Origin: Heterodontus francisci | Lineage: Eukaryota | NCBI RefSeq assembly: GCF_036365525.1 | Contig: NC_090389.1 | Span: forward strand, 35,338,973 to 35,402,972 | DNA: 64,000 bases | Direction of reading: 5' to 3' | Shown here: positions 1-64,000 of the stretch, one piece after another | Numbering within the stretch: the stretch's first letter is position 1 | Layout: each line of letters opens with the position of its first letter | Notes under the pieces: generated by a model | Seen by the model: the letters and a program-made list of their open reading frames with translations, nothing else | What the model was told of the DNA's origin: nothing | Databases searched by the model: none | Made by a program: the position numbers and the translations under genes

Positions 1-866
1 CTATATGATGGCACCATACTAGTGCCAAGAGGACAAGTTACTCTGAGAGCCCATTGCAATGGCAAGAACAAAGATCTGGAGTTCCAAATCATAGACAGCA
101 AACAAAAGCCACTCATCTCAACAGAAGCAAGTCTAAAGCTTGGACTGGTAGCCCTCAACGTGCAAAAAGAGAAAACCCAGGAGATGCCGACAGGAGCAGG
201 CACCGGTACTGGAACGAGAATGCCTTTGCCAGTCGGAAGGTGACGCGAGTCAGACAGGTGACGAGGAAGATCTGGCAATCGTCTGCTCAGGTGTCCGAGT
301 TGGAGGCTGTGGGGAAGGAGCACTCGAATTCCGCAGAGTGGGCAGACAAAATCAAGGTGAAATGGCAGAAAGCCAAATTTCATTTTGACAAAACTGCCAA
401 ACCATTGCCAGAATTGAGCATTGCAGAGCCAGTCAAGGTACAAATCTTCAATGTACTCAACAAGAGTCAGCCGAAGTGGCAACTTGGGACCTGCATAGAG
501 CAGTTGTCACCTCAATTGTATGCGGTGGCAGTGAAAGACCAGAGATACCGTCACAACCGCAGGCACACACGCACAACTGGAGAAGCTGTTCCTTCATGGC
601 AGGCAGCCAACCAGGAGGATGAGAACTCACCAACTGCACAGACCACAGAACAACCATCAGTCCCAGAGGCCTACAGCACCCTAACTACGGGAATGGAACA
701 ACAATTAACAAGGGAACGACACTTGCCGGAGAAGGAAAATCAACCAGATGGACAATCAACAACAACACGAAAGCGCACCACTAAGAGACGGACACCGTTG
801 CCGGGGATGGAGCACCTGCCCCCTACATCATCGGGGGCGGCCAATCCACCCCAGACATGTAACTGA
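1..866 (+). pseudogene. Ty3/Gypsy pol relic: aspartic protease C-terminal part joined to integrase C-terminal region (RT/RNase H/IN core apparently deleted)
   Basis: ORF 22-243 GQVTLRAHCNGKNKDLEFQIIDSKQKPLISTEASLKLGLV resembles a Gypsy protease tail. ORF 54-866 KFHFDKTAKPLPELSIAEPVKVQ...WQLGTCIEQLSPQLYAVAVKDQRYRHNRRH resembles the Gypsy integrase C-terminal SH3-like segment. Confidence 0.75.
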
Positions 867-879
867 GCTATTGCTGCTG

Positions 880-980
880 CTGTTTCTCTCTCCGCAGACG
901 CTGCCAGACCTGCTGAGTATTTTCAGCACTTTCTGTTTTTATTTCAGATTTCTGGCATCTGCAGTATTTTGCTTTTATTT
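880..980 (+). repeat. Penelope-like element 3' tail fragment (no ribozyme core)
   Basis: Closely matches 12583-12680, the tail of the Penelope terminal repeat (ctctccacagatgctgccagacctgctgagtatttccagcac...gcagtattttgctttta). Confidence 0.85.
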
Positions 981-1409
981 AAGTTAAACACAAATGCTTT
1001 CTTCGTAGCTAAGCATCACCATTTTACTTCAGATTACCTGTGAGTAACATGACTGGAGATTAGCACCGAATTCAAAATAAACTTTTAAATATAAGAATAT
1101 GTACAAATTACTTAGATTCCAAAAACTCCAAAATCTCTTTGGAAGAACAGTATGGAAATAATCCAAGAGTTTCAGATGAAAATCTTTACATTCTGTTAAA
1201 TGAAAGTTTCCTCTTTGTTAGGGTCAGGCAGTGGCAAGGATACCATGGACAGTGAGTTCATCCAGTCTGATCCCAATTCCTAGAGATGCATTTCACCTCC
1301 ATAAGCCAGATACTAATTTGTCATGGAGGTTGTGAATGAATAGTCTGGTTTATCCACAGACAGTTGCCAGGGAGAGAGATTAGTATTTCCAGCACTTTAT
1401 GTTTTTATT

Positions 1410-2615
1410 TTTCTTGCCCTGTCTACAACTCCCCTTCCTCTCCAAAATCCTTGAATGTGTTGTCTTTCCCAGAACTCCATGCTTGAATCCCTCCAATCAG
1501 GTTTACTCCCCTGCTACAATACCAAAACAGCTCTTTTCAAAGTTATCACATGTACACTGACGACACACCACCGTCTCTCCCCACTACTCCACTGTTGCTA
1601 AATTATCAGAGTGTTTAACATCCAGTATTGGATTTGTAGAAAGTGGGAAGAACGAAGCCATTATCTTTGGTGCCCACTACGAACTCTGCTCCCTCGCTAC
1701 CAACTTCATCTCTCTCCCTGGCAACTGTCTGTAGATAAACCAGACTATTCGCAACCTCCATGTCAAATTTGACCTTGAAGTGAGCTTCTGACCCTGTAGC
1801 CGTGCCTTCACTAAGACTGTAACATCACCCAACTCCGCCTCACCTCAGCTCAACTGCTAAAATCCTCATCCATGCCTTCGTTACTTACAGACTTGACTAC
1901 TGGAATGCACTCCTGGCTGGCCTCCCATTCTACCCTTGAGCTCCTCCATAACTCTGCTGCCCATGTGTTTATTCGCACCAAGTCCCGTTCATCCATCATA
2001 ATAAAAGCAAAATACTGCGGATGCTGGAAATCTGAAATGAAAGGGTCACTGACCTGAAGAAGGGTCACTGACCTGAAATGTTAACTCTGCTTCTCTCTCC
2101 ACAGATGCTGCCAGACCTGCTGAGTATTTCCAGCATTTCTTGTTTTCATCCCCTTCACCCATCACTTCTGTGCTTGCTGACCTACATTAGCTGCCAGTCA
2201 AGCAATGCCTCAATTTTAAAATTCTCACCCTTGTTTCCAAATGCCTCCATGGTCTCACTGCTCCTTGTCTCTGTAATCTTCTCCAGCCCCACAAACCTCT
2301 GAGATATTAGCACTAATCTAATTCTGACCTGTTGAGCATCTCCAATTTTAATTGCTCCATCATTGGTGATTGTGCCTTCAGCTGCCTCGGGCTTAAGCTC
2401 TGAAATTCCTTTCCTAAACCTCTCTGCTTCTCTATCTCAGTTTCCTCCTCTAAGATGCTCCTTAAAAACTGCTTCTTTGTTTGAGCTGTTGACCATCTGT
2501 CCAAACATCTCCTAATGTGGCTTGGTGTCATATTTTGCTTTATATAGGGCCTGTGAAGAGCCTTGGGATGTTTTATTATATTAAAGGCACTATATAATAC
2601 AAGTTGTTGTCGTTA
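1410..2615 (+). mobile_element. Old L2 LINE 3' fragment, interrupted at 1999-2148
   Basis: Decayed LIHAFVTYRLDY...LLAGLP RT C-terminal segment at about 1865-1930. L2-type tail gagccttgggatg...aaaggcactatataatacaagttgttgt at 2557-2610. Confidence 0.75.
1999..2148 (+). mobile_element. Short Penelope-derived insertion: inverted tail piece, duplicated hammerhead stem II, then tail
   Basis: Flanked by tcccgttcatccatca (1983-1998) and tccccttcacccatca (2149-2164), a 14/16 match. Core CTGAAGA-agggtcactgacct-GAAA-tgtt-aact at 2054-2086. Confidence 0.75.
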
Positions 2616-3126
2616 CTAACTTTTCTCTTTACGGTCTCTGCTTCACTATTCCCTGTGTAAAAATTGTCTAAATAGTCCCAACCTCTGCTTAGAGGCCAAG
2701 TGAGATGTCAAGTTTCTGTGGATTGGCAGTTGTTCATCAGTGTATTGGGGACAAGCCAGATTATCCTGAACAGACAAGTCAGCAGGAAATGACAGGTTTC
2801 CATTCTTTTGTTTTAACTGCTTTGGTACATTGACCCATCTGCAATCTGATGGATATGCATTAGATTGCATGTAAAAGATATTGATTGGTTGGTCTAAGAG
2901 TTCCCTCTTTAGTTTCCTTTTTAATGGGACATAACAAATGTGGTTTCACATCTCAATCGATCTGAAAATGTTAAACTCCTGCATTTGAACCCTTATCTGC
3001 ATTATGAAATTGAGATAGATTTAGGTTTGTCCACATAAAAGGAAGTAAAAAATAAAACCTGTATGGTTATGCCACACTGATGATGGGGTGTTAACCTCAT
3101 GATTTTATTTCTTAATCCACTGCTTA

Positions 3127-3391
3127 TGTTATGTAGTATAAGAGTTAATACCGAAGACAGTGAGAGAACTTTTTCACTGTACGAGTGATGATGTAACAAT
3201 CACATATGATAAGCCTAAGAAGGTATAGCAACACGAGGATGCTAGCTTAGGTGGCTTGTGGAGAGTGTATAGAGTAACTGTAAATACTAAAGAGTTGTTA
3301 GTTAACCTTCACCGGAGTCTAAGACTTTTTCTGGAATGTCCTACAATGCTACTAATACAAATACAACTAAACCTAATGTAGTGGCAGCAGT
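3127..3391 (+). mobile_element. LTR retrotransposon 5' LTR (about 250 bp) with degenerate tRNA-Leu-type primer binding site
   Basis: Starts TGTTA. The LTR end (aatacaaatacaactaaacc-) recurs at about 4449-4492, ending in CA. tagtggcagcagt (3379-3391) matches TGGTGGCAGCGGT with 2 mismatches. Candidate 4-bp TSD ctta/cata. Confidence 0.55.
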
Positions 3392-3458
3392 AAAACAGCA
3401 ATGAAAGCTACGAGGAGAATTTGAAGATCTCCTTACCTTTGGAAGGAACACCAGGTGA

Positions 3459-4448
3459 ACTTTTTACAATTTATATAAATGACTTAGATGAAGGGACCAA
3501 AGGTATGGTTGCTAAATTTGCTGATGACACAAAGATAGGTAGGAAAGTATGTTGTGAAGAGGACATAACGAGGCTACAAAGGGATATAGACAGGTTAAGT
3601 GAATGGGCAAAAACCTGGCAGATGGAGTATAATGTGGGAAAATGCGAAGTTGTCCATTTTGGCAGGAAGAATAATAAAGAAGCATATTATCTAAATGCTG
3701 AGAGATTGCGGAGCTCTGAGATATAGAGGGATCTGGGTGTCCGAGTGCATGCATCGCAAAATGTTAGTATGCAGGTACAGCACGTAATTGGGAAAGCTAA
3801 TAGAAAGTTATCGTTTATCGTGAAGGGAATTGAATACAAAAGTAGGGAGGTTATGTTGCAGCTATACAGGGCATTGGTGAGACCACATCTGAAGTACTGT
3901 GTACAGTACTGGTCTCCTTATTTAAGGAAAGATGTAAGTGCGTTGGAGGATGCACAGAGAAGGTTTATTAGACTATTACCTGGAATGGGCGGGCAGTCTT
4001 ACGAGGAAAGATTGGACAGGCTAGGCTTGTATCCGCTGGAATTTAGAAGAGTAAGAGGCGACTTGATTGAAACATATAAGATCCTGAGGGGTCTTGACAG
4101 GGCAATCCAGCTGTGGAAAGGCTGTTTTCCTTTGTGGGAGGATCTAGAACCAAGGGTCACTGTTTAAAAATAAAGGGTCACCCATTTAAGACAGAGATAA
4201 GGAGAAATTTTTTCTCTCAGAGGGTCGTGAGTCTTTGGAACTCTCTTCCTCAAAAGGCAGTGGAAGCAGAGTCTTTGAATATGATTAAGGCAGAGGTAGA
4301 TAGATTCTTGATAAGCAAGGGGGTGAAAGGTTATCTGCGATAGGTGGTAATGTGGAGAAATAAGTTCAGCCAGGAACTTACTGAATGGTGGAGCAGGCTC
4401 AAGTGGCCTACTTCTGCTCCTAATTTGCATGTTCGTATGTTCGTATGT
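3459..4448 (+). mobile_element. CR1 LINE, 5'-truncated, frameshifted RT C-terminus
   Basis: FTIYINDLDEG...KFADDTKIG, LYRALVRPHLKYCVQYWSP and FFSQRVVSLWNSLP motifs. Tail repeat gttcgtatgttcgtatgt. Confidence 0.95.
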
Positions 4449-4711
4449 AATGCCCTCCAATTCTGCGAATACAAATACAACTAAACCCAACACATAGAAT
4501 CACAGAATTGTTACAACACAGAAGGAGGTCATTTGGCCCTCTGTGTCCCTGCCAGCTCTCTGCAACATCAATTCAGCTGGTCCTACTCAAAGACTTGGGA
4601 TACATATGACCAAAGCCAGGCACTCAACTAGTCATGAAGAAAAGGCCACAAAGAAAATTGAAGTTGCACGCTGTGATGTTTATAATCAGCTAAATGGAAC
4701 AGAGAAAATTG

Positions 4712-5330
4712 GGAATGAATTTTAGCAGCCCTTTGGAGATGGACTGGGAGACAGGCGGGCTGGAAAATAGCGGGAGAAGGCATCGGGAGGGGAGCCCGCA
4801 TCTTCGTACCACCACGGCATATTAACAGTGACCGGAACCTTAGCGGCACAGCCACCCAACAGGTGGCCAATTGAGCTACCTAAGTAACGGCCACATCCCG
4901 CCCTGCTGATATTTTACCAGCATTGGGAGGGGCTGCTGCCGCCGAGTGGGGAGACTGCCAAGTAAACCCTGGCAACTTCCCAGTGAGTTCCCAGGTGGGG
5001 GTGGTGGTGGTGGTGGGGCCCTCCCCTGCTTAATGGCCACTCCATGGTCCATGGAGGGGGTCCCCTGATGGCAATGAATGCCCCCTGCTTGCAGGTAACC
5101 CATGGGCCCCCACCCCCAACCGTTAGGGCCTGCGTGCTGGCCCTTGCTCTTTAAAATGAACTTACCTTGTCTCAATAAGCACCTCAGCATGGAGGCTCCC
5201 TCTCCTTCATCATGCAGCCTCGACACCTCTGATGCTGACACTGCCAAGGCAGCCTCGCTGCCTGTGCAGGGTCGGCTCCTGCTTTTAATCCGAGTGGCAG
5301 GACTTCTTCGATGATGATAAAATTCCACCC
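4712..5330. mobile_element. GC-rich PIF/Harbinger-type MITE
   Basis: Imperfect TIRs ggaatgaatttta / taaaattccaccc with a 3-bp TSD ttg/ttg. No coding capacity. Confidence 0.65.
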
Positions 5331-5642
5331 TTGGTGTAGTTGAAAGAAAGAAAGGTGGTTATTTTCAAAACTCATGACGTTCCAGCTCACGTCTGCCTGA
5401 GAAAACTTAACATAGGTCAAAATACATAATAGCCCCTAAAATTAAAATCTAAATGATAGAACATAGAACATAGAACATTACAGCGCAGTACAGGCCCTTC
5501 AGCCCTCGATGTTGCGCCGACCTGTGAAACCATCTGACCTACACTATTCCATTTTCATCCATATGTCTATCCAATGACCACTTAAATGCCCTTAAAGTTG
5601 GCGAGTCTACTACTGTTGCAGGCAGGGCGTTCCACGCCCCTA

Positions 5643-8234
5643 CTACTCTGTCCTATATCTATCACCCCTCAACTTAAAGCTATGTCCCCTCGTGTTTGCC
5701 ATCACCATCCGAGGAAAAAGGCTCTCACTATCCACCCTGTCCAACCCTCTGATTATCTTATATGTCTCTATTAAGTCACCTCTTCTCCTCCTTCTCTCCA
5801 ACGAAAACAACCTCAAGTCCCTCAGCCTTTCCTGGTAAGACCTTCCCTCCATACCAGGCAACATCCTAGTAAATCTCCTCTGCACCTTTTCCAAAGCTTC
5901 CACATCCTTCCTATAATGCGGTGACCAGAACTGCACGCAAAACTCCAGGTGCGGCCGCACCAGAGTTCTGTACAGCTGCAGCATGACCTCGTGGCTCCTA
6001 AACTCGATCCCCCTACTAATAAAAGCTAACACACCATATGCCTTCTTAACAGCTCTATTAACCTGGGTGGCAACTTTCAGGGATTTATGTACCTGGTCAC
6101 CAAGATCTCTCTGCTCATCTACACTACCAAGAATCTTCTCATTAGCCCAGTATTCTGCAATCCTGTTACTCCTTCCGAAGTGAATCACCTCACACTTTTC
6201 CGCATTAAACTCCATTTGCCATCTCTCAGCCCAGCTCTGCAGCCTATCTATGTCCCTCTGTAACCTACAACATCCTTCGGCACTATCCACAACTCCACCG
6301 ACCTTCGTGTCATCCGCAAATTTACTAACCCACCCTTCTACACCCTCATCCAGGTCATTTATAAAAATGACAAACAGCAGTGGCCCCAAAACAGATCCTT
6401 GCGGTACACCACTAGAAACTATACTCCAGGATGAACATTTACCATCAACCACCACCCTCTGTCTTCTTTCAGCTAGCCAATTTCTGATCCAAAGCACTAA
6501 TTCACCTTCAATCCCATACTTCCGTATTTTCTGCAATAGCCTACCGTGGGGAACTTTATCAAACGCCTTACTGAAATCCATATACACCACATCCACGGCT
6601 TTACCCTCATCCACCTGTTTGGTCACCTTGTCAAAAAACTCAATAAGGTTTGTGAGGCACGACCTACCCTTCACAAAACCGTGCTGACTATCTCTAAGGA
6701 ACTTATTCTTTTCAAGATGATTATAAATCCTATCTCTTATAACCTTTTCCAACATTTTACCCACAACCGAAGTAAGGCTCACAGGTCTATAATTACCAGG
6801 GCTGTCTCTACTCCCCTTCTTGAACAAGGGGACAACATTTGCTATCCTCCAGTCTTCCGGCACTATTCCTGTCGACAATGACGACATAAAAATCAAGGAC
6901 AAAGGCTCTGCAATTTCCTCCCTGGCTTCCCAGAGCATCCTAGGATAAATCCCATCTGGCCCAGGGAACTTATCTATTTTCACACTTTCCAAAATTGCTA
7001 ACACCTCCTCCTTGTGAACCTCAATCCCATCTAGCCTAGTAGTCTGGATCTCAGTATTCTCCTCGACAACATTTTCTTTCTCCACTGTAAATACTGACGA
7101 AAAATATTCATTTAACACTTCCCCTATCTCCTCTGATTCCACACACAACTTCCCACTACTATCCTTGATTGGCCCTAACCTATCTCTAGTCATTCTTTTA
7201 TTCCTGATATACCTATAGAAAGCCTTAGGGTTTTCTTTGATCCTATCCGCCAATGACTTCTCGTGTCCTCTCCTTGCTCTTCTTATCTCTCCTTTTAGAT
7301 CCTTCCTGGCTAGCTTGTAACTCTCAAGCGCCCTAACTGAGCCTTCACGTCTCATCCTAACATAAGCCTTCTTCTTCCTCTTGACAAGCTCTTCAACTTC
7401 TTTAGTAAACCACGGCTCCCTCGCTCGACAACTTCCTCCCTGCCTGACAGGTACATACTTATCAAGGACACGCAGTAGCTGCTCCTTGAATAAGCTCCAC
7501 ATTTCGATTGTGCCCATCCCCTGCAGTTTCCTTCCCCATCCTACGCATCCTAAATCTTGCCTAATCGCATCATAATTTCCTTTCCCCCAGCTATAATTCT
7601 TGCCCTGCTGTATATGCCTGTCCCTGCCCATCGCTAAGGTAAACCTAACCGAATTGTGATCAGTATCACCAAAGTGCTCACCAACTTCTAAATCTAACAC
7701 CTGGCCGGGTTCATTACCCAGTACCAAATCCAATGTGGCATCGCCCCTGGTTGGCCTGTCTACATACTGTGTCAGAAAACCCTCCTGCACACACTGGACA
7801 AAAACAGACCCATCTAAAGTACTCGAACTATAGTATTTCCAGTCAATATTTGGAAAGTTAAAGTCCCCCATAACCACTACCCTGTTACTCTCACTCCTGT
7901 CAAGAATCATCTTTGCTATCCTTTCCTCTACGTCTCTGGAACTATTTGGAGGTCTATAGAAAACTCCCAACAGGGTGACCTCTCCTCTCCTGTTTCTAAC
8001 CTCGGCCCAGACTACCTTAGTAGACGAGTCCTCAAACTTCCTTTCTGCCGCTGTAATACTTTCCTTGATTAACAATGCCACCCCCCCCCCTCTTTTACCC
8101 TCTTCTCTGTTTTTAGTGAAACATCTAAATCCCGGAACCCGCAACATCCATTCCTGTCCCTGCTCTACCCATGTCTCTGAAATGGCCACAACATCGAGAT
8201 CCCAGGTACCAACCCATGCTGCAAGCTCACCCAC
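5643..8234 (-). CDS. CR1 ORF2 protein: APE endonuclease + reverse transcriptase (C-terminus shortened by a small deletion)
   Basis: 863-aa open frame with VAISETW, VMGDFN, LDLVL, GDTDH (APE) and YRPVSLTS, YMDFSKAFDKV, GVPQGSVLGP, FADD (RT). The frame stays open upstream to about 8310 (GLKCVYFNARS), so the listed GTG start is not necessarily the real one. Confidence 0.93.
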   Translation of the reverse strand: MGELAAWVGTWDLDVVAISETWVEQGQEWMLRVPGFRCFTKNREEGKRGGGVALLIKESITAAERKFEDSSTKVVWAEVRNRRGEVTLLGVFYRPPNSSRDVEERIAKMILDRSESNRVVVMGDFNFPNIDWKYYSSSTLDGSVFVQCVQEGFLTQYVDRPTRGDATLDLVLGNEPGQVLDLEVGEHFGDTDHNSVRFTLAMGRDRHIQQGKNYSWGKGNYDAIRQDLGCVGWGRKLQGMGTIEMWSLFKEQLLRVLDKYVPVRQGGSCRAREPWFTKEVEELVKRKKKAYVRMRREGSVRALESYKLARKDLKGEIRRARRGHEKSLADRIKENPKAFYRYIRNKRMTRDRLGPIKDSSGKLCVESEEIGEVLNEYFSSVFTVEKENVVEENTEIQTTRLDGIEVHKEEVLAILESVKIDKFPGPDGIYPRMLWEAREEIAEPLSLIFMSSLSTGIVPEDWRIANVVPLFKKGSRDSPGNYRPVSLTSVVGKMLEKVIRDRIYNHLEKNKFLRDSQHGFVKGRSCLTNLIEFFDKVTKQVDEGKAVDVVYMDFSKAFDKVPHGRLLQKIRKYGIEGELVLWIRNWLAERRQRVVVDGKCSSWSIVSSGVPQGSVLGPLLFVIFINDLDEGVEGWVSKFADDTKVGGVVDSAEGCCRLQRDIDRLQSWAERWQMEFNAEKCEVIHFGRSNRIAEYWANEKILGSVDEQRDLGDQVHKSLKVATQVNRAVKKAYGVLAFISRGIEFRSHEVMLQLYRTLVRPHLEFCVQFWSPHYRKDVEALEKVQRRFTRMLPGMEGRSYQERLRDLRLFSLERRRRRGDLIETYKIIRGLDRVDSESLFPRMVMANTRGHSFKLRGDRYRTE

Positions 8235-8415
8235 CTTATTCCGGATGCTCCTGGCATTGAAGTAGACACATTTTAAACCAAGCTCTTGCTTGCCACTGCC
8301 CTCGTGTCCTTATAACCTTATCCCTGACCTCACTACTCTCAACATCCTGCACACTGGAACTACAATTTAGGTTCCCATCCCCCTGCTGAATTAGTTTAAA
8401 CCCCCCTGAAGAGCA

Positions 8416-9172
8416 CTAGCAAATCTCCCCCCCCAGGATATTGGTACCCCTCTGGTTCAGGTGAAGACCATCCTGTTTGTAGAGGTCCCACCTACCCCAG
8501 AAAGAGCCCCAATTATCCAGGAAACCAAAACCCTCCCTCCGACACCATCCCTGCAGCCACGTGTTCAACTCCTCTCTCTCCCTATTCCTCACTTCGCTAG
8601 CACGTGGCACGGGCAACAACCCAGAGATAACAACTCTGTTTGTTCTCGCTCTAAGCTTCCACCCTAGCTCCCTGAATTTCTGCCTTAAATCCCCATCTCT
8701 CTTCCTACCTATGTCGTTGGTGCCTATGTGTACCACGACTTGGGGCTGCTCCCCCTCCCCCTTGAGGATGCCAAAAACACGATCCGAGACATCACGTACC
8801 CTGGCACCTGGGAGGCAACACACCAACCGTGAGTCTCTCTCGTTCCCACAAAACCTCCTATCTGTTCCCATAACTATGGAGTCCCCAATGACTAATGCTC
8901 TGCTCCTCTTACCCCTTCCCTTCTGAGCAACAGGGACAGACTCTGCGCCAGAGACTTGTATCCCATTGCCTACCCCTGGTAAGTCGTCTCCCCCAACAGT
9001 ATCCAAAACGGTATACCTGTTGTTGAGGGAAACGGCCACAGGGGATCCCTGCACTGCCTTCTGGTTCCCTCTCCTTCCCCTGACGGTAACCCATCTACCT
9101 TCTTCTTTTACCTGAGGTTTGACTGCCTCCCGATAACTCCTCTCAATAATCCCCTCCGCCTCCCGAATGATG
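8416..9172 (-). pseudogene. CR1 ORF1 C-terminal SGNH esterase-like domain (5'-truncated, frameshift in a G-run near its end)
   Basis: VIGDSIV, CLPGARV, VHIGTND and DGLHLN blocks typical of SGNH hydrolases in CR1 ORF1. Confidence 0.88.
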
Positions 9173-9408
9173 ATCAAGAAATGTTTTGTTCTGGTCTGGT
9201 ACAAAGTGGAAATGTAGTTAGCCATGGTGCAAACTGCTACACCTACGGGAAAAATATGTGAAAAGATCCATTGATACTCCAAGCCAAATTGTCAGGATGT
9301 TAGTACCAATATATTTGAATTTAGTTCAATTCAATATTTAATAATTTTGGAACACAAAGTGCTGGAAATACTCAGCAGGTCTGGCAGCATCTGTGGAGAG
9401 AGAAGCAA

Positions 9409-9445
9409 AGTTAACGTTTCAGGAGCGTGACCTTTCATCAGAACT
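9409..9445 (-). ncRNA. Minimal type I hammerhead ribozyme motif (stem II weakened)
   Basis: Minus strand reads AGTT-CTGATGA-A-aggtcacgctcct-GAAA-CGTT-AACT. The core is intact and stem II is reduced to agg/cct. Confidence 0.7.
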
Positions 9446-9706
9446 GGCAAAGGTTAGAAAAGAATGAGGTTTAAAGCAAGTGAAGGGGAGCTGGGTGGGG
9501 GAGAAAACAAAGGGAAAGGTGTTTGATAGGGCAGGAGAGATTAAATAGCAAAGCTCTCCTGGGAAAAAGGCAAAGCGTGTGCTAATGCTTGTGGTGAAAG
9601 ACAATGCATTAGTCCAGAGAGACTGTTAATAGCAGAATAATGAGCAGCTCTGACTACATGAAAAGCAGGCACATGGTTAAAAAATTAAATATTAAAAAGA
9701 GGCCAG

Positions 9707-12200
9707 TCATGCTCTGAAGTTATTGAACTCAATGTTCAGTCTGCAAGGCTGTAGAGTGCCTAATTGAAAGATCAGGTGCTGCTCCTCGAGCTTGCGTTGA
9801 TGTTCACTGGAACACTGGAGCAGGCCAAAGACAGAAATGTTGGCATGACAGCAGTGGGGAGTGCTGAAATGGCAAGCAACCGGAAGCTCAGGGTCATGCT
9901 TTTGGACTGAGCGGAGGAGGTGTTCAACAAAGCGGCCACCCAATCTGCATTTGGTCTCCCCAATGTAGAGGAGACCACATTGTAAGCAGTAAATACAGTA
10001 TACTAAATCGAAAGAAGTACAAGTAAATCGGTGCTTCATCTGAAAGGAGTGTTTGGGGCCTTGGATAGTGAAGAGAGAGGAGGTACTAGGGCAGGTATTA
10101 CACCTCCTGCGATTGCATGGGAAGGTGCCTTGGGAAGGGGACAAGGTGTCGGGGGTAATGGAGGAGTGGACCAGAGTGTCACTGAGGGAACGATTCCTTC
10201 AGAATGCTGACAGGGGAGGGCAAGGGAAGATGCGTTTGGTGGTGGCATCACGCTCTAAGAGGCGGAAATGGCAGAGGATGATCCTCTGAATGTGGAGGCT
10301 GGTGGGGTGGAAAGTGAGGACAAGAGGAACCCTGTCGCGGTTCTGGGAGGGAGGGGAAGGCGTGAGGGCAGAAGTGCAGGAAATGGGCCGTGTCAACCAC
10401 AGTGAGCGGGAATCCTCTGTTGAGGAAAAAGAAAGACATATCAGAGGCGCTGTTGTGGAAGGTTGCATCATCAGAGCAGATGCGTCAGAGACGGAGAAAC
10501 TGGGAGAATGGAATGGAGTCCTTACAGGAGGCGGGGTGTGAGGAAGTGTATTCGAGATGGCTGTGGAGTCGGTGGGCTTATAATGAATATTAGTGGACAG
10601 CCTATCCCGAGAGATGGAGACAGGGAAGTCGAGGAACAGAAGGGAAGGGTGGTGTCTGAGATAGACCATGTAAAGATGAGAGAAGGGTGGAAATTGGAAG
10701 CAAAGTTGATAACGTTTTCCAGTTGGGGGCGGGAGCAGGAAACGGCACCGATACAGTCATCAATGTACCTGAAAAAGAGTTGGGGGAGGGGGCCTGAATA
10801 GGACTGGAACAAGGAATGTTTGACATATCCCACAAAAAGACAGGCATAACCAGGACCCATGCACGTACCCATAGCAACACCTTTTACTTGAAGGAAGTGA
10901 GTGGAGTTGAAGGAGAAGTTGTTCAATGTGAGAACAAGTTCAGCCAGGCGGAAGAGGGTGGTGGTGGATAGGGACTGGTTGGGCCTCTGTTCAAGGAAGA
11001 AGCGGAGTGCCCTCAAACCACCCTGGTGGGGGATGGAAGTGTAGAGAGATTGGACGTCCATAATGAAGAGGAGGCAGTTAGGGCCAGGAAACCGGAAATT
11101 GTCAAAATGACGTAGGGCTTCAGAAGAGTCATGGATGTAGGTGGAAAGAGACTGGACCAGCGGAGAAAAGATAGAGTCAAGATAGGAAGAAATAAGTTCA
11201 GTGGGGCAGGAGCAGGCTGACACAATGGGTCTGCCGGGACAGTCCTGTTTGTGGATTTTGGGGAGGAAGTAGAAGCGGGCTGTCCAGGGTTGTGGGACTA
11301 TGAGGTTGGAAGCTGTAGAGGGAAGATCTCCGGAGGACATGAGGTCAGTCATAGTCCTGTGGACAGTAGCCTGATGTTCGGTGATGGGGTCTTGGCCCGG
11401 GGGAGGTAGGAAGAAGTGTCTGAGAGTTGGCACTCAGCCTCTAAAGGTAGAGGTCGGTATGCCAGACAACAACAGCACCACCCTTGTCTGCAGGTTTGAT
11501 CACAATGTCGGGGTTAGACCTGAGAGAACGGTGTGCAGAAGGTCAGAAGGAGACAGGTTAGAGTGAGTGAGGGGAGCAGAGAAATTGAGAAGACCGATGT
11601 CTCACACCGACAGTTCTCAATAAAAAGATCAAGAGTGGGTAAGAGGCCAGTGGGAGGGCCCCAGGTGAAGGGAGAATGCTGGAGGTGGGTGAATGGGTCT
11701 GCTGGTCAGGGGGAGGACCTGGTCAAAGAAGTGATCACGAAGGCGATGGAAGAAGAGCTCAACGTCATGCCGAGCACGAAATTCATTCAGGTGGGGGTGT
11801 AAGGGGATAAAACTGCGTCCTTTGCTGAGTACAGATCGTTCAGCATCAGAGAGGGGAACGTCAGAGGATGTAGTGAATACACGGCAAGGGGTCAGATCAG
11901 AAGCAATGGGGTCAGAGGGAGGTGAAGGGGAAGAAGGATCTGGAGGGGCATTAGTCCCCATCAGCTGCTGGAGCTAGCGTTCCTTAACACCTGAAAGGAA
12001 GAAAAAAAGTTTTTTATTAATGCATTGGATAAGGATGAAATGAAACTGCAGAGCAGAACAGCTTTGAGATAGGATCAGGCGGTACTTCTGCAGCAAGAGG
12101 TCCAGTGTGTACATGTGACGGCGCATGGCACTGAGTGTGGATCTCAGGATGCGGCGAGAACAGCAGTCTGAGGAACGTTGTATTTCTTGGAGATACGCAT
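9707..12200 (-). pseudogene. Penelope RT + GIY-YIG endonuclease, frameshifted
   Basis: ARFYFLPKIHKQDCPGRPIVS, DVQSLYTSIP, QVKGVAMG and FFRYIDDCIG (RT). GTFPCNRRRCNTC and VYCIYCLQCGLLYIGETKCRLGGRFVEH (Cys-rich linker and GIY-YIG). Confidence 0.92.
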
Positions 12201-12545
12201 GCTCGAGGAGCAGCACCTGATCTTTCGATTAGGCACTCTGCAGCCTTGCAGACTGAACATTGAGTTCAATAACTTCAGAGCATGACTGGCCTTTTTTAAT
12301 ATTTAATTTTTTAACTATGTGCCTACTTTTCATGTAGTCAGAGCTGCTCATTATTCAGTTGTCAACAGTCTCTCTGGACTAATGCTTTGTCTTTCACCAC
12401 AAGCATTAGTATACTATTTGCCTTTGTCCAAGGACAGCTTTGTTATTTAATCGCCCTCTGCCCTATCAAACACCTTTCCCTTTGTTCTCTCCCCCACCCC
12501 CTCCCCTTCACTTGCTTTAAATCTAATTCTTTTCTAACCTTTGCC

Positions 12546-12582
12546 AGTTCTGATGAAAGGTCACAGACCTGAAACGTTAACT
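12546..12582 (+). ncRNA. Minimal type I hammerhead ribozyme motif
   Basis: AGTT (stem I) CTGATGA A AGGTC-aca-GACCT (stem II) GAAA CGTT AACT (stem I'). Stem III is the palindrome ACGT. Predicted cleavage is after GUU at 12578. Confidence 0.82.
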
Positions 12583-13259
12583 TTGCTTCTCTTTCCACAG
12601 ATGCTGCCTGACCTGCTGAGTATTTCCAGCACTTTTTGTTTTTGTTTCAGATTTCCAGCATCTGCAGTATTTTGCTTTTATTTAATAATTTTGGACTTTT
12701 TTCATTTGTCTCATAGATTAATGAATGTCAGGAGTTCAAATGTGTTTGCCCTTTCAAGAAATAGTTTGCTAGATATTGTATGCCAGATGAAATTGTTGCA
12801 CATAATGGACCCAACCTGAAAAATTTGGAATTCAAAAATCTTTGCTGAGCCCATGGTTGAAAGAATATGGCCACAATATAATGAGAAAGCTGAGAAAGTT
12901 ATTTGAATTGAAAAAGCGCTGTTGACAAAAGCAAAAGGTCAAAATGTATATCTCATGCTTCTTACTTATCCTTCCATCCCTGGGGTGACGGAGTGTCACC
13001 CGCACAGTTGTTGATGAGCTGCAGGGCGAAAACAGCACTTCCCAGCCCAGAATGAGAGCTCAAATAAAAAATTATCAAAGGAGTTTTACAAAATCTTATG
13101 TTCAACAAAAGTAAGAAAAAGATATACTTTGGCCAGTGATCTCATCCTGTAAAGCTGCAACCAAGATGCAGTGAGGATCTATGAACAGGATAAACGGAGA
13201 GCAGCAGTTGTTCAGCAAAAGATTAATGAGCTGAGATCAAGGCCCCAATGATAAATTGT

Positions 13260-13955
13260 GAGGCAGGAAAGGAGCGGGGATGGGGGGAAAGGGCAGATTG
13301 AACGGCCCAAAAATAAGGATTTCCTGGAGGTCCTGCCCAATTTAATGACAGGACCTGATTTAAATTCTTTACATGGTTTTTCCAGCCACAGTCAGTCAGA
13401 TTGAGTGGCTCGCTGCTGGGTGGGAAGGCAGCCAATGAGTGGAGGGCAGGTACGTCAGTCATGGAAAAGGTGGCAGTGGGTCGCAGGGTGGATGGTGGTG
13501 GTGGTTGTTTGCACATTTTTGGGGGGGTGGTGCTCAGACATAAGGGGATGCGGATATAGCGGGGGTCTCAGACATGGGTGGTCTGAACATGGGGAGTGGG
13601 GCTGAATGATTGCCCAGAGGGAAACAAGTTAGCATCGTGAGCAGGGGGAATGCCACAAGGCAGTGCTGTAATGGCACTTAACTGATGGATGCAACTCTTC
13701 TCACTTCCCTTCAGCTGCCAGGTTTCCTGAGGCCCAGGAAACATGGTCCACATGAGTTAAAAGTAATAATCCTGTTAAATTGGAGGCACACAACTTAATA
13801 TAAATATTTTAGTGATGGACACACCTCCTGAGAGTTGGTTAATTGCTCAGGTCCATTAAAACCAGAATTGGGTAAGCTGTGGTTAGGTTCTAGATTTTTG
13901 AACTTTAACTCTCCCTTCTGCCCGTCCAAGGGTGCAGGATTAAACTTAACCCCCA
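13260..13955. mobile_element. Decayed GC-rich MITE-like insertion
   Basis: GC-rich island with the same character as the other MITEs. Right end ttaaacttaacccc resembles the TIR; left end not resolved. Confidence 0.4.
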
Positions 13956-14849
13956 TGTAGCAGAAGAGTAGGTATTTTACAGTTCAGAAGGAACAGAAGC
14001 GATCTCATCAAAATTTTTCTGAGGTTGGAACCAATCCAAGAAGAGATGGTTGCAAAAGACTAGAAAACTGAGATTCGTGAGAGTGAACTGGAATAACAGA
14101 CTAAATATGGGATGAGCAAGAATTAGTCAGAATAAAGTAAATCTGCAAAAATAAACCGGAATAAGAAACTAAGTATGAACCTGAATGGAGATACCCAGCT
14201 GGAATCCAGAAGCTACCTGAAAGGTTAACCTATATTTGACCTGTATAATAATGTAATAAAGTAATAACTTCCATTTTCAGTTTTGAATTTATTTGAATTT
14301 TGAGTTTAGTAAAAAGATAGTTTCTTGAAAGAAAGGCAGATACATCCTTGCATCCTCATTTCAACTGGCATGCACAAATCATTCTTTTCCATTGCACATT
14401 TCAACCTGGCAGCATTTTACTTGTATTGAGATTGCACATACTTTAGCCATCACTGAATGAAAGTTCTGCATCACAATTATTCATGGCAAGTATTCTCATT
14501 CACATAGTGCAGAGGGTACAAAATAGAAATGAAATAAAAAGCAACTTATTGAAAGTCCAAGTAAAACACAAATTTGTCTAAAAATTTCTGCTGGCACGAT
14601 GAGTGGATGAATGCTTAACACATTCATATGAAATCTCTCCACCTGCTATTTTGTGTAGTCACTAACTAATGTACAATAAATGACAATACCTGAGTTAAAA
14701 TAGTGGCAAAGAAATATGACAGGAATATGTTAAATGTCATCTGGTAATATTACCATCAGTAGTACTTAGTTTCAGGTGCTTCAATAAATATATACGCATA
14801 TCTATGTTGATTCAGTTCATCGTCAATATACTTAAATTTATAGGTCATC

Positions 14850-15278
14850 ATGGTCATTGCCTTGTTGGCTTTGTCTTCGTGGTAGGTTTTGGGTTCAAGA
14901 TTCACTCCAGATAACCAAGGTTGATACTTCACTGCTGTACTGAGGGTGTGCTACACTGTTGAGGTGCTCTCTTTTGGATGAGACATTAAACTGAGGCTCT
15001 TTCTGCCTCCTCAGATGGACATAGAAAATTGTGTGGCATTATTTTGATGAAGAGTAGTGGCTTCACCAATATTTATTCCCTCAACCAGCATCACTAATAT
15101 AAACAAATTATCTGGTCATTTTCTCATTGGTTTTTGTGGGGCTTTGCTGTGCACGACATTGGTGGCCATATTTTCTCTTTTACAACAGTCACTGCACTTC
15201 AAAAAAAAGTATTTCAATTGGTTGTAGAGCACTTTGTGTTTTCCTGAGGTGACAAGCGCAAGTTCTATTTTTCTTTTT
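14850..15278 (+). mobile_element. Deu-domain-like SINE (SacSINE1/AmnSINE-like), old
   Basis: B-box-like gggttcaagatt, body gtactgagggtgtgctacactgttgaggtg...ggatgagacattaaactgagg, and L2-like tail. Homologous to the split copy at 61005-63347. Confidence 0.7.
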
Positions 15279-15514
15279 CAAATGCATTCTTGATTAAATG
15301 GGGATAAGGAATGGCTGGTCGTGTTTTACAGAGCAGCTGCATGCCTGATGGGGGTTTGCAAGATGTCATGAAACTCAAAAATCAAAATCCAAACAACTTA
15401 GAATTCTATCTGACTTCAAGATTGTATTACATGTTCTCATAACTCATGATTTGTATTATTGTTTCCAAAGAATTCTATTTTAGATTTATTAATTTAGGTT
15501 TCTTTTCTACTCCC

Positions 15515-16197
15515 GGGGCCAGATTTTCAAAGCAGGATTGGGAACCCAACACCCGAATGAATTCTGAGTCCTGTCCCCACATCTGAGCTATGTTGCTGTC
15601 GCGATACTATCTTTAAATGTAAATGTCCCAATTGGGCAGGATGTGAGCTTGGCGCCCAATTTGAGGCACCAAGTATCTCTAGGAGACAAGAGCTGCCTGC
15701 CTGGCACCAGCGGCAAAGGAAAGCAGCAGCCATTTTGAGGCCTGTCGCTGCCTTGCTAAAGAGAGCAGGCAGCTCCTTGGAGGACCAGTAGTGTCGCCAG
15801 GGAATGAAGTGGCCATGCAAGCTCGATGATGGTAGATCACTCGAACTGGTGCAAGTAGGTCCAGGAAGGGTCAGCTTAAATTAAATGGAGAGAAAGTTTC
15901 TGATGTCTGCACAGCGAACCTATCTACTAACAAGCACCAGAGTTCTTGGGTTTGCCAAATTAAAGATTGAAAATTCTAATCGCGACCGCACAGGCTACTT
16001 AACAAGCTCGTTAAGGAGTTTAAGGGGCCATTAATTGGTGGCGAGCGCGTTTCCCATTCCCTCCTCCCTGCCGACCTTTTGAAAATTCAAAAACTGTCCT
16101 GGAGGCATCTGGATCCCAAGATGACCTCTTGGACCGCAATTTTGAAATCCTGCCTGCACTGGGTCCTGACCTCACGGCCATTTGAAAATTTGGCCCC
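15515..16197. mobile_element. PIF/Harbinger-type MITE
   Basis: 17-bp TIRs ggggccagattttcaaa / tttgaaaatttggcccc, 16/17 match. Confidence 0.8.
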
Positions 16198-16572
16198 AAG
16201 TCGCTGTTTGGGAAGGACCTGATAAATAGGATACTTTTGTATCAGATATGATGTTAATTAATTAGAGTTAACCCAATCTCAGAATGTCTGCAGTGTGCTC
16301 TGTCTCTGAAAGGATCCCATTATTCTGTTGAAGTGATAACCAACATACAATGTCAATTATTCAATAGGAAAAGTCTACCTAAAATAGTTTACTTTGTTAG
16401 TTCACAGGCTTTGAAAAACAATTCGATCAAAAAGTAACTTGGTGGTTGGAATAATTTATTTAAAAAGTTAGCATAAAATAGCTGAAGCCAGAGGATGGGA
16501 TGATTCGAATCTCTTTGGCTACTTAGGCATTAATTAAAATATATGTAGGATAGGACAATATCCAGGCATTAA

Positions 16573-18390
16573 TACGAACATGCGAATTAGGCCACTCGGC
16601 CCCTCGAACCTGCTCTACCATTCAATAAGATCATGGCTGATCTGATTGTAACCTCAACTCCACGCCCCCGCCTACCCCCAATGACCTTTCGACCCCCTGC
16701 GTATCAAGAATCTATCCACCTCTGCCTTAAAAATGTTGAAAGACTCTGCTTCCACTGCCTTTTGAGGAAGAGAGTTACAAAAACTCACGACCCTCTGAGA
16801 GAAAAAATTTCTCCTCATTTCTCTCTTAAATGGGTGACCTCTTATTTTTAAAAAGTGACCCCCAGTTCTAGATTCTCCCACAAGGGGAAACATCCTTTCC
16901 ACATATACCCTGTCAAGACCCCTCAGGATCTTATATGTTTCAATCAAGTCGCCTCTTACTCTCCTAAACTCCAGCGGATACAAGCCTAGCCTGTCCAACC
17001 TTTCCTCATAAGACAACCCACCCAGACCAGGTACTAGTCTAGTAAACCTTCTCTGAACTGCTTCTAATGTATTTTAATCCTTTCGTAAATAAGGAGACCA
17101 ATACTCTACATGGTACTCCAGATGTAGTGTCACCAATGCCCGGTATAACTGAAGCATAGCCTCCGTACTTTTGTATTCAATTTCCCTTGCAATAAACAAT
17201 AACATTCTATTAGCTTTCCTAATTACTTGATGAACCTGCAGACTAACCTTTTGCAATTCATGCACTAGGACACCCAGACCTCTCTGCATCTCAGAGCTCT
17301 GCAATCACTCATCATTTCGATAATATGCTTTTTCTATTTTACCTGCCATAATCGAAAATTTCACATTTTCCCACATATACTCCATTTGCCAAATCTTTGT
17401 CCACTCACGTCACCTACCTATATCCCTTGGTAGCCTCCTTATGTCCTCTTCACAACTTAAATTCCTACCTATCTTTGTGTCATCAGAAAATTTTGCAACC
17501 ATATCTTCGGCCCCTTCATCAAAGTCATTTATATAAATTCTAAAAAGTTGAGGCCCCAGCACTGATCCTTGTGGCACGCCACTCGTTAAATCTTGCAAAC
17601 CAGAAAACGACCCAATTATGCCTACTCTCTGTTTCCTGTTAGCTAGCCAATCTTCTATCCATGCCAATATGTTACCCCGACACCATGAGCTTTTATTTTC
17701 TGCAATAACCTTTGATATGGCACCTTATCAAATGCCTTCTGGAAATCTAAGTATAGTACACCAACCGGTTCCCCTTTATCCATAGCACATATTACTGCTT
17801 CAAAGAACTCCAATAAATTGGTTAAACATGATTTCCCTTTCACAAACCATGTTGACTCTGCCTGATTACCTTGAATTTTTCTAATTCCTCTGCTATAATG
17901 TCTTTAATCATAGCTTCTAAAATTTTCCCTAAGACAGATGTTAAGCTAACTGGCCTGCAGTTTCCTGCTTTCTGTCTCCCTCCCTTTTTAATAAGGGAGT
18001 TACATTGGCTATTTTCCAATCTATTGGAACCTTCCCCAAATCTAGGAAATTTTGGAAAATCAAAACCAACGCATTAACTATCTCACCAGCCACTTCTTTT
18101 AAGACCCTAGGATGAATTCCATCAGGACCCGGGGACTTGTCAGTCTGCAGCTCCAACAATTTCCTCAGTACCACTTCCCTGGTGATTGTAATTTTCTTGA
18201 GTTGCTCCCTCCCTTCCATTTCCTGATTTATAGCTATTTCTGCAATATTACTTGTATCCTCTGTAGTGAAGACCTGTTCAATTCATCTGCCATCTCCTTA
18301 TTTTCCCTTATTAATTCCCCAGGCTCATTTTCTATTGGACATTTATTAACTTTTCTTTTTTTAAGTATCTATAGAAACTCTGTATTTGTT
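16573..18390 (-). mobile_element. CR1 LINE fragment, frameshifted RT
   Basis: KSPGPDGIHPRVLKE, YLDFQKAFDKVP, GVPQGSVLGP and KFSDDTKIG in successive minus-strand frames. Confidence 0.95.
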
Positions 18391-18669
18391 TTTTATATTT
18401 CTAGACTCACAAGGTGTGCAGTCTCACAAAGCACATGACATGTTAAATTCTAAGTTGATTGTCAAAAAAAAGCTGCAATAGAAGACATCGCATAGCATAA
18501 TTTGCAGCTTTTGCAAGGATTTTAACTCCTGCCATGGATGAAGTGGAATTTGTGTGATCCAACATTTCATATTTAAGAGACAATTCAAAACCTTTCAGCC
18601 AAAAGTCATGTTTTATCATAATCTGAATGAAAGCTGTTCTACAATGGGAATATTAACCTCTTGTAGAAT

Positions 18670-18924
18670 GATGGCCATTCTGTCCATCGAACTCAGGCCG
18701 GCACTCCATGAAGCTATGCAGCCGGCTTAATTCCCGTAGCCCTGCAAGTCTATTTCTCTCAGGTGGCCATCCAACTTCCTCTTGAAGTCATTGATCGTCT
18801 CCACTTCCACCACCCTTGTGGGCATCGAGTTCCAGGTCATTACCACCTGCTGCATAAAAATGTGCTTCCTCATATTCCCCCTGCATTTATTGCACAAAAC
18901 TTTCAATCTGTGTCCCCTGGTCCC
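18670..18924 (-). mobile_element. CR1 3' end fragment
   Basis: TRGHRLKV...FMQQVVMTWNSMPTRVVE..FKRKLD terminal motif. Confidence 0.85.
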
Positions 18925-19324
18925 AGAGGGGAGGGGGAGAGAAGAAAGAATGAAACACACACACACACACACTCACAGTGCAGGGAGAGGGGGAAGACAG
19001 ATCAAGGTCTCTTCTGAAAAGTGGACATCTATCCAGAATACTCTGCATCGCTACATCAAGTGTGCAGGCAGAGACCGACTACTTATGCAAGCAAAAACAA
19101 TGCCAGGTATGTCACTAAATCAGTTTATAATATAGTGATGAGAAAGTAAGTCAATAAATTAGTCTTCTCATTGAAAGTTTCTTCACAAAAAGGCACATTT
19201 GTTGTTGTTTTTATTAGTAAGATAAATGTTTAATGCCTTTATCTTTCGAAATTTGCTCACCGGCCCTCTGGGCTGAGCAAAAATCGCAAAGCGGCCCTCC
19301 ACCCAAAAAGTTTGGACAACCTTG
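18925..19324 (+). mobile_element. hAT (Charlie-like) non-autonomous element, right part
   Basis: 19000-19120 is homologous to 58948-59066, the decayed transposase C-terminus. Ends aaaaagtttggacaaccttg, a hAT-like TIR. Confidence 0.65.
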
Positions 19325-20496
19325 GTTTAGATGTATACATTGATCTGATTGTGTTATATGTTGTCTTTCAGATGGGAGATGAGAACATGGTGGGCATTCT
19401 GTGTATTCTTGTGTAATTATTGAACATTGAGAAACAGCTTATCATGAGCATGCTAAGCCTTACTCAGGAAGTACAAAGGCACAATTTGTGCTTCATAGAT
19501 TCATTATGCTTCTGTAAGCAGCCTTTAGCCATGAGACAGAAGAATACCTGGTCCACTTTTTTGTCAAGATTGTTGAAATCACTAACAAGGAGACAAAACA
19601 AACTATAAATCTAATGCAAGTTTCCCACTCATTCCCCCTGTGTTCTAATTATCTGGATTTTGCTCTCAGTGGTGACTGAATGGTGCCAGCCATTCATTAC
19701 ACTCACATTTATTTGCCCACAGACTTTCAAGGGGCTTTTGCACAGGAACATAAGTTAATTTCAGAGCGAAACCAGCCTGGTATCCTCTACAGGGGAACTG
19801 GGACCTGTGTGAACAGGGAAAATAATTGTATATCTCCTTAACCAATCAGAAAGAAGAATAATTACTGAGGCATTCAGAGTCCAAATCAGTAACTCCTAGT
19901 TTGCATAATTCAAGTCATGTGTAGAAAGCTGAATAAAGAGAGAGAAGGATGAAATTAAGGCCGGAAATTTTCCTGCTGAAATCGGGCGTCAACCAAGGCT
20001 GCCGAACCGAAAAATGGCGGGCACTGATATCGGGTCAGGTCCCCGAAGTCATTACGCCCAATCCCCACCTTACGCAGGTCGGATGGCGGGTGAGATGGAG
20101 GTGCCGCTCGCCGTCCGATTTACATCAATTAAAGGCCAATTGAAGTATTTGAAAAGCCAATTGACAGCCATTTTACGTCAACCATTAAATATTATGTTTG
20201 GCAAATGGGCGTGGTGGGCGTGGGAACACGGCAGCTTTAAAAGAGCGGCAACCAGTGTGTCTGTGAAGGAGTTGGAGGTACTGGATTTTTCGTTGCTTTC
20301 TGTTTGATTTCTGAGTTGATTGCAAGGTCGGGGCTGATATTGCTGGTTCTCCAGGGTTCACCTGAGTGGGTTAAACTTCAGGTAGGACCACAGCATCAGT
20401 GATTTATTCTGTGTAGGGGAGGGAGGTTTGCAAGTGTCTGTCCTTACAGCAGGCAGCAAATAGCTGTCATCATTACATCTCTGGGACACTGCAGCC

Positions 20497-21270
20497 ATGG
20501 GCATTGTCCACTCTGGAGGCAGCTTCTCTCGTGAGGAAGAGAATGCCACAAGGAGGGACAGGAGGACAAGTGACCAGGGAAATCAGCAACCTGCTGGCCA
20601 ACTGCAGCCTGGTAATGGGGGAGGGGAAGGAGGTCACAGAGTGCGCCAGGAGCAAACATCTGTGAGGAGATAGGTCTACCCAGTAGGCAGGGTCTGCCGC
20701 CCACGGTTGAGCTTTCTGCAGATGTCCGAGCTCCAGTGCCATCGAAGACTGTGCCTGTCCTGAAAGACTGTCACATCTCTGTGTGAGATGCTGGCACCGG
20801 AGGTCATATCCAACTGTGTGGGTGGCCATTCAATGCCGGTTGCACTAAAAGTCACAGCCACTCTGAACCTCTATGCATCAGGCTCATTCCAGGCTTCCAC
20901 AGGAGACATGTGCGGAATCTCACAGTCATCAGTGCAACACTACATTAAGGTGGTAACTGATGCCATATTCAGGCGTGCCAACCAGTTCACCAAGTTCCAG
21001 ACAGACTCCACCAGTCAGGCCGAGAAAGCCAGAGGCTTCAGTGCCATCACTGAGTTTCCCATGGTCCAAGGTGTGATTTAATGTACACATGTGGCCATTA
21101 GAGCACCTGCAGGTCTGACAGGGGCCTTCATAATGAAAGGGGGTATCACTCAATAAATGTGCAACCTGTCTGTGACCACTGTAAGGGTATATTACAGGTG
21201 TGTGTTCATTATCCTGGAAGTAGTCACGACGCATTCATTCTGCAGAACTCCCAGGTGCCAGCACTATTCA
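20497..21270 (+). pseudogene. Harbinger DDE transposase, N-terminal half
   Basis: VALKVTATLNLYASGSFQ..GDMCGISQSSV, FPMVQGVI*CTHVAI (first catalytic Asp replaced by a stop) and [11 protein letters not shown]. Confidence 0.9.
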
Positions 21271-22255
21271 ACCAGGCCAGTGCTGAGCCCCAGGCTGATG
21301 ATGAACCTCTGAGAACATCCATTTGGCAGGAGATGCTACAGGTGCAGCGTGAGGTGTGTGGAGATCTGGCGGAGTTACCAGAGACCCTGTGTGCTCTGGT
21401 TCAGACTATGGAGGTTTCCATCCAGACCATGAGTTCCGCACAGTCCCTGTCATCTGTGCAACTGGCTTCCTCCATTGACAGACTGGAGGGCCCGATACTG
21501 CAGGCCCTCCAGAACCTCACAGAGACAATGAGCTCTATGGAGCAGTGCCTCAGTGAGTTGTCAACGAGGCTACTGCAACATCCAACAGCTGCTCATCCCT
21601 CTGAGGTCAGCAGGGAGGCCCAATTGAGCCTCATGAGGGCACAGGAGCAACAGCAGCATGCATGAGGGGGCTCCTCTCAGGCCACTCCTGCTGCATACAG
21701 GTGCTCCTTGTCCCCTCAGCCAGTGACATTAGCACCTCAAAATCCAGGATGACAGAGGGTGGTCCTGAGACTGCTCAGGGTCACCTCAACATACCTGGGC
21801 CCTCACGGCCTCAGGCAGTCAGAGGACGCCCACCAAGGTCATCCCAAGCCATGGGGCATCCTGAACAGCCACCTGCCTCTGCCGTGGCTGGCAGCGAGGT
21901 GTCATCTACATGCGCAAGCAGTCGCAAATGTTTTAAGAATTCACATTAACTACACTTAGGGTCACTGGTGCGATTTTGAATTATTTATTTGTTGTTCGAC
22001 TGCACATAAAACTTATTAAATTTCTCACTTGGCTTTTTCATCTGTCTCAAGTCAATGATGATGTATTAGATGATCTTTTTCTTCTGCATGAGATGGAGAC
22101 TTGGGGGAGGTGCCACATTGGACCATGTTGTGTTTGAGGGAAAGGTGGACCGTTGCAGCTGAGATTAACACCTGCAGGTGGGTGTTTTTGCGCTTCTAGC
22201 TGATGTGAATGCCTGAATTCAGAATGACATATCAGTCATTGGCATACTGCATGGG

Positions 22256-22801
22256 TCAGGAGAAACGCCTGACTATCAGAGCCTCCCGAGCCTTCCTTGA
22301 ACTCAGTTCCTGCAAAGCTCCAACTCCTTCCCCTCGATCTTCTTGTGGCTGTGCCCCCTCCTCCTCAACACTTTCACCCTCCTCGTCTGAGGATGCCTCG
22401 TGCTGAACAATGCCCTCAGTATCCAGGGCCTCCCTCTCTGCACTGCCAGTTATGTAAGGCGCAGCAGACGACAGCAATGCGAGATACCCTTGCTGGCGAG
22501 TACAGAAGGGCACTAACTGAGCGATCTAGACACCTAAATCTCATCTTCAGAAGACCTATGGTCTGCTCAATGGTGACTCTGGTGGTCACATGGCTCACAT
22601 TGTACCGTTCCTCTGCTTCATTCCGTGGGTTCCTCACAGGTGTCATCAGCCATGTCTTCAGCGGGTAATCCCTGTCGCCAAGTATCCATCCTTGCAGGCA
22701 CTTTGGGGGGCTGAATAGTGCTGGCACCTGGGAGTTCTTGGGAGAATGAATGCATCATGACTACTTCCAGGATAATGAACACACACCTGTAATATACCCT
22801 T
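22256..22801 (-). pseudogene. Harbinger DDE transposase, C-terminal half (inverted)
   Basis: [56 protein letters not shown]. Confidence 0.9.
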
Positions 22802-23179
22802 GGCAGTATTTAAGACTTATCACACTGATAAAAATTTACTCACACTGGAATGGACTAGCCCTAATATTTTCTGGCAAGTTTAGTGGGTGTCAAGTATGTA
22901 CAGCATCTTCATGCCATTCTGTGTAAATCAATGTCTCTCAGCGAGATACCGTTACAGAGCAGCTTCTGGAGGAACAGGGCAATTTGTGCAACAACTCCCT
23001 GATTTCCATATTTAGCAGTGCAGGTGCAGTTACCGGAACTGATTTAATCTTTAAAACAGTGAGCGCAGATCGCCTCACAGTTTTTTTAATGGCAACATCC
23101 AAGGCAATGTTTTCTGATTGGTAAATTTACCTTACACTTTCCAACTGGTTGAGGTAATGGATCTTTTGCCAAGGTAATC

Positions 23180-25580
23180 TTAGACTCCATAGCTCCGAAA
23201 CCAGGTGCAGAGATCGCGATGCGCAATTAAGCCGTGGCCATCGACCGCAGCGCAGACAACACGCAAACTTCCTGTTGCTAGTTGTTTTGAATTATTACAG
23301 AGTCCAGCTAAGGCTGTTGATTGGCTGGACATCTAAACAGGAGGCAAATATTCTGATTGGTTAGCACCAGTTAAGGCTAGTCTGTACTGCTTAAAGCTAG
23401 CCTGCACCGATTGAAGGGGAAGATGCATTTTAGCTGGGGCAGGTGCTGGCAGTCCTGTGGGACTGAAATTGACCAAGAAAGACAGCAGAATGGCACCATA
23501 TAGGAAAGAGTGGGCTCCAAGGTTTCTCATCGTTGCACTGGAGACCTTGGTGGAGGAAGTGGAAAGAAGGAGAGATGTCCTGTATCTGCAGAGAGCCAAG
23601 AGGCCCTCCAGACATACGCTAGGAGGCAGTAGGAGCAAATAGCCATGGAGGTCAATGCCAGGAGTAAATTCCCAAGGACCTTTTTTTATTCATTCATGGG
23701 ATGTGGGCGTCGCTGGTGAGGCCAGCATTTATTGCTCATCCCTGACTGCCCTTACGAAGGTGGTGGTGAGCTGCCTTCTTGAACCACTGCAGTCCATGTG
23801 GTGTAGGTACACCCACAGTACTGTAAGGGAGGGAGTTCCAGGATTTTGACCCAGTGATGGTGAAGGAACAGTGATTATAGTTCCAAGTCAGGATGGTTAG
23901 GCAGCAGAACTTTCAGGTGGTGTTCAGATGGGTCTGCTGCCCTTGCCCTTCTTGGTGGTAGAGGTAATAGGTTTGGAAGCTGCTGTTGAAGTAGCCTTGG
24001 TGAGTTGCTGCAGTGCATCTTGTAGATGGTATACACTGCCGCCACTGTGTGCCACTGGTGGAGGGAGTGAATGTTTAAGGTGCTGGATATGATGCCAATC
24101 AAGCGGGCTGCTTTGTTCTGGATGGTATCGAGCTTCTTGAGTGTTTTTGGAGCGGCACTCATTAAGGGAAGTGGCGTGTTTTCCAACACACTCCTGACTT
24201 GAGCCTTGTAGATGGTGGACAGGCTTCGGGGAATCAGGAAATGAGTTACTCACCACACAATTCCCAAACTCTGACCTGCGCTTGTAGCTACAGTATTTAT
24301 ATGGCTGGTCCCCAGGACGTTGATGGTTAGGCATTCAGCATGGTATTGACGTTAAACAAAAAGGGAGACTATTAGATTCTCTCTCGTTGGAGATGGTCAT
24401 TGTCTGGCACTTGTGTGGCGTGATTATTACTTGCCACTTAGCAGCCCAAGCTTGAATTTTGTCCAGATCTTACTGCATGTAGTATGGACTACTTCAGTAT
24501 CTGAGGAGTTGTGAATGGTACTAAACATTGCACAATCAGAAGCAAACAGCCCTCTTTCTAACCTTATGTTGGAGGGAAGTTCATTGATGAAGCAGCTGAA
24601 GATGGTTGGGCCTAGGACACTACCTGAAGGAACTCCTGCAACAAAGTCCTGGGACTGAGATGATTGACTTCCAACAACCACAACCATCTTCCTTTGTGCT
24701 CGGTATGTCTCCAAATGGTGAAGAGTTTTGCCCCTAATTCCCAATGACTTCAATTTTGCTGGGTCTCCTTGATGCCATACTCAGTTAAATGCTCCCTTTA
24801 TGTCAAGTGCAGTGACTCTCACCTCGCCTGCTGTATTCAGCTCAGTTGTGGCTGCAGTAGGTGATAGATTTCAGTGAGGGCATTTTTACCGAAGCACAGA
24901 CCTCAAACACTCTGTTTCTCTCTGAGGTTGAGATAAAAAAACTGTTCTCTGAACACTCTGGGTGGTTATGACCTCTGCTGAAAGTCCTTCTCCTCCTCCT
25001 CCCTCTTCCAGCAGTTTGTCCTGCTCTGCGTGTCCTTTGTTCATTCTCCAAATCATGTTGTATTTGAAGGGGAATGCCTACTATTGCACGCATGTCTGGG
25101 AGCAACGGGCTTGTGCCGAAATCTTGAAGTTAGTAAAAATTGCTTAAGCACCTGTACACTTCTGCAACTTTGAACAACTATAGAAAGGACTAAAGTTGTA
25201 GAATTGAAGCAACAGCCAGAAGAAATCAACCAGCAACTAACCTGTAAATAGTGCTTATATAATAGTGCTTATGGGAGTTCTTCCTGCTGCTGAACCCATG
25301 TTCACTGTGCATGCTTAAGAGAGGGCATTAGCTGGAGCATCGAGCTCCAAACTGACAGCACTGGTGTCAAAACAGCATTGCACACTGATTGACGACATGA
25401 TCTGCCTGCTTAGCATCCTTCCGATGGCTTTTCACCACACGCATAAACACCCTCCCTAATGTTGTGTGCGGCACAACTCAATACAAAGTGTATGTGTGCT
25501 CTGGAGACCGTTTTGGACACCAAGCAGCACCCCTAGTCCCTAAACTACAGACACGACCAAATCAAATTTTGCGCCATAAT
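23180..25580 (-). mobile_element. Second Harbinger relic: Myb/SANT gene start (+, about 23490-23670) and transposase start (-, about 24842-25090), centre replaced by a LINE
   Basis: APRFLIVALETLVEEVERRRDVLY (Myb/SANT-like DNA-binding start). RVFREQFFYLNL...LTEIYHLLQPQL on the minus strand. Confidence 0.72.
23681..24841 (-). mobile_element. Non-LTR retrotransposon of the CR1/L2 group (second family), 3' fragment
   Basis: AGVPSGSVLGPTIFSCFINELP...FASDC and LKKLDTIQNKAARLIG. Tail ...cccacatcccatgaatgaataaaa. Confidence 0.88.
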
Positions 25581-26978
25581 TAGTTTTTGTGATAACAGGT
25601 ACAAATTTTTCACTTTTTCTGTGACATTGCTTGGAAGATACTCTTGTAGACTACAGATGTCCATCTTAAAAACAAATGCTCTTTATTGCAAAATTTTGGA
25701 GTACAGTCAACGAGTCAGCAAAAAACATTACCTAGTTTACGTAGACTTTTGAAAGGAAGAGAATCATAGTATCTCTGTAAATCTTGTCTGTAGAGTACAG
25801 TTCAAAGTTTGTGAGAGCACTTGGACACATTCTAGTTACATTTTTAACAAGTGTATTCTCTATCACAAACAAAATAGCAGAAAAAGAAATGTCAAGCAAT
25901 TGTACTAAGTATTTGAACAATAATATTATGAACAATAATTTCTCGGTTTTATTGACAGATTGTGCTATCGGAATTCTTTACTGTGAGATAGCTGGAAGTG
26001 ATGACTGCTGATTAATTGTTCAAACTAATGTACATTCTCTGCCATTGGAAAGGAAACTAAACAGCAACCCAGTTATCGCTGTCTTATGTTTCCTAAACAG
26101 TGCACTGTTGTAATGCATAAATCAGACACTAAATTGCATTCATTAGCTGATTTCTCAGTGGTAGGTTGGGGGGAGAAAGTACTTCATCAAACAATATGAT
26201 CCCAGATTTATTTACACAGTAATGATATTTTATCATATCACTTGGCTGCTTTCCTAATTTATTTGTTTTATCCAGCTGGATGCTTACCCTTAATGATACA
26301 GCTAGCACGTTTACCCTTTGGTAGGAAACAGCCTTGGCATAAGGATGCACACCAGTGCTGTTGTAGTAATTGTAACATCAGATATATGCCACAGCAGCAG
26401 CTGCAAAGTTTAGTTTGGCCAATGCAGGATTGCTTTTATCAAGCTGTCTCACGTATTGAATTTTGGTTTCTGCAAGCCTGGGGCCACATTTGTGTTGAAA
26501 GCAGTCTGTTTGTGAGCACTTCAGGGCACTTTTATTGTAAAAGATCCCCTGCAACATTTTGTCATATTTTGACGATAAATGTTTACGACAGAAATAAAAT
26601 TAACTTGGGTCAGTTCCTTTCAAAATGATAACTCTGCTCTGTCGGCCTGCTAAGAAAAAGAATTTAACATTCATAAAAGGAAGACTCTGTATTTGAACTT
26701 TCCAGAAATCATGCATTTATAATACAGCACAGTGACATTGAGGAAAAACAAGCCACAGGCCACAGGCAAAATCACAGGGCAAAACATAGGTCAAATAAAC
26801 AGTGTTGATGATGACAGAAGTTGGGCCTCAGTCTGAAGGCTTACAATTGAGAGGATGTGAGTATTCAGGCACATGTATTATTCAAGGTGACTGGAACTGT
26901 ATTACACTTTGTCCCATAATGTCAGGGCTACTATGATTTTTGCAAACCTCCACAATATCATCGGAAACCTGGTATTAT

Positions 26979-27697
26979 GGGCTGAATTTTGTTTTGAAGA
27001 GGGAGGTCACAGCGGCAGGCCAGAAGGCAGGGGGCGGGAGCCTACCTCAGCCCTCCGTCAGGCCCCCCCCCCCCGGTTCTATTTCACTGCGGGCAGCTAA
27101 TTAACTGTCCTCTGTCAGTGACAAGTTCCCAACTCCAAGAGCTGCCGGCCACTTGGAGGACTGGCAGCTCTGCTGTACTGGCAGAACCACTAGGAGCAGT
27201 GGCCACTTCTGGTAATGTAGGAGGCCAGCAGTACAAAGAAGTCCAGTGACCTGGGACAGGTGAGTGTGGTCGAGGTCACCGAGGCCATTCAGGCCAGCCC
27301 CAACGACGGGTTGGAGGTTTGGGATCAGTGAGGGTGGCGGGGTCTTCCCAGGCGCTGGTGATCACTGCCAGGGAGGCCCTCCATGGGCCCTGGATTTCCC
27401 CCAAAGGAGGGACTCCCTGGTCCCACTAGGAGGCCACCAGGTTTTACCTGGCAGTGTCTCCCTGCAGTGACAGGCCCCTCCACCTTCTATCAAATTGAGG
27501 CGGAGGCAGGAAGAGACCCTTAATGGCCTCAATTGGTCTGGGGCAGGAAGGTCGTCCTCTGCCTCCACCCCCCACCCCAGACTAAATTGGAAGACATCGG
27601 GAAGGCTATGGACACTCTACCACCCCCACCTTCTGATGCACTTTTATGGCTCCCCCGTCTCCGTTCCCGTCCCGAGGGGGCCCATTAAATTCAGCCT
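26979..27697. mobile_element. PIF/Harbinger-type MITE
   Basis: TIRs gggctgaattt / aaattcagcct around a GC-rich non-coding body. Confidence 0.8.
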
Positions 27698-27763
27698 CAG
27701 TACTCAGAATTGTAACACGTTTAAAATCATGTTTACTCTTGAGGTTTTTTTTTTGGCTGATAG

Positions 27764-27837
27764 AGATTGGAACATTGGATAGCATACTCATTGCAGAAGA
27801 TGATGTCGTGTATGCTATTATCAAGGAGCAGCAAGAG
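27764..27837 (+). other. Candidate internal exon of an unidentified host transcript
   Basis: T-tract + ctgatag acceptor and GAG|gtcagt donor. One open frame reads IGTLDSILIAEDDVVYAIIKEQQE. No homology recognised. Confidence 0.3.
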
Positions 27838-28952
27838 GTCAGTTAAATACTGTCGAATGGCTTACGTTGGCAGAGAAAACTTGTTGATAAATATCAGATC
27901 GCTAGTCAGATTAGTGGACACAAATAAATGCTCAGAATGCCAAGAAAGAGATTTAAAGTTCTTTATATTATCGGAGGAGAAACCATTCATTTTTCTCCCC
28001 CAGTTAAAATGGTTAGAGATTGTACCTAGCTGTTGAGGGATTTCTAGGTTTAGCATCTCCATGTGAGGTAATGAACTTGGCTTATGATTGTGGAGATGAG
28101 GCCTTCTGTTTGATCAAGTTCTCCCAGCTGTACAATAGGGAATGTATCCATTGCTGTAAAACATGGATAAATCCTGTGTGAGCTTTGGCAGGATGAAGAT
28201 TTATTTATTCCCAGCATTTAAATATCAAAGCGGCAGAGATTCACTGGGTTCCTAAGGCACAAACAGGTTAGAAACATTCCTGTCATGTGTTTAATAAATG
28301 CATTTGAAAGGCTGAAGAAAGGATTAAAAGTTCAATATGCTGTGGATGTTCAGACCCACAGGACAATTGGATTCACCTCCTTTGCTGGAGAAAATAGTCA
28401 TTTTATTCAATGTATGATGCTCATTTTCTCCTTGAGGTATTGATCACATTGAAAAAGAATGGATTTAAAAAGATGCATGGTTGTAATTTACTAGATAAAG
28501 TAAAGATTGCCAGACCAGCTGGAATGCCAGCTCATTTAAAGTAATCTCGGCAGGAATTACATGGAAGTTAACACAGAGTGGAAGTCAAAGCGCTGTGAAG
28601 CCGGTGCCGTTAAATCAGAGAAAAACCCAGACAGCACACAACTTAGATTACAGTAGAACCTCCAACATTTGTGTTCTAATTATCCACCAGAAGATTTGGA
28701 GGATGGAGCCTTTATTGCAGAACCCAGTAAGACCATTTCTTCTCGACTAACATCAATAAACTTTGCAACCCAATCTATGTTATTTGTATAATATTTGTTT
28801 CCAGTCTGATAGCAGGGATGTTGCTGACCCATACACACAAGGTCAGAATTTGGGAATTCCTGATTATCTGCCGATTTCTAAGCAGTTTGCCTGATTGATG
28901 ATGGAAGGTCCCATGCACTCAAATATTTAGCTGCAATAAGATCATCTGATTA

Positions 28953-30460
28953 TAGAACACAAGAAGTAGGAGCAGGAGTAGGCCATTCAGCCCCTCGAGC
29001 CTGCCCCGCCATTCAATAAGATCATGGCTGATCTGTCCCAGGCCTCAACTCCACTTGCGTGCCTGCTCCGCATAACCCTCGACTCCCCAAGATTTCAAAA
29101 ATCTATCTACCTCCTCCTTAAATACAATGGAGACGTGTGACCAGTGGTGTTCCACAGGGATCCGTGCTGGGACCACTGTTGTTTGTGATATACATTAATG
29201 ATTTGGAGGAAAGTATAGGTGGACTGATTAGCAAGTTTGCAGACGACACTAAGATTGGTGGAGTAGCAGATAGTGAAGGGGACTGTCAGAGAATACAGCA
29301 GAATATAGATAGATTGGAGAGTTGGGCAGAGAAATGGCAGATGGAGTTCAATCAGGGCAAATGCGAGGTGATGCATTTTGGAAGATCCAATTCAAGAGTG
29401 AACTATACAGTAAATGGAAAAGTCCTGGGGAAAATTGATGTCCAGAGAGATTTGGGTGTTCAGGTCCACTGTTCCCTGAAGGTGGCAACGCAGGTAAATA
29501 GAGTGGTCAAGAAGGCATACGGCATGCTTTCCTTCATCGGACGGGGTATTGAGTACAAGAGTTGGCAGGTCATGTTACAGTTGTATAGGACTTTGGTTCG
29601 GCCACATTTGGAATACTGCGTGCAGTTCTGGTCGCCACATTACTAAAAGGATGTGGATGCTTTGGAGAGGGTGCAGAGGAGGTTCACCAGGATGTTGCCT
29701 GGTATGGAGGACGCTAGCTATGAGGAGAGGTTGAGTAGATTAGGATTATTTTCATTAGAAAGACGGAGGTTGAGGGGGGACCTGATTGAGGTGTACAAAA
29801 TCATGAGAGGTATAGACAGGGTGGATAGCAAGAGGCTTTTTCCCAGAGTGGGGGATTCAATTACTAGAGGACACGAGTTCAAAGTGAAAGGGGAAAAGTT
29901 TAGGGGGGATATGCGTGGAAAGTTCTTTACGCAGAGGGTGGTGGGTGCCTGGAACGCGTTGCCAGCGGAGGTGGTAGATGCGGGCACGATGGTGTCTTTT
30001 AAGATGTATCTAGACAGATACATGAATGGGCAGGAAGAAAAGAGATACAGAACCTTAGAAAATAGGCGACATGTTTAGAGAGAGGATCTGGATCGGCGCA
30101 GGCTTGGAGGGCCGAAGGGCCTGTTCCTGTGCTGTAATTATCTTTGTTCTTTGTTCTTTGTTCTAATTAGTGACCTAGCTCCACAACTCTCTGACGTAGA
30201 GAATTCCAGAGATTCATCACCCTCTGAGAAAAGAAATTCCTTTGCATCTCGTTTTTAAATGTGTACCCCCTTATTCTGTAACTACGTCCCCAGTTCAAGA
30301 TTCCCCCACCAGTGGAAACATATTCTCAACATCTACCCTGTCAAGCCCCTTTAGAATCTTATACGTTTCAATAAGATCACCTCTCATTCTTCTAAGCTGC
30401 AATGAATAAAGGCCTAACCTGTTTAGCCGTTCTTGATAAGACAACCCCTTCATCCCAGCT
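28953..30460 (-). mobile_element. CR1 3' fragment interrupted by a younger CR1
   Basis: Tail at 28953-29122 resumes at 30166-30460 (LSYQERLNRLGLYSL). Confidence 0.9.
29123..30165 (+). mobile_element. Young 5'-truncated CR1
   Basis: One reading frame from GVPQGSVLGP to the C-terminus, broken by a single stop at 29644-29646. Tail (tctttgt)n. Confidence 0.95.
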
Positions 30461-32141
30461 GCTCCTTCGGCAGCAGACACTGCTTCTGCGGTGGTGCTGC
30501 TCAGTGGAAGAGCTGCTGGCCTTTGATTGGCCTGCAGATCTCCAAGGACGGGACTTCTAGTGACGGCCCCCTTGATCCTGTGGAAGGCCCACTGCTGTCA
30601 ACTTAAGTGCCTGATTGACACTAGATTCGGCGCACCTTCTGGAGAAGAGGCGATGTGGTGATCTCGGCTTCACTTTTTCCAGACGTCGAGACCTCTATCA
30701 ACAGCGTAAAATTGCTGTTTTAGTAGTTAGTAAATAGTAATTAGCAAATAAGTGAGAATGCCAGAATGAGCAAATCAAAACAGCCACAACCATTACTGCA
30801 GCACATTGGGACCATGGCCAATAATTCTTATGTTTGTTCTGTTTATTGTACCTGTTCTCTATGTTGAGCCACTGGCTAATATTTTTGTTCCTCTTGGTTA
30901 AAGAAGAAACAACTCTTTGCACCAAATCTAATTGTTGGAAAGTCTCTGGGATAGAAATTGGACCTCATTGTGCCCCACGGTAGCAACACTACTGACGGAC
31001 TGGGTCTGCGGCAGGTGGTGAGGGAAAAAACCTATTTGACCTCATCCTCACCAATCTACCTGTCACAGATACATCTGTCCATGACTGTTTTGATTGGAGT
31101 GACCACCACACAGTCCTTGTGGAGACAGATACCCGACATTGTGTTGCATGGCACTACCACCATGCTAACTGGGATAGATTTTGAACAGATCTAGCAACTC
31201 AAAACTGGGCATCCATGAGGCATAGTGGGCCATCAGCAGCAGAATTGTTTTCAACCATCATCTGTAACCTTATGGCCTGGCATATCCCCCATACTACCAT
31301 TACCATCAAGCAGGGGGACCAACCCAGGTTCAATGAAGAGAGCAGGAGGGCATGACAGGAGCAGCACCAGGCATACCTAAAAATGAGGTGTCAGCCCGGT
31401 GAGACTCTAACACAGGACTACTTGCGTGCAAACAGTACAAACAGCAGGTGATAGACAGGGCTCAGCGATCCCACAACCAACATATCAGATCTAAGCTCTG
31501 CAGTCCTGCCACATCCAGTTGTGCGTGCTGGTGGACAATTAAACAGCTGACAGGAAGAGGAAGCTCCACATATATCCCCATCCTCTACTATGGGGAAGCC
31601 CAGCACATCAGTGTGAAAGACAAGGCTGAAGCATTTGCAACCATCTTCAGCCAAAGCTGCCGAGTGGATGATCCATCTCGGCCTCCTCTTGAGGTCTCCA
31701 GCATCACTGATAGCAGTCTTCAGCCAATCTGATTCACTGCACGTGATATCAAGAAATGGCTGAAGGCACTGGATACTACAAAGGCTATGGTCCCTCACAA
31801 CATTCCGGCAATAGTACTGAAGACTTGTATTCCAGAACTAGCCAGGTCCCTAGCCAAGCTGTTCCAGTACAGCAATAACACTGGCATCTACCCGACAATG
31901 TGGAAAATTTCCCAGGTATGTCCTGTGCACAAAAAGCAGGACAATCCAACTTGGCTAATTACCGGCCTATCAGTTTACTCTCGATCATCAGCAAAATGTT
32001 GGAAAGGGTCATCGACAGTGCTGTCAAGCAGCACTTGCTCAACAATAACCTGCTCAGTGATGCTTAGTTTGGGTTCCACCAGGGCCACTCAGCTTCTGAC
32101 CTCATGACAGCCTTGGTCCAAACATGGACAAAAGAGTTCAA

Positions 32142-32367
32142 TGTTAAACTCCAGAAAGCTTGTTGTGGAAGGATAATCCTGGAGCCTATCTTTACACCGT
32201 TGCACATTTATTGTACAGAGTAAAAGGATTACAAACATGTAGCTCCTCACTCAAAACCCTCCACCAGTCTCAGTAAGTGTCTGCTTATAAGTGCTCAAGT
32301 AAGACCCCAATTATCACCCTCCACCTGCATATAATCAAACAATTGATACACAATTAACAGATTAACA
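32142..32367 (-). mobile_element. Short solo LTR (226 bp)
   Basis: TGTTAA...TTAACA termini, with TATA-like and AATAAA signals on the minus strand. Interrupts the LINE; degenerate 5-bp TSD ttcaa/ctgaa. Confidence 0.7.
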
Positions 32368-33304
32368 CTGAACTCCAGAGGTGAGATGAGAGTGACTACC
32401 CTTGACATCAAGGCAGCATTTGACTGCGTATGGCATCAAGGAACCCGAGCAAAACTGGAGTCAATGGGAATCAGGGGAAAGCTCTTCATTGGTTGGAGTC
32501 ATACCTATCACAAAGGAGGATAGTTGTCGTTATGGAAGGTCAATCATTTCATTCCCAGGACATCACTGCAGGAGTTCCTCAGGACAGTGTCCTTGGGCCA
32601 AACATCTTCATCTGCTTCATCAGTGACCTTCCCTCCATCATAAGGTCAGAAGTGGGGACGTTCGCTGATGATTGCACAATGCACAATGCACCACAATGCT
32701 CCTCAGATACTGAAGCAGCCCATGTCCATATGCAGCAGACCTGGACAACATCCAGCCTTGGGCTGATAAGTGGCAAGTAACATTCGTGCCAAACAAGTGC
32801 CAGGCAATGACTATCTCAAATAAGAGAGATCTAACCATCTCTCCTTGATATTCAATAGCATTACCATCGCTGAATCCCTCACTATCAACATCCTGGGGGT
32901 TACGATTGACCATAACTGAACTGGACCAGCCACATAAATGCTATGGTTACAAGAGCAGTTTAGAGGCTGGGAATTCTGCGACGAGTAACTCACCTCCTAT
33001 CTCCCCAATGCCTGTCCACCATCTATAAGGCACAAGTCAGGAGTGTGATGGAATACTCTCCACATGCCTGGATGGATGCAGCTCTAACAACACTCAGGAA
33101 GCTCAACACCATCCAGGACAAAGCAGCCCGCTTGTTGGCACCCCATCTACTACCTTCAACATTCACTCCCTCCACCACCAATGCACAGTAACAGCAGTGT
33201 GTACCATCTACAAGATGCACTGCAGCAACTCACCAAGGCTACTTCGACAACACCTTCCAAACCTGTGACCTCTACCACCTAGGACAAGGGCAGCAAATGC
33301 ATCG

Positions 33305-34206
33305 TGTTATGACCCAGTGAGAAAGGTGTGTCGGGGGTCCCTCTCAGCCTTCACCTGGTCCTACCATAACAGGGTTTAATTTTAAACACACTGTTTCTGG
33401 CTCCCCCTTGATGAATCCTTGTTCACTGATTTTCAATTAGAAGGCAAAGAAACTAGCACAAACAGGTTTTCTTCGGTTTAAAAAAGAAAAGTTGAAATTT
33501 ATTCAAGTTGAACTTAAACTCTAATTCGGTTGACACCTATGGATACACGATGCGCCCATGCTAGCATGAATACACAATACACACATGCATAGAGACAGAA
33601 AAGGGCAGAAGAAAAAAAATGAAGTGGAAAAATTTGAGGCAATATCTGAAGAGTATTTGTTATGGTTCTTCGAGCTCACTGTAGGGTTCTTGATTGTAGG
33701 TAGATCTTGCTTTTCGTTGGGGCCCAGTATTCTTCTTAAACCTTGTTCGCTGTAGGAGACTTTTCTCTCTTGGGATTCATGTGTCTTCAGTGGATTCAGA
33801 GGCTTGTGAGAAATACAGGGGAGCAGACAGGAGAAATCTTCTCAGTCCAGCAGCAAACAGACTTTCTCTGTTCAAACTGTTTGTACAATTCATAAAAACC
33901 CAGGTTGCCAAGTCGGCTAATCATGTGACTAACTGGTCTGACCACATCTTGGATTGCATCACCATAGCAGTCTCTGGAATGCTCTTCTTACACACATTAC
34001 CTGGTGATCAAGGTCCATTGCAGGTTAAATGTGTCAGGGAATGGTCCTTTGTCCTTCCAAGCACCGTCTGTTAATATGCAAATGTCCTTTCCAGCCACGG
34101 CTGATCTGTTTAACAAGTCCTTTCTTCACTCCAGTAACAGTTAAAAATCAATGTTCATAGCAAAATTAATGTGCCTCATTCTTGGCAGGTGGGGGCCTGC
34201 ATGACA
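33305..34206 (-). mobile_element. Solo LTR (about 900 bp)
   Basis: TGTTATG...CATGACA termini and TSD atcg/atgg. One end is homologous to the LTR starting at 48424. Confidence 0.82.
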
Positions 34207-36704
34207 ATGGGAAAACAACCGCCTGTAAGTTCCCCTCCAAGCCACTCACCATCCTGATTTTGAAACAATATCGTGTTCTTTCACTGTTGCTAGGTCAAAA
34301 TCCTGAAACTCCCTTTCTAACAGTGCTGTTGGTGTACCTATACTCCAAAGATTGCAATGGTTCATGAAGGCAGCTCACTGCCACCTTCTCAAGGGCAATT
34401 AGGGATGGACAATAAATCCTGGCCTAGCCAGTGATGCCTACATCCCACAAATGAATGAATAAAAAACAAGTAATTTTTTTTTGTCAGAACTTTTAAAAAT
34501 TGTTCCTGTGGAGCAGCGAAAAACAGGAATGCTTACCCTGACTCTACAGAGCCGATCGCTACCCCCCCATCCAGTTGTTGCTCCACACTCGATCCCAAAA
34601 TTTGCCAAACAATGATGGCAGAACTCTCCTGGCACAGTGTTTCACCCAGGCTCCATTAAAATGTGCACAAACAGCATAATTGTATGTGGGGCTAAAGCGA
34701 GGGAATCAAGCAATCAGATTACAACTTCCAAGAGCCAACCTGTGGCCTCAGATCCCATAAATCCCAACTCACTCCCTGTCTTTCACCCAGGCTCCATTGT
34801 TCACCACATCCTCATGGCCTTAACCTTTACTTGGCTTTATCATAGTCCAAGGTGAAATTTCCCATCTTGAGCCCCCTATCTCCATCATCTTCAGCAAGAG
34901 ATAAGAGAGTAAATTCTCAACTTACCTCTTGGGCACGAAACTAGCGATTTCAATGAAAATGATGATCAGGCGATTTCTATAATGGGCAGCCCATCTGCAA
35001 TGCCAGTTCTAGACACAGCCAGTAAGTTAAAGTCTACCTCCATTATATCTGCAGCTATACAAGGCAGACCAGTTTTGGCGCCTGCACCCCCCCCCCACCA
35101 CCCCTCAAAATCTGGCTCTGGTCTCCATGAGAGATGAGAGGAAAAGGAAAAAAATGAGAGTTGTACTGGAAAAAAATGTGAGGCACAAAGACAGAGAGGA
35201 GACGTGATGATTCAAAGATGAGATGGAAAGAGTGAAATTGTAATAAACAAAAACCCAGAAATTTGCTGGAATGATCCTTGCACCTGAATGGGTTGACTCG
35301 AGGCACACCTGATATTGAGTCTCGTTTAAATGGGCCTGATGAGCTGCAGACTCCTGCTGGGTATCTCCAGGCAGCTGGCCTTCAGGTAAGTCATTATAGG
35401 GAAATAGGATGGGATCAGGTGGCAGGTGACCAAGACATGGGATCAAGGTGGCGATCGGGAGAGGAAGTTGAGCAAGCTCAGAGGCTCCACAACTAAAGTA
35501 ACAGAAAATAATGTAAAAGCTTACTCTTTGGGCCTCTTCTAGTTCTGATCCTCTTCACTGGTGGGTTGGTCTGGTGGGAAACTGATTGCCACTTCTCGCT
35601 CAGGTCACCAGGACCCAATGTGCATGTGTTAACAAGGTCTCAGCAGTCTCCAGTGCAACTCAGTAACTTGGGTGATTTTAATGAGCCACCTGCTGTGTTT
35701 CCACTCGGCAGGTAAGCTTAAAATTACCTACATAAGTTACAAAATGTGGGTGCAATTTTGTGAATACACTGCGACCCCACTATAACACGGAACTCGGTAT
35801 AATGCAGGTTCGTCTTGGGCCCTAAAATTTTCATTTAAATGTAAAACAGCTATTGTTATGACTTTAAAGAACCAATCTTTTAAAGGTAGCAACTATTACA
35901 TGAAAGTGTGCTTTAGTTCCACTCAAATATTCACTTTTTCCTCATAAAAGTACATGTTTGGATAATTTAAGTGTCCTGAGATGAAGTTCTTCTAAGGGGT
36001 GACTCGCTGTAGCAGGCCATCAAAGTGCCATTGTGGTTGGCTTCTTGAATCTTGTTTTGCACTGGAGACTTGTCCATCCTTCAGCACACTGCATGTACAG
36101 ATATTTGTTGAAGGTGCTGTCGCTTAATTTATAACAAAACAGAATTAAAGATCCAATGTACCAGACAGTAACATTTCCAGATCTACCTCCCTTGCATTAA
36201 GGTGTTGATTAATGCAACAAAAAGCATGGACACAGAGATGGAAAAAAATAATTAAAGTACGTGAGACGCTGCTTTTTGATGTTACTGTGATTCAGGACTT
36301 AAATAATTGCAGAGTACTCACAAAGTGGTACATACCCGTCGTAAGCCACCTAACCTGCTGCCAGAAGCTGAAACAGGTCTTAATGAATTACAGTTCACAG
36401 TTTGCAGTATCAATTAGATCAGTCAGTGCTGTTTGACTTTCAAATGTTACAATGCTGTGGAATTCTCTGAGTAAAGTGTACAGATAACATAATGACTTAT
36501 ACCAAAGTGGAGTCCTGATCTCTCCCCTGCGGAGCTGGGTTATGATATGAATCCATACTCACTGTATCACAGTAAGACATGCAAGTCTCCCTGTTCATTC
36601 CTAAAAAATAAGTTTCAAGTACTTAAAACAGTGGGATCTGTTGAGGCTCGCAGCAGGAAGTTCCCACTGGGACCCTACTATAAGACGGTCTCACCTATAA
36701 CATG

Positions 36705-37525
36705 GGGCTAAAATTTATACTTCCACCGCTGCAATCGGCGGTGGACATAAACAATGGCGGTCTGCTCGCGCGGGCCGCATGTCGTGGAGCTGCCGCAATA
36801 TTAAGTGCGGCGGCTCATTTAAATAGCCGCGGCAGTCCGCTCACCCCGATGACGTGGAGGGGCGGGCTGTCCTTCGCTAGCAATGGCGTGAGCTGCCTTT
36901 GCACAGGCGCTGATGCCATTTTTAAAGGACTCGAGCCCTCCATTTCAATTTAAATATTTAAAGAAGCATTGATGTAAAATTGATCTGAAAAAATTACATA
37001 AATTCATCTTGCCCCCTCCCACTGCCCCAATAACGATAGAATTAATTACTCACCCTCTCCCCCCCGCAAAACACTTACTTTGTGCACATGACCGTCCCCC
37101 CCCAAAGTTCATAAACTTTACACTTTACCCCTTCACAACATCTCCTACACCAATGAGATGACTCTGATGCCACTCCGCCTCTCCCACACTGAAAAACTTA
37201 CCTGCTCCCCCCTCCCCACCAGTGTTCCGCCCGAAGGCACGGAAGTGCCAGCCAAGGGCAATGGAACAGACGGCGGGAGAATGAAGGTACTTAATTCGCT
37301 TTTTTGCATTAGTCAACATATTTAAATTTGCTTTCCCTCGCCGAGCCGGGGGGATGGGGATGGGGGTGGGGGTGTGGGGGTAGTGGCGCCACAAGGCCTC
37401 GCCGCTGCCGGCGATATCGGGTCGGGCCTTCCCCGCGTCGAGACCAGTGGTGGGCTTCTGCCAGAGGCATTTTCCAGCCCACCCTGCTACGACCCCCACT
37501 TCGGGGTGTCTGTAAAATTCGCCCC
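36705..37525. mobile_element. PIF/Harbinger-type MITE, CpG-rich
   Basis: TIRs gggctaaaattta / taaaattcgcccc, flanks atg/gtg. High CpG retention suggests relative youth. Confidence 0.78.
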
Positions 37526-39180
37526 GTGGTCTTGAGATATGGGCCTTGTGGGCAGTCTTCTAGCGGGGCCCCAGTGTCGTAACTTGTTACTTCATAATGG
37601 CCTATCCTCATGGTGTACAAACACAAGTGAACAAAATATAGCTCTGTAAATAGCACTTCAACTTTCTATACCCTATCAAAAGTTTCCTACTTGGCAGGTA
37701 GAAGCCAAGTAGCTGCTTAATGCTGTCCCCTCCAATGTATGCAGTGCCTTTTTTCATTGAATACTTCCACTTTCTGCCAGTAGGAAGGGTCGTCTGAGCA
37801 TGGATTTCTCTATGACCATCTTCAAGCCCACTTCATGATAACTTGACAGGACGTGCAATTTTGTGAGATAATATTCCCTGCTTAGAGCACTCCTGTGAAG
37901 TAAGGAAAAATATCTTGGCAAATAATATTACTGATTCAGGGCAGCTGAGGCTGGAATTTGAAATAATTTGAAATGAAAACGCAATGATTTTGGAAGTGCA
38001 GTCCATTGTGACCTGAGCTAACAGAAAACCATATGGCCTAACATTTTATATTTCGTACACATCACCTTTATAATGAGCATGTCATTAGAGAATTTAAACA
38101 ATAAATCCACCAGAGATCATCATAAATCTATATTAATAAACCCTGCAGAGAATGATAATCACAGAACATAGCTCCAAATGACAATAATCTTGAAAACCCA
38201 GGTACCAAGGTTACAGCAAAATATATTTGTTTTCATTACTAGAGCTGTGTGAAATACGTAGTTAATTCTGTTAGCAGTAATCTTTCGGGAATCCTGTTTC
38301 AGTATGCTATACGTTATATATCTTTGAACAGGAAAAGCTGGAAACTTTATCAATACCAAAGATTTATCTTTCCCTTTTAAAGTGGAACCAGGACAGTGTG
38401 CTTCAGAATACTCTTTGCTTAAAGCATTAATGTAACCCCCAGCTATTCTGGGGATTACAATAAACAAAATCCCATCCCCATGTTTTTGGAAGCCATTTCA
38501 TCCTGAATTTGTCCCTGATTTTTTTTTAGTGAGGGCTTCACTCAATGAAGCCAAATAAGTTCCTGTGAAAATGCCAGTCAGTCAACTGATTCGTGTTATT
38601 AAAATCATTAAACTGCAAAGCAAAGCTGGAAAGAAACTCAAGAGTCAGCCCAATCATATTGATTTTAACATTTCTGACATAATTGGAATGTGTAATGTTT
38701 GATAGTGACTGGCAATAGGATAAATTGCTTTTCTTATAGTGTGACCTCCTCCTTAAAGTATTTTTTTCTTTTTTTCTTTTGTGGATCCCTTGCTATCACG
38801 TAACATTTCCCGTTGAGAAAGCTTATAGGCAGCTTTCTTAAGGCCATCACAGTGCTGGTCTGAAATTGGCCACTGGGAAAGGTTTTAGAGCTGCAAGAGG
38901 CAATTGTCTTCATTCCATTTTTTTCCCTCAATCATGTGGAGGTTCCAAACCTCCACTGAACACCTATTCCGAGAAGCCACATGGAAGCTAGGAGCATCAT
39001 GGTTGTTGTCACTGTGTGAAGATCTTGGGCAAAAAACACATATTCCACCACTTCAGGGCATTGAAGTCCACTGGAGCTCCAATGCACTGTACTGCTGTGC
39101 ATTCCTCAGACAAGATGCCCTGGGAGAAAAAAAATCTCTTCAAATCTTAACTTATTTTTGTCCAATTTTGCTTTTCGTAG

Positions 39181-39243
39181 ACTGTGAGGAACCTAATTTA
39201 GGAATGGAACTATTGTTTGTAATTCACTATGGTTTTAAAGAGA
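39181..39243 (+). other. Candidate 63-nt frame-preserving exon
   Basis: Branch-like cttaac, long pyrimidine tract, ttcgtag acceptor and AGA|gtgagt donor. Single open frame CEEPNLGMELLFVIHYGFKE, in non-repeat DNA. Confidence 0.3.
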
Positions 39244-41156
39244 GTGAGTTTCTTCTTGAAAGTAGAAATTAATAATAAAATCTGGTGCTACAGTGTGTTA
39301 TACAGATACATAAGGAATCTTTATCTTCCTGTTTTGTGCAGTTTTAAGCTCATTTATCCCTTCATTCCAGTCAATTTCTGTAGAGCAAGCTGCTATTTGT
39401 ATTTCAAGTTTTAGCATGCACTTCATAACAAATGTTCTCATGTATAATCAATACAGAAATAACAAAACAAATGTTCTAACAAGAACATCAAAATTATTTT
39501 TCTACTTACCCGCAAAGGAAAATGTAAAGGTCAGTTTTAAGATTAACACATTAGCAAAGTTGAACATTGATTAAAATATTAATATCAGTGTACTTCTCCT
39601 TAATGATTTGAACAAGTTGGTTTGAAGTGCACTATTCAGACTGAATTTCTGCTCATCCTATTCTGCGACTGACACATATTTAACCTTTATCCTTTTTCTC
39701 TGTGCTTGCTGAGCATAGTGTAGAGACTCATTAATATTTAAGAATGATAATAACAATGTGACAGGTTTCTGCAATTTTACAGGCTCCTATGGTTATTTTT
39801 GCTGTCACAAATTTGATACCACATGAGCTGTTAATGTTAGCAGCCAGTTTCTTGAATATTTATTATCTTAGCTCCAGGGTAGTGCATTTTCACGAAACAA
39901 GGGGATGTATTTGTTTTGATTCACATTCATGAAAGAAAAATAATTGCAGAATTTTGAACTTGTGCAGTAACCTGCTTAAAAGCTTCTGTTTGTATCAAAA
40001 ACTGATTCATCAAGTTTGAAGGACAAAGGACTTTAAAATGTTGTCATTGTATTTTTCTTGCAATTCATTGGACACCGTTTATTCAGTCTAAACATTCCAA
40101 ATGTCAAATTAATCAGCAATCTTAGCTTGTGTTATTTATGAGTGTCCAACTTGCAGCTGAATGCTGGGCTATTCATTTTGTGAAGCATTGTAACTGTAAA
40201 TTCAGACATGGACCAAGTGCAAACCTTGCACCTTAAAAACAAATGTTTGCACTCGAGAGCAACTCTCAAGGGACAGAAAGGCTCATGGGAGATAATGAGG
40301 TAACCAGAGGGAGAAATGTTAGTATGTCACACAAGAGTTGCACAATAGCTGAAATATTTACAGGTGGAGAAATGAGGATTGAGAGCTGCAAAGAAAATCT
40401 TTGGTAATAAAATTTTGGTGACAGACAAGTAAATTATGCTGTATTTCAACTGCATCTATAAGTTTTATACTACTATGTCCAATTTTGCATCAATGTGTTA
40501 TTATGCCATCTTTCACTGTTCTCATATAAGGGAAATGTAGAGGTCTATACTTGTGTAGTTAAAGCCATGTGCAGAGCTGTGCTCTCCAACCAGTAATCTG
40601 GCTGGAAACCCATTCCAACCAGCTGACTTTCCCATTGGTTCTCTTCTAACACAAAGTGAGGAATTTTAACCTGCCAGTGTGGGTAGGTGTCGAGGTGTGT
40701 GGGTGGCTAAAACAGCAAAAAATGCAGGCGTGTCAGTAAGCCAGTAGTTACCTGCCAGCTTCTGCATTTAACTGGAGGGCGGTGGTGAGCATGTGGAAAA
40801 CACCCATGGGACAGGCAGGTATGCTATTAACATATGCTACAAGCCAATTGACTACATCTGTAACCATGGATTCCGGCTTTAACTGCCAACACACAGGTTT
40901 CCCAGGCCTCGTGAAACTCGCCAGGTTAAACAAGGCAAGAAGACAGCAGGCATTGATGGGGATGGAATGCCTTTAAAAACAGAGATATGATAGCTGCTTC
41001 TTGGCGTAGGAGAAAGGCTTTAGCTCACAGGACTTGTTCTGAGAGTGTGATCTCACTGCTTTGGAACTGATTAGCAAGACTTTAGAGGTCATTTCTATTA
41101 CCTTAGAGTTCTTTGAATTCCATTTGCACGTCCCAGCTGTCAGCCTTCTCAGCAGC

Positions 41157-42262
41157 ATGGGAGCAGTTTCTGCAGCTCTACATTGCACACTCGATGAGGA
41201 ACAAGAGGATCAGCTGAAGCCTTCTCCTCAGCTACCTGCTGCTCCACAGGACAGAGGGAATGGACACAGAACTCCATCTCACAGGAGGTAATTCTCCCAG
41301 CAAAGGGTATACAGGCAGAGGATAAGCTTCCTGGACATGACTGAGCACCAGTTCCTCAGGAGGCTCAGGCTTTCACATCAGGTCGTAACTTGATATTTGC
41401 AGCCTCCTTGAACAAGACTTCCTTCCACTGGACCAGGTGGGCACGGATTGCCAGTCGTGGTCAAAGTCACCCCAGCCCTAAATTTCTTCACCTCCAGCTC
41501 CTTCCGGGGACTTGCTGGTGACATCTGCAGAATGTCACAACCTGCTGCACACAAGTGCATTTAACAGGGCTGCCACAAGTCCCTTTCATTACAGCTGTGG
41601 TCAGTCAGAATGAGAGAGCCCTTGGATTTGCTGCAGAGGCTGGAGTCCCACAGGTACAGGGAGTCATAGACTGCATACATGTGGAAATCAAGGCAGGCTC
41701 AAATCAGGCATAGTCATCAATTGAAAAGGATTCCACTTCATCAATGTTCAGTTGGTATGGAACCATTAAAAAATCATCATGCATGTCTAGGCAAGACACC
41801 CAAGCTGGGTGTTCATTCTACGCCAGTCACATCTCCCACAGATATTCAAGCAGAGTGAGCGAATGGACCCTTACAGACAAGGACTACCCCCTAAGGATAT
41901 GGCTGATCACACCCATAACGACTCCTAGCACTGATGTACAGGAAGGGTACAACAGAAGCCAAATGAACACAAGAGCGGTCATTGAGTAAGCCATCAGGAT
42001 GCTGAAGGTGGGATTCCAGTGCCTGGACAGATCTGGGGACATCCTTCAGGATGCACCAGCAAGGGTGTCCAGATTGATTGTGGTCTGCTGCGCCTTGGAT
42101 AGCATAATGCTGCAGAGAGGACTGGAGCTGCAGCAGGAGGAAGGTGAGGATCACTTTGCGTCTGAGGAGGAGGATCAGCCTGATGTGGCCACAGTAACTG
42201 CAGCTGCTCATTTAGTTGCCAGGGATCCATGGAACAGAGTCTTTCACACAAACTTCAGCTGA
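41157..42262 (+). pseudogene. Harbinger DDE transposase, frameshifted
   Basis: LPVVVKVTPALNFFTSSSF, GVIDCIHVEIK, DKDYPLRIWLITP..YNRSQMNTRAVIE and LIVVCCALDS. Confidence 0.9.
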
Positions 42263-42984
42263 TCTGAGGCAGTGCACCCATCTGACACATCAAAGCTGGA
42301 CCCACTTTGCTCATCCCCAGCACAAAGCAGTTCCACAATCAATAATCCATCCCTCTCACTGACACTCACTGCTGGTCTTCTGCTGTTGTCATACCATCTT
42401 CCTCAATGTTGAAGGCCATTTAGCAGGTGACAGGCAACAGTGGTAATGACTGGACAATGGAACTTTGAAGTGAAGTTTATGGTGCACAAATATTGACAAT
42501 AAATGTGGTAATTTAACTCACTTTTAAACACTCAGGAGATTTTGCTTGTGAAACTGTGAAGTTTTTCTCTTCCTTTTCCTGTTGTTCCTATGTAGTGTTA
42601 AACCCTGTGGAATCAGAAGAGGTACAAGCAGGTGCTCGTTCCCCTGCTCTGACTGCTGAGATGCTCGTACCGAAGTCCCCTTGGTTTTGGAGCCCATGAG
42701 TACCTCGCCAAAGACTGTCCCACTTCCACCTCTGCAGTCAGAACCTCACCACGCTGTCTCCTGTCCCGATGGCTGAGTATGCCCCTGCAGAGATGGTGCT
42801 TTGGGAGGAGCACTGGAAGCGTTTTGAGCAGAGTCCCCATTTCCATCTCCTTTTTCTCAATCTTCCCTCTCGTTGCCCACCCACACTTCCCTGAGAGCCT
42901 AGAGCTTCAGTGAGATGCTGAACAGCTAAGGCAAGGCTTTCCTCCATCCTGTTTAAACTGACAGACTGAGCGTGCAGCTATTGT

Positions 42985-43915
42985 ATTTCTTTTATTCCTT
43001 CATGAGATCGGGTGTCACTGGCTATGCCAGCATTTATTTCCCATCCCTAATTGCCCTTGAGAAGGTGGTGGTAAGCTGCCTTCTTGAACTGTTGCAGTCG
43101 TCGGGGTGTAGGTACACTAACAGTGCTGTTAGGAAGGGAGTACCAGGAATTTGACCCAGCGACAGTGAAGAAACAGTGATATAGTTCCAAGTCAGGATGG
43201 TGTGTGGCTTGGAGAGGAACTTGCAGGTGGTGGTGTTCCCATGCATCTGCTGCCCTTGGCCTTCTAGGTGGTAGAGGTCACAGGTTTGGAAGGTGCTATC
43301 GAAGGAGGCTTGGTGAGTTGCTGCAGTACATCTTGTAGATGTGACACATTGCTGCCACTGTGCGTCAGTGTGGAGACAGTGAAGTTGAAGGTGGTGGATG
43401 GGGTGCCTATCAAGTGGGCTGCTTTGTACTGGATCGTGTCGAGCTTCTTGAGTGTTGTTGGAGCTGCACCCATCCAGGAGAGTATTCCATCACACATTCA
43501 TCAGTTCTGATGAAAGGTCACTGACCTGAAACATTAACACTGCTTCTCTCTCCACAGATGCTGCCAGACCTGCTGAGTATTTCCAGCACTTTCTGTTTTC
43601 ATTCCATCACACCCCTGACTTGTGCCTTGTAGTTGGTGGACAGGCTTTGGGAAACAGGAGGTCAGTTACTCGCCGCAGAATTCCCAGCCTCTGATCTGCC
43701 CTTGTAGCCACAGCACTATGTGGATGTTCCAGTTCAGTTTCTGGTCAATAATGACCCCAGGATGTTGATAGTGGGGGATTTAGCGATGGTAATGCCATTG
43801 AACATTAAGAAGATGGTTAGCTTCTGTCTTGTTGGAGATGGTCATTGCCTAGCACTTGTGTGGCGCAAATGTTACTTGGCACTGATCAGCCCAAGCCTGG
43901 ATGTTGTCCAGGTAT
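42985..43915 (-). mobile_element. Second-family LINE 3' fragment
   Basis: WMGAAPTTLKKLDTIQYKAAHLIG and the same tail as at 23681. Confidence 0.88.
43496..43600 (+). mobile_element. 105-bp hammerhead-containing Penelope-derived mini-insertion
   Basis: Perfect 12-bp TSD attccatcacac (43484-43495 and 43601-43612). Contains AGTT-CTGATGA-A-AGGTC-act-GACCT-GAAA-catt-aac followed by the tail. Confidence 0.85.
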
Positions 43916-44439
43916 TGGTTGTATGCCATGTCTGAAGCTCCATTCAGGTGGCCACTCTTTCTATGTTGCTGGGTATCAGTGCAGAGGCCTGAGACATCAT
44001 TGCATCCATACTAGATTTGGACTCCTCCAATTTCTCTCCAATCTGTACAGTGCCTCTGAAAATGCTGACAGGATCTCTTACATTTTCTGATGCTGCTTCA
44101 GAATAGTCCTCTTGGTGGATGACTCCAAGCCTCAGTATCTGTGTCCAGCTGAGCAGAGCTTGAAACATCCTGTGCCCTCCGACAGGGGCTCTCTGCTGTT
44201 GTATCTTTCTCCAAAATCTTTTGCTACTCACTTGTGATGTGTGATTCACCATGTGACAATGCAACTACCTGTCTTGGAGGCACCACTGAGGTGTGTGTAT
44301 CTGAGCCCATGGAGGATATACTTGAGTCATGTGAAGGTGCTTCATCAGAGTATGCGACCTCCTCTGAGGAATCCTCAGGCTCCTCTGGCACGAGCTCCTG
44401 AGCGACACTTGCAGAACATGTGGGAGATGGAAGACTTGA

Positions 44440-47400
44440 ATTAGAACTGATAAGATTGAAAGGGTCATGGATATCACCGAGTGGCTACAGAGCATTCTGG
44501 AGGGCAAGGGCAAACAGCCAAAGGTCGTGGTCCATATTGGTATCAACAATATAGGAAGAAAGAGGGATGAGGTCCTGCAGGCTGTTTAGGGAGTTAGGAA
44601 TGAGATTAGCAAGCAGGACCTCAAAGGGAGTAATCTCCGGATTACTCCCAAGGCCATGTGCTAGTGAGCATAGAAATAGGAAAATACACCACATGAATGC
44701 GTGGCTGGAGAGGTGGTGCAGGGGGGAGGCTTCAGATTTCTGGGGCATTGGGACTGGTTCTGGGGAAGGTGGGACCTGTACAAGCCAGACGGTCTACACC
44801 TGAATAGGACAGGGACAAATATCCTTGCAGGAAGCTTTGCGAGTGCGGTTGGGGATGGTTTAAACGATTTTGGCAGGGAGATGGGAACCTAAGCGCAGTC
44901 TTAGAAAGGACATTTTCAGGGAAGGAAACAGGAGGCAGAAAATTAGCGAGTGACTCTGAAAGACAGAAGAAGCAAAGGTTAAAAAGTGTGCAGCACAAGA
45001 ATTTGGCAGTGTTAAAGAGTATTGAGTTAAATGCAAGGAGTATAGTAAATAAAGCCGATGAGCTGAGGTTACAGATAGACACATGGCAACATGATATCAT
45101 TGCTATAACGGAAACTTGGCTTACAAGAATGGCAGCTCAGCTTCCTGAATGTAGAGTTTACAGGCGGGATAGAGAGGGAGATAAAAAAGGAGGGGGTGTA
45201 GCATTATTAGTTAAGGAATCAATAACAGCTTTGAGGAGGGGCGATATGCTAAATCAATCATCAAACGAGGCCATATGGGTGGAGCGCAGAAATAAAAAAG
45301 ATGCAGCCACACTACTAGGAGTGTACTATCAATCCCCAAATAGTGAGAGGGAGGTAGAAGAACCATCATGTAGGCAAATTTCTGATTGCAAAAATTATAG
45401 GGCAATAATAGTTGGGGATTTCAACTACCCCAATATCAACTGGGATACAAACAGTATGAAGGGCACAGAGGGGACAAAATTCTTGAGCTGCATTCAAGAG
45501 AACTTTTTTAGCCAGCACGTAACAAGCCCAACGAGAGGGGGGCGCAATTCCAGATTTAGTCTTCGGTAATTAGATTAGATTAGAGATACAGCACTGAAAC
45601 AGGCCCTTCGGCCCACCGAGTCTGTGCCGACCATCAACCACCCATTTATACTAATCCTACACTAATCCCATATTCCTACCAAACATCCCCACCTGTTCCT
45701 ATATTTCCCTACCACCTGCCTATACTAGTGACAATTTATAATGGCCAATTTACCTATCAACCTGCAAGTCTTTTGGCTTGTGGGAGGAAACCGGAGCACC
45801 CGGAGAAAACCCACACAGACACAGGGAGAACTTGCAAACTCCACACAGGCAGTACCCGGAATCGAACCCGGGTCCCTGGAGCTGTGAGGCTGCAGTGCTA
45901 ACCACTGCGCCACTGTGCCGCCCAGTGCAGCTGGGTAAGTGGATGAAGTAACTGTGTGTGATCATTTTGGAGATAGTGACCATAATACAGTTAGTCTTGG
46001 CATAATTATGGAAATGGACAAAGATAAAACAGGAGTAAAGTTCTAAATTGGGGGAAGGCAAATTTTACGAAACTGAGAGAGTAGACTGGATACAGCTACT
46101 TGAAGGAAAATCAGTGGCAAGCCAGTGGGAGGCATTCAAAAGCAAGATACTACAGTCACAGTGTAGGCATTTCCTTACAAAGATATTGCAGTGGTACTGC
46201 CAAATCTAGAGCCCCCTGGTTATCGACAAGCTTACAGAGTAAGTTAAAACAGAAAAAGAAAGCTTATAACGATCACAAAATTCTTAATTATTTAGAAAGT
46301 GCAGGGGTGAAGGAAAAAAGGAAATTAGAAAGGCAAAGAGAGGGCATGAAAAATTATTGGCAGATAAAATCAAGGAAAACCCAAGATGTTTTATCAGTAC
46401 ATTAAGAGAAAGAGGATAACTAAGGAAAGGGTAGGGCCTATCAGAGATATACAGGGGAACTTATGCGTGGATGCAGAAAATATGGGCAGGGTTCTTAATG
46501 TGTTTTTTGTTTCTGTCTTCACAAAGGACAGGGTTGATGCAGACATTGTAGTTAAAGAGGAGTGTGAAATGTTAGATATGATAAGCATAATGAGAGAGGA
46601 AGTACTAGAGGGTCTGACATCCTTGAAAGTGGATAAATCGCCAGGGCCGGATGGATTGCATCCCAGGTTGTTAAAGGAAGCCAGGGAGGAAATAGTGGAT
46701 GCGCTGAGGATCATCTTCAAATCCTCACTGGATATGGGCGAGGTGCCAGAGGATTGGAGGTCTGCGAACGTTGTACCATTGTTTAGAAAGGGTGCGAGGG
46801 ATAGGCCAAATAATTATAGGCTGGTCAGTCTGACCTTGGTGATGGGTAAGTTATTAGAATCAATTCTGAGGGACAGGATAAACTTAGAAAGGCATGGATT
46901 AATCAGGGATCGTCAGCATGGATTTATTAGGGGATGGTCATGACTTACTAACATAATTGAGTTTATTGAAGAAGTAACAAGGAGGATTAATGAGGGTAGT
47001 GCAGCGGATGTGGTCTGCACGGATTTTAGTAAAGCATTTGACAAGGTCCTGCATGGCAGATGGGTCAGAAAAATGAAAGCCCATGGGAGACGGGAATGTG
47101 GCAGGTTGGTTCCAAAATTGTCTCAGTGACAGGAAACAAAGGGTAGAAGTCGACAGATGTTTTTGCGAATGGAAAGCAGTTTCCAGTGGTGTTCCACAGG
47201 GCTAAGTGCTGGGTCCCTTGCTGTTTGTGGTATATATTAATGATTTGGACATAGTTGCTCTGGAGAGAGTAAAGAGGATATTTACACAAATGTTATCAGG
47301 GCTTGAAAGTTGCAGCTATGAGGAAAGATTGGATAGGCTCGGGTTGTTTTCCCTAGAACAGAGGAGGCTGAGGGATGACTTTATTAAGATGTGCAACATT

Positions 47401-47725
47401 ACGAGGGGCCTAGATAGAGTAGACAGGAAGGACCTGCTTACCCTAGCGGAGAGGTCAATTACCAGGGGGCACAGATTTAGGGTGATTGGTAGAAGGATTA
47501 CAGGGACATGAGGAAAACCTTTTTCACCCAGAGGGTGGTGTGTGTCTGGAATTCACTGCCAGGAATGGTGTGGAGACAGAAACCCTCAATTCTTTTAAAA
47601 GGTACCCTGGACATGCACCTGAAGTGCTGTAACCTGCAAGGCTATGGACCAGCTGCTGGAAGTTGGGATTAGAATGGGCGGCTAGTTTGTTCAGCCAGCA
47701 CGGACACGATGGGCTGAATGGCCTC
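44440..47725 (+). mobile_element. CR1 LINE, decayed, with internal deletion near 47250
   Basis: Esterase (VHIGINN, DGLHLN), APE (NARSI, ITETW, VGDFNYP) and RT fragments. YINDLD jumps directly to IVALERV. Confidence 0.93.
45570..45922 (-). mobile_element. HE1-like tRNA-derived V-SINE
   Basis: A box gtggcgcagtgg, B box ggttcgattcc, V-domain-like gtgggttttctccgggtgctccggtttcctccca, CR1-type tail and (ctaat)n end. Confidence 0.9.
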
Positions 47726-48423
47726 CTTCTGTGCTGTAATTTTTGTATGTTTCTGAAAGGGTTTACGGGACTAATTGTGCAGATCATCACTTCTCATTGC
47801 CTGCTGACATGAGTGAAAGTTGTGTGGATGTACGATATCTAATTCTGTCACCAGGTATCTGGGAGATCACCATCTCTCCATCACCAATGGCCACACATTC
47901 CAAGGCTCTGCTTATCTTCAAAGAATCCTCTTCCACAGTGGCCAGGATCGTGATGACTGGATGCCACAGCCCCCGACTCTTTGCCTCTCCCTGGTGTTCT
48001 GCTCTTTTCTCCTGCAAGGAGAGAAAGAAAAGTTATGAGTGTGGGAAGTGGAATGTGTTGAAAGGATGGAATGACAGTATTTGTGGATGTTCACTGTGAG
48101 GGATGGGTGTGAGATAACAGAAGATGAGGGTGAGTGTCACTGGTGGCTGGTTAGTTGAGGATGTGAAGAGCTACCTCAACAGGGAGGAATGGGTGGACCT
48201 GCAGGGTGTGTTGGTCTGAGGAATGCTGTGCAGGAGAAGGTTAGGGAGGTCAGAGTGAGGGAGTTGGCACTTGAATGTGGCATACCACTCATCTTTCCTG
48301 TCCTCATGAGGTCACTGAACCTCTTGCAGCATTGTATCCATGAGCGAGGCACCACACTCCTGCTGCTCACCTCAACTACTTCCAACCATGCCTGCTTGGT
48401 TTCCAAGGCAGATTTCTTCCACC

Positions 48424-49816
48424 TGTTACGACCAGGTGAGGAAGGGGTCTCAGGCCCCCCTTTCGCCCCTTCTCTGGTTTGACCGCAACAGGGTTTATGT
48501 TTTATAACACAGTGATTCAACTTTACCACCTCAGTCAGCACTTGCTCCTGTTATAGAGTCATAGAGAGATACAGCACTTAAACATGCCCTTTGGCCCACC
48601 GAGTCTGTGCTGACCAACAACCACCCATTTATACTAATCCTACATTAATCCCATATTCCCTACCACATCCCCACCATTCTCCTACCACTTACCTACACTA
48701 GGGACAATTTACAATGGCCAATTTACCTACCAACCTGCAAGTTTTTGGCTGTGGGAGGAAACTGGAGCACCTGGCGGAAACCCACACGGTCACAGGAAGA
48801 ACTTGAAAGCTCCACACAGGCGGTACCCAGAACTGAACCTGGGTTGTTGGAGCTGTGAGACTGCGGTGCTAACCACTGCACCACTGTGCCCAATATAATG
48901 TTATATAATGTTCCTGTAATGTAATTGCTAATAAACCAATCAGACAGGTTTTCTTGAGTTTAAACAAGAAAGTTGTAAGTGTATTAACCTTATCACTCTA
49001 AACCAGTTAAAAATACTAAAATACACGATGCATCCACGTTCACATTCACACGAGAAGCACACACACACAGACAAATAGATTACAGAGGGAAAAAACACAG
49101 AGTTGGGAGGTTGGAGTAGAGTCCTTAATAAAAATGGAATTTAAATACGAAGTTTAGTTCCAGAGTTCTTAGTTGAAGTTGTAGTCCTGAAGTCCTCGCA
49201 TGGTCACTTGTATAATTCGAGTTTGCTTCCCAGGTTCTGGAAGGCAGAAGAAGGGCTTTATCCATGTCCCCTGGTTGCTGACTGTAATTTATCTTCCACT
49301 AGCTGCAGCTTGAGGCTTCTCAGGATCTCTACTGGAGACAGAGAGAGAGAGGAAGGATGTTCCCTGGGTGAATCTCAGTTACTGTGTGACTTCTGAGTCA
49401 CCACTCACAAATCTCCAGAGTGGCCCAAGCAGTCACGTGATGTGATCACCTCTTTGTGTTTGAATCAGAAGCTGCCAGAAAGGTCTTTGAAATTCAAGCT
49501 GTTCAAACATACGTGGTAGGGGGGGTTTGGCTCTTTCAAAGTCAATGGGTGTTGATGGTTTTCGATGACCCCCATTGATAAGGCTATCCCAGATAAGTGA
49601 ATCAGAAAGCACCCCATTGTTCTGGCTAGGCTGGGTAATCATGTCTGTCTCCAGCTTAATCCTTTGGTTTATCAAATGCAAATTGTGCGTGGCCATCTTG
49701 GCTACTGGTTGCTCTGTTTTTAAAAGTTATTTGTAATAATGTCCAGTAAAAGGCTCAGGAAAAGTTCCACATTATGCAATTAATATCTCAATTTGGTATG
49801 TGGGGTTTGCATCACA
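48424..49816 (-). mobile_element. Solo LTR with nested SINE
   Basis: TGTTAC...ATCACA termini and perfect 4-bp TSD cacc (48420-48423, 49817-49820). Related to 33305-34206. Confidence 0.85.
48553..48890 (-). mobile_element. HE1-like V-SINE
   Basis: Homologous to 45570-45922. Confidence 0.9.
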
Positions 49817-52800
49817 CACCCATCATCTGGGAACAAAAAGTCTCTGCGTGCTTTTGCAGTCTGCAGCATGATATCCAGGGATGCATCAGAAAACCGTGGG
49901 ACAGTCTTCCCTTGTTGAAACTTCATCACTCAAGTTGCTGTCTTTCACTTGCCAGTTGTACAATGGACCCAATCTGAACCTTACAGAGTCTGTTTAAATA
50001 CTGAAGCTTCAACAGTCAGGTGTGGGTTGTCATTGTCCCGCTCTCTCTAAAGAATTGGGAAATTGGTCCGGAAATAGGATGTTAATGCCGTGGCTCAGTT
50101 AAAGGGCCACTGAAAAACCTGCTCCTCAAACCTACGAGTCCCCAACCCCCTGTCCGCTTCCCCAGCTGCGAACATGTCCGGCTGTTAAAATTCGTCCAGA
50201 ACAAAGTGAGTACAGTCTACTGGCTTTGTTTCTTCTTATATTTTAATTTTACAATTGAACATATTCACATTTCATGAACTAGATTAATGCTACAATTAGT
50301 GAAAAACCAAAACAATGTGAGGTTGCCCCTTCTTGAGGTGGACTCCCGACTGATGTTAAATGCTCAAATGACAGAAGTTCAGCTTTGACAATTTGCATTT
50401 CTGCAACACTGGAAATGCTTTTGAAATGAAGCAAAAGGTAATTGCTCTGTTAGAGAAAATGGTGATGTTATGTATCACCTGTCAGTATCTTCTCTTTCAG
50501 TAAATTTCCTGGAGCTATCTACAGAAACCCTGTTATAATATATCTATTTTACTTTGCAATTTCCTAGAGACAGAGATCATAAAGGTAAGTCCTCACACCA
50601 AATGAGTTTGTATTCTAACCAGAGTAAGTCCATTTTATAATAGTTTATCTTCAATTTATGATCACTGCTTTTCTCCCTTGTATTTCACCCTTTTCAGTCT
50701 CGAGTTTGCCTTCTACCTCTTGATTGCTTCTTTATTAAACTGTTCACCTTTTAAAATGTGATTCTTAGAAGTAATGCACTGAGCAAGCAGAGATTAGCAT
50801 TTAAATTTGAACCTGACCTTTTTGTGACCGAGCTGCTCCAAAGTTATAAAACATCAACTAGTCAAAGCCCTATTTCCTTCATTTAAAAGGAATGGGAGGA
50901 GTGTCCAGTTTTCTGTGTGTCTCACACTGACCAATAGTATCATGGAATATGTAGTTTTGTAACCTACACTGCCTGGGAATGTGGTAGTGTTAGCAGTTGT
51001 GAAAAATAGCAGCCAATTACTGTATGTCTCTAAGAATGAAGGTAATTCTTAAGTAACTAATAAGTCTTTCGACTGGTATAAACAAGCCTAATTATGTTAA
51101 TCCAGCTGCGGAACATACAGTTTTTGTATTAAATGTCTCAGGTATATCAACATAATCCTGACTAAAGAAATCACTATTATTTTGCAGTCCTTGAAAGGTA
51201 GACAAATCTTTGATATAACCAAAATAGCTCAGAATCCTGCTTTTAATTCTTTGCCAGTTTTGTGCTACTCCACCCATCTGAGTTCTTTGTCTTTCTTGTA
51301 CAAGTTTTGAACAATAGAATTTCTTGTTCTTGCAATGCTAAACTTCTGTCTTTTCAAATTCATTTAGGATTGATTCATGATGTCTGTGTGAAATGATTTA
51401 TATTTAGATTTGTGTTATACACCCTACACCTTCTAAAATGGGGTTTTAACATCTTAAATCTCAGGATAAAGTGAGTTCAATATGGTTCAATAAGATGACT
51501 ATGAAATAACAACAATATTTTATTTAGAAAAATTAACTATTCTTGAAGGGGAGGGGGAATTGCTTCCAACTTTGGACTTATTGAGGCCTAAATTCAGTAT
51601 AGTTGAGGCCATGTTACAGGCATAAAACAGATACAGTGGTAACTTATTTAGCAGTACATTTGGTCCACTGCTAAATTCACGGGCATTTTTTTTATTAAAA
51701 GGAGGCCCTGCACCCATTTCAGACCCAGATTCATAAACTAATTAAAACTAGTGAATTACAAGCTCTGATTAGTATTACTGGGTTTGAGCTGTCCAACCAC
51801 CTTCAAGGGACCATTGGTGGCCACCCAAAAATGGCCTCAATACTTCCAAAATGTCATTTTCTTTGTCAAGTTGAATGGAGCCGAAATTCTGCTCTATGTT
51901 ATACAAAACTACTGCAGGCTGCTTCTTGCCTGATCTCATCTACATCTCGATTGCCTCACCCCACCCTTTGGATTTACCTGTTGGCCTCTGCAGCAGCCAA
52001 ATTTAGTTAGGCCCAAAGAGGCAAGCTGCATTGGGACAGCTGACTAGTGCATGCAACTCAACTGAATTTTGGTGATGAGGCCCAAGGAGGATTTAGTTCA
52101 ATCCTCAGGACTGTCTGTTCTAATGTGCTGTTGCTACATGCCACCTGAATCACATTGGGCCCCGTTATTTATTACTCTAACAAAGTATATACGAGGAATG
52201 GTTTAATTTAATACAACAGATTTTAAAAGATAGAAGTTTGGAGTTTTGGTTCCAACTTATAAATTAAATGGAACCAATTTGCAAGGTCAACTCAAATAAA
52301 ATGAAAAGAAAATTCTGTTCCTTATAACTTAAAATTCTAAAGTACAGTTTAGCTAAGGAGTTAGTATAATACAAATACGATTAAGGCAAAAAATACTTAA
52401 AGATACAGTATTCACATTTTAAAAATTGTATTAATAGTTGGCTCACTAATTCGCAATGATAATTTAATTTGCAAAAATGTGAAATATATTTCATACACCT
52501 AAATGGCATCAAGCTTAGTAAATTTAACTCCATTGGTATAATTCCCATTCTAATGCATAACTCTTCAGCATTAATTGTTCTTTAGCTCTCATTCTTTAGT
52601 GTAAAGGGGAAAGGAAACAGCCATCCCTAACCAGCCTGGCATACATGTGAATCCAATCCAATACTACATGATTGAAACTTGGGGGTTGAAATTGAACCTC
52701 ACTGTATACATTTTTCAGGCGTATTACAATGCAATAAGCCTCAATTTCAGGGACTAATGTTCTAGGTGTCAAGGACAAACCTAAAACAGATGTTAGGTCC

Positions 52801-54057
52801 CTCAAATATGTAAATACAGAGCCTAACATCTATGAGGTGCCCTCACAGAAATTGGGCAGCGATGAGCGGGACAGATCATGGAGGACAAAAAGCAACAGAT
52901 GAGATTTCAGGGAATTTGGAGGTGAAGGACCACCAGGGCTCAATTTTCCAGACAGCATAAATTCTACATAGAACAAAGGTACCTCAACCCCAAGTACTGT
53001 ATAGAGAGGTTATGCCTCACTTAACTTGAACTTAAGTTGAATTGTGCCATTCTTAGAAATGGACTGGCAGCCAAGGAGAACATTGATATTGTGTTGCCAG
53101 TAACAGTAAAGTCGTAATCAATTTTTTGGCAAGTGTTCCTTCCAGGAAAACGTTAGAGACATGGCAAGGATCAGACAGTTTATGGTTCCTCCTGTATATG
53201 CGAGGGCACACATGATCTGTTTCAAGGTGTTTGTGGCTTCATGTTATACTTGAGCTCATCCTTCTTCAGTTCTCAGCTCTGCCTCTTTCGCAGCCACAAG
53301 AAGTGACTGATTTATACTTCCTCACTTAAATCAGTAAAAACCCCAGATTGTGTCTGAGTTTGTGCCTGCTTCAAATCATGATTACACTCAGTGCTGTGCT
53401 AAAAGATTTTGCTAAGAGAGATTAGCTTTCTGTTCCTTATGTCGGACAAGAGGACAGACTTTCAAACTTATCAAAGGTAAGTTTAGACTTGCTATCAGGA
53501 AGGTTGTTTATTTCATATAACACATGGATGCACTTCCAATTAGAGTACTAGAAGTTAAACCCCTGGAATCCTTCAAAAACAACGGACAGAATTTAAAATT
53601 TTTTTGAAGAGATAAACTAACTTCCTCAGTCATAATGACTTTGTGATCCTGATGTTTTGATACATTGTCTTAAGAAGAAAAAGGCATTTTAAGTACATGT
53701 AGACACATTTGCACAGATAAAGCATACAACTGTATTTGTATAGATCAGCAGCATGTTCCTTTCTTCAACTTTCAATGTGTCTTATATTACATATAGTATC
53801 TGATGAAGTAAATTATGACCTTCTTACGGGGGTGCGTCATGTCACTTATTTAAAAGCAACCTTTTTCTGAAGGGAGAGCAGAAATATGCATTGAATAAAC
53901 TGTACTGTGTATCTCAAACATAAGCAACATTTTCTGACCTTAACACAGCTAACCAGAATACAAAATATCTTGTGTACAAAAGGCGAGGTGGCTTGAGTGC
54001 CAATATGCTAGCCATGACATTTTCCTTGTCATACTTGGTTGATAATAGCATTGTAGT

Positions 54058-54450
54058 AGCAACATAGAAAATAGGAGCAGGAGTATGCCATTCGGCCCTT
54101 CGGGGCTGCTCCGTCATTCAAATAAGATCATGGCTGATTGTCTAATTCAGTATCCTGTTCCCGCTTTAACCCCATATCCCTTGATCCTTTTGGCATTAAG
54201 AAATATATCTATCTCCTTCTTGAATATATTTAATGACTTGGCCTCCACTGTCTTCTGCAGTAGAGAATTCCACAGGTTCACCACCCTGTGAGTGAAGAAA
54301 TTTCTCCTCATCTTGGTTCTAAATGGCATACCCCATATCCTGAGACTGTGACCCCTGGTTCAGACTCCCCAGCCATTAGGAACATCCTCCTTGCATCTAG
54401 CCTGTCTAGTCCTGTTAGAATTTTATAGGTTTCTATGAGATCCCCTCTCA
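54058..54450 (-). mobile_element. CR1 3' fragment
   Basis: RGDLIETYKILTGLDR and RNFFTHRVVNLWNSL. Confidence 0.9.
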
Positions 54451-54464
54451 TAGTTGTAAAACAA

Positions 54465-54842
54465 TGTTCAGTAGCGGCAGTGTGTACCATCTACAAGATG
54501 CACTGCAGCAACGCACCAAAGCTTCTTAGACAGCAACTTCCAAACCCGTGACCTCTACCACCTAGAAGGTCAAGGGCAGCAAATGTATGGAAACACCACC
54601 ACCTGCAAGTTCCCCTCAAGCCACACACCATCCTGACTTGGAACTATATCACTGTTCCTTCATTGTCACTGGGTCAAAATCCTGGAACTCCCTTCCTAAC
54701 AGCACTGTGGGTGTACCTAGCCCACATGGACTGCAGCAGTTCAAGAAGGCAGCTCAACACCAACTTCTCAAGGGCAATTAAGGATGGGCAATAAATGCTG
54801 GCCGAGCCAGCGATGCCCAAATCCCATAAATGAATAAAAAAA
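54465..54842 (+). mobile_element. Second-family LINE 3' end
   Basis: Matches 33190-33300 plus 34207-34466. Tail atcccataaatgaataaaaaaa. Confidence 0.88.
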
Positions 54843-55645
54843 GTGTCCTCTGACTTATTCTGAACAGTGCCACAGGAGACCTGCTCCTGTATAATCATTA
54901 AGAATTTGACATCAGCACACATTAACTATTTACGAGATCTTCATGTGTTATATTTATTTGACACACCTTTGAGTCAATGTTTTGCAATATAAATATCTAT
55001 GTTCACATTTATCGTAGAAAACTATGTAAACTTGCTATGTTAGAATTGCCCAGTATGCCTGCTGGAATGCTCTGTGATCCTGATCTCTGAATTGTTTCTT
55101 CAAGCTCAGCTGCCATGCTGCTTTTCTCTGAATTGATTTTTTCTATTCTCAGATAAATTTAAAATTAATTTTCAGTTTTTTAATATTCAGGGTTTTTTTT
55201 ACTTTCAACTAAATGTATTAATATTCCTTATTTCCATCTGGGTTTTCTTTTTCCTCCTGCTGTTTTCTTGAGTCGAGAGGCTCCTGCTCAGGCCCTGCTG
55301 TCTTATCCAATTAGGAAAATCTTTTACCAAGTACACAATGTCTGTTCTAAGGGATTCTCTACTGGGATTGGGGTGATATATTTGCATGGATTGAGGATTG
55401 GCTAATGGACAGAAAACTGAGAATAGGAATAAACAGGACATTTTCAGGTTGGCAGGCTGTAACTAGAGGGGTACCGGAAAGATCAGTACTTGGGCCTCAG
55501 CTATTCACGATCTATATTAAGTGTAACATATCCAAGTTTGCTGATAATGCAAAGTTAGGTGGAAAATAAGTGGTGAGGAGGACACAAAGAGGCTGCAGAG
55601 GGAGATAGACAGGTTGGGTGAGTGGAAAGAACACAGCAAGTGGAA

Positions 55646-56068
55646 TTTTTTTAAAATTTCTTTCATGGGATGTGGGTGTCACTGCCAAGGCCAGCATTTG
55701 TTGCCAATACCTAATTGCCCTTAAACTGAATGGCTTGCTCAGCCATTTTAGAGGGCAGTTAAGAGCCAATCACATTGCTGTGGGTCTGGAGTCACATGTA
55801 GACCAGACCAGGTGAGAATGGCAGATTTCCTTCCCTAAAGGACATTAGTGAACCAGATGGGTATTTTATGACAATTGATGATGGCTTCATGGCACCATTA
55901 CTGAAACCAACTTTCAATTCCAGACTTCTAGTAATTCATTGAAACTTTTTTTATTAATTAATAGAATTTAAATTTCTCCAGCTACCATGTGAACCCATGT
56001 CCTCAGGACATTCACCAAGGCCTCTGGAGTATTAGTGCCGTGACATTACCACTACGCCACCATCTTCC
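55646..56068 (-). mobile_element. tRNA-headed SINE sharing its 3' tail with the second LINE family
   Basis: A-box-like ggtggcgtagtgg and B-box-like gggttcac on the minus strand. The last about 70 nt match the LINE tails at 23685-23755 and 42990-43060. Confidence 0.75.
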
Positions 56069-56259
56069 CGATACAATGTGATGAAGTATGAAGTTGAATG
56101 GTGCAAGACTCAGAAATGTTTGCATTCAGAGGGATCTGGATGTCCTTGTACATGAATCACAAAAAGTTAACATGTAGGTACAGCAATTAGGAAAGCAAAA
56201 GGTATGTTAGCTTTTGTTACATAGGAATTGGAGTATCAGAGTACTCCACAGAATTCCAG

Positions 56260-57024
56260 GGGCTGAAATTTTTGTGCCTCTGGGAGACAGGATGGGAGGC
56301 GAGAGGGCCCATAAAATACCGATGGAAAGCCCATTGCCTTCCTGTTACCATGCGATTTTGCTGGGGGCAGGAAAGGCCGAAGACAGCCTTCCCACCCAGA
56401 GGCCAATTGAAGCCCTTTGTTGGCCATTTAATAACTACTTATGGCCTCTTCCTGTCACTGCTGGTATTCTACCAGCAGCGGGGGGGTGCCTCCGCCAAGT
56501 GGTGTAGTTGCCCAATAAAACAAGGTGGCCTCCCTGTGTGCTTAGTGGTGGGGGTAGGGTGGGGTGGAGGGCCTCGCCCTTTGGCAATCTGTGGCCCATG
56601 AAGGGCCTCGGCTGCAAAGGCCACCTTTCCACGAACACTCCCCCCACTCTCAACAACCACCCATTTTCCCCCGCCCCCCTCGGCAGCTCTGCCGGACTGG
56701 CCCTGGTGACCCTGCCACATTTAGCTGAGGTCCGGAGCTGCAGTGATGGCCCTGGTCCAGGACCTCTTGTAGTACCAACAAAGGCCACTGTCTCTGCTCC
56801 CAGTGATGCTGCCGATAATACTGAGCTGCCAGCCCTCTGATTGGTTGGCAACTCTTGGAGGCAAGTTCTCAGTCCTTAAAGGGGCGGGGGCCCCAGCACC
56901 AGGAAGTTAATTGCCCCAGGGCTGTTAAATAGAGTTACGGGTGTCCTCAAAGGACCGAGGTGAGGTTCCCCTCACCTTTTAGGCCCAGTGTCGGGACCCC
57001 CGTCAGCTCCATAAAATTCAGCCC
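56260..57024. mobile_element. PIF/Harbinger-type MITE
   Basis: TIRs gggctgaaattt / aaaattcagccc, flanks cag/ctg. Confidence 0.82.
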
Positions 57025-57471
57025 CTGGAGTACTGTGTGCAATTTTGGTCTCCTTAACTAAGGAAAGATAGACTTACCCTAGAGGGATTGCAACAACAGC
57101 TCACTGGACTGGTTCCTGGGATGAGGGCATTATCTTATGAGGAGACATTGAGTTGACTAGGCCGATATTCCTTGGAGTTTAGAAAAATGAGAGGTTATCT
57201 CATTGAAACATAGAATTCTTAAGGTGCTTGACAGGGTACATGCTGAGAAAATGTTTCCCCTGGCTGAGGATTCTAGAACACAGCGACACAGTCTCTGAAT
57301 AAGGGATCGCATTTAGGACTGGGATGAGGAGAAATTTCTTCACTCAAAGGGTTCTGAATCTTTGGAATTCTCTACCCCAGAGATCTGTGGATGTTATGTT
57401 GTTGAGTTTATGCAAGACAGAGGTCAATAGATTTTTGGGTACGAAGGGAATTAAGGGATATGGGGATAGTG

Positions 57472-59198
57472 CAGTGGTTGGCAATGTGTCCGTACACGCT
57501 GTCTGTAGTAAAAATGTTGAGGTCCGTGGTAATTTTAAATGGCTTGTTCCAAGCCTTTAAACTTCTGTTTTAAAACACAGGTTTAAAGGCTTAGAGCAAG
57601 ACATTTATCATTATCAGGAACAAAGGTAATTACAAAGGATCAGGCGAGTTCCTACAGCCCGCCAAAGTTTTGTATCAGGCCCGCCAATCGAAAGCACGAA
57701 TGGTTTGCCTGCACACGGACCTCTGTCTAATTGGAGCACGGGGAGTCAGGAATCTCTGGGAAGAATGGAGCTGTCAATCAAGGGGCGCTGACCAATGGGA
57801 GCAGGCAGGGGCAGTGCTGGTGGAGTGCAGGAGAGGCGGGACTCACTGGGAAGATTGGTGCCATCAATCAAGTGCTCCCTGCCTGTGTCTCAGCTGCAGA
57901 ACCAGATCTTGAGAGTGTTGGTGAGTAGAACAGATTGGATAGTGCACAGGAAGGCAATGATAGAACTGGAAAGGCTTGACTTTTTTGAGCCAGAGCAAGC
58001 TGTTTTTTTATAGGCAAAGAGTCCACTTTCTCAGCTCTCCAAACACCCTGGTTTCTCTCAGAGTGCAAGCCCGGTGCTGAGCGGAAATGTGTTTCCGCTC
58101 TTGGTGCATGGGGGAAGGGGTGGGACAGGAGAGAGTGGCGGGGGAGGAGCGAGACAAATTGACGGAAGGGGGGGGTGGAGAGGGAGAGAGTGGTGGGGTG
58201 AAGAGGGAGAGAGTGGCGGTGTGAAGAGGGAGAGAGTAGTGGGGTAAAGAGGGAGAGAGTAGTGGGGTGAAGAGGGGAGAGTGGCGGGGGAGAGGGAGTG
58301 AGTGGCGAGAGAGGGAGTGAGTGGGGGGAGGAGGAGGGGGGAGAGGGGGGATGGGGAGGGGGCAGAGTGGAAGGGGAGGGGGGAGAGTGGAAGGGGAGGG
58401 GGGAGAGTGGAGGGGAGGGGGGAGAGGCTGGTGAGAAGGGGGACAGGAGAGATGGGATAGAAAGGGGCAGGGAGGTATGGGATAGAGAGGGGGTGGGAGA
58501 GATGGGATAGAGAGTGGGAGAGAGAGATGAGAGAGGGAGCTGTGAGAGGGAGGGGTGCAGGGAGTAGAGGGAGTGGGCAGGGGAAGAGAGAGGGCTCGAG
58601 GAGGAAGAGGGTGGTAGGAGGAGAGGGGACAAGGAGGGGGAGAGGGGGGAGGGTCACGGGGGAGAGGGGAGAGGGACACGAGGGGAGAGGGACACGGGGG
58701 GAGAGGGGGGAGAGACATGGGGGGAGAGAGGGGAGGGATATGGGGACTGAGAGAGGGAGACAGCGGAGAGGAGGGAGAGAGGGGAGGGATATGGGGACTG
58801 AGAGAGGGAGACAGCGGAGAGGAGGGAGAGTGGGGGGACATGGGGGGAGAGAGAGGGGGACACAGAGGGGAGAGGGATGGACACAGAGGGGAGTGGGATG
58901 GTCACAGAGAGGAGTGGGGGAGAGGGACAGAGACAGAAAGAGGGAGAGATCAAGATCACTCCTGACAGATGGACATCTATCCGAATTCTTTGCATTGTTC
59001 ATCAAGTGCGTGGGCAGACATTGACCACTTGTGCAAGCAAAAATAATGCCAGTTATCTCACTAAATAGGAAGCAATGTGATTTGAAACGGACTGTGTTTT
59101 GATGGCATTATGTTGGCAGATTAATTGCACCCATGTCCATGCCTGAGTCAATAATTTTGTCAAATGTCCGTGGTGCAACATGTTGGTTCCTATCCCTG
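57472..59198 (+). mobile_element. hAT (Charlie-like) non-autonomous element
   Basis: 8-bp TSD ggatagtg/ggacagtg, termini cagtggttggcaa...ttcctatccctg. The RSLLTDGHLS remnant of the hAT C-terminal dimerisation region is at about 58950-59066. Confidence 0.82.
58110..58950 (+). repeat. About 840-bp G/A-rich polypurine low-complexity tract
   Basis: Mostly G and A on +. Includes a roughly 51-bp tandem duplication (about 58725-58830). Confidence 0.95.
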
Positions 59199-59819
59199 GG
59201 ACAGTGCAGGAAGGTAGAGTTGAGGTAGAAGATCAGTCATGATTTTATTGAATAATGGAGCAGACTCAGAGGGCCAAATGGCCTACCCGTGCTCCTACTT
59301 CCCATGTCCTTATGAGCTGCATTACTTCCTCTGTAACTTTAGATTTGCATTGTCTGCCCTTTTCCTGTATTCCACCCAGAAAATGTGCACAACACATCTG
59401 AATTGACCCACAATGTGTCACTGGATTGGTGAAGTAGCTGTTTAGGTAGATGAGCAGTACTCTTGCAGGTGCTTTTAGATTGACCGCTCATTTGTGCATT
59501 GGTTTTAGTGCACCGACATGACAACCTTCCAGAATCCACACAGAGTATAATTGTGCAGCCCTGACAGCAATCTAAAAAATGAATAATTTAACTCCCTTTG
59601 AATGCGTTGTCTGTGAGCTGAAAGGAATCTTGTCTACAAGGTATTGTGATGAGAAGTTTCTGGCAATTATAGATATGTCACTCTCCTTTAAGAGAATTAA
59701 ATGACTGAGAAAGGAATGTGAGGAATGTAGCAGAGATAAGAAATATCTATAAAAGCAGTGTTTTGTAAAGCTGGGAGTAAAATGTACAATCCTGTTGCAA
59801 ATGAAACAGCTTGACACTA

Positions 59820-60845
59820 AGACAAAGGCAAAACACTGCGAATGCTGGAAATCTGAAATAAAAGCAGAAAATGCCGGAAATACTCAGCAGGCGCAGTGGT
59901 TAGCACCGCAGCCTCACAGCTCCAGCGACCCGGGTTCAATTCTGGGGATTGCCTGTGTGGAGTTTGCAAGTTCTCCCTGTGTCTGCGTGGGTTTCCTCCG
60001 GGTGCTCCGGTTTCCTCCCACATGCCAAAGACTTGCTGGTTGATAGGTTAATTGGCCTTTATAAATTGCCCCTAGTATAGGTAGGTGGTAGGGAAATGTA
60101 GAGACAGGTGGGGATGTGGTAGTAATGTGGAATTAGTGTAGGATTAGTATAAAATGGGTGGTTGACGGTCGGCACAGACTCGGTGGGCCGAAGGGCCTGT
60201 TTCAGTGCTGTATCTCTAAACTAAACTAAAGTTCTGACTGTGTCTGTGGAGAGTTAACATTTCAGGTCTGTGACCTTTCATTGGAACTGGGAAAAGTTAG
60301 AAATGAAACAAGTTTTGAGCATGTGAAAGAGACATGAGTGGGTAAAAGAGCAAAAGGGAAGGATTATGATAGGGTGGAGGGCAGGAGAGATCAAATGACA
60401 AAAGGGTACATGGTGCAAGGCCAAAGGGAGTGGTAATAGGACAAGTAAATAAACCAACATGTGTCTTGAGGAAGTGTAAATGGGAGGATGTGTCTAGCTA
60501 CCATCCGAAAGCAAAAATAAAAGAGAAGCAAGACAGTAAAAAATCAAACCAGCAAAGAAAATGGAAACAAAATGGGGGCAGAGATGACAATTTATAATTG
60601 TTGAATTCAGTGTTGAGTTCAGAAGCCTGTTAAGTGACCTGTGAAAAGATGAGGGGATGTCTCTCGAACTTGCATTGAGCTTCATTGAAACATTGAAGAA
60701 GGCCGAGGACAGAGAGGTCAGTGTAGGAGCAAGGTGGAGAATTAAAATGACAGGTGATTAGAAGCTTGGGGGTCACACTTGAGGACCATATGGAGATGTT
60801 CCACAAAATCATCATCTAGTCTATGTCTCCCCAAAGTAGAGGGGC
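59820..60845 (-). mobile_element. Older Penelope 3' fragment with degenerate hammerhead (60252-60288), interrupted by a SINE
   Basis: GIY-YIG tail (CHFNSPPCSYTDLSVLGLLQC). Minus strand reads agtt-ccaatga-a-aggtcacagacct-gaaa-tgtt-aact. Confidence 0.82.
59890..60230 (+). mobile_element. HE1-like V-SINE
   Basis: Homologous to 45570-45922. Tail gggccgaagggcctgt...(ctaaa)n. Confidence 0.9.
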
Positions 60846-61275
60846 ATCTTAGTGCTGGAGTGGAGAGTGCATGCAGGGATGTAAGGGGCATTGGAGGGAT
60901 TTGCAAACAACAATGCGAACTTTGGAGTTAATTCACTGGGAGCCCCTGGAGCTCAGAGAGTGTAGGTGTATGGTTAAGGGTATGGGCTCTGCTGCTTTGA
61001 ATGAGGAGTATCTTGTGGCTCAGTTGGTACCACTCTAGCTTCTGAATCAGCACATTGTGGGTTCAGATCCCATTCTATGGACATGAGTTCTAAAATCTAG
61101 GCTGATACTCCAGTGCAGTATAGAAAGAGTGCTGCACTGCTGGAGGTGCTTTCTTTCACATGAGATGTTAAACCAAGCCCTTACTGCTGACTCATATGGA
61201 TATAAAAGAGCCATGATACTATCTTGAAGAGTTGGGAAGTTATCCCTCGTATCATGGCTAATATTTATCTCAGAG

Positions 61276-63080
61276 GAACATAGAACATAGAAAAATAGGA
61301 GCAGGAGTAGGCCATTCGGCCCTTCGAGCCTGCTCTGCCATTCAATACAATCATGGCTGATCATCCAAACTCAGTAACCTGTTCCTGCTTTCTCCCCATA
61401 TCCCTTGATCCAATTAGCCCCAAGAACTGTATCTAACTCTGTCTTGAATATAATTAATGATTTGGCCTCAACTGTTTTCTGTGGCAGAGAATTCCACAGG
61501 TTCACCACTCTTTGGGTGAAGAAATCCCTCCTCATCTCAGTCCAAATGGCTTACCCCTTATCTTTAGACTGTGACCCCTGGTCCTGGACTACCCCGCCAT
61601 CGGGAACATCCTTCCTGCATCTAGTCAGTCCAGTCCTGTTAGAAATTTGTAGGTTTCTATGAGATCCCCTCTCATTCTTCTAAACGCTAGTGAATACACG
61701 CCTAATCGACCTAATTTCTCTTCATATGTCAGTCCTGCCATCCCAGGAATCAGTCTGGTGAACCTTCGCTGCACTCTCTTCATGGCAAGAACATCCTCCG
61801 GTAAGGAGACCAAAACTACACACAGTATTCCAGATGTGGTCTAACCAAGGCCTTGTATAATTGCAGCAAGACATCCTTGCTCCTGTACTCAAATCCTCTT
61901 GCTATGAAGGCCAACAAACCATTTGCCTTCTTAACTGTCTGCTGCACCTGCATGTTTAGCGACTGGTGCACAAGGACACCCAGGTCTCGCTGCACCTCCC
62001 CCTTTCCTAATCTATCGCTGTACAAATAATCTGCCTTTCTATTTTTGCCAGCAAAGTGGATAACCTCACATTTATCCAAAGGCTGAATTTTACGCTGCCC
62101 CAGCGGGTAGGATGGTGGCATGGGGGCAGCGTAAAATTGAGCAGGAAGCTCCGGGAGGCCTACCCGCCCCGCTTCTGCCTCCGGCCAAGTTTATGGCATC
62201 GGGCGGGGGGGTGGGAAACGGCCCACCCGGCTGAGGCCAATCAAGGCCCTAAGTGGCCACTTAACGGCCACTTAAGAGCCCTCGCCCGCCTCCACAGGTA
62301 TTTTACCCATTGCAAGCAGGCGTGCTGGGGACGTGAAAGGCCGCCCAGCAATAGCTGCCGGTCTTTCTGCACCCCGGGGGGATGCCATGGCATTCAGGCA
62401 CAGGGTGCCTGATTGAGGGCCACCCTCCCCTCCGATCCCACCCCCAGACCCAAGACAGCCCCCCTCCACCCAAAGGACCACTCCAGCCTCACCGGGGAAG
62501 GACCGATCCTCCTGGTGAGGCAACTTTAACTTACCTTCCCTCCAGGCTCCCGGTGGCGCTGCTGGGACTAAGGGCTGCCAGCCCACTGATTAGCCGGCAG
62601 CTCACGGAAGCAGGACCTCTTCCCTCAAGTGGGTGGAAGTCCCGCCTCGGGACAATTAATGCCTGGGGATCCGTAAAATACGGGACGGATCCCCGGGTTA
62701 GGCAGAAATGGGTACGCCACTGAATTCCTGTCCGCCTAAGGTAAAATTCAGCCCTTTCCCAATCTATCGCTGTTCAGATAACAGCCTTTCTGTTTTTGCC
62801 ACCAAAGTGGATAACGTCACATTTATCAACTTTATACTGCATCTGCCATGTATTTGCCCACTCACTCAACCTGTCCAAATCACACTGGAGCTTCTCTGCA
62901 TCCTCCTCACAGCTCACACGCCCATCCAGCTTTGTGTCATCTGCAAACTTGGATATATTACATTTAATTCCCTCATCTATATCATTAATATATATTTTGA
63001 ATAGCTGGGATCCTATCACTGATCCCTGCAGTCCCCACTAGTCACTGCCTGCCACTCGGAAAAAAGACCTGTTTATTCCT
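61276..63080 (-). mobile_element. CR1 3' fragment with nested MITE
   Basis: IYINDIDEG..KFADDTKL and LYKALVRPHLEYCV. Tail gaacatagaacatag. Confidence 0.92.
62080..62754. mobile_element. PIF/Harbinger-type MITE
   Basis: TIRs aggctgaattttac / gtaaaattcagccc. Confidence 0.85.
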
Positions 63081-64000
63081 CTCAATCAACATCATGAAAA
63101 CAGATTATCTAGTCATTATCATCTTGCTGTTTATGGGACTTGCTATGCGCAATTGGCAAAAACAGAAAGGCAGATTATTATCTGAACGGCAATAGATTGG
63201 GAAAGGGGGAGGTGTAGCGAAACCTGGGTGTCCTTGTGCACCAGTGACTACATTACAAGTGACTACACTTCAAAAGTACTTCATTGGCTATCAAGCAATT
63301 TGGGACATGAAAGGTGCTATGTAAATGAAAGGTTTTCTTTCTTTCTTGAAAGTTTAAGGTGGGAATGCCAGCTAGGAAGTATTAGAGAAATCAAACCCTG
63401 AGCTGATGAAGGAACATGGAAAGTTTGAAAACTAACCTTCCCACATTTATTAAGCAAGGCAAAAATCACCTTTTCATTCTTTTATGCTTTGCATAAATTT
63501 GAAATTGAACTGAATGGCACAGTGCATTGGAAGCAGTGTTACAGAATTGCAGAATAGGGCACTTAAAACATTCTTCTCCACATGCTGAGTTTACTATATC
63601 AGCCATGCAGATGTGGAGGAACCCGAGCCCTGAGGCTAGGCGTTTCTCCACAGAGAGTAAGGGAAAAGTTGTCTTTAGTGCACCTCTCAGCAGTCATTTT
63701 TAGAGCAGCATCAGGATAGGCCTGGGAACTATCTAAGAAGCAATAATAATATATTAATAAAAATAAGATCAAGCGTGCAACCATTTGGTTAAATTCATAT
63801 TATTAATGAGCACAAACAATTCCTGAGATAACCTGATATTCAAGATTTCTAATCGAACAGCTAAATGGAGAAAGATCAAGCAAACAACTTTCAGGAGAAT
63901 CTTTCATTCTGCTTCTTTCAGGACTTAGGGCAGCAGGTATTCAGAGTAAAAACCAAAAGAAAAATGGAATGGGAGGGTGATTTAAGTGGAAGAAAAAAAA

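Follow-up and report, generated by a model that had tools for sequence, protein, structure and literature searches.

The 37 nucleotides at positions 12546-12582 (+) of the window, by which is meant the whole stretch of 64,000 nucleotides of Heterodontus francisci DNA analysed here, are a minimal type I hammerhead ribozyme motif of a known class, located in the pseudo-LTR of a Penelope-like element (PLE). Our preferred reading, which we consider rather likely, is that the motif belongs to a Neptune-type PLE, present here as a broken copy, that in the active element it forms the first 37 nt of the RNA, and that its cleavage is weak or dependent on protein. The first part of this reading is supported by the pile-up of genomic copy starts at the first base of the motif (+1) and of copy ends near +100 and +136, and the second by the GUU triplet in 73 of 75 scored copies (nine were skipped because of indels) together with the core change U4C in 41/50 copies of the youngest group. 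The motif as such is not new to biology, and the role of hammerheads in PLEs is still debated (PMC8557442); here the family is very large, and its copy ends should record both the RNA start and the site where copying begins.

The hammerhead motif

With 12546 numbered as +1, a 4-bp stem I joins AGTT (12546-49) to AACT (12579-82), the core consists of CTGATGA (12550-56) and GAAA (12571-74), and a 5-bp stem II joins AGGTC (12558-62) to GACCT (12566-70) around the loop ACA. An extra unpaired A (12557) follows A9, between positions 9 and 10.1, and stem III is represented by the palindrome ACGT (15.2-16.2; 12574-77), which begins with the last A of the core and is followed by U17 of the GUU triplet (12578). 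The preliminary description had given these same features, from the 4-bp stem I and full core to the extra A, 5-bp stem II, ACGT and GUU, and all of them were verified. The consensus CUGANGA...GAAA..UH is thus present with U as H17, and in 14 hand-picked copies 95% of cells in the 4-bp and 5-bp helices are paired. PLEs are already reported to carry minimal hammerheads in which a base is added after A9 and stem III is a palindrome (PMC4209133), and the earlier assignment to the Penelope-type minimal type I hammerheads agrees with the class as it is described there, including its location in the pseudo-LTR. Published work covers the dimer idea as well as the class, the palindrome and the additional A. 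Every defining feature is found in the shark motif except the G10.1-C11.1 pair, highly conserved in the class though not obligatory, which is replaced by A-U; its cleavage is putative.

That the motif is a chance match seems next to impossible, although some results taken by themselves would allow it: the bare core pattern is not significantly enriched in the window (11 matches against 6.4 expected, with 8/100 shuffles as high) and no Rfam hammerhead model matched the window up to E 10. The predicted fold of a 51-nt monomer is likewise ordinary (z -0.5). Against chance stand the presence of all published features of minimal hammerheads at the position expected in a PLE, and a search of the 6.0 Gb genome in which a 34-nt family pattern gave 52,260 exact matches while its reversed control gave none. 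Because the motif sits in a Penelope end repeat and belongs to this genome-wide family, with 1,668 exact occurrences of the 37-mer itself, element context and family data together refute the chance reading.

The Penelope-like element carrying the motif

The element spans 9352-12678 and is broken. A 17-bp target-site duplication lies at both sides (9335..9351, AT-rich, and 12679..12695), and since it encloses the whole unit, a single insertion is indicated. The pseudo-LTR with the motif (12195..12678, +) is an inverted, 5'-truncated copy of the element's 3' end, the sense version of which lies at 9352..9797 (-) and lacks the outer tail; 12195-12678 and 9351-9797 are 92.6% identical across 448 columns. 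The PLE open reading frame (9707..12190, -) is interrupted by stops and frameshifts, and encodes an N-terminal domain, a DKG motif, a reverse transcriptase, a CX5CXXC linker and a GIY-YIG endonuclease, with RVT_1 and GIY-YIG matches that both fall below the Pfam curated cut-off in this decayed copy. The order of reverse transcriptase and GIY-YIG, the DKG motif and a linker of the form CX2-5CXXC are those of endonuclease-bearing (EN+) PLEs, and so is the partial tandem or inverted repeat structure with a tail; an inverted-repeat layout with the tail at one end has been described for PLEs (PMC8557442). The linker, on which the assignment is based, points to Neptune or Nematis. Upstream of the motif, the hexamer TTTAAA (12516..12521, -30..-25) matches the consensus of a TATA-like element and is a putative promoter component, and downstream lies the tail region (12583..12678). 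The copy at 12546-12582 is itself a leftover under neutral decay.

Five hammerhead copies had been reported in the window, and all were found at their positions with the palindromes ascribed to them; the loss of the palindrome in three of them was borne out, while further damage to the four copies other than 12546-12582 had been overlooked, so that one of the five is intact. The sense copy of the same element (9409..9445, -) keeps ACGT and has lost two of the five pairs of stem II. A short stub at 43501..43599 (+), running from about -2 to +97 and flanked by a 12-bp duplication (43484 and 43601), holds a hammerhead from 43503 with a stem I of just 3 bp and the palindrome ACAT. At 2000..2146 (+) a fold-back stub joins an inverted tail (2000-2037) to a copy that starts at the core (2054), lacks the 5' strand of stem I and has ATGT. 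An older copy of about 75% identity (60252..60402, -; hammerhead 60252-60288) also has ATGT, and its core G5 has changed to A. Two more pieces, at 881-982 (+) and 59824-59891 (-), consist of tail only.

Other repeats occur in the same window. A LINE at 5643-9291 (-) is the immediate downstream neighbour of the sense pseudo-LTR and has an 888-aa endonuclease-reverse transcriptase frame preceded by a GDSL/SGNH esterase frame; the promoter predicted in that pseudo-LTR, with its start near 9445, would be directed into the LINE. A tRNA-like repeat, probably a SINE, is present in three copies (45771-45919, 48742-48890 and 59890-60029), a DDE_Tnp_4 (Harbinger-like) transposase fragment lies at 21102-21665 (+), and a long imperfect hairpin at 57525-57619 gives weak matches to microRNA models, far below cut-offs.

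Genomic family and conservation

A 26-nt tail anchor has 103,404 exact matches in the genome and none for its reversed control. When 112 of 171 sampled copies were clustered, three main subfamilies emerged, and three further clusters proved to be fold-back junctions. The youngest subfamily, 3.6% from its consensus, has the core CCGAAGA (U4C) and a G10.1-C11.1 pair (46/50 copies); the second has CUGAAGA with G-U at 10.1-11.1; and that of 12546-12582, about 5.5% from consensus, has CUGAUGA with A-U. All carry a TATA-like hexamer at -30, which is TTATAA or TTAAAA in the other subfamilies. GUU is fixed family-wide and is no peculiarity of 12546-12582. A GUC pattern gave 838 genome matches and its control 141; the matches are for the most part isolated point variants of the same family, and searches for other hammerhead families returned almost solely variants of this one PLE family. 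A separate observation concerns seven near-identical units near the start of contig C1 (L161-L167, 72,821-184,264), spaced about 18-19 kb apart, each with a different core-plus-stem II motif that ends in GUC, lacks an adjacent stem I and precedes a stretch resembling, by eye, another PLE-type coding region.

Between subfamily consensuses identity is 67-90% in the upstream 100 nt, 86-100% in the motif and 92-98% in the tail, so conservation of the motif exceeds that of the upstream UTR and does not exceed that of the tail. Special conservation of core and stems, a condition set in the preliminary description, was not borne out: among 37 long copies the core has diverged by 2.7% at non-CpG sites, stem I by 2.4% and stem II by 2.3%, compared with 2.7% and 5.1% for two tail segments and 6.9% upstream, the core thus diverging as fast as the adjacent tail. 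Covariation in the stems did not exceed that of shuffles (99/500), a single pair having changed on both sides. That pair, 10.1-11.1, varies as G-C, G-U and A-U across subfamilies, and the other differences, U4C apart, lie in N7 and loop II. The palindrome CpG is intact in 50/50 copies of the youngest group, compared with 41/50, 46/50 and 18/23 for three other CpGs, sites which may vary by sub-lineage rather than by decay. All subfamily consensuses retain the core (U4 apart), both stems and the CpG palindrome, a pattern that suggests continuing selection. The full motif with U4 is retained in just 7/67 sampled copies reaching +1, and for this reason is unlikely to matter for host RNAs.

Copy ends and the start of the RNA

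The tail anchor alone was used to pick 100 copies within the first 6.5 Mb of contig C1. Their starts fall at -4..+5 relative to the motif's first base in 38 cases and at +30..+38, near the predicted cut, in two; another 40 copies continue upstream for over 45 nt, and the remaining 20 begin at other places. Fold-back arms account for 16 of the 38, and some of these are the two arms of one insertion and so not independent. A larger set of 260 copies, partly selected by the hammerhead, gave 93 starts at -4..+5 and five at +30..+38, with 3' ends at +93..+106 (99 copies) and +133..+138 (140 copies; these positions are as far as the reference extends). Target duplications of at least 9 bp flank 22/89 short non-inverted copies, compared with 2/112 long controls. 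The pile-up at +1 recurs in the subfamily of 12546-12582 (13/25, at loci picked by hammerhead patterns), where the bases upstream of +1 are GCC, which is not a cleavable triplet; a second cut site at a GUC just upstream of +1 was rejected as its cause, since this GCC subfamily has the same pile-up.

Genome-wide, a cut footprint was absent from the start patterns: that for +34 gave 398 matches and its +38 control 309, without an excess, and simple truncations made up 5/30 and 9/30 of them, respectively. Most of the +34 and +38 matches are deletions, or fold-back joins via an AACT match. As cut RNA might not be copied, the missing footprint is no proof of missing cleavage. In a number of fold-back insertions (L252, L255-258, L261, L275, L280; L284, L286, L288, L300, L301, L306) the inverted arm stops at about +1 and is fused to the forward arm, at +34 or +38, where the two share a short match to the stem I sequence, an arrangement that fits a cDNA ending at +1 and priming itself. 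In 9/30 body-matched loci the motif and tail precede the body by about 410 nt and share its orientation; the motif stands there at the head of a tandem copy, with the likely ATG about 160 nt further on. The leader of such loci (L135, L138-141, L143, L148, L156, L158) holds a 30-codon upstream open reading frame which begins in the tail, is in frame with the main one and ends before it, and also several pyrimidine tracts resembling splice acceptors.

Two further counts have little bearing on the RNA start. The 37-mer extended by eight bases upstream has 615 genome matches and by eight downstream 639, without a difference; this says nothing on the start because both flanks vary between sub-lineages. 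The motif is covered by four contig sets, of which three are RNA by guess only; depth peaks at about +20..+128, and as this depth mirrors genomic copy number it is no evidence of expression.

These copy ends would be best explained if a promoter in the upstream pseudo-LTR, with its TATA-like hexamer at -30, started the RNA at about +1, and if the reverse transcriptase then began inside this RNA, at +100 or +136, and ran off the 5' end, leaving stubs of 100-136 bp with an uncut motif. The template would be uncut RNA, and long copies would arise by read-through of tandem elements. Reverse transcription of the anole PLE has two internal start sites, and its hammerhead cuts only with protein, uncut RNA being the main substrate (PMC11167929). 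Evidence against a motif that forms the first 37 nt comes from Penelope of D. virilis, in which a TATA-less promoter starts RNA well upstream of the hammerhead (PMC2377424, PMC4209133).

It is quite improbable that the pile-up at +1 reflects a polymerase stop or template switch at the folded motif, or splicing or other RNA processing, in place of initiation. The AG of stem I does resemble a 3' splice site, helix I marks the end of an intron in D. virilis (PMC4209133), and the fold-back junctions use short matches around +1; the count of extra G residues derived from a cap (7/18, p 0.24) is taken as undecided. Yet the short copies share no common upstream exon, no element-sense GT-AG joint occurs among the 15 contig joints listed of 23, and a polymerase halted by structure should stop where the stems have their 3' foot (+37 and +25) and not at +1. 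Returning to initiation at +1, we advance only tentatively, as somewhat doubtful, the stronger proposal that the hammerhead is a capped 5' end behind a TATA-type promoter and became near-inactive by drift (GUU fixed, U4C in the youngest subfamily) as the copies of the element rose beyond 100,000. If true, the fold would persist because it serves as a structural handle or as a decapping switch gated by protein and not as a routine processing nuclease, which would bear on what PLE hammerheads are for.

Cleavage capacity

The preliminary description had proposed that 12546-12582 could cleave itself as a dimer at the GUU triplet; this is doubtful, and we think it unlikely that the motif is an efficient dimeric ribozyme. 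In favour of such activity, the full core and palindrome are present, GUU is counted as a cleavable NUH site (PMC3138052), and published minimal hammerhead dimers do cleave, if slowly (PMC4209133); the changes at 10.1-11.1, the confinement of the rest, U4C excepted, to N7 and loop II, and the intact palindrome CpG of the youngest group point the same way. Against it, the usual G10.1-C11.1 is replaced by A-U, covariation is not above that of shuffles, and genomic copy ends bear no cut-site footprint. The window holds no intact same-strand partner, because the second hammerhead of this element lies on the opposite strand, with its stem II damaged. The monomer is predicted to misfold at -7.3 kcal/mol, pairing the core with the cut-site region, compared with -5.9 for stems I and II, and U17 extends the palindrome to AACGUU, which by prediction could tie up A14 and U17. 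Just 1/9 Xenopus dimers cleaved in vitro in the data drawn from bioRxiv 10.64898/2026.07.22.740005. A read-through RNA across both arms would fold into an extended duplex and hide the motif within it, and a transcript started at the copy's own promoter would depend on a second molecule in trans.

Weak or protein-dependent cutting accords with what is reported for U4C, which lowers hammerhead activity in vitro; a viroid hammerhead with this change is less active and still infectious (PMC3088659), so weak cutting does not equal absent cutting. The natural variants at U4, 10.1-11.1 and H17, together with the recorded copy ends, provide an inexpensive way to ask if cleavage is of consequence to PLEs.

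Comparison with known systems

The literature surveyed, at abstract level and outside subscription papers, Repbase and Dfam, held nothing on shark PLE hammerheads or on copies that start at the motif; Lunse et al. or the supplement of PMC4209133 may already contain shark, GUU or U4C variants. With the metazoan PLE hammerheads described in PMC4209133 the shark family shares the core, the 4-bp helix I, the unpaired base between 9 and 10.1, the palindrome at 15.2-16.2, the place in the pseudo-LTR, mostly solitary copies and opposite-strand pairs. It differs in the fixed GUU, the A10.1-U11.1 of the present subfamily in place of the usual G-C, U4C in the youngest subfamily and a stem II of 5 bp. 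Its copy number is at least 52,260, compared with about 4,000-9,000 in coelacanth and Xenopus (PMC4209133), counts obtained by differing search methods.

PAc, a Poseidon element of Anolis, resembles the shark family in having two 3' ends about 35 nt apart (in the tail), an AT-rich target and no ends at the cut site, with uncut RNA as the template, as we propose for the shark (PMC11167929). In contrast, the linker is Neptune-type in the shark, where hammerhead activity is putative, and the main open reading frame probably starts about 160 nt after the motif, behind the short upstream one, while that of PAc starts inside stem II (PMC11167929). Neptune and Nematis EN+ PLEs share with the shark element the reverse transcriptase, the Zn-finger-like linker, the C-terminal GIY-YIG, partial tandems, the inverted 5'-truncated copy and the tail at a single end (PMC8557442).

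In the window and among the sampled short copies no head-to-tail hammerhead tandems were found: the window copies are single or inverted, and the sampled short copies are singles or fold-backs. Non-LTR retrozymes, as presented in bioRxiv 10.64898/2026.07.22.740005, are also short non-coding hammerhead units derived from pseudo-LTRs, but they form head-to-tail arrays cut at the scissile bond, whereas the stubs of the shark family are dispersed singles or fold-backs that start at +1.

Follow-up and report, generated by a model that had tools for sequence, protein, structure and literature searches.

Within a stretch of 64,000 nt from Heterodontus francisci, analysed as a whole and referred to here as the window, a 105-bp insertion carrying a hammerhead motif lies between two short direct repeats. 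This locus raises the question of whether such an insertion belongs to a self-contained family of small ribozyme RNAs or is the remnant of a larger element. Judged by its sequence, the insert at 43496-43600 consists of a 6-nt fold-back and the last 99 nt of a Penelope-like element (PLE) of Neptune or Nematis type that carries an endonuclease. It is very probably a Penelope end stub, not a self-contained family, and it is a fossil copy.

The 12-mer ATTCCATCACAC was found in exact copies at 43484-43495 and 43601-43612, and the match extends in neither direction. With the ends fixed to within +/-10 nt, the chance of such a 12-bp duplication is about 4e-5. Moreover, a sister copy of the host LINE at ~33000 contains the 12-mer once, uninterrupted and without the insert. 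The first-pass annotation had described a 105-bp insertion between exact 12-bp duplications within a LINE, and this was confirmed. It had also held that the insert is hammerhead plus tail only, which is true of the terminal 99 nt; the first 6 nt are a fold-back that lies outside the family sequence. The right duplication begins with ATT, which fits the family tail too, and the 3′ border is therefore ambiguous by 3 nt. The translation of the host LINE, which we take to be of CR1/L2 type, resembles the C-terminus of LINE ORF2. The features of the locus are:

42987..43913, minus strand: host, the decayed 3′ part of a LINE, split by the insert, with 82-87% matches to window copies at 23681-24466, 32739-33302 and 54469-54842
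43484..43495, no strand: left target-site duplication, 12 bp, present singly in the uninterrupted LINE copy
43496..43501, minus strand: 6 extra nt, 5 of them complementary to the hammerhead core and one an unmatched A, with an 18-nt palindrome at 43497-43514
43502..43539, plus strand: minimal type I hammerhead motif of a Penelope pLTR, read against the available text of PMC4209133
43540..43600, plus strand: pLTR tail to site 1, the first of two preferred 3′ ends (profile position 104)
43601..43612, no strand: right target-site duplication, 12 bp

Five of the 6 extra nt would represent a fold-back of the cDNA end. Over 98 nt (43502-43599) the insert shares 93% identity with each end of a 3.3-kb unit (9351-12685), which together with two shorter insertions completes the set of features needed here:

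9351..12194, minus strand: long parent copy, 5′-truncated and frameshifted (RT, linker, GIY-YIG, 3′ UTR, hammerhead and tail to site 1), recognized by Pfam and the linker motif
12195..12685, plus strand: inverted 5′ arm (~490 bp) of the parent insertion, ending at site 2; the whole unit is flanked by a ~15-bp duplication
1999..2151, no strand: short head-to-head pair (site-2 arm and site-1 arm) in another LINE, with a 19-bp internal duplication
880..979, plus strand: tail-only stub without hammerhead, with its start downstream of the ribozyme and its end at site 2

Around the tail-only stub at 880-979 no duplication was found. The earlier count of three short tail-module insertions (880, 1999 and 43496) has to be replaced: the window holds nine profile matches, the one at 880 has no ribozyme and the one at 1999 is the head-to-head pair. 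Two broken fragments at 1-870 and 12700-13200, which we take to be of LTR-retrotransposon-like integrase region, flank two Penelope insertions.

The parent ORF joins a PLE-type RT to a C-terminal GIY-YIG, as expected of an EN+ Penelope-like element, with Pfam matches that are both weak and under the curated cut-offs (RVT_1, E 1.3e-5; GIY-YIG, E 0.006). A younger copy has a 533-aa frame with DKG, YIDD and CIRC..YIGET motifs. RT and EN are connected by the linker CNRRRCNTC, which fits the CX4CXXC / CX2-5CXXC definition. According to the accessible part of the source, a CX2-5CXXC linker marks the Neptune and Nematis clades, and by this motif the element would belong to one or the other (PMC8557442). 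In long copies the module with hammerhead and tail stands 3′ of the ORF. Since the same module also stands before the ORF in fuller copies (L194, L198-L200, L202, L205 and L228), it is identified as a pLTR with its tail, and a hammerhead-bearing pLTR is present at both ends of the ORF, again as in EN+ Penelope-like elements. At L194 (oriented 2237-2468), the ORF of a full-length copy is interrupted by a head-to-head pair of stubs that belongs to a different subfamily.

The hammerhead was described against a profile of 145 positions built from 14 copies, in which window position equals 43496 plus profile position. In the family profile the core occupies 11-17 and is followed by a bulged A, helix II (19-23/27-31), GAAA, and then CGTT and AACT. 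The corresponding parts of the insert are the 5′ strand of helix I (43503-43506), the core (43507-43513), the bulged A, helix II (43515-43519/43523-43527) and GAAA (43528-43531), with the ribozyme cut predicted after 43535. Helix II forms in the computed fold of the insert, and among 71 copies its pair 19-31 is G-C (25), A-T (22), G-T (22) or A-C (2). Core boxes, helix II covariation, a short helix I and the palindromic 15.2-16.2 pair make the family one of minimal type I hammerheads. The copy at 43502-43539 has two changes at conserved places, 43533 and 43539, and reads CATT and AACA. These changes break the dimer palindrome and one helix I pair, and folding places the hammerhead core in the fold-back of the insert, where it is sequestered; this copy is therefore predicted to be inactive. 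The fold of the whole insert is of ordinary stability (z -1.5). An Rfam scan returned no hammerhead family at E up to 1, which is expected with a minimal motif and is evidence neither way. A pattern for an intact core was passed by 22 of 93 copies (14 of 34 long, 8 of 59 short), a comparison biased by the helix I bases that the pattern requires and many short copies lack. The youngest subfamily (e.g., L205 and L228) has the core CCGAAGA, in which C replaces U4; helix II has a compensatory G-C at its base.

In the available text on metazoan PLEs, minimal type I hammerheads are mostly single dispersed motifs and are ascribed to truncated PLEs (PMC4209133). The shark family shares with them this dispersal, the absence of helix III, the palindromic C-G after GAAA, the bulged base before helix II and the short helix I. 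In contrast to those described there, helix II here has 5 bp, the copy at 43502-43539 is without the palindrome and one subfamily has the core CCGAAGA (PMC4209133).

An unbiased sample covered 1.664 Mb, made up of the window and sixteen 100-kb blocks, each from a different contig, and yielded 151 profile matches. Of these, 142 lie in the blocks (89 per Mb); at that density the 6.0 Gb genome would contain about half a million pieces; the high copy number proposed by the first-pass annotation is thus borne out by 142 matches in 1.6 Mb. The 3′ ends are bimodal, at profile positions ~105-115 and 138-143, and the stub at 43496-43600 ends at the first, site 1. Among 21 inverted units, 15 pair site 1 with site 2, one has site 2 twice, none has site 1 twice and 5 have a broken arm; the optional 30-40-nt tail on one arm that characterizes inverted EN+ Penelope-like units is found here as well. 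Duplications could be called in 18 of 79 solo matches (null 7/395) and not in the other 61. Fourteen of the 18 are 13-15 bp long, and the 5′ start falls at 4-12 in 14 of the 18 duplication-flanked solo copies.

Much of this is familiar from other EN+ PLEs. Their insertions are reported, in the portions of the two sources available, to show frequent 5′ truncation, inversions, solo pLTRs and target duplications, and their 5′ pLTR palindromes are ascribed to self-priming (PMC3846280; PMC8557442). The optional 30-40-nt tail on one arm of inverted pairs is already described as well (PMC3846280). Truncation, the one-arm tail, 5′ palindromes, solo pLTRs and duplications are common to those insertions and the shark copies, and the literature accordingly already covers truncated PLE ends, tails, 5′ palindromes and solo pLTRs. 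Two differences stand out from the accessible text: the duplications are mostly 13-15 bp here versus 8-10 bp in rotifer, and the dominant stop at the 5′ edge of the ribozyme was not found in those descriptions (PMC3846280; PMC8557442).

Of the 95 matches that reach position 14, 60 end within 2-14 (0.049 per nt), and the following 100 nt hold the ends of 6 of the 35 that pass the hotspot (0.0017 per nt), so that the 5′-end rate at 2-14 is ~28-fold higher. The excess is sharp at profile positions 5-9, with its mode at 7-8 and a spread of ~5 nt, and 5′ ends upstream of the ribozyme lie dispersed across 16-2842 nt. Because the hotspot count in the unbiased sample may be raised by old, eroded copies, young copies were examined too. 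Exact 45-mers from position 13 gave 572 and 858 matches for two subfamilies. With flanks read by eye, 35 of 52 fetched young matches of the first subfamily were short and 17 long, which argues against the hotspot being a subfamily artefact; in the second (n=30), 16 were short, 11 long and 3 unclear. Genome-wide, an exact 27-mer of the first subfamily (core CCGAAGA) has 37,408 matches to position 9. Extended further, 33,774 of these reach position 8, 28,182 position 7, 22,099 position 6 (obtained by subtracting 6,083) and 17,815 position 1, and point changes account for only a small part of this loss. The stop occurs in both 3′-end classes, with 18 of 29 site-1 copies and 30 of 44 site-2 copies short, and it is therefore tied to position, not length. 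None of the 7 ORF-joined modules with a ribozyme starts at the hotspot; all of them continue 37-543 nt further upstream.

Plain random 5′ truncation would explain why short and long copies are interleaved and why the ends upstream of the ribozyme are scattered. It would not produce a ~28-fold end rate at 2-14 or lose half of 37,408 copies within 8 nt, and its probability is negligible. The first-pass annotation had equated ordinary truncation with scattered 5′ ends plus interleaved short and long copies; the interleaving was observed, but the ends are not scattered (37,408 to 17,815 within 8 nt). As the 5′ ends pile up at the ribozyme 5′ edge, the truncation is not ordinary.

Two further observations concern the 5′ ends and the tallies. 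Three of six 5′ pLTRs of fuller copies (L199, L200 and L205) start close to the ORF stop codon, at 361-371 nt upstream of the module; this is possibly a second preferred 5′ end, with BLAST borders that are rough. At ~22.61-22.65 Mb of G000:C1, three sets of matches ~12 kb apart represent a local segmental triplication and are tripled in the pattern tallies.

Whether the short copies form a lineage of their own was examined by alleles and by phylogeny. Across 71 copies of the unbiased sample, none of 17 common variant columns separates short from long (all p > 0.18). When 127 copies (77 short and 50 long, with 4 young matches omitted as unclear or duplicate) were placed on a tree, the short/long label had to change 41 times, against 40.4 +/- 2.8 after shuffling, in an alignment whose 95 columns limit power. 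The largest all-short clade has 6 tips (support 0.57), and the nearest neighbour of the stub at 43496-43600 is a long copy. The clade of short copies that had been looked for is thus absent, and alleles are common to both classes. Nor is the fold-back an inherited family mark, a candidate that was rejected. A 25-mer across it matches the genome exactly at 109 places, which vary in arm length and 3′ end, and among 20 fetched cases 14 have a longer inverted arm (by eye), the palindrome arms measure 8-30 nt, the two loop alleles occur in 7 and 13, and both 3′ sites are present. Because arm lengths, loop alleles and 3′ ends vary in this way, fold-backs are seen as repeated events.

These results bear on a SINE-like reading, in which a short RNA would start at the ribozyme edge of any pLTR or stub, run into flanking DNA and be moved in trans by Penelope protein, each subfamily generating the RNA anew and hence no clade. 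The defined 5′ end (spread ~5 nt), the copies' own duplications, a share of about half of all copies and the absence of the hotspot start from all 7 full copies speak for it, and internal priming requires no defined 3′ end. Non-autonomous PLE derivatives are also known in Chlamydomonas. In a rotifer, pLTRs were enough for trans-mobilisation, as far as the accessible text states (PMC3846280). Against it, no allele is private to short copies, a lineage of their own with diagnostic changes was not seen in 95 columns, which limit power, and the fold-back is not inherited as a unit. In addition, the anole protein in vitro requires ORF sequence ~55 nt past the priming sites, according to the available part of the source (PMC11167929), and this sequence is absent from stubs. 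We regard the SINE-like reading as highly improbable.

Another small ribozyme RNA that could be considered is a non-LTR retrozyme, a circular RNA monomer cut by its hammerhead and inserted by PLE machinery. As described in excerpts of two sources, non-LTR retrozymes are tandem repeats of ~150-450 bp with canonical hammerheads and circular RNAs, and like the stubs they are non-coding, carry a type I hammerhead and derive from pLTRs (PMC7229834; bioRxiv 10.64898/2026.07.22.740005). The hammerhead motif, the small size and the relation to PLEs would fit, and pLTR-derived retrozymes are reported from one chondrichthyan in the part of the preprint available (bioRxiv 10.64898/2026.07.22.740005). Unlike those described, the stubs are single, tail-ended and not tandem (PMC7229834; bioRxiv 10.64898/2026.07.22.740005). 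The window contains no tandem units or arrays, and in the whole sample 2 of 151 matches have a same-strand neighbour within 300 nt, so that the tandem arrays proposed for inspection did not materialize. Moreover, helix III of a canonical type I hammerhead is absent, the ends are neither at the cut site nor permuted, the core of the 43502-43539 copy is changed and an intact-core pattern is found in the 22 of 93 copies given above. Tandem units and circular RNA are what define a retrozyme, so membership fails, and a retrozyme origin is barely credible. Of the two readings offered by the first-pass annotation, an extremely 5′-truncated Penelope is right in kind, and a retrozyme-like non-autonomous family is unsupported given the interleaved tree and the lack of tandem units. 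On G000:C1, same-strand young pLTR pattern matches at 23221475, 23224765 and 23228055 are 3,290 bp apart; judging by this spacing they likely form a head-to-tail array of unit-length elements, which would be a candidate source of read-through RNA.

The stub was probably made by the element's own RT and GIY-YIG nuclease, with priming in the tail and run-off at the end of an RNA whose 5′ terminus coincides with the ribozyme edge. Within this reading the run-off step at the RNA 5′ end is a proposal to which we give slightly less than an even chance. A staggered cut by the element's nuclease, 12 nt apart, would be followed by internal RT priming at site 1, as seen in vitro for the anole element, with the duplication starting with ATT. 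The RT would copy ~100 nt of template and reach the RNA 5′ end at an initiator-like YCAGTT (A = position 7), leaving a cDNA that ends at position 6. The cDNA end could then fold back on CAG/CTG and extend by 5-6 nt, and joining and fill-in would complete the insertion. The hotspot YCAGTT matches what we take to be the initiator consensus, with A7 as +1. Among the first 100 non-C matches listed, 40 have a G immediately before A7, where 29% would be expected (p 0.01); in a smaller set of fetched copies the excess is not significant (8/18, p 0.11; 8/18, p 0.17), and it is a weak cap-derived sign. The ribozyme cut site was rejected as the main source of ends: 16 of 133 end at 33-45, which is no higher than at 15-32. 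With ends lying elsewhere than at its cut site, the ribozyme rides along in the insertion as a passenger.

Some evidence counts against the run-off reading. In D. virilis Penelope the end of a 75-nt intron falls at helix I, and the start site is found 46 nt in front of that intron, not at helix I itself; the hotspot ends are spread over ~5 nt, and the G excess is modest. The absence of hotspot starts from all 7 ORF-joined modules speaks against the full mRNA simply starting at that site. This could be reconciled by assuming that priming requires ORF sequence beyond the tail, by analogy with the in vitro system. The RNA of a single-unit element, with one usable priming junction, would then give stubs only, and long copies would come from tandem read-through RNA.

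Alternatively, the stub would still come from Penelope, but the RT would halt at a roadblock at the priming-proximal ribozyme, either the footprint of the Penelope protein on the hammerhead or splicing factors. The hotspot is unused when the RT comes from the ORF (0/7), which fits a block limited to the bound end, and the end rate is elevated throughout the motif (~0.01 per nt at 15-45). The anole ribozyme also cleaves only with protein, according to the accessible text (PMC11167929). For the splicing-factor variant, a 3′ splice-site-like CTAAC/CTAAT..YAG ends at position 8; the branch-point-like motif and YAG are kept in aligned long copies, and the D. virilis intron ends at helix I. A roadblock, on the other hand, should halt the RT 3′ of the structure, not after it is copied, and leaves the G excess unexplained. 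Tests for splicing gave weak results: of 26 junction-like matches, 7 agree with the exon end predicted upstream, but 5 of these are explained as inverted arms and the exon is at most 9 nt in all, and no such joint occurs among the 15 of 21 joints listed. We consider a roadblock unlikely, though it is the leading alternative. A stop at a lariat branch point was rejected by position, as it would fall near -1, not at 5-9.

The splice-like motifs can also be described in their own right. A GT-donor-like TG|GTCAGY lies ~105 nt upstream in L205 (oriented 983-1100) and in aligned long copies, kept across subfamilies, as is the branch-point-like CTAAC/CTAAT with a YAG ending at the start of helix I. 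Further acceptor-like sites are found at profile positions 61 and 111 and beyond the tail. The kept donor, branch and acceptor motifs likely mark a putative pLTR intron, as in D. virilis.

The run-off reading can be extended to a second pLTR promoter at the ribozyme edge, whose capped RNAs would form a distinct template class and yield some hundred thousand stubs of 100-140 bp. Stubs and 3′ pLTRs would be transcribed and moved in trans, SINE-like without tRNA or Pol III parts, renewed in each subfamily and likely a seedbed for retrozymes. This extension is distinctly unlikely. Contig depth across the ribozyme 5′ edge drops ~tenfold in two runs and 3.5-fold in a third and shows no drop in a fourth, a result that an 88% likeness filter together with genomic or intronic copies would also explain, most of the runs being RNA by guess only; it is given no weight here.

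The closest known parallel is PAc (Poseidon, Anolis carolinensis), for which the available text describes two priming sites ~35 nt apart downstream of the hammerhead in vitro (PMC11167929). The two-site pattern, a ribozyme cut that is not needed and ATT at the cut are common to PAc and the shark element. PAc belongs to another clade than the Heterodontus element, and its 5′ ends are not described in the accessible part (PMC11167929). A literature search of titles and abstract starts, outside Repbase, Dfam, subscription journals and supplements, found no paper on a fixed stop at the edge of a PLE hammerhead or on stubs of the shark type.

The interest lies in the population and not in the single copy, as tens of thousands of young copies allow base-level statistics on how PLE insertions are completed. 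The stop at the ribozyme edge likely marks the start of the template RNA and gives a handle on PLE copying. Direct predictions follow for the existing in vitro system: about half of cDNAs should end at the ribozyme edge if primed beside it, none should stop there when the RT arrives from the ORF (0/7), and inverted units should pair one priming site with the other. The family also serves as a caution: single, scattered hammerhead units may have neat ends and duplications without being retrozymes.

Elsewhere in the window, an AT-rich imperfect inverted repeat of ~95 bp lies at 57525-57619, with weak microRNA-model matches far below gathering scores. A degenerate G/A-rich minisatellite with periods of 20-51 occupies 58118-58933.
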